Assembly: GCA_964525635.1 (NCBI GenBank)
Contig: CAZGJX010000079.1
Coordinates: 1-21,396 of the forward strand
Reading direction: 5' to 3'
DNA length: 21,396 nt
DNA from: an uncultured archaeon
Lineage (GTDB): Archaea > Asgardarchaeota > Lokiarchaeia > Sigyniarchaeales > SOKP01
Within the stretch, counting starts at the first letter, position 1; each line of letters begins with the position of its first letter. Below the pieces are notes generated by a model. It did no database searches. It was not told the origin of the DNA and saw only the letters and a program-made list of their open reading frames with translations. Position numbers and translations under genes: made by a program. Shown in pieces: positions 1 through 21,396 of the stretch.

Positions 1-64
1 AGAAGTCACATCATTAGGACGAGTAACTATTTTTATTATTTATGTTCAAAAAATTATATCTAAT

Positions 65-622
65 TTAAACATGTTCTCCCATTTCTAATATTTTTTCATT
101 AAAAGTAATTAATTTTTCCAAATTTATTTGTACCGCTTTTAGAAATTGCGCTGTAACTAAATAATTCTCATTATCTTTTTGGGACATATCATTATGAATA
201 TCTTTTAATCTCTCTTTAAAAAATATTGTCTCATTTATAATTTGTTTGTATTGATCCATTATCAGCTCTTTTAAATTTAATTTTACATAATATCTCCTTT
301 CTCTTCGATGATTATTATTAAGGATTTCTATATAGTGACATTTTCCTGATTTTAATAGAGAGGATAATGAACGTGATGCTGTACTTATTGAACGATTAAT
401 AAATTTTGCTATTGATCGTTGATCTAATCCATATTCTGGTTTAAAAGCACGCAAAACTAGAATTCCGAATACTTTTCCTATAATAAAATATGATCCTCGC
501 ATTTCCCAAAGTTGACTATATAATTCAACTATTTTTTTTTCATATTTATTTAATTCTTTTGTATTATTGTCCAAACTTGGTTCTTTGAATTTTGTTTTCT
601 TTTTTTCCATATTATACAACAT
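65..622 (-). CDS. GbsR/MarR-like winged-helix transcriptional regulator
   Basis: 185 aa. GKVFGILVL, then an HTH-like segment LDQRSIAKFINRSISTASRSLSSL, a wing-like RRERRYY and a helical C-terminus. Divergent from 739..1140 across a palindromic site. Start may be ATG 610. Confidence 0.7.
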   Translation of the reverse strand: MLYNMEKKKTKFKEPSLDNNTKELNKYEKKIVELYSQLWEMRGSYFIIGKVFGILVLRAFKPEYGLDQRSIAKFINRSISTASRSLSSLLKSGKCHYIEILNNNHRRERRYYVKLNLKELIMDQYKQIINETIFFKERLKDIHNDMSQKDNENYLVTAQFLKAVQINLEKLITFNEKILEMGEHV

Positions 623-654
623 TACAGAATTATGTATAGATGAGAATCATAAAC

Positions 655-662
655 TTTATAAA
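655..662. promoter_or_regulatory. Palindromic TATA box, possibly bidirectional
   Basis: TTTATAAA reads the same on both strands and has an A-rich BRE-like stretch upstream on each strand. It lies between the divergent starts at 622 and 739. Confidence 0.5.
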
Positions 663-668
663 CTTTCT

Positions 669-702
669 CTCGCTTGCACCATTGTGCAATTATGCACGCG
701 AG
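669..702. promoter_or_regulatory. Candidate operator (nested inverted repeats)
   Basis: CTCGCTTGCA 669-678 / TGCACGCGAG 693-702 (9/10 inverted repeat), containing TTGCAC-catt-GTGCAA (674-689). GC-rich patch in an AT-rich spacer. Confidence 0.6.
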
Positions 703-738
703 CAATAATTTAAAAAAATATTTTCAAATGAAGGTATT

Positions 739-1140
739 ATGAATGTTTCAGAGATTTTAATAATAATTGGAGGAATATTATCTTTATTAATGGGACTTTT
801 TCACACACAATTTCCCAAGATTTTTAAATTGAAGAATTCTTTCAAGGAAGATCAAAATTCAAGTTACAAAATAATTTTTACAATACATATTGCATTAATT
901 ATTATTTTATTTGAATTTGGTTTTTTTTCAATAATATATTCTCAAGAAATAGCACAGAAAAAAGGACTTGGATTTGGATTTCTTATAATAAATTCGATAC
1001 TATGGTTATGGAGATTATTTTGGCAAATATATTACTTTAAAATTCCCAAAAATTTGGATAAAAAACCTGTGTTGCATTATTTTTTAATAAGTTTTTTTTC
1101 AATTATGTTGAGTATCTATTTAATTCCATTATTTTTATAG
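739..1140 (+). CDS. Small integral membrane protein (about 4 TM), function unknown
   Basis: 133 aa, four hydrophobic segments with His residues in or near the helices (FH, IH, LH) and a W-R motif. AAGGT precedes the ATG. Confidence 0.7.
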   Translation: MNVSEILIIIGGILSLLMGLFHTQFPKIFKLKNSFKEDQNSSYKIIFTIHIALIIILFEFGFFSIIYSQEIAQKKGLGFGFLIINSILWLWRLFWQIYYFKIPKNLDKKPVLHYFLISFFSIMLSIYLIPLFL

Positions 1141-1490
1141 GATATTTTTATCTAAACAATGAATAAATTTCTTTTTTTTTTATAAATTATCATTTCTAAG
1201 AAAATTAGCATTGGATCTATTTAAAACATTATGAATGAATTAATATTCAAATTATTGAATCCATAGCTAAAATTAAGAATAAATAATGTTAACAGACAAT
1301 GAAGATCTTTTATTTAAAAAAAAAAGGAAAACATTTTTTCTATACCAATATATTTACCAATTATTCAATATGATAAAATAAAGATAAATATAGAAACAAT
1401 CTTTTATTCAATAAAATTTATAGATTTATGGAAAATAATATATTTTTATAAATATAGATCTAAATTGAAAGAGTAAAAATTTAATTTAAT

Positions 1491-3212
1491 ATGATAATAA
1501 ATTCAATTGAGGAAGATACATTAAGAAAAAAGGTTTGGAAAATAATCAATATAATACAAGCAAACCAGCTTTTTATACATTTTAAAAATCTGGAGATTAA
1601 ATATTTACATGAAAGAAAAATCAAAAAAATAATTCTCCCAGAAATTTTAACTCTTAGTGTTTTAAATGCTTTAGTTCCTAATTCAGCATTATTATTAATA
1701 GGCGGTCATGGTGGAGGTAAAAGTAGTCTTGTAAAATTACTCGGTCGAATGTTTACTTCTAAATCTTTAAATGAAATTGAAAACACAATCGTCAGAGGAC
1801 ATCCACAATTAACAGAGGAAAAACTTGTTGGAACATTAAAATTAGGAAAATTAATGAAAGAAGGAATCGAGGAGGTAATCTGGAAGAATTTCATAACAAG
1901 TTTCTGGAAAATAATTGATGAAGTAAATAGATTAACACCCTACACTCAGGATATATTATTATCATTACTTGCAGAAGGAACTGTGAAATATTATGATTCC
2001 GTCTTAAATATCAACAAGTTTTGTTTGTATGCAACAATAAATCCTCAAGATATAGGGACCTTTAAACTCTCAAAACCATTTTTAGATCGATTTGGTATTT
2101 CAATTCCAATATCAATGCCGGCAAGTCAAGATTTACAATTAATTCTATCAGCTAAAGATGAGAAATATAGTGGATATGAAGAAATAGTTCAAGTTCCAAA
2201 TATCCTTACAATAGATGAATTAATGGAAATATGGTATCATGTAAATTCAATTCAAATTGAAGAAGAAGCTAATAATTATATTCATGCAATAGTAAGAGAA
2301 TATACTCTATGTGATAGGATAGATAAAGGTAATGCTGAAAATTTAAAACCAAGTACTGGTTTATGTTCAGGCTGTCATTATAACACAAATCAAAATGTTT
2401 GTAATAAAATTGAAAATATTTTAAGCGTTCGAGTAGCAAAAGATTTACTTAGATATTCAAGAGCTATGGCTTGGTTGTTAGATATTAAAATAATTGATAT
2501 TAATATAATAAATACTATTGCTCCTTATATTATTGCTCATCGAGTAGATTATTCACAAAGAGAGATAGTGAAAGCACCTTATTGGGGTGACAAATATAAA
2601 TTTACAAAAGAAATACTATCAAATATTCAAAACAGATTTGTAAAAAGAAAAATTTGTTATGAAATTATTCGGAATTTTAGAAATGGTAAGCAAAATAAAG
2701 ATAAACTTGAAGAATTAAAAAAATTTAGAACCAATGATTTAATTGTAAAATATGATCTATATCCTTTTATTAAACAGATTAACAATAAAACCTATGCTAA
2801 TTTAGCTCAACAAATAGATTTAGCATCAAAAAATGGTTTAATGAATGATTTATCTAATATAAGAAATGATCTTATTGAAAATATTGATTTTCCAAACCGA
2901 GCAGACTTGATCAATTGGTGCAATCATGAACTATATAGACAGACTGTGACAGATTTTGTATTCAAATACTATTATTGGCGAGAAATATGGGCAGATATTG
3001 CAACTGAATTTCCCAATTTGGATAGTCCTATAAAAGAAGCATTTAGTAAGAGACAAACTAAACAAGTAAGAACGGAAGATTTACTAATTGAAATCAATGT
3101 TACGGGAACTACAGATGATTCATTAATAAATATTCAAGTATCTGGAGGAACTGAGGCTTTAAAACTAAAATCATTATTGGATAATTCTGAATATATAAAA
3201 AAAGATCTATGA
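1491..3212 (+). CDS. MoxR-like AAA+ ATPase with a Cys4 insertion and C-terminal extension
   Basis: Walker A GGHGGGKS, Walker B IIDEVNR, sensor-1 ATINP, arginine-finger region PFLDRF, sensor-2 SVR. Followed 19 bp later by a vWA gene. Confidence 0.85.
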   Translation: MIINSIEEDTLRKKVWKIINIIQANQLFIHFKNLEIKYLHERKIKKIILPEILTLSVLNALVPNSALLLIGGHGGGKSSLVKLLGRMFTSKSLNEIENTIVRGHPQLTEEKLVGTLKLGKLMKEGIEEVIWKNFITSFWKIIDEVNRLTPYTQDILLSLLAEGTVKYYDSVLNINKFCLYATINPQDIGTFKLSKPFLDRFGISIPISMPASQDLQLILSAKDEKYSGYEEIVQVPNILTIDELMEIWYHVNSIQIEEEANNYIHAIVREYTLCDRIDKGNAENLKPSTGLCSGCHYNTNQNVCNKIENILSVRVAKDLLRYSRAMAWLLDIKIIDINIINTIAPYIIAHRVDYSQREIVKAPYWGDKYKFTKEILSNIQNRFVKRKICYEIIRNFRNGKQNKDKLEELKKFRTNDLIVKYDLYPFIKQINNKTYANLAQQIDLASKNGLMNDLSNIRNDLIENIDFPNRADLINWCNHELYRQTVTDFVFKYYYWREIWADIATEFPNLDSPIKEAFSKRQTKQVRTEDLLIEINVTGTTDDSLINIQVSGGTEALKLKSLLDNSEYIKKDL

Positions 3213-3231
3213 AATAATAGCTGGTTATATT

Positions 3232-4935
3232 GTGAAAGATAAACAAAACGATGATTTAATAAAGGAAAAGGAGTTAAAGTTAATTAAGTTAGCAAAAGAA
3301 GGATGGAATAAAAGTATTGAAGAGTATTATTATCCTCCTTTAAATCAACCTAATTTTATATTTGATTATACTCATTATGAAGGTTTCTATATCGATCCAG
3401 AGCACAAATGGCAAATCACAATGAATTTAGCTAACACCCCCTTATTTCAAGATGATTCTGAATATCTGGATTTCTATTTTATCATATGTTTACATGAAAT
3501 ATCTCATTATCAAATTATCCCATATGATGGTTTAATAAATGCCAAGCTTTTAAAAGCTGCATTGAAACATACAAACCATTATTTTGCTCCAATAGTTGTT
3601 AATTTATTCTCAGATTTAGTTATTGATAAAATATTATATACAAGACATCCAGATTTAATTAATTGGGAGTTAAAGACTACTTATAAACATATTAAGAATA
3701 GAATGAATTTATCTGATTTTTCAAAAATGTTATTTCTCATATATGAAAAACTTTTAAATATAAATATTTTGAAAGAAAATGATTCCAGTTCAAATGATTA
3801 TTTTGTAGATCAGATTGTAAGCATTATTTTGGATGATTTTTATAATGAATCAAAATGGGAAAAAAAAATTGAAGATATTGCATTTTATTTGAAAGATTTA
3901 ATGAATAATACTTTTAAATTAGCTGGAATTAATAATGGAACTAAAAAGAATAAATCATTAAGAGATGGAAGAAAAAAGAAGAAAGACTATATTGAAATTC
4001 CAAATGATATACTTGAGATTATGGATAATCCCTTAGAAAATAGGAATATTGATAAAATTAAAGCTGATAATGAAGATCATCTTAAACAAAAAGCAGAAGA
4101 TTTTGCGAAAGAGACAAATTATTCTGATTTTGGGGCTCCTGCAAGACAAGCAGGTATTTTAATAGATGGTAATCCTTTAGCAACCTGGTATAGAGGAAAG
4201 GCAAAAGATTTAATTCAAATAAAGATTTTTGAAAAAATCCCGGGAGATGAAATACCTATATTTCCAGAAGTTTGGAGACTAGGTGATGCAATCGAAGAAT
4301 TAGATATAGTACAGTCATTACTTAATAGTCCAGTTATCATCCCCAATATTACTACTCGTAAATGGACTTATAAGGTGGGAGATACTCAACAAGAAGAAAA
4401 AAAGATTCCTGATCTTTTAATCGTTTTAGATTCTTCTGGTTCAATGCGATGGAATTATCATGCTACATCAGATAATAGAAAAGGTCCTTATCATACTGCT
4501 CTTCTTGCCGCTTTTGCATCATTACATTATGTTGTTAAAAAAGGAGTTAAATTCAGCATAATTAATTTCTCAAATATTGCGGATATTTGCAATTGGACAA
4601 ATAATTTTTATAAAGCAGAGGAAGTATTACTAAGATATCAGGGTGGGGGGACTATTTTACCAATCAGAGCAATTGAACAACAATGTAATCTTTCAGAAAA
4701 CAAAATCCTTATCTTTATTATAACTGATTTTGGTATTCATAATTGGAATGTTTCAAAAAAAAAAATGTTAGAGATTTCCCAAAAAGGTCATAAAATCGTA
4801 GGCTTCTTTATAGGATCTCTTAATATTCCTGAAATCAAATTTAAAGATTTAATACCATATGTTAGTTTCTATCCAATCACAAATATTAAAGATTTGGTAA
4901 ACATGGTAATTATGGAATTGAAAAGGTATTATTAA
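3232..4935 (+). CDS. vWA-domain protein with N-terminal HExxH metallopeptidase-like domain
   Basis: HEISH at 3493-3507 followed by N..SD..ID. C-terminal MIDAS elements LIVLDSSGSM, GGGT and IITD. GTG start. Confidence 0.85.
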   Translation: MKDKQNDDLIKEKELKLIKLAKEGWNKSIEEYYYPPLNQPNFIFDYTHYEGFYIDPEHKWQITMNLANTPLFQDDSEYLDFYFIICLHEISHYQIIPYDGLINAKLLKAALKHTNHYFAPIVVNLFSDLVIDKILYTRHPDLINWELKTTYKHIKNRMNLSDFSKMLFLIYEKLLNINILKENDSSSNDYFVDQIVSIILDDFYNESKWEKKIEDIAFYLKDLMNNTFKLAGINNGTKKNKSLRDGRKKKKDYIEIPNDILEIMDNPLENRNIDKIKADNEDHLKQKAEDFAKETNYSDFGAPARQAGILIDGNPLATWYRGKAKDLIQIKIFEKIPGDEIPIFPEVWRLGDAIEELDIVQSLLNSPVIIPNITTRKWTYKVGDTQQEEKKIPDLLIVLDSSGSMRWNYHATSDNRKGPYHTALLAAFASLHYVVKKGVKFSIINFSNIADICNWTNNFYKAEEVLLRYQGGGTILPIRAIEQQCNLSENKILIFIITDFGIHNWNVSKKKMLEISQKGHKIVGFFIGSLNIPEIKFKDLIPYVSFYPITNIKDLVNMVIMELKRYY

Positions 4936-5154
4936 TTTTGGGTAGGTACAAATGTTAGTGATAAAAATGCATAAATTGATTTATTTTAGAATATTTCTCC
5001 TAAAATTATAATTTAATAAAAGAATATATTCTTCCATCACTGAATTTTGTACGCACCCTTAATTATTTCTTTAAATGTTAAATTCTTTATTCAGATCCAA
5101 CCCCACCTTTAATTATTTTAAAAATAATCTACAATATAAAAAAAAAAGAAAAAA

Positions 5155-5311
5155 ATAGATCCCCTTACTTACGACAATTCCAATATAAAAGGTGTAGTAC
5201 TGAAGATATCTACTCTACTTAAGTAAAGTAGATCACCAAAAGACAAAAATCCAGGGATTTAAGCAAGGTATGACCTATCTTCTCAAACAATCTGCTTTAA
5301 CATAAGATTGT
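5155..5311 (-). ncRNA. Putative structured non-coding RNA (unassigned)
   Basis: TTTAAATA box at 5342-5335, several hairpins, higher GC than the flanks, T-tract at 5155-5137, no convincing ORF. No known RNA family recognised. Confidence 0.35.
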
Positions 5312-5463
5312 ATATAATAAGGAAGAAAAACAATTATTTAAAGCTTGCTATATTACAAATAAAGTTATCTAAAATAATAAAATAGATTATAGGTTTAATG
5401 AATTTTGAAAATAAATAAAAGATATAATGTAAAATTCTTAATTAGAGGAAAGTGTGAAATATA

Positions 5464-5736
5464 TCACAAATTTTTTTTATTCATATTTTTTAAGTATAAT
5501 TTCATGAAGTATCTCTGGCTTTTACAATAATCAAATTTTTGATCATTAGTTAAATCTGAGCAGTTTTGGATAATATTTTGTAAATCTTTAACAATTTCGA
5601 AGCTCTCTTCAATATTATTATTTAAAGGCTCTAGAGGATTTTTGTTGCTATTAAGATCATTTAAAACTTGTTGCATTGATTTTTGCTTTTCATTTGTTTC
5701 AAATTTTTCATCAGATAATTTTGGTTTTGAGCTCAT
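5464..5736 (-). CDS. Hypothetical protein
   Basis: 90 aa ATG-started hydrophilic ORF. No recognisable motif. Confidence 0.55.
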   Translation of the reverse strand: MSSKPKLSDEKFETNEKQKSMQQVLNDLNSNKNPLEPLNNNIEESFEIVKDLQNIIQNCSDLTNDQKFDYCKSQRYFMKLYLKNMNKKNL

Positions 5737-5929
5737 GGTTTAATCAGAATATTTTTTTATTGGAGATATTATTCTAATTTATATATCAAGAATATCACGG
5801 TAATATTTTTCTACATATGTATTATCCAAATATCACACATCCATAATCAATAGGACACCCTATATAGGTTTTCATATAGAAAAAGAAAGAAAAAATGAGA
5901 AACTTAGAAATAAATAAATAAAAATGCAA

Positions 5930-7090
5930 TTATTTATTATTATTTGAAAATATTGCGGAATTTTGTTTGACTTCTTTTTGGAGTAGAATAAATGCATTAT
6001 TCGAAGATGAAAATGGTTTTGCATTATATCTTTCTACTATATGTACTAATTCTTCATCAAAAATACGGACAAATACTTCAATTTGAGGAAAACGTAAATA
6101 AAGTTTAGAAGTTAGATAAAGGGATTCATCAAATTCAGTATCTCGTTTCCAACAAATAAAGACTTGGGAAACATCATCTAAATTCACATGTTGTCGTAGG
6201 TCACTTAAAAAAAAAGCATATTCATTTATAATATGTAATTGATCATTCTCTTTAAATTCAATCCCATCATGCTCATCATCAAAGAGGAAGACCTCTCTAT
6301 CTGGTTGTAAAGATATGTGATGAGCAATTCTGTGGGTTAAGTGATCTCGTCCAATCACTATGGCTTTTCCCTTTTGACCTTCACACCATTTACAGATATT
6401 ATTAATTGCCCATTCTGACGTTGAAAATGAAAAAGCATTTAGGGGAGGTTGTTCGAGATATTCTTGTACATGATCTTCAAATACACGGACATAAATTGAA
6501 CATTTTTTATTTATTTCACGAATTTTTTCTGTACATACTATTGATATTCTAACATCATTAATACAAATAAAAACTTCTTTAGCTTCTATTATATTCGCAA
6601 ATATTAAATTAGAAGTTTGTGTTGCATCTCCAATTACTATTGGATGACCTGAACTTACTAGATCTTCTACTAATTCCTCATCATCTTCAATAATAACAAA
6701 TGGATGTTTATTTTCTATACAATGTTCAACAATTCTCTCAGCAAGATGCTGATATCCAATAATTACAGTATGATTTTTCTGGTGTTTAGAGAGTATTTTG
6801 CATGTTATAATAGGATTATACTTTTCTAAAAGCTCCCCTATGATAAAACCAAATACAACTACTTCTAATAAAATAGGCCACATTAGACTAAAGAATCCAC
6901 CAAAGTCTCCAGAATCTATAGGACTACGAATTCCCAAAGATATTAAGAATATAATTAGAGTACTTTGATTTATTTCAGTAAAAAGGAAAACTAGAAATCC
7001 CATTAACCAAAAAAGGAACAGAAATATAAATGCTGCCTTATACTCTTTGATTTTTAAATGGAGATCAATTAAAGAATTGGTTATAGTCAT
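5930..7090 (-). CDS. Ion-channel-like protein with two TrkA-N/RCK domains
   Basis: N-terminal TM region, RCK1 HTVIIGYQHLA...IVIGDAT...YVRV, RCK2 KAIVIGRDHLT...FVRI. Confidence 0.8.
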   Translation of the reverse strand: MTITNSLIDLHLKIKEYKAAFIFLFLFWLMGFLVFLFTEINQSTLIIFLISLGIRSPIDSGDFGGFFSLMWPILLEVVVFGFIIGELLEKYNPIITCKILSKHQKNHTVIIGYQHLAERIVEHCIENKHPFVIIEDDEELVEDLVSSGHPIVIGDATQTSNLIFANIIEAKEVFICINDVRISIVCTEKIREINKKCSIYVRVFEDHVQEYLEQPPLNAFSFSTSEWAINNICKWCEGQKGKAIVIGRDHLTHRIAHHISLQPDREVFLFDDEHDGIEFKENDQLHIINEYAFFLSDLRQHVNLDDVSQVFICWKRDTEFDESLYLTSKLYLRFPQIEVFVRIFDEELVHIVERYNAKPFSSSNNAFILLQKEVKQNSAIFSNNNK

Positions 7091-7256
7091 AATTTATTAT
7101 AAATGAGATTAAAATATAAAGGATTCGATCTCTTATTTAAGACTTTTATTTTTGTCTACTCCTATTAAGCATATAGCTAGAACCTAATTTTAAGATGTAT
7201 AATACTACTTATCGTATATATTAATATTTTTATGTAAGATCTAATATAAATAAGGT

Positions 7257-8143
7257 ATGGCATTAGGTAAAAGAAAAAAAATATTATATTTTATGGTGAT
7301 ATTTTATATCTCTATAATTGCTGTAATACTATTTGGATTTATTTCAGGTTTGATGGAAACAGGTGAACAATTAATATCTTTTCTTCCAATAGGGTCTTCA
7401 CTACTTGAATATATGGTCGTTATTTTTCTATTCTATCCATTAAGTATGCTAATAGGATGTTTAATTGGACAATATGTAATGGTTCCATTGTATATATTGA
7501 TTCATAAAAAAATTATTGGACGAAAAATGGAGTATGGAGTTTGTATAAAACCTAAGGAAAACGATTACAAAACAAAGTATGATTTTTTTATTCCCTCTCT
7601 TATTGCAGTAAGTTTTGCATTATTACTTACTAATAACTTAACTAACTCTCTTATAGATTTATTTCTAGTTCGTGGTAATCCTGATGAGGGCAATACTATT
7701 CTTAATGTATTTTTCATTAGTCTTATTATAACGCTTTTAATTGCTATGTTTATGTACTCTCCTGTTTGGTATTTTTTAGATTCAAAAATAGTCTATTCTA
7801 ATCAGACAAAAGTTGAAAATTTAAGAGATCCAATAGAGATTCGGAGTGTTGGAAATTGGTATCGTACCTTTCTAAGAGGATATGCGGGAATTGGGCTCGT
7901 TGTTGCGTATTTAGAATTTCTTCTTATATCTTATTCAAAATCTTCAGGAGATATTGGACAACAGATCTTTTCACTTATTTTTATTATACCATTTCCAATA
8001 ATTATAGCATTCTTCGGACTCCCGGTAATTCTCTTCTTAGAAATAACAAAAAAAAAAGAATGAAATATATAGATAAAATACTAAGAAAGTTTAATATAAT
8101 TGATAATGTAGACGTATTGATGAATAAATTAGAAAAAAAATAA
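7257..8143 (+). CDS. Polytopic membrane protein, frameshifted at an A10 run (8048-8057)
   Basis: The 268 aa multi-TM ORF stops at 8063 just after the A run. One extra A gives ...EITKKKRMKYIDKILRKFNI... ending at 8143, 8 bp from the convergent gene's stop. Confidence 0.65.
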
Positions 8144-8151
8144 TTCTTTTT

Positions 8152-8808
8152 TTAAAAATTATTCTTTATCCATTCTTCAAACTTTACATTTCTCAATTGT
8201 TCTGCCCATAGAGATTTTATATTTGGAATATCTGGAATAATATTTTCTTTTTTTAGATTCTCGTATAATTTTTCAACAATTTTTTCAATTAAAATCCTTG
8301 ATAAATCTAATTTCTGTATTTTAATTCTCTCTAAGTTATTTTTTATTTTATCATTTACATCTTTTAAAACATCTAGCCATTTATATGCTATGGAAGAAAT
8401 AATTTGGTCAAGATCTTTTAATTTTTCTAGTCCCAATATGGGGAATAAGATTTCATATTTATTCTCAGATTTCCTGATTAAATTATACCATTCTAAATTC
8501 AACAGATGATTTTCAAGAGTTTGATCTGTCCACTGATATTTAACTTTAGTTTTATATTCCTCTTCATTAATTAATAATGGATGGGGTATAAAATTAAGAT
8601 TTTGATAAATTTCTTCAAAGGTTTTAGATCCATTGGAGAGAAAGATTAATATTTGCCTTCTCACTTTATTATCAAGAACCCATGGAATCTCAGGATCATC
8701 CCAAGGTTTTCCTGTAACAAAATCATACCATGGTAATATTTCATCTGTACTTATTTTACCCAAAAACCGATATTCACTATATTTTGAATTTTCTTTCATT
8801 TTAAACAC
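8152..8808 (-). CDS. ArsR-like winged-helix domain protein
   Basis: LDNKVRRQILIFLSNGSKTFEEI...TLENHLLNLEWYNLI matches a wHTH pattern with an insertion. 20 bp downstream of smsB. TTG start (ATG at 8799 is an alternative). Confidence 0.6.
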   Translation of the reverse strand: MFKMKENSKYSEYRFLGKISTDEILPWYDFVTGKPWDDPEIPWVLDNKVRRQILIFLSNGSKTFEEIYQNLNFIPHPLLINEEEYKTKVKYQWTDQTLENHLLNLEWYNLIRKSENKYEILFPILGLEKLKDLDQIISSIAYKWLDVLKDVNDKIKNNLERIKIQKLDLSRILIEKIVEKLYENLKKENIIPDIPNIKSLWAEQLRNVKFEEWIKNNF

Positions 8809-8828
8809 AAATTTTTCTTTTTTTTTAC

Positions 8829-9788
8829 CTATTCACCTAACATTGCTTCAATAAGAGTTTGTATAGCTTCTTCTTCTGTTAAACCTTTTGCTTTAAGCTC
8901 ATCCAGCCATTTTTGAGGAAATCTACCCAAACTTGCCTCATGACTAACACTTGCTTCGGGATCAGTTGCTCTTATATATGGTCTTGCCCTACAAATAGAA
9001 CCCCTTCCTAAAACAATTTCATTACATTCGACATGTCCATTACATTTTGGAGCATTTCCCTCAGTAACTCCATACATTAAAACTTCTCCTCCATTTTGAG
9101 CGGCAGCTTTCATTTTCAATACACTTCTAGCATTTTCACCTTCTAAAAATATGGAATCTCTAATCCTTACAGAATCATTTTTTGTTCGTCCAAATGCTTT
9201 AATTGTTGACCGGATAACAGAATCTTTCATAGCATATATATCAATTAAAATCTTCACTTTACCAACCGTACCACGAGTTAAAGTGAAATTATTTTCAAAT
9301 ATGGAATTTTCACCTATATACATATATGCTACAGGAGCCACTGTAGCACCACTCTTTTCACCATGATAATGTGTTTCAGAATAATTAAATTTACAGTTAT
9401 TTCCAATATAAAAATGTCCAAACATCTTATGAATTAATCCATCAGCTTTAGGAAAACTACAATGAGCTTGAATGGTAACTTCGGAATTATCTTCAGCGAT
9501 AATTCTTGGAAATATTTCTTGAATACCAGTCTCTTTATTAACTCCAAAACATAAATGAATTGGATCTTCTAGTGTTACTCCTTTTTTTATAATAATATCA
9601 GCAATAATTCCATTTTTAATTTCTTTTCCTTTTAAAATAACACCATCTATTTCCTCAAGACCTTTAATTTTATTGAAATCTAATAGTAATTTGGCTCCTT
9701 TTCCATGACCAGGAAGAAAATCTCTAATATTTATATTATAATCTTCAAGACTCTCTAAGATTTCCTTAGGATACTCAGTATTACTCAT
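8829..9788 (-). CDS. sufB: SufB/SufD-family Fe-S scaffold protein (SmsB type)
   Basis: PIHLCFG, AHCSFP, ETHYHG, GHVECNE, VSHEASLG and KGLTEEEA motifs. ATGA overlap with the upstream ATPase gene. Confidence 0.9.
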   Translation of the reverse strand: MSNTEYPKEILESLEDYNINIRDFLPGHGKGAKLLLDFNKIKGLEEIDGVILKGKEIKNGIIADIIIKKGVTLEDPIHLCFGVNKETGIQEIFPRIIAEDNSEVTIQAHCSFPKADGLIHKMFGHFYIGNNCKFNYSETHYHGEKSGATVAPVAYMYIGENSIFENNFTLTRGTVGKVKILIDIYAMKDSVIRSTIKAFGRTKNDSVRIRDSIFLEGENARSVLKMKAAAQNGGEVLMYGVTEGNAPKCNGHVECNEIVLGRGSICRARPYIRATDPEASVSHEASLGRFPQKWLDELKAKGLTEEEAIQTLIEAMLGE

Positions 9789-10573
9789 TTTGATTCTTCC
9801 TCTCTAAATATCCTATCAATATAATCTTCATCAAAACAGGCAGTTTCCTCTCCTTGAAAAATAGTTCTTTTGCAATATTCCTTTAATCCTGCTTTTGCAC
9901 AATATCTTATCATTACTTCTGGAAATGTTGATGTTATAATTGCATCCCCTCTCCAAAGCAGAGTTGCATAATCAGAAACCATCCCAATATCTTCCCTATG
10001 TGTGATTAAGAGGATAGTCATATCCAACTCCTTTACTCTGTTAAAAATGTTAAAGAAATCCTCAATTACTATGAGATCTAAACCAGCTGTAGGTTCATCA
10101 AGAACGATTAATCTAGGACACATTGCGATAGTCGCAGCCAATTCAATTCTTTTTCTCTCACCCCCACTCAAGGTTTCATCAATAAACCTATTCAAATATC
10201 TCTCTGGATCTAAATTGACTGTTTTTAAAGCCTTTATTGCTTGTTGAATAATATTTGATTTATCTTTCATACCTAAAGATAAATATTTTAATACAGTTAA
10301 TCCATCAATTCTTGCTGGTTCTTGCCATGCTAATGTAATTCCTAATTTTGCTCTTTCAGTTATATTTAAATTCGTAATATCCTGCCCATCAAAAAAGATT
10401 TTTCCTTTACTTATTTTGTAAGTAGGCAATCCCATAATTGAATAGGCTAGAGTTGATTTTCCTGAACCATTAGGTCCTATAATTGCGTGTATTGACTTTT
10501 CTCTAACTTTAAAACTAATATTATTCACAATTTCACATTTTAAATCATATGTTGGTATTGTAACTCCTTCCAA
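9785..10573 (-). CDS. sufC: SufC-like ABC ATPase (SmsC type)
   Basis: GPNGSGKST, LSGGERKR, LDEP, ITH; LAWQEPARIDG is typical of SufC. Three C-terminal Cys. True start may lie upstream at about 10597. Confidence 0.9.
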   Translation of the reverse strand: MEGVTIPTYDLKCEIVNNISFKVREKSIHAIIGPNGSGKSTLAYSIMGLPTYKISKGKIFFDGQDITNLNITERAKLGITLAWQEPARIDGLTVLKYLSLGMKDKSNIIQQAIKALKTVNLDPERYLNRFIDETLSGGERKRIELAATIAMCPRLIVLDEPTAGLDLIVIEDFFNIFNRVKELDMTILLITHREDIGMVSDYATLLWRGDAIITSTFPEVMIRYCAKAGLKEYCKRTIFQGEETACFDEDYIDRIFREEESK

Positions 10574-10882
10574 CTCTAATAAAACATCATTTAAAATTAG
10601 TATAACCTCATTATATCTTTAAATCTAATTTCCTATATATACAAATATCAAGGTTTTTTCTATATGGTATTTAATCTTTTTTTAAATAAAAATTAAAGTA
10701 TGTTATTATTTTTTATAACAAAGAAAATACATATTTATTTCTATAGAGAATCCTCAATTTTCTTTCTTATTTTATTTTAATTTTCTAATCAAATGAAAAT
10801 GATATTAAAATGGGAAACCTTCAATAAAATTAAAAAAGATTATTATAATAATTTATTCAATTAAATAGAATTTTGAAAAAAA

Positions 10883-11671
10883 ATGAAAAAGGAATATATC
10901 TGCCCTCCAGGAAAGAAAAGTAAAATTGTTATTGAAGATATAACTATTAAAATTAAAGAAGGGGCTACTTTGTTATTAGGATTTGCGGGTATTGGTCTTT
11001 TAGGTCCAATCGTTGGTAATACATTAATTGAACAGATCGAAGATTTAAAGGAAATTGGATTTATTACATCAGAAATGCTCCCTGCTATTTCTACTTTTTA
11101 CAATGGAGTTTTAAAACATCCATTTCGCCTTTATTATAGTAACAGTTATAATTTAGTTTTAGGAATTTCTGAACTTCCTTTTCAATTACAATCAGCATAT
11201 AGTGATTTAGCAAAAACAATTTGTAATTGGGCTTTATCTGATGATGTAAAAGCAAATGAAATTATATTATTTCAAGGGATCCCTACACGAGGAATGATTG
11301 ATGAATTTCCTGTATTTTATGCTTCTGAAAATTATTTAATTGAGGATTTTGAAAAAAATGGAATTCAAAAAGTTGATAAAGGCATTATTGTTGGACCTGA
11401 AGCAACAATAATAAATGAGGCATTAACAAACAGATTAGAATCATTAATTCTTTTCACACCAGTCTATGAAATACCAACCCCTGAGGGTGCTGCTTCTTTA
11501 ATCAATGTATTAAATAAAAAATTTAACATGAATATTGATACGCAATTATTACTGGAAGAAGGAAAAGAGATTAAAGAAAAAATGTTAGAATTAGCAACAA
11601 AAACACAAGAAGTTCAAAGAAAACACATAGGAGAAGGAGGAAAAGAGGGTTATACGCAATATTATCAATAA
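10883..11671 (+). CDS. PAC2-family proteasome assembly chaperone, paralogue 1
   Basis: GFAGIGLLGPI, HPFRLY, P.PEGAA, IDTQLLLEEG motifs. C-terminal HbYX (YYQ). Confidence 0.88.
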   Translation: MKKEYICPPGKKSKIVIEDITIKIKEGATLLLGFAGIGLLGPIVGNTLIEQIEDLKEIGFITSEMLPAISTFYNGVLKHPFRLYYSNSYNLVLGISELPFQLQSAYSDLAKTICNWALSDDVKANEIILFQGIPTRGMIDEFPVFYASENYLIEDFEKNGIQKVDKGIIVGPEATIINEALTNRLESLILFTPVYEIPTPEGAASLINVLNKKFNMNIDTQLLLEEGKEIKEKMLELATKTQEVQRKHIGEGGKEGYTQYYQ

Positions 11672-11750
11672 AATTTACCAAAATGATATTTAATAAATTG
11701 TTATTCTAAATTAAGTAAATTTTATATTTAAAGAATAAAAGTGAAGTATT

Positions 11751-12545
11751 ATGGTTGTTAAAGAATATATTTGCGAAGCAGGTAAAAAAAGTAAGGTTGT
11801 GATAGAAGATTTTTCTACAGAAATTAAAGAAGGGGCTACTTTTTTATTAGGGTTTGCGGGAATTGGTCTTATTGGACCAATAATAGCAAATACTTTAATT
11901 AGACAAATCCCAGATATAAAAGAGATTGGTTTTATTACAAGTGAATATCTCCCTCCGATATCTGTGTTTTATGATGGAGTTTTAAAACATCCATTTCGAT
12001 TATATTATTCTCCAAAATTTAATATAATTATTGGAATTTGTGAAGTACCTTTTGAGATTTCTTCTGCATATAATGATTTAGCTAGAACAATTAATAATTG
12101 GGCATTAGATGAAGATGTTAAGGCAAAACAAGTTGTAATTTTTCAGGGGATCCCTCAACCAGGGGTAATTGATGATTTTACGGTATATTATGCATCAGAG
12201 GCTGAATTAGTAGATTTCCTCGAACAACATGGAATAAAAAAATTTGATAAAGGAATCATCATTGGTCCAGAGTCTACCATTCTTAATGAAACTTTAACAA
12301 ATAAATTACAAGGATATGCTCTATTTGCACCAGTATACCAGATTCCTACACCAGAGGCAGCAGCATCAATTATAACTTTGTTAAATCAAATTTATAGTTT
12401 AGAAATTGATACGTCAAGGCTGATGGAGGAAGGAAAGGAGATTAAACAAAAAATGTTAGAATTAGCAGAAAAAGCTCAAGAATTTAGTCGAAAACAATTA
12501 GCAGAACAAGGAGTAGAAGGAGGATATACACAATATTATAGATAA
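11751..12545 (+). CDS. PAC2-family proteasome assembly chaperone, paralogue 2
   Basis: GFAGIGLIGPI, HPFRLY, PTPEAAA, IDTSRLMEEG motifs. C-terminal HbYX (YYR). Collinear with paralogue 1. Confidence 0.88.
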   Translation: MVVKEYICEAGKKSKVVIEDFSTEIKEGATFLLGFAGIGLIGPIIANTLIRQIPDIKEIGFITSEYLPPISVFYDGVLKHPFRLYYSPKFNIIIGICEVPFEISSAYNDLARTINNWALDEDVKAKQVVIFQGIPQPGVIDDFTVYYASEAELVDFLEQHGIKKFDKGIIIGPESTILNETLTNKLQGYALFAPVYQIPTPEAAASIITLLNQIYSLEIDTSRLMEEGKEIKQKMLELAEKAQEFSRKQLAEQGVEGGYTQYYR

Positions 12546-12620
12546 AGTTCTGTAATAATTATATTAAATTAAAAAATCAAAATATTCTTATTAAATTTTT
12601 TTTCTAACCATTCTTAATAG

Positions 12621-13283
12621 CTAAATATTTGTCTTTTTGCTTTTGAAAATTAAATAATAAAAGTAATAAATTGAGAAAAAAAACTCAGGGACCCATTTTT
12701 GGACTAAAATAATAAAAATTAATGCTCCAACGATTGCAGATAAAACAAATAAAGATTGATGTATGAAATCAAAAGGAATTCCATTATAATTTAAGAATAA
12801 TAAAAAAACAATTCGAAAAATATTAATAATATAAAGGAAAAGAATTATAAAGATTAAAGACTTTATTTTCCTCAACATAAAATCCTTTTTTCTTGAGGAA
12901 GTCGTTGAAGAGGGAATACATATAATGATACTTATAATAATACTAAATACTTGAGCAGCAATACAATTTGGAGTAATTGCATAATTCCCTTCAGAAGGAT
13001 GATTAGGTATAAATATTGTAGGAAAAATATTGTGCTGAGAGTCAATTATTATATATGAATTCATACTAAATATCGAATTTAGAAAAAAAACTATTTGATT
13101 AGCTGTAAACTCATAGATCCAATAATTAATTCGTAGTTTGAGAGATAAGAAGATTAAAAATGATAATAAAGGAATACCTATAATTAAAACTATCATTTGA
13201 GGAATAGCAAATTCATAAGATTTTCCATCAAACTCTATTATTGGTTTTTTATGATTTTGTATCATATAATATGTATAGATCAT
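12621..13283 (-). CDS. Exosortase/archaeosortase-family intramembrane transpeptidase
   Basis: Multi-TM protein with the catalytic triad in the expected order: ITPNC (Cys), NIFRI (Arg), FIH (His). Confidence 0.8.
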   Translation of the reverse strand: MIYTYYMIQNHKKPIIEFDGKSYEFAIPQMIVLIIGIPLLSFLIFLSLKLRINYWIYEFTANQIVFFLNSIFSMNSYIIIDSQHNIFPTIFIPNHPSEGNYAITPNCIAAQVFSIIISIIICIPSSTTSSRKKDFMLRKIKSLIFIILFLYIINIFRIVFLLFLNYNGIPFDFIHQSLFVLSAIVGALIFIILVQKWVPEFFFSIYYFYYLIFKSKKTNI

Positions 13284-13328
13284 TAATTTCTATATAGAAT
13301 ATGAATAAACATAATGAAAAAAAAATTT

Positions 13329-13961
13329 TTATTTAAGAATTATATTTTTTCCGTTTTTTAGATGATATCTGTACACTATAAACATAGATAATGCAATAAG
13401 TAATGTTACAAATAAAACTGGTTCAAAACCAGGAACTTCAATCCCCTCAGATAATTCTGAGAAGAAATTGGAAATGGACTCTCCTAACTCATCCATTTGT
13501 GCTTTAAATATTGGTCCTATAGCATTAATTATGTATACCGGTATCGCTATTATTATTGCTACAATAGCGAAAAGGACATAAGCACAGGCAGAAGCACCCT
13601 CAAAATCAAATCCAGGATGTTCGATTCCTAACCAAACTATTCCGCCAATAATTAATGTTAAGAAAAATATGCTAAAAAAGATTAATGCGAACTGAGATCC
13701 TGGAATGTCAAATCCATTCATAACTATGGCTGTTATAAATAAATTAACTACTCCGATTATTAAGAAGAAGATTAAAATCCTGAAACCTAATTTTAATCCC
13801 CCCTTTTTTTTTGATGGTTTCACACTCCCTGGAATTGAATACTTATTATGAATATCCTTCGACTTTGAATCTTTGTCTAATGAAGCTCCACATTCTCCAC
13901 AATATTGCGCTCTATTGACTTTTTTACCACATTTACCACAAATTATTTTATCTTCTGACAT
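13329..13961 (-). CDS. Zinc-ribbon membrane protein with C-terminal PGF-CTERM/Loki-CTERM-like sorting signal
   Basis: N-terminal CGKCG-x8-CGECG, three TM helices, then EVPGFE-TM-YRYHLKNGK. Confidence 0.75.
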   Translation of the reverse strand: MSEDKIICGKCGKKVNRAQYCGECGASLDKDSKSKDIHNKYSIPGSVKPSKKKGGLKLGFRILIFFLIIGVVNLFITAIVMNGFDIPGSQFALIFFSIFFLTLIIGGIVWLGIEHPGFDFEGASACAYVLFAIVAIIIAIPVYIINAIGPIFKAQMDELGESISNFFSELSEGIEVPGFEPVLFVTLLIALSMFIVYRYHLKNGKNIILK

Positions 13962-14199
13962 AGATATTGAGATTATAATATTATTTTTCTATTTATATTA
14001 AAATTGTCTTAGGATATATAAAAATTAAAATTAAAATTATTAAGTTAAATGGACATATAAATATTTACTTTAAATTGACTTTTATTTTAAATTAATTTCT
14101 TATATAGATCAATTTAATTCCTTTTATTTCTATTATCAACAATAATAAGCTAGTAATTATTAATAAATACAAAAAAATTTCATGAAAAAGAAATAATTA

Positions 14200-14616
14200 A
14201 TGAAAATATTACAAAGACAAAAGAAATTAGAAAAACTAGTTCAATTAATTACCATTTTAGCTGTATTATCATTAATAGTTAATCTGTTGATAATATTATG
14301 GATAGAAAATTATATCTCATTAATTAATGGCTTCTCTATTGGATTATTCATATCTCTAGCTTTTTTAGAAATAATAAAAATTTCGCTTGTATTTATAACA
14401 ATATTTAATCTCTTGAAAATTAAGGAATTTAATAGATTTTTCAAGTTTTCAATTTTGATATCATTTTTTATTGCTATTATTTTTAGCAGCTATTTTCTGA
14501 TAAGATTTTTTGCAATGGCTTGTTTTTTTCCATTATTAAGTTTTGTAAGTATAACATTCAGTCTTTTTTCATCTTTTTTAATAATTATAAAAACCAAATC
14601 AAAGAAGGCTTCTTAG
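14200..14616 (+). CDS. Hypothetical membrane protein (about 4 TM)
   Basis: 138 aa hydrophobic ORF with a basic tail. Stop overlaps the stop of the convergent gene by 4 bp. Confidence 0.55.
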   Translation: MKILQRQKKLEKLVQLITILAVLSLIVNLLIILWIENYISLINGFSIGLFISLAFLEIIKISLVFITIFNLLKIKEFNRFFKFSILISFFIAIIFSSYFLIRFFAMACFFPLLSFVSITFSLFSSFLIIIKTKSKKAS

Positions 14617-15563
14617 ATAAATAATGCTAGTTCTAAGATTATTATCCAAATTAGTATCCAGAAAATAAAGATAGTAATATAAATAAATAATTCTATTTTT
14701 TTTTTCTTTAATTCATTTTTAATATTGATAACCATGAAAAGTACTATAATACTTATGAACATCAAATGAGCAGGTTGAATTAATCGCCAAATGTTTAAAA
14801 AAATATCAATAAAAGAAATATTATCTCCTATACTTATACTCTGAAACCAATTAAAAATCATAGATAGGAAGTAGTGGGGAAAAATAAGATATGGTATACA
14901 AACTAATAATAGTGGTAAAAAGTAATAAATCACATTTTTTGTCTTGATCTTATTTATTACTATTAATATAAATGGTACAACAAGGATGATTATCTTAAAA
15001 GTAGCAAAAGTAAATAAAATTCCAGAAAGCCATTTTCTATTTCTATTTATTTGAATATAAGATTCAAATAAGAAAAATTGGATTAACCAGTTCGTATTAT
15101 TTAAATACATATCTGCTAAATAACCAAAACCAGAAAATACAAAAAAGAAAAATAAATCTTTTTTATTCTCAGTTATTATTCTAATTTTAAAAGCGATATA
15201 TAATGTGGATATAAACCTCAATAAATCCCAAATATATAAAGAGATATCTAATGGTATTATATAGAAGGGGTAATAAAGATAATACCAAAAATAGAGATAC
15301 ATTGCTGATTTATCTAATGAGGAGCTATTCTCATAGTAATATATAATTCCGTTGTCCATTAATTCATAATTAGTTTTAAAATTCAAATCTCTATTTTTTA
15401 TTAATAAATCAAGGAAAAATATTTCTCCTATATCATCTTGGAAGAAATAGAAAAGGATTCTTAAAACAATTAAAATCAGAGAGATAATGATGATAATAGA
15501 TATATAAATCAAAAAAGAGTGGTTATTCTTTTCCTTAGATAAGTTTATTTTATCCAATTTCAT
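14613..15563 (-). CDS. GT87/DUF2029-like (GT-C fold) membrane glycosyltransferase
   Basis: TM1 then a loop with RD, aromatic YLYFWYYLYYPF, W in the next helix, NNTN, GILFTFATFK. This is the GT87 layout; about 8-10 TM. Confidence 0.6.
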   Translation of the reverse strand: MKLDKINLSKEKNNHSFLIYISIIIIISLILIVLRILFYFFQDDIGEIFFLDLLIKNRDLNFKTNYELMDNGIIYYYENSSSLDKSAMYLYFWYYLYYPFYIIPLDISLYIWDLLRFISTLYIAFKIRIITENKKDLFFFFVFSGFGYLADMYLNNTNWLIQFFLFESYIQINRNRKWLSGILFTFATFKIIILVVPFILIVINKIKTKNVIYYFLPLLLVCIPYLIFPHYFLSMIFNWFQSISIGDNISFIDIFLNIWRLIQPAHLMFISIIVLFMVINIKNELKKKKIELFIYITIFIFWILIWIIILELALFI

Positions 15564-15617
15564 GATTAAAATAAATTGTGTTAAGAGAAATTATAAAATA
15601 TTTTTTATTGTTCAATA

Positions 15618-16061
15618 TTATTTCTTTTTTTTTAATTTATAATACTTTTTTAATTGAGCTTTAAGAATAAAATAAATCAAGAATGTTATAAAAAAATGGA
15701 TACTGATTGGAATGATATAATAAATATCCATAATGATCAATAGTGTTAAATAAAGTCCAATGATGAAAAAAACAACAATAGAGACACTGAATAAAAAAAT
15801 AGTAATTTTCTTTAATATTATTATGTTATTTCTCTTCTTTTCATAATATATATCTATAGAACCTATGAAAATTAGAAGAGATACACTCCAAAATAAAAAA
15901 AATAATATAATTTGCGCATTATTAGGATCGATAAATATTGTGAGAATCCAATATATTGAAAAAAATATAAATATTGAAAATAAAGAATTATATACTTCTT
16001 TTTTCTCTTGAATTATTTGTTTTATTAAATTTAAAAATTTCATTTTTCTTAATTTTAACAA
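15618..16061 (-). CDS. Hypothetical membrane protein (about 4 TM)
   Basis: Four hydrophobic segments and a Lys-rich tail. Probable start is ATG 16043. 54 bp upstream of the GT gene on the same strand. Confidence 0.55.
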   Translation of the reverse strand: MLKLRKMKFLNLIKQIIQEKKEVYNSLFSIFIFFSIYWILTIFIDPNNAQIILFFLFWSVSLLIFIGSIDIYYEKKRNNIIILKKITIFLFSVSIVVFFIIGLYLTLLIIMDIYYIIPISIHFFITFLIYFILKAQLKKYYKLKKKK

Positions 16062-16398
16062 AGCAAGTAGTTATTTATATTTTTTATTTAGAGGTTATTT
16101 TTAATCAATAATATATAAAAATAGAGTTTTTATAATTATAAATATATAAAAATTTTTTAATTAAGATAAAATTTTCAAATAAATAGTTGAATTATTTGAA
16201 ATAAAAATAATAGATATTAATAATATTCAAACAATTTAGATATTTCTTTTACATCATTATATGGAAAAAATTCAAGTATTTCAAAATATATACAATTCCA
16301 ATATTTTTTATATTCAAAAATCTCTCATATAATATTTTCTCCTTTGAATTGACAATGGGTGATATTTTCACACTTTCCAATAATATTTTTGGCTTTCA

Positions 16399-17178
16399 TT
16401 AATAAAAGATATTATTTTCTGGAAAAGCACTTTGTTTATTGATATACAGAAAAGAATTTTCAATATCAGAGACCATTTCTTCTGCTAATTTGATGGGAAT
16501 ACTTGCTATCATGGAATCTTGAGCTAAATGTTTATTTATTGTTGGATCAACGGGACCTATATATACAGAATCAATTGGAGCGTTTTTAGCCATTCCACTA
16601 GGATAAGAAATTAAACTTGCGCAAGCAGTACCAAATGGCATAATTACTTTCTGGAATATATTTCCACCTTGAAAATAAGCTAAAGCACTTAAATTTCGAA
16701 TTTGTTGTGCATTTCCAAGAATAATTATTGTTTTAGCATCAACATTTTCATCTTGTAAGATATCACATGGACTTATGATTAAAAAATCACCTAGTGGAGT
16801 TATTTTCCCTATTTGTAAAAATGCATTCTCAGCAATTTCAGGAGAGCTTACAAAAAATTCACCCCTTCTTCCATTCTTTGTTTTTTTATATGATACAAAA
16901 TTTTTTAGAGATGAATGGATTGGTCGAAAACCTAACCAACTGTGACTACCTGGACATCCTGATAAGGATTGTTTTCCGATATAAATTGAAGGATAATTTT
17001 TATTTGAAGTCATAGCAATTATAATTTCAATTACGCATCTTTTTAATGAACCTGCGGATAGGGAACCTAATGGTACTTTTGAATCTCCAAAAACACATAA
17101 AGGTCGAGATGATAAACGTAATGCTTCTTTTAATTTGCTTCCAACTTTAAAGACAGATATATCATTACTTATTGACAT
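16399..17178 (-). CDS. DUF169-like protein
   Basis: LKEALRL...P, RC, GCPGS..WLG, GNAQQI..L, PFGTAC, GPVDP pattern with spaced Cys residues. Confidence 0.7.
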   Translation of the reverse strand: MSISNDISVFKVGSKLKEALRLSSRPLCVFGDSKVPLGSLSAGSLKRCVIEIIIAMTSNKNYPSIYIGKQSLSGCPGSHSWLGFRPIHSSLKNFVSYKKTKNGRRGEFFVSSPEIAENAFLQIGKITPLGDFLIISPCDILQDENVDAKTIIILGNAQQIRNLSALAYFQGGNIFQKVIMPFGTACASLISYPSGMAKNAPIDSVYIGPVDPTINKHLAQDSMIASIPIKLAEEMVSDIENSFLYINKQSAFPENNIFY

Positions 17179-17469
17179 AATTAAAATTTATTTATAATAG
17201 TTGTAATATATTAAAAGTAAATGTAAGATTAATTTCAATAATATTACATAACGATGATTATAACACAAGAATCGTATAACTTATGCATTATTATAGAAAA
17301 CAGAATATATATTTCTATTTAATTGAATAAAAAAATAAAAAATATTTAGATTATTTAGAATTTATAAAACAAAATTTTTTTTAATTATCTACTTAAATTT
17401 AAAATAATTTAATTTAAGAATCCTCAAAAACCTGATAAAACTTCCTGAATTTAGAAACCTTCATAATTT

Positions 17470-17500
17470 TTCTTTTAAAAATAAAGATGGAATTTTTATA
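17470..17500 (+). repeat. Imperfect direct repeat, copy 1
   Basis: TTCTTTTA-AAAATAAAGATGGAATTTTTATA matches 18141-18172 at 29 of 32 aligned positions. Confidence 0.55.
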
Positions 17501-17574
17501 ATTGAAAATATATAAAAATTGTTTAAATCATAAATGTTGAGAAATTAGTAAATTTTTAGAGATCTCAATAATAA

Positions 17575-17691
17575 TTAATATTCTATTATTTTAATTTCTT
17601 TGATTCTTTCAAAATGATTAACATTTTTAGTTATTATTTTTGTTATACCGTTAGCAAGCATAATTCCTGCTATTAAAATATCATTATCATC
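17575..17691 (-). pseudogene. vapC: VapC/PIN toxin remnant (C-terminal part only)
   Basis: DDNDILIAGIMLANGITKIITKNVNHFERIKEIKIIEY is a typical PIN C-terminus (D..IA, T.N..HF). The N-terminal hhhDT motif is missing. Confidence 0.75.
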
Positions 17692-17917
17692 TAATTTTTG
17701 ACTTATTCCAATTCCTTTCAAGACGGTTTGCAATATCTTCTCAAATGTCTTTCTTCTCTTCCTCCGTGAGTTTCCATGCCCCAAAGGATTTTTCTATAGT
17801 AGTTTTTTGAAAATTAAGTAATCTAATAAAAAATTCAGAAAAGCTTTCATTTTCTCCCTTTATTTTCATCAATTTATTATATACTTCTTCAGTAATACTG
17901 ATATTTTTAGAGGTCAT
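17687..17917 (-). pseudogene. vapB: VapB-family (DUF217-like) antitoxin with probable premature TGA at 17741-17743
   Basis: MTSKNISITEEVYNKL..K..ESFSE...RLL...FGAW. Past the TGA the frame continues EDIANRLERNWNKSKIR to a TGA that overlaps an ATG (ATGA, 17690-17687). Confidence 0.7.
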
Positions 17918-18140
17918 ATAAATACACATAGTATATACATATTTTTTTTTATTGCTTAAAAATTCAATAATAATATTGATTATATAAATATATTGGATAA
18001 GTTTCCTTTTTTCTATATTGATTAGTAAGAGTATGATATTGATTCAATTACATTTAAAAACATAGTTCCAAGAAATCTAATTTCAAATAATAAATAAGTA
18101 TTCTATAAAAAACTTAGTTGTATATAAAAACTTATAACCG

Positions 18141-18172
18141 TTCTTTTAGAGAATAAAGATGGAGTTTTTATA
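18141..18172 (+). repeat. Imperfect direct repeat, copy 2
   Basis: TTCTTTTAGAGAATAAAGATGGAGTTTTTATA; see copy 1. Confidence 0.55.
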
Positions 18173-18238
18173 GATCCTATTTTATATATAACTATAGTAG
18201 GATTTTTTTTTTAAATATTAATGAATAATGAGTAGATA

Positions 18239-18682
18239 TTGATTAGAGAGAAATTTATTCCTATTCAAATTGAAGAAGAACTATGTTTAAGATGCGAAAG
18301 ATGTACAAGGACTTGTAGAAATAACGCTATTTATTTTGATCAAGGAATAAGAAGAATTGACTATACTAAATGTAAAGCCTGTTTAGATTGTGTTAATGTG
18401 TGTCCAAGAAATGCAATTACAGTTATTTCTGTGCAACGATCTAATCAGATTCTTAATATAAAAATAGATCGTAATAAATGTACTCTATGTGGTATATGTT
18501 TAAATGATAATGGCAAATATTGTCCCCAAAATCTTTTTTATAAAGAAAAATTGAAAAATAAAATTGAGATTGTAAAATTTAAAAATAAAGAAATAGATGA
18601 TTGTCAAGGATGCTTAAATTGTGTTGTTTCATGTCCAGAACAGGCAATAATACCATTTCTTTTTAATATACAATGGGATTAA
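18239..18682 (+). CDS. Polyferredoxin (four 4Fe-4S motifs)
   Basis: CLRCERCTRTC, CKACLDCVNVCP, CTLCGIC-x7-CP, CQGCLNCVVSCP. TTG start. Confidence 0.9.
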   Translation: MIREKFIPIQIEEELCLRCERCTRTCRNNAIYFDQGIRRIDYTKCKACLDCVNVCPRNAITVISVQRSNQILNIKIDRNKCTLCGICLNDNGKYCPQNLFYKEKLKNKIEIVKFKNKEIDDCQGCLNCVVSCPEQAIIPFLFNIQWD

Positions 18683-18720
18683 GGTTACCTCTTATTAATT
18701 TATGATTCTAAACAAGAGTT

Positions 18721-19281
18721 CTATTTCATTTCTTTAGCTTTATTTATTAAGAATTCTTTTAAGTCAAGAAAATTAGAAAAAACTGTAATTCCTTCCATAT
18801 TTCGTAATTTTTTAACATTTTTGATTTCTATATCTCTTATTTTAAGAACTAGACGACTCCCATCTGTCCTCGTTGTTACTATTGGTTCATCATATTGGTC
18901 AGAGGGTAATAAATAAACAGGAACATCTCCTTTTATGGTCTGGGCAACACAATTAGTAATTAACGAATCAGCTATTCCATAGACGATTTTAGCAACTGAA
19001 TTCGCCGATACAGGACAAACAAGTAAAAAATCATATTTACCAATTTGAAGAGGTCCAGCAATAAAAGGTTTATTAGGAGTTATTTCTATCTTTACTTTTT
19101 CTACAACCTCATTAAGGTAATCCCATTGTTTATACCATTTTACAACAACAGCACCTTCTTTTGATAATAAAATCGTCAGATCAATATTATAATTCTCCTG
19201 CAATTCTTTCATTAAATCAATAGATTCCTTAATTAAAAATCCTGTACCTGTTAATCCCCAAACAAATCTTAAAGAACTCAT
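18721..19281 (-). CDS. afpA: Archaeoflavoprotein (AfpA/DmrX-like, HFCD flavoprotein fold)
   Basis: FVWGLTGTG, PVSANSVAKIVYGIADSLITNCVAQ, VYLLPSD, NVKKLRNMEGITV. Confidence 0.8.
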   Translation of the reverse strand: MSSLRFVWGLTGTGFLIKESIDLMKELQENYNIDLTILLSKEGAVVVKWYKQWDYLNEVVEKVKIEITPNKPFIAGPLQIGKYDFLLVCPVSANSVAKIVYGIADSLITNCVAQTIKGDVPVYLLPSDQYDEPIVTTRTDGSRLVLKIRDIEIKNVKKLRNMEGITVFSNFLDLKEFLINKAKEMK

Positions 19282-19533
19282 TATAGTTGAAACATAATTC
19301 TATCTGATTTATATTTAATTATTTTAAAGTATTCAAATAAAAAGAGATGATAAAAACCATTTAAGAATTTAGATTTAGCTGTTAATTTTTTTATTAAGAT
19401 GAATTGTTAAGCTAAAGACCAATTCTTAGAATATATTCAAAATGTTTTTATTTCTATTTATTAATTTATTTAATATTATTTAGAAATATATTATAAAAAT
19501 AGGATTAGTAAATTCATTAGAATTGATCTATTT

Positions 19534-21339
19534 ATGAATGAAAATCAACTTATTAATCGATATGAAGATTCGATCGATAATTTAATTTCTACTGAAGAAA
19601 AAGTAGTTTTTTTAGTCGGAGCGGGTATATCTATTGATCCTCCTGCGGATCTACTACCTGCAACCCAATTTATTAGATTTTTATTAGAATTATGTGCTCC
19701 TGATGAAGAAATAGAGAATTTATTATCAATTGAAAGTCTTCGATATGAGATGATAGCAGAAATTATACAGCGTTATATTGATTATGAATTAGACTTTATG
19801 GATTATTTTGGACTAATCACCCAACCAAATCTAAATCATATTTTTCTTGCTAATGCAATTATTCAAGGACATTCAATCTATACCACGAATTTCGATTATT
19901 TAATAGAATACGCATTAGAACAAACTTTAACTCAGGAAAAGTATCCACAAATTACTCCAGTTATTACAAAAAATGATTATATTCAATATCAAAATCCTAA
20001 TGAAGCATTTCAAAATGGAAAATATCCCATTTATAAACTCCATGGAGCTAAAAAAAACATTATAACTCATATTAAGACTACAGATTCACTAGTTACAACC
20101 ATGAGTGCTTTTGGAAAAGGAAATAAATTTCTTTCTTTAGAGCCTTTTAAGAAAAACTCAATAATGGAAATAAGTAAAGATAGGACTTTAATTGTTATGG
20201 GTTATTCTGGTAGAGATGATTTTGATATTGCACCAATGCTTAGACAATTATTTTCTATTAAAAAATTAATATGGATTGATCATCATCTAAAAGAGGATAT
20301 TGAAATCTATAAATTTAATCCCAAAAAAGCATTCATCATTCCAAAAGCAATCACTCGAACAGAGCGTCTTCTTGCTGAGATCAGCTCAAATACTGAATCA
20401 GAAGTTTTCATGATAAAAACTAATACTGGTCAATTTATTAAAAAACATTTATGGTCGATATTACTATCTAATACAGATTTACCCGATTTATCTTCTCCAG
20501 AAAAGGTTGATGATAAAGGTACTCTTTCCTTTAAAGGTTTTCTTGATAATAAGTTCAAAAATATACCTCCTCTTTTAAAATGGAAATGTACTGCAGATAT
20601 TTATTTAGAGTTAGGACTCATGAAGGAGGTTCTAAGATGTAATGAAATTGGATTAACTAAAGCAAAAAAGCTAGAATCAGTCAGAATGGAATCTGAATTC
20701 CTAAATCTTTTTGGAATATATTATTATAACCAAAAAGAATTTGACAAATCTTTGGAATATTATGAAAAAGCATTAAAGATCGATGAAAAATCAGGAAATC
20801 TTTCATTACAAGCTGTCCGTTTAAATAATATTGGAATAATTCATCTTGAAAAAGAACGACTGGACAAATCATTAGAATATTTTGAAAGAGCTTTAGAAAT
20901 TGCGAAAATGAGAGGAGATTATCGAGGAATGGCCTCTCGTACTAGTAATATTGGATTAGTATTCCTTAAACAAGAAAATTATGAAGGAGCACTTGAAAAG
21001 TTTAGTTCAGCTTTAACTCTAGATAAAAAAATTGGAAATTTAGCTGGAAGAAGTATTCGATTGAAAAATATGGGAGATGTTTATAAAGCACAGAAAAATT
21101 ATCCGGAAGCACTTGAAAAATATCAAAACTCATATCAAATAATTCAAAAACTTGAAGATAGAATTGGATTGGGCAAAATACTAACTGATATTGGAATTAT
21201 TTATTCAGATCTTAAGGATTTTGGTAAAGCTATAACCAATTTAAAGAAAGCAATAAATTATCTAAAAGAAATTGATGATCAAGTTAATCTGCTTGAAGCT
21301 GAAAAAGCTCTTGAAAGCGTTAAAAAAAACTTACATTAG
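19534..21339 (+). CDS. SIR2-like domain plus TPR-repeat protein
   Basis: VVFLVGAGIS, YTTNFD, IYKLHG, LIVMGYSGRDDFD, followed by about six ~40-aa TPR-like repeats (e.g. LNNIGIIH...SLEYFERALEI). Confidence 0.85.
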   Translation: MNENQLINRYEDSIDNLISTEEKVVFLVGAGISIDPPADLLPATQFIRFLLELCAPDEEIENLLSIESLRYEMIAEIIQRYIDYELDFMDYFGLITQPNLNHIFLANAIIQGHSIYTTNFDYLIEYALEQTLTQEKYPQITPVITKNDYIQYQNPNEAFQNGKYPIYKLHGAKKNIITHIKTTDSLVTTMSAFGKGNKFLSLEPFKKNSIMEISKDRTLIVMGYSGRDDFDIAPMLRQLFSIKKLIWIDHHLKEDIEIYKFNPKKAFIIPKAITRTERLLAEISSNTESEVFMIKTNTGQFIKKHLWSILLSNTDLPDLSSPEKVDDKGTLSFKGFLDNKFKNIPPLLKWKCTADIYLELGLMKEVLRCNEIGLTKAKKLESVRMESEFLNLFGIYYYNQKEFDKSLEYYEKALKIDEKSGNLSLQAVRLNNIGIIHLEKERLDKSLEYFERALEIAKMRGDYRGMASRTSNIGLVFLKQENYEGALEKFSSALTLDKKIGNLAGRSIRLKNMGDVYKAQKNYPEALEKYQNSYQIIQKLEDRIGLGKILTDIGIIYSDLKDFGKAITNLKKAINYLKEIDDQVNLLEAEKALESVKKNLH

Positions 21340-21396
21340 AATTATTGGTTAATTTTATAGATGAATGATCAATTATAAATTAACCCCTTTTTTTAT

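Follow-up and report, generated by a model that had tools for sequence, protein, structure and literature searches.

The window analysed here, a stretch of 21,396 nucleotides of Asgard archaeal DNA from a genome of 4.45 Mb with a G+C content of ~25%, carries a pair of neighbouring genes that are best read, from comparison with their relatives, as a lineage-restricted accessory archaeosortase system, in which the enzyme appears to be dedicated to one unusual multi-pass target and both are embedded in a gene module with a GT-C glycosyltransferase. To the reading in which this archaeosortase cleaves the polytopic protein encoded just upstream of it we assign a probability of about 0.6; the cleavage itself, the moiety that would be attached and the part played by the GT-C protein are steps that we infer. 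Archaeosortases are understood from one model, the ArtA enzyme of Haloferax, through which secreted proteins lose a C-terminal helix and receive a lipid in its place. We know of no experimental work on the archaeosortases of the Asgard archaea, nor of biochemical work on any ArtH-type enzyme or Loki-CTERM target. A polytopic archaeosortase target that has a cytoplasmic zinc ribbon and lacks a signal peptide is apparently undescribed: a literature search, with most subscription journals outside its scope, returned no Loki-CTERM paper, no archaeosortase with a zinc-ribbon target and no polytopic exosortase substrate. The curated NCBIfam models currently available cover neither the target family nor the accessory clade to which the enzyme belongs. 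The features of the locus, at their positions in the window, are the following:

12621..13283, minus strand: archaeosortase, accessory and ArtH-like, 220 aa (TIGR04178, NF041736, tree, AF2 model)
13284..13328, minus strand: 45-bp spacer from the target gene to the enzyme gene, both on the same strand
13329..13961, minus strand: target, 210 aa, with zinc ribbon, K-rich disordered linker, three transmembrane helices (TM1-TM3), acidic outer helix and sorting tail
13875..13961, minus strand: N-terminal zinc ribbon of the target, residues 1-29 (C8, C11, C21, C24), cytoplasmic (alignment, weak Pfam matches)
13419..13448, minus strand: signature motif EGIEVPGFEP, target residues 172-181, with VPGF at 13425-13436 (alignment)
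13332..13418, minus strand: TM4 (residues 182-198) and cytoplasmic tail YRYHLKNGKNIILK (residues 199-210) (alignment, charge count)
14200..14616, plus strand: 138-aa membrane protein, divergent from the target gene (position kept across loci)
14613..15563, minus strand: GT-C glycosyltransferase, GT87-like, module-specific paralog (PF09594, Atlas clusters, co-inheritance)
15618..16061, minus strand: membrane protein of 147 aa, encoded immediately upstream of the GT-C gene (adjacency across loci)

The original prediction had placed two open reading frames on one strand with 45 bp between them, and this is true at the coordinates listed (220 aa and 210 aa). The target gene and the enzyme gene probably form an operon; across orthologous loci the spacer between them varies from 3 to 95 bp. 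Also correct was the layout proposed for the end of the target, namely a VPGF sequence (V176-P177-G178-F179 at 13436-13425), a helix (182-198) and the basic residues of YRYHLKNGKNIILK. Read from its N-terminus, the protein consists of a zinc ribbon with the spacing CxxC-x9-CxxC, for which Pfam matches are weak (DZR, E=0.003; Zn_ribbon), a lysine-rich disordered linker, three hydrophobic helices, an acidic helix, the motif EGIEVPGFEP, a 17-residue hydrophobic helix and the terminal YRYHLKNGKNIILK. Upstream of the ATG the frame is open for at most 9 extra residues (219 versus 210 aa), too few to accommodate a signal peptide, and this bears out the earlier claim that the target has none.

The target belongs to a small protein family. 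A word-indexed protein search with the target found nothing beyond the query, and an exhaustive phmmer search of 1.8 billion representatives yielded 13 proteins at E < 1e-10; homologues appear in public records under the title "Promethearchaeota archaeon, hypothetical protein". Across 28 aligned homologues the invariant positions are the four cysteines of the zinc ribbon, G25, P141 (in TM3), I163 (in the outer helix), E175, P177, G178, F179, E180, P181 and S192, the last of which lies inside TM4, and conservation reaches 90% or more at I195, Y197, Y199 and H200. The mean majority is highest in the motif (0.80), with values of 0.71 for TM4 and 0.65 for the zinc ribbon. The invariance of the EVPGFEP core residues in all 28 sequences indicates that the PGF motif is not a product of chance; the conservation of PGF, on which the prediction had been made to depend beforehand, is complete in the aligned set. 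A second PGF in the target, within the sequence EHPGFDFEG of loop 2 (13593-13619, residues 115-123, predicted to be cytoplasmic), is kept in no homologue and is therefore probably fortuitous. Among the proteins set aside were the Atlas look-alikes of the target, all generic zinc-ribbon membrane proteins with scores below 0.9, and tail-less homologues of its N-terminal half, which were not used as evidence and of which at least one (L061) is an unrelated multi-TM protein.

The distribution of charge over the family bears on the topology of the target. The mean number of lysines and arginines is about 10 in the N-terminal region, none in loop 1, 0.2 in loop 2, 0.8 in the outer helix, none in the motif and 3.2 in the tail after TM4; the outer helix and the motif are acidic, with about 3 D+E each, and the tail after TM4 has 0.1 D+E (family means). 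By the positive-inside rule both ends of the protein should be cytoplasmic, so that the motif would lie at the outer end of TM4 whatever the arrangement of TM2 and TM3. The AF2 model of the target (pLDDT 70.6) has a small beta zinc ribbon, disorder at residues 30-51 and four helices (58-84, 88-114, 123-171 and 180-208), with the motif in a loop (172-179) before the last of them. The PGF motif is thus predicted to be on the extracytoplasmic face of the membrane, and the topology put forward earlier, with PGF outside and the zinc ribbon inside, agrees with both the family charge distribution and the model. The target tail has the features of a generic tripartite sorting signal: a motif that abuts a TM helix and is predicted to be extracytoplasmic, followed by a basic C-terminal cluster. 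The named models for such signals give a different result, since among the NCBIfam matches of the 28 family members at E<=10 neither Loki-CTERM (NF033507) nor PGF-CTERM (TIGR04126) appears, with the reservation that the HMMER filters may hide very weak matches to the former. The profile searches that had been proposed as a check therefore came out divided, with the enzyme recovered by the exosortase/archaeosortase signature (33.5 bits against a cut-off of 23) and 0 of the 28 targets scoring on the Loki-CTERM or PGF-CTERM models.

The enzyme of the window also passes TIGR04178 when the whole genome is searched (33.8 bits). Its best named match is ArtH (NF041736), on which it scores 126 bits, below the equivalog cut-off of 200, and the genome has a true ArtH on a separate contig (C8) with 297 bits on the same model; the window gene is thus a second and divergent archaeosortase, and a profile search of the whole genome finds two such enzymes in all. 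Residues Cys107, Arg157 and His175, the putative catalytic triad, are invariant in 57 of 57 archaeosortase sequences and in a further alignment, and Arg138, Lys139, Pro199 and Glu200 are likewise invariant across the 57; with the TIGR04178 match, this upholds the earlier identification of a Cys-Arg-His archaeosortase. The AF2 model of the enzyme is of good quality by its own measures (pLDDT 90.4, pTM 0.84); the enzyme has no sequence relative in the PDB, and a Foldseek search with the model gave no match below E=0.1. The K/R-rich loop SSRKKDFMLRKIK is taken to mark the cytoplasmic side, and together with the helix boundaries it would turn Cys107, Arg157 and His175 towards the outer leaflet, so that the active site and the PGF motif of the target would face the same side of the membrane.

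Phylogenetic analysis of 57 archaeosortase cores by maximum likelihood (SH-aLRT support) groups the 20 enzymes that are paired with a target in one clade with a single long-branch sequence (98%), and this clade is nested in an "accessory" clade (99%) that is set apart from the main ArtH enzymes. Paired orthologs are 49-62% identical to the window enzyme and main ArtH enzymes 33-37%, and many of the residues that separate the paired clade from main ArtH cluster near Cys107, Arg157 and His175. One genus (g2) contains two distinct lineages of paired enzymes, one of which is nested among the sequences of another genus (g11); taken with the patchy distribution of the family, this suggests that the locus has been gained, lost or transferred.

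That distribution was surveyed in 154 genomes of the order to which the window belongs, each searched in full and with fragments at contig ends counted. The target family is present in 23 of them, which represent at least 6 genera and two families; all three further genomes of the genus from which the window comes are without it. A sample of 400 genomes from the phylum places the family in two taxonomic families only (24 of 134 genomes in one and 1 of 1 in the other) and in 0 of the 264 genomes of other families. The enzyme ortholog lies directly downstream of the target gene, on the same strand, at 22 of 23 loci, although the 23 genomes are related and amount to perhaps 6-8 independent lineages; the same gene arrangement was confirmed by eye at two orthologous loci. 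The expectation that the adjacency would be conserved is thus borne out among the genomes that have the target family. Dedicated, or one-to-one, sorting systems are recognised by consecutive genes and by conserved residues within the TM helix of the signal (10.1101/2023.06.07.544157). The window pair shows both, since its genes are consecutive and TM4 contains conserved residues, and so it qualifies as a one-to-one system in the sense of Haft at 22 of the 23 loci. An exceptional genome (G048, estimated contamination 9%) has 4 targets and 2 enzymes: two tandem enzyme-target pairs (L092, G048:C176:23000-31000), whose targets lack the zinc ribbon and retain TM1-TM4 and the tail, and, elsewhere, two full-length targets without an adjacent archaeosortase. 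These unpaired targets argue against a strictly one-to-one relation everywhere, and the relation in that genome is better described as few-to-one.

The tail itself behaves as a unit that is distinct from the commoner sorting signals of the same genome. At the C-terminus of about 36 other proteins of the window genome, IPG[FY] is followed by a hydrophobic helix and by basic residues; these proteins, with open frames of 97 to 1697 aa, include beta-propeller and hydrolase proteins, and one of them passes the Loki-CTERM model NF033507 (23 bits). Both Pro at +2 and the Y-x-Y-H-L-K cluster are absent from all of these ~36 generic tails, and the genome has a single PGFEP...YRYHLK tail. It would appear from these counts that a many-to-one system, served by the main ArtH, coexists with a one-to-one system served by the accessory enzyme; the earlier notion of a dedicated enzyme-substrate pair finds support in this match of one PGFEP tail with one accessory enzyme and in the separate clade of the paired enzymes. 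Sister accessory enzymes adjoin unrelated proteins that have ordinary signal peptides and a tail in which PGFEP or PGFDP precedes a TM helix and Y(H/R)K, e.g., ...VPGFEPYLLLGL...TYHLK (176 aa), ...DPGFEPFLFIG...YRFHY (92 aa), ...FPGFEP...YYRK (284 aa) and ...IPGFDP...YYRK (510 aa); neighbours of accessory enzymes with such tails are found at L114:1324-1602, L115:788-1318, L118:64-918 and L119:67-1599. A model of 37 positions built from the tail alone scores the target family at 62-85 bits, and among its best matches from outside the family whose loci were inspected, 4 of 6 adjoin an accessory archaeosortase. The occurrence of the same flavour of tail on unrelated proteins beside sister enzymes implies that the tail is a modular sorting signal, and the zinc-ribbon-less targets of G048, which are still paired, imply that the constant partner of the enzyme is the tail and not the ribbon. 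These comparisons suggest a wider set of one-to-one archaeosortase systems in the same archaeal family.

The pair is itself part of a conserved five-gene module, with the GT87 GT-C paralog and the 138-aa and 147-aa membrane proteins as its other members. A homologue of the 138-aa protein occupies the same position at 17 of 20 other full-length pair loci; neither it nor the 147-aa protein belongs to a Pfam or NCBIfam family, and each has four TM helices as judged by eye. The GT-C protein matches PF09594 (E=1e-4), and its nearest Atlas clusters (score 0.99) have GT87 in 96-97% of their members. Its gene adjoins the pair at 17 loci besides the window, and the 147-aa gene adjoins the GT-C gene at 12 of 12 loci tested; at two loci with a rearranged order the same module genes, the 147-aa gene included, are still together. 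Identities to the GT-C protein are bimodal: copies at 48-62% occur in 22 genomes, 21 of which bear the pair, and other genomes have only paralogs at 45% or less. In the single genome that has such a copy without the pair, the gene lies at the edge of a contig. The co-inheritance of the GT-C gene with the pair is therefore a matter of observation, and it may provide a lead on the nature of the anchor, in the making of which the GT-C protein might have a role.

Our preferred reading, that of a dedicated archaeosortase which cleaves its neighbour, would run as follows. The target would be inserted with its zinc ribbon in the cytoplasm, TM1-TM3 across the membrane and the short, acidic and amphipathic helix outside, with EVPGFEP at the outer end of TM4 and YRYHLK inside. 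A catalytically competent enzyme, with Cys107, Arg157 and His175 near the outer leaflet, would recognise EVPGFEP, specific residues of TM4 and the cytoplasmic Y-x-Y-H-L-K, and would cut at or near PGF on the outer face, with removal of TM4 and the tail. The new C-terminus would probably be joined to a membrane lipid, by analogy with ArtA, or possibly to a glycolipid made with the help of the co-inherited GT87 GT-C protein. After such processing the target would cross the membrane three times, with its outer helix anchored on either side. Cleavage of the target by the paired enzyme is here presumed from what is known of the enzyme family, and several observations stand against it. The target is already held by three TM helices, which weakens the usual rationale of exchanging a TM anchor for a lipid; its tail scores on neither of the curated CTERM models; an acidic helix precedes the motif in place of the Thr/Ser-rich linker typical of archaeosortase targets; and the very strong conservation of TM4 and the tail would fit a stable interaction without cleavage as well. 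Since a lipid anchor seems superfluous for a protein with three TM helices, either the purpose is to pin the outer helix at its two ends or to couple it to something else, or the interaction is regulatory or non-catalytic.

The second of these options leads to an alternative that we regard as unlikely, in which the target remains uncleaved as a stable partner or pseudo-substrate, with PGF and TM4 docked in the active site of the paralog, and regulates or targets the enzyme or couples it to a signal that the zinc ribbon senses in the cytoplasm. For a stretch that cleavage would discard, TM4 and the cytoplasmic Y-x-Y-H-L-K show unusual conservation, the target is polytopic to begin with, and the main ArtH of the genome, which has a C-terminal double zinc ribbon of its own, hints at cooperation between ribbons and enzymes. 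Against this alternative, such a fusion occurs in only 1 of 18 ArtH-type proteins examined, and targets that lack the zinc ribbon are still paired. All enzymes of the paired clade retain the Cys/Arg/His triad, moreover, and the same flavour of tail is found on ordinary secreted proteins beside sister enzymes, which is how cleavable signals behave.

A further reading, which we consider improbable, makes the module a GPI-like Asgard device for anchoring or remodelling, in which the accessory archaeosortase would serve as a transpeptidase and join the new C-terminus of the polytopic target to a glycolipid built with the GT87 GT-C protein and the two small membrane proteins. If so, no enzyme of the exosortase/archaeosortase family would have been shown before it to have an integral polytopic protein as its substrate, or been tied to a glycolipid acceptor. 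Very improbable, in our estimation, is a conditional cleavage that would serve as a regulated proteolytic switch on the zinc-ribbon domain or on the activity of the module, and not as constitutive lipid anchoring. The polytopic build with a cytoplasmic zinc ribbon does resemble that of transmembrane signalling proteins, and the module is accessory and patchily distributed; a cut at the outer face of TM4, however, would leave the zinc ribbon anchored by TM1-TM3, the ribbon is dispensable in the G048 variants, and the module has neither a conserved sensor domain nor a conserved regulator. The least probable account, that the housekeeping ArtH processes the target as it does other Loki-CTERM proteins while the paralog works in a GT-C glycosylation module, draws on the PGF core common to the ~36 generic tails and on the presence of a main ArtH in every pair-bearing genome checked, but it is at odds with the co-occurrence of the target family and the paralog clade, adjacent at 22 of 23 loci, with the systematic difference of the target tail (Pro at +2 and Y-x-Y-H after the TM helix) and with the many paralog-distinguishing residues around the catalytic Cys, Arg and His.

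On the preferred reading, that of cleavage by a dedicated enzyme, the window system can be compared with the sorting systems that it most resembles. XrtE/VPEID-CTERM, which Haft et al. are said to have described in 2012 as a dedicated single-target sorting system, is similar in its one-to-one relation, its consecutive genes and the conserved residues inside its signal TM helix. To our knowledge, the targets of XrtE and also of MrtJ are exported proteins with one terminal anchor. The window target differs from both in that it is multi-pass and has a cytoplasmic zinc ribbon, and the system is archaeal and lies in a module with a GT-C protein. MrtJ/JDVT-CTERM shares with the window pair the same three features of a one-to-one relation, consecutive genes and conserved residues inside the signal TM helix (10.1101/2023.06.07.544157). 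The closest enzyme family is ArtH (NF041736) with its Loki-CTERM targets (NF033507), of which the window genome has its own representatives in the true ArtH and the ~36 IPG[FY] tails; unlike ArtH, the window enzyme is below the cut-off and in a separate accessory clade, and unlike Loki-CTERM, the target tail has the form V/I-E-V/I-PGFEP with Y-x-Y-H-L-K and has no score on NF033507.

With ArtA and PGF-CTERM the window pair shares membership in the same enzyme superfamily, with its conserved Cys/Arg/His, and a PGF motif that abuts a TM helix and is followed by basic residues, although the target tail scores nothing on the PGF-CTERM model. In Haloferax volcanii, a link exists between cleavage by ArtA and the attachment of a lipid, and two genes in synteny, pssA and pssD, are necessary and contribute to anchoring (PMC6098224, PMC7157517). 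The GT-C paralog at the window locus can be likened to these two genes in its synteny with the archaeosortase. The two systems differ in scope: ArtA is one enzyme that acts on many Sec- or Tat-secreted proteins with large ectodomains, whereas the window paralog would act on one polytopic target without a signal peptide. An ArtA substrate of H. volcanii in which the tripartite structure is not C-terminal has been reported (Abdul Halim 2017, as described in PMC6098224). It shows that proteins of unusual build can be processed by an archaeosortase, and it is comparable, as far as that description goes, in its atypical architecture, which there consists of more than a short basic tail beyond the TM helix; by the same description the H. 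volcanii substrate is a strain-specific fusion downstream of the signal, whereas the oddity of the window target lies upstream of the signal and is conserved across genera.

The pair is compact and testable, with an enzyme of 220 aa and a target of 210 aa that has a sharply defined recognition tail, and it could reveal what ArtH-type enzymes cleave and attach and how a TM helix is recognised. The apparent substrate range of the archaeosortase family would be widened by it to multi-pass membrane proteins.

Several smaller observations concern the surroundings of the pair and of the main ArtH. Directly downstream of the archaeosortase gene, on the opposite strand, the window encodes two tandem paralogs of the PAC2 family of proteasome assembly chaperones (10883-12545; Pfam E=1.9e-25 and 1.5e-27), which look unrelated to the module because other genes are found there in L006, the sole orthologous locus read downstream. 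One locus (L044:409-2859, in G125:C214) has two tandem copies of the pair, of which the first encodes an enzyme truncated to 106 aa. The main ArtH of the window genome is a 570-aa fusion (L034:887-2599, about 49886-51598 of contig C8) in which a duplicated membrane region at the N-terminus precedes the ArtH core, and a double zinc ribbon of four CxxC pairs forms the C-terminus. Such C-terminal ribbons are present in 0 of 17 other ArtH-type proteins examined (1 of 18 with that of the window genome), and a Rosetta-stone link between zinc ribbon and ArtH was dropped on this account. The main ArtH gene is followed, in three genomes of two genera, by a gene for the same conserved protein of ~300 aa, MLNFEKDQK... 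or MIEFEKEQK... (L034:2699-3601, L065:2179-3087 and L066:2179-3087).
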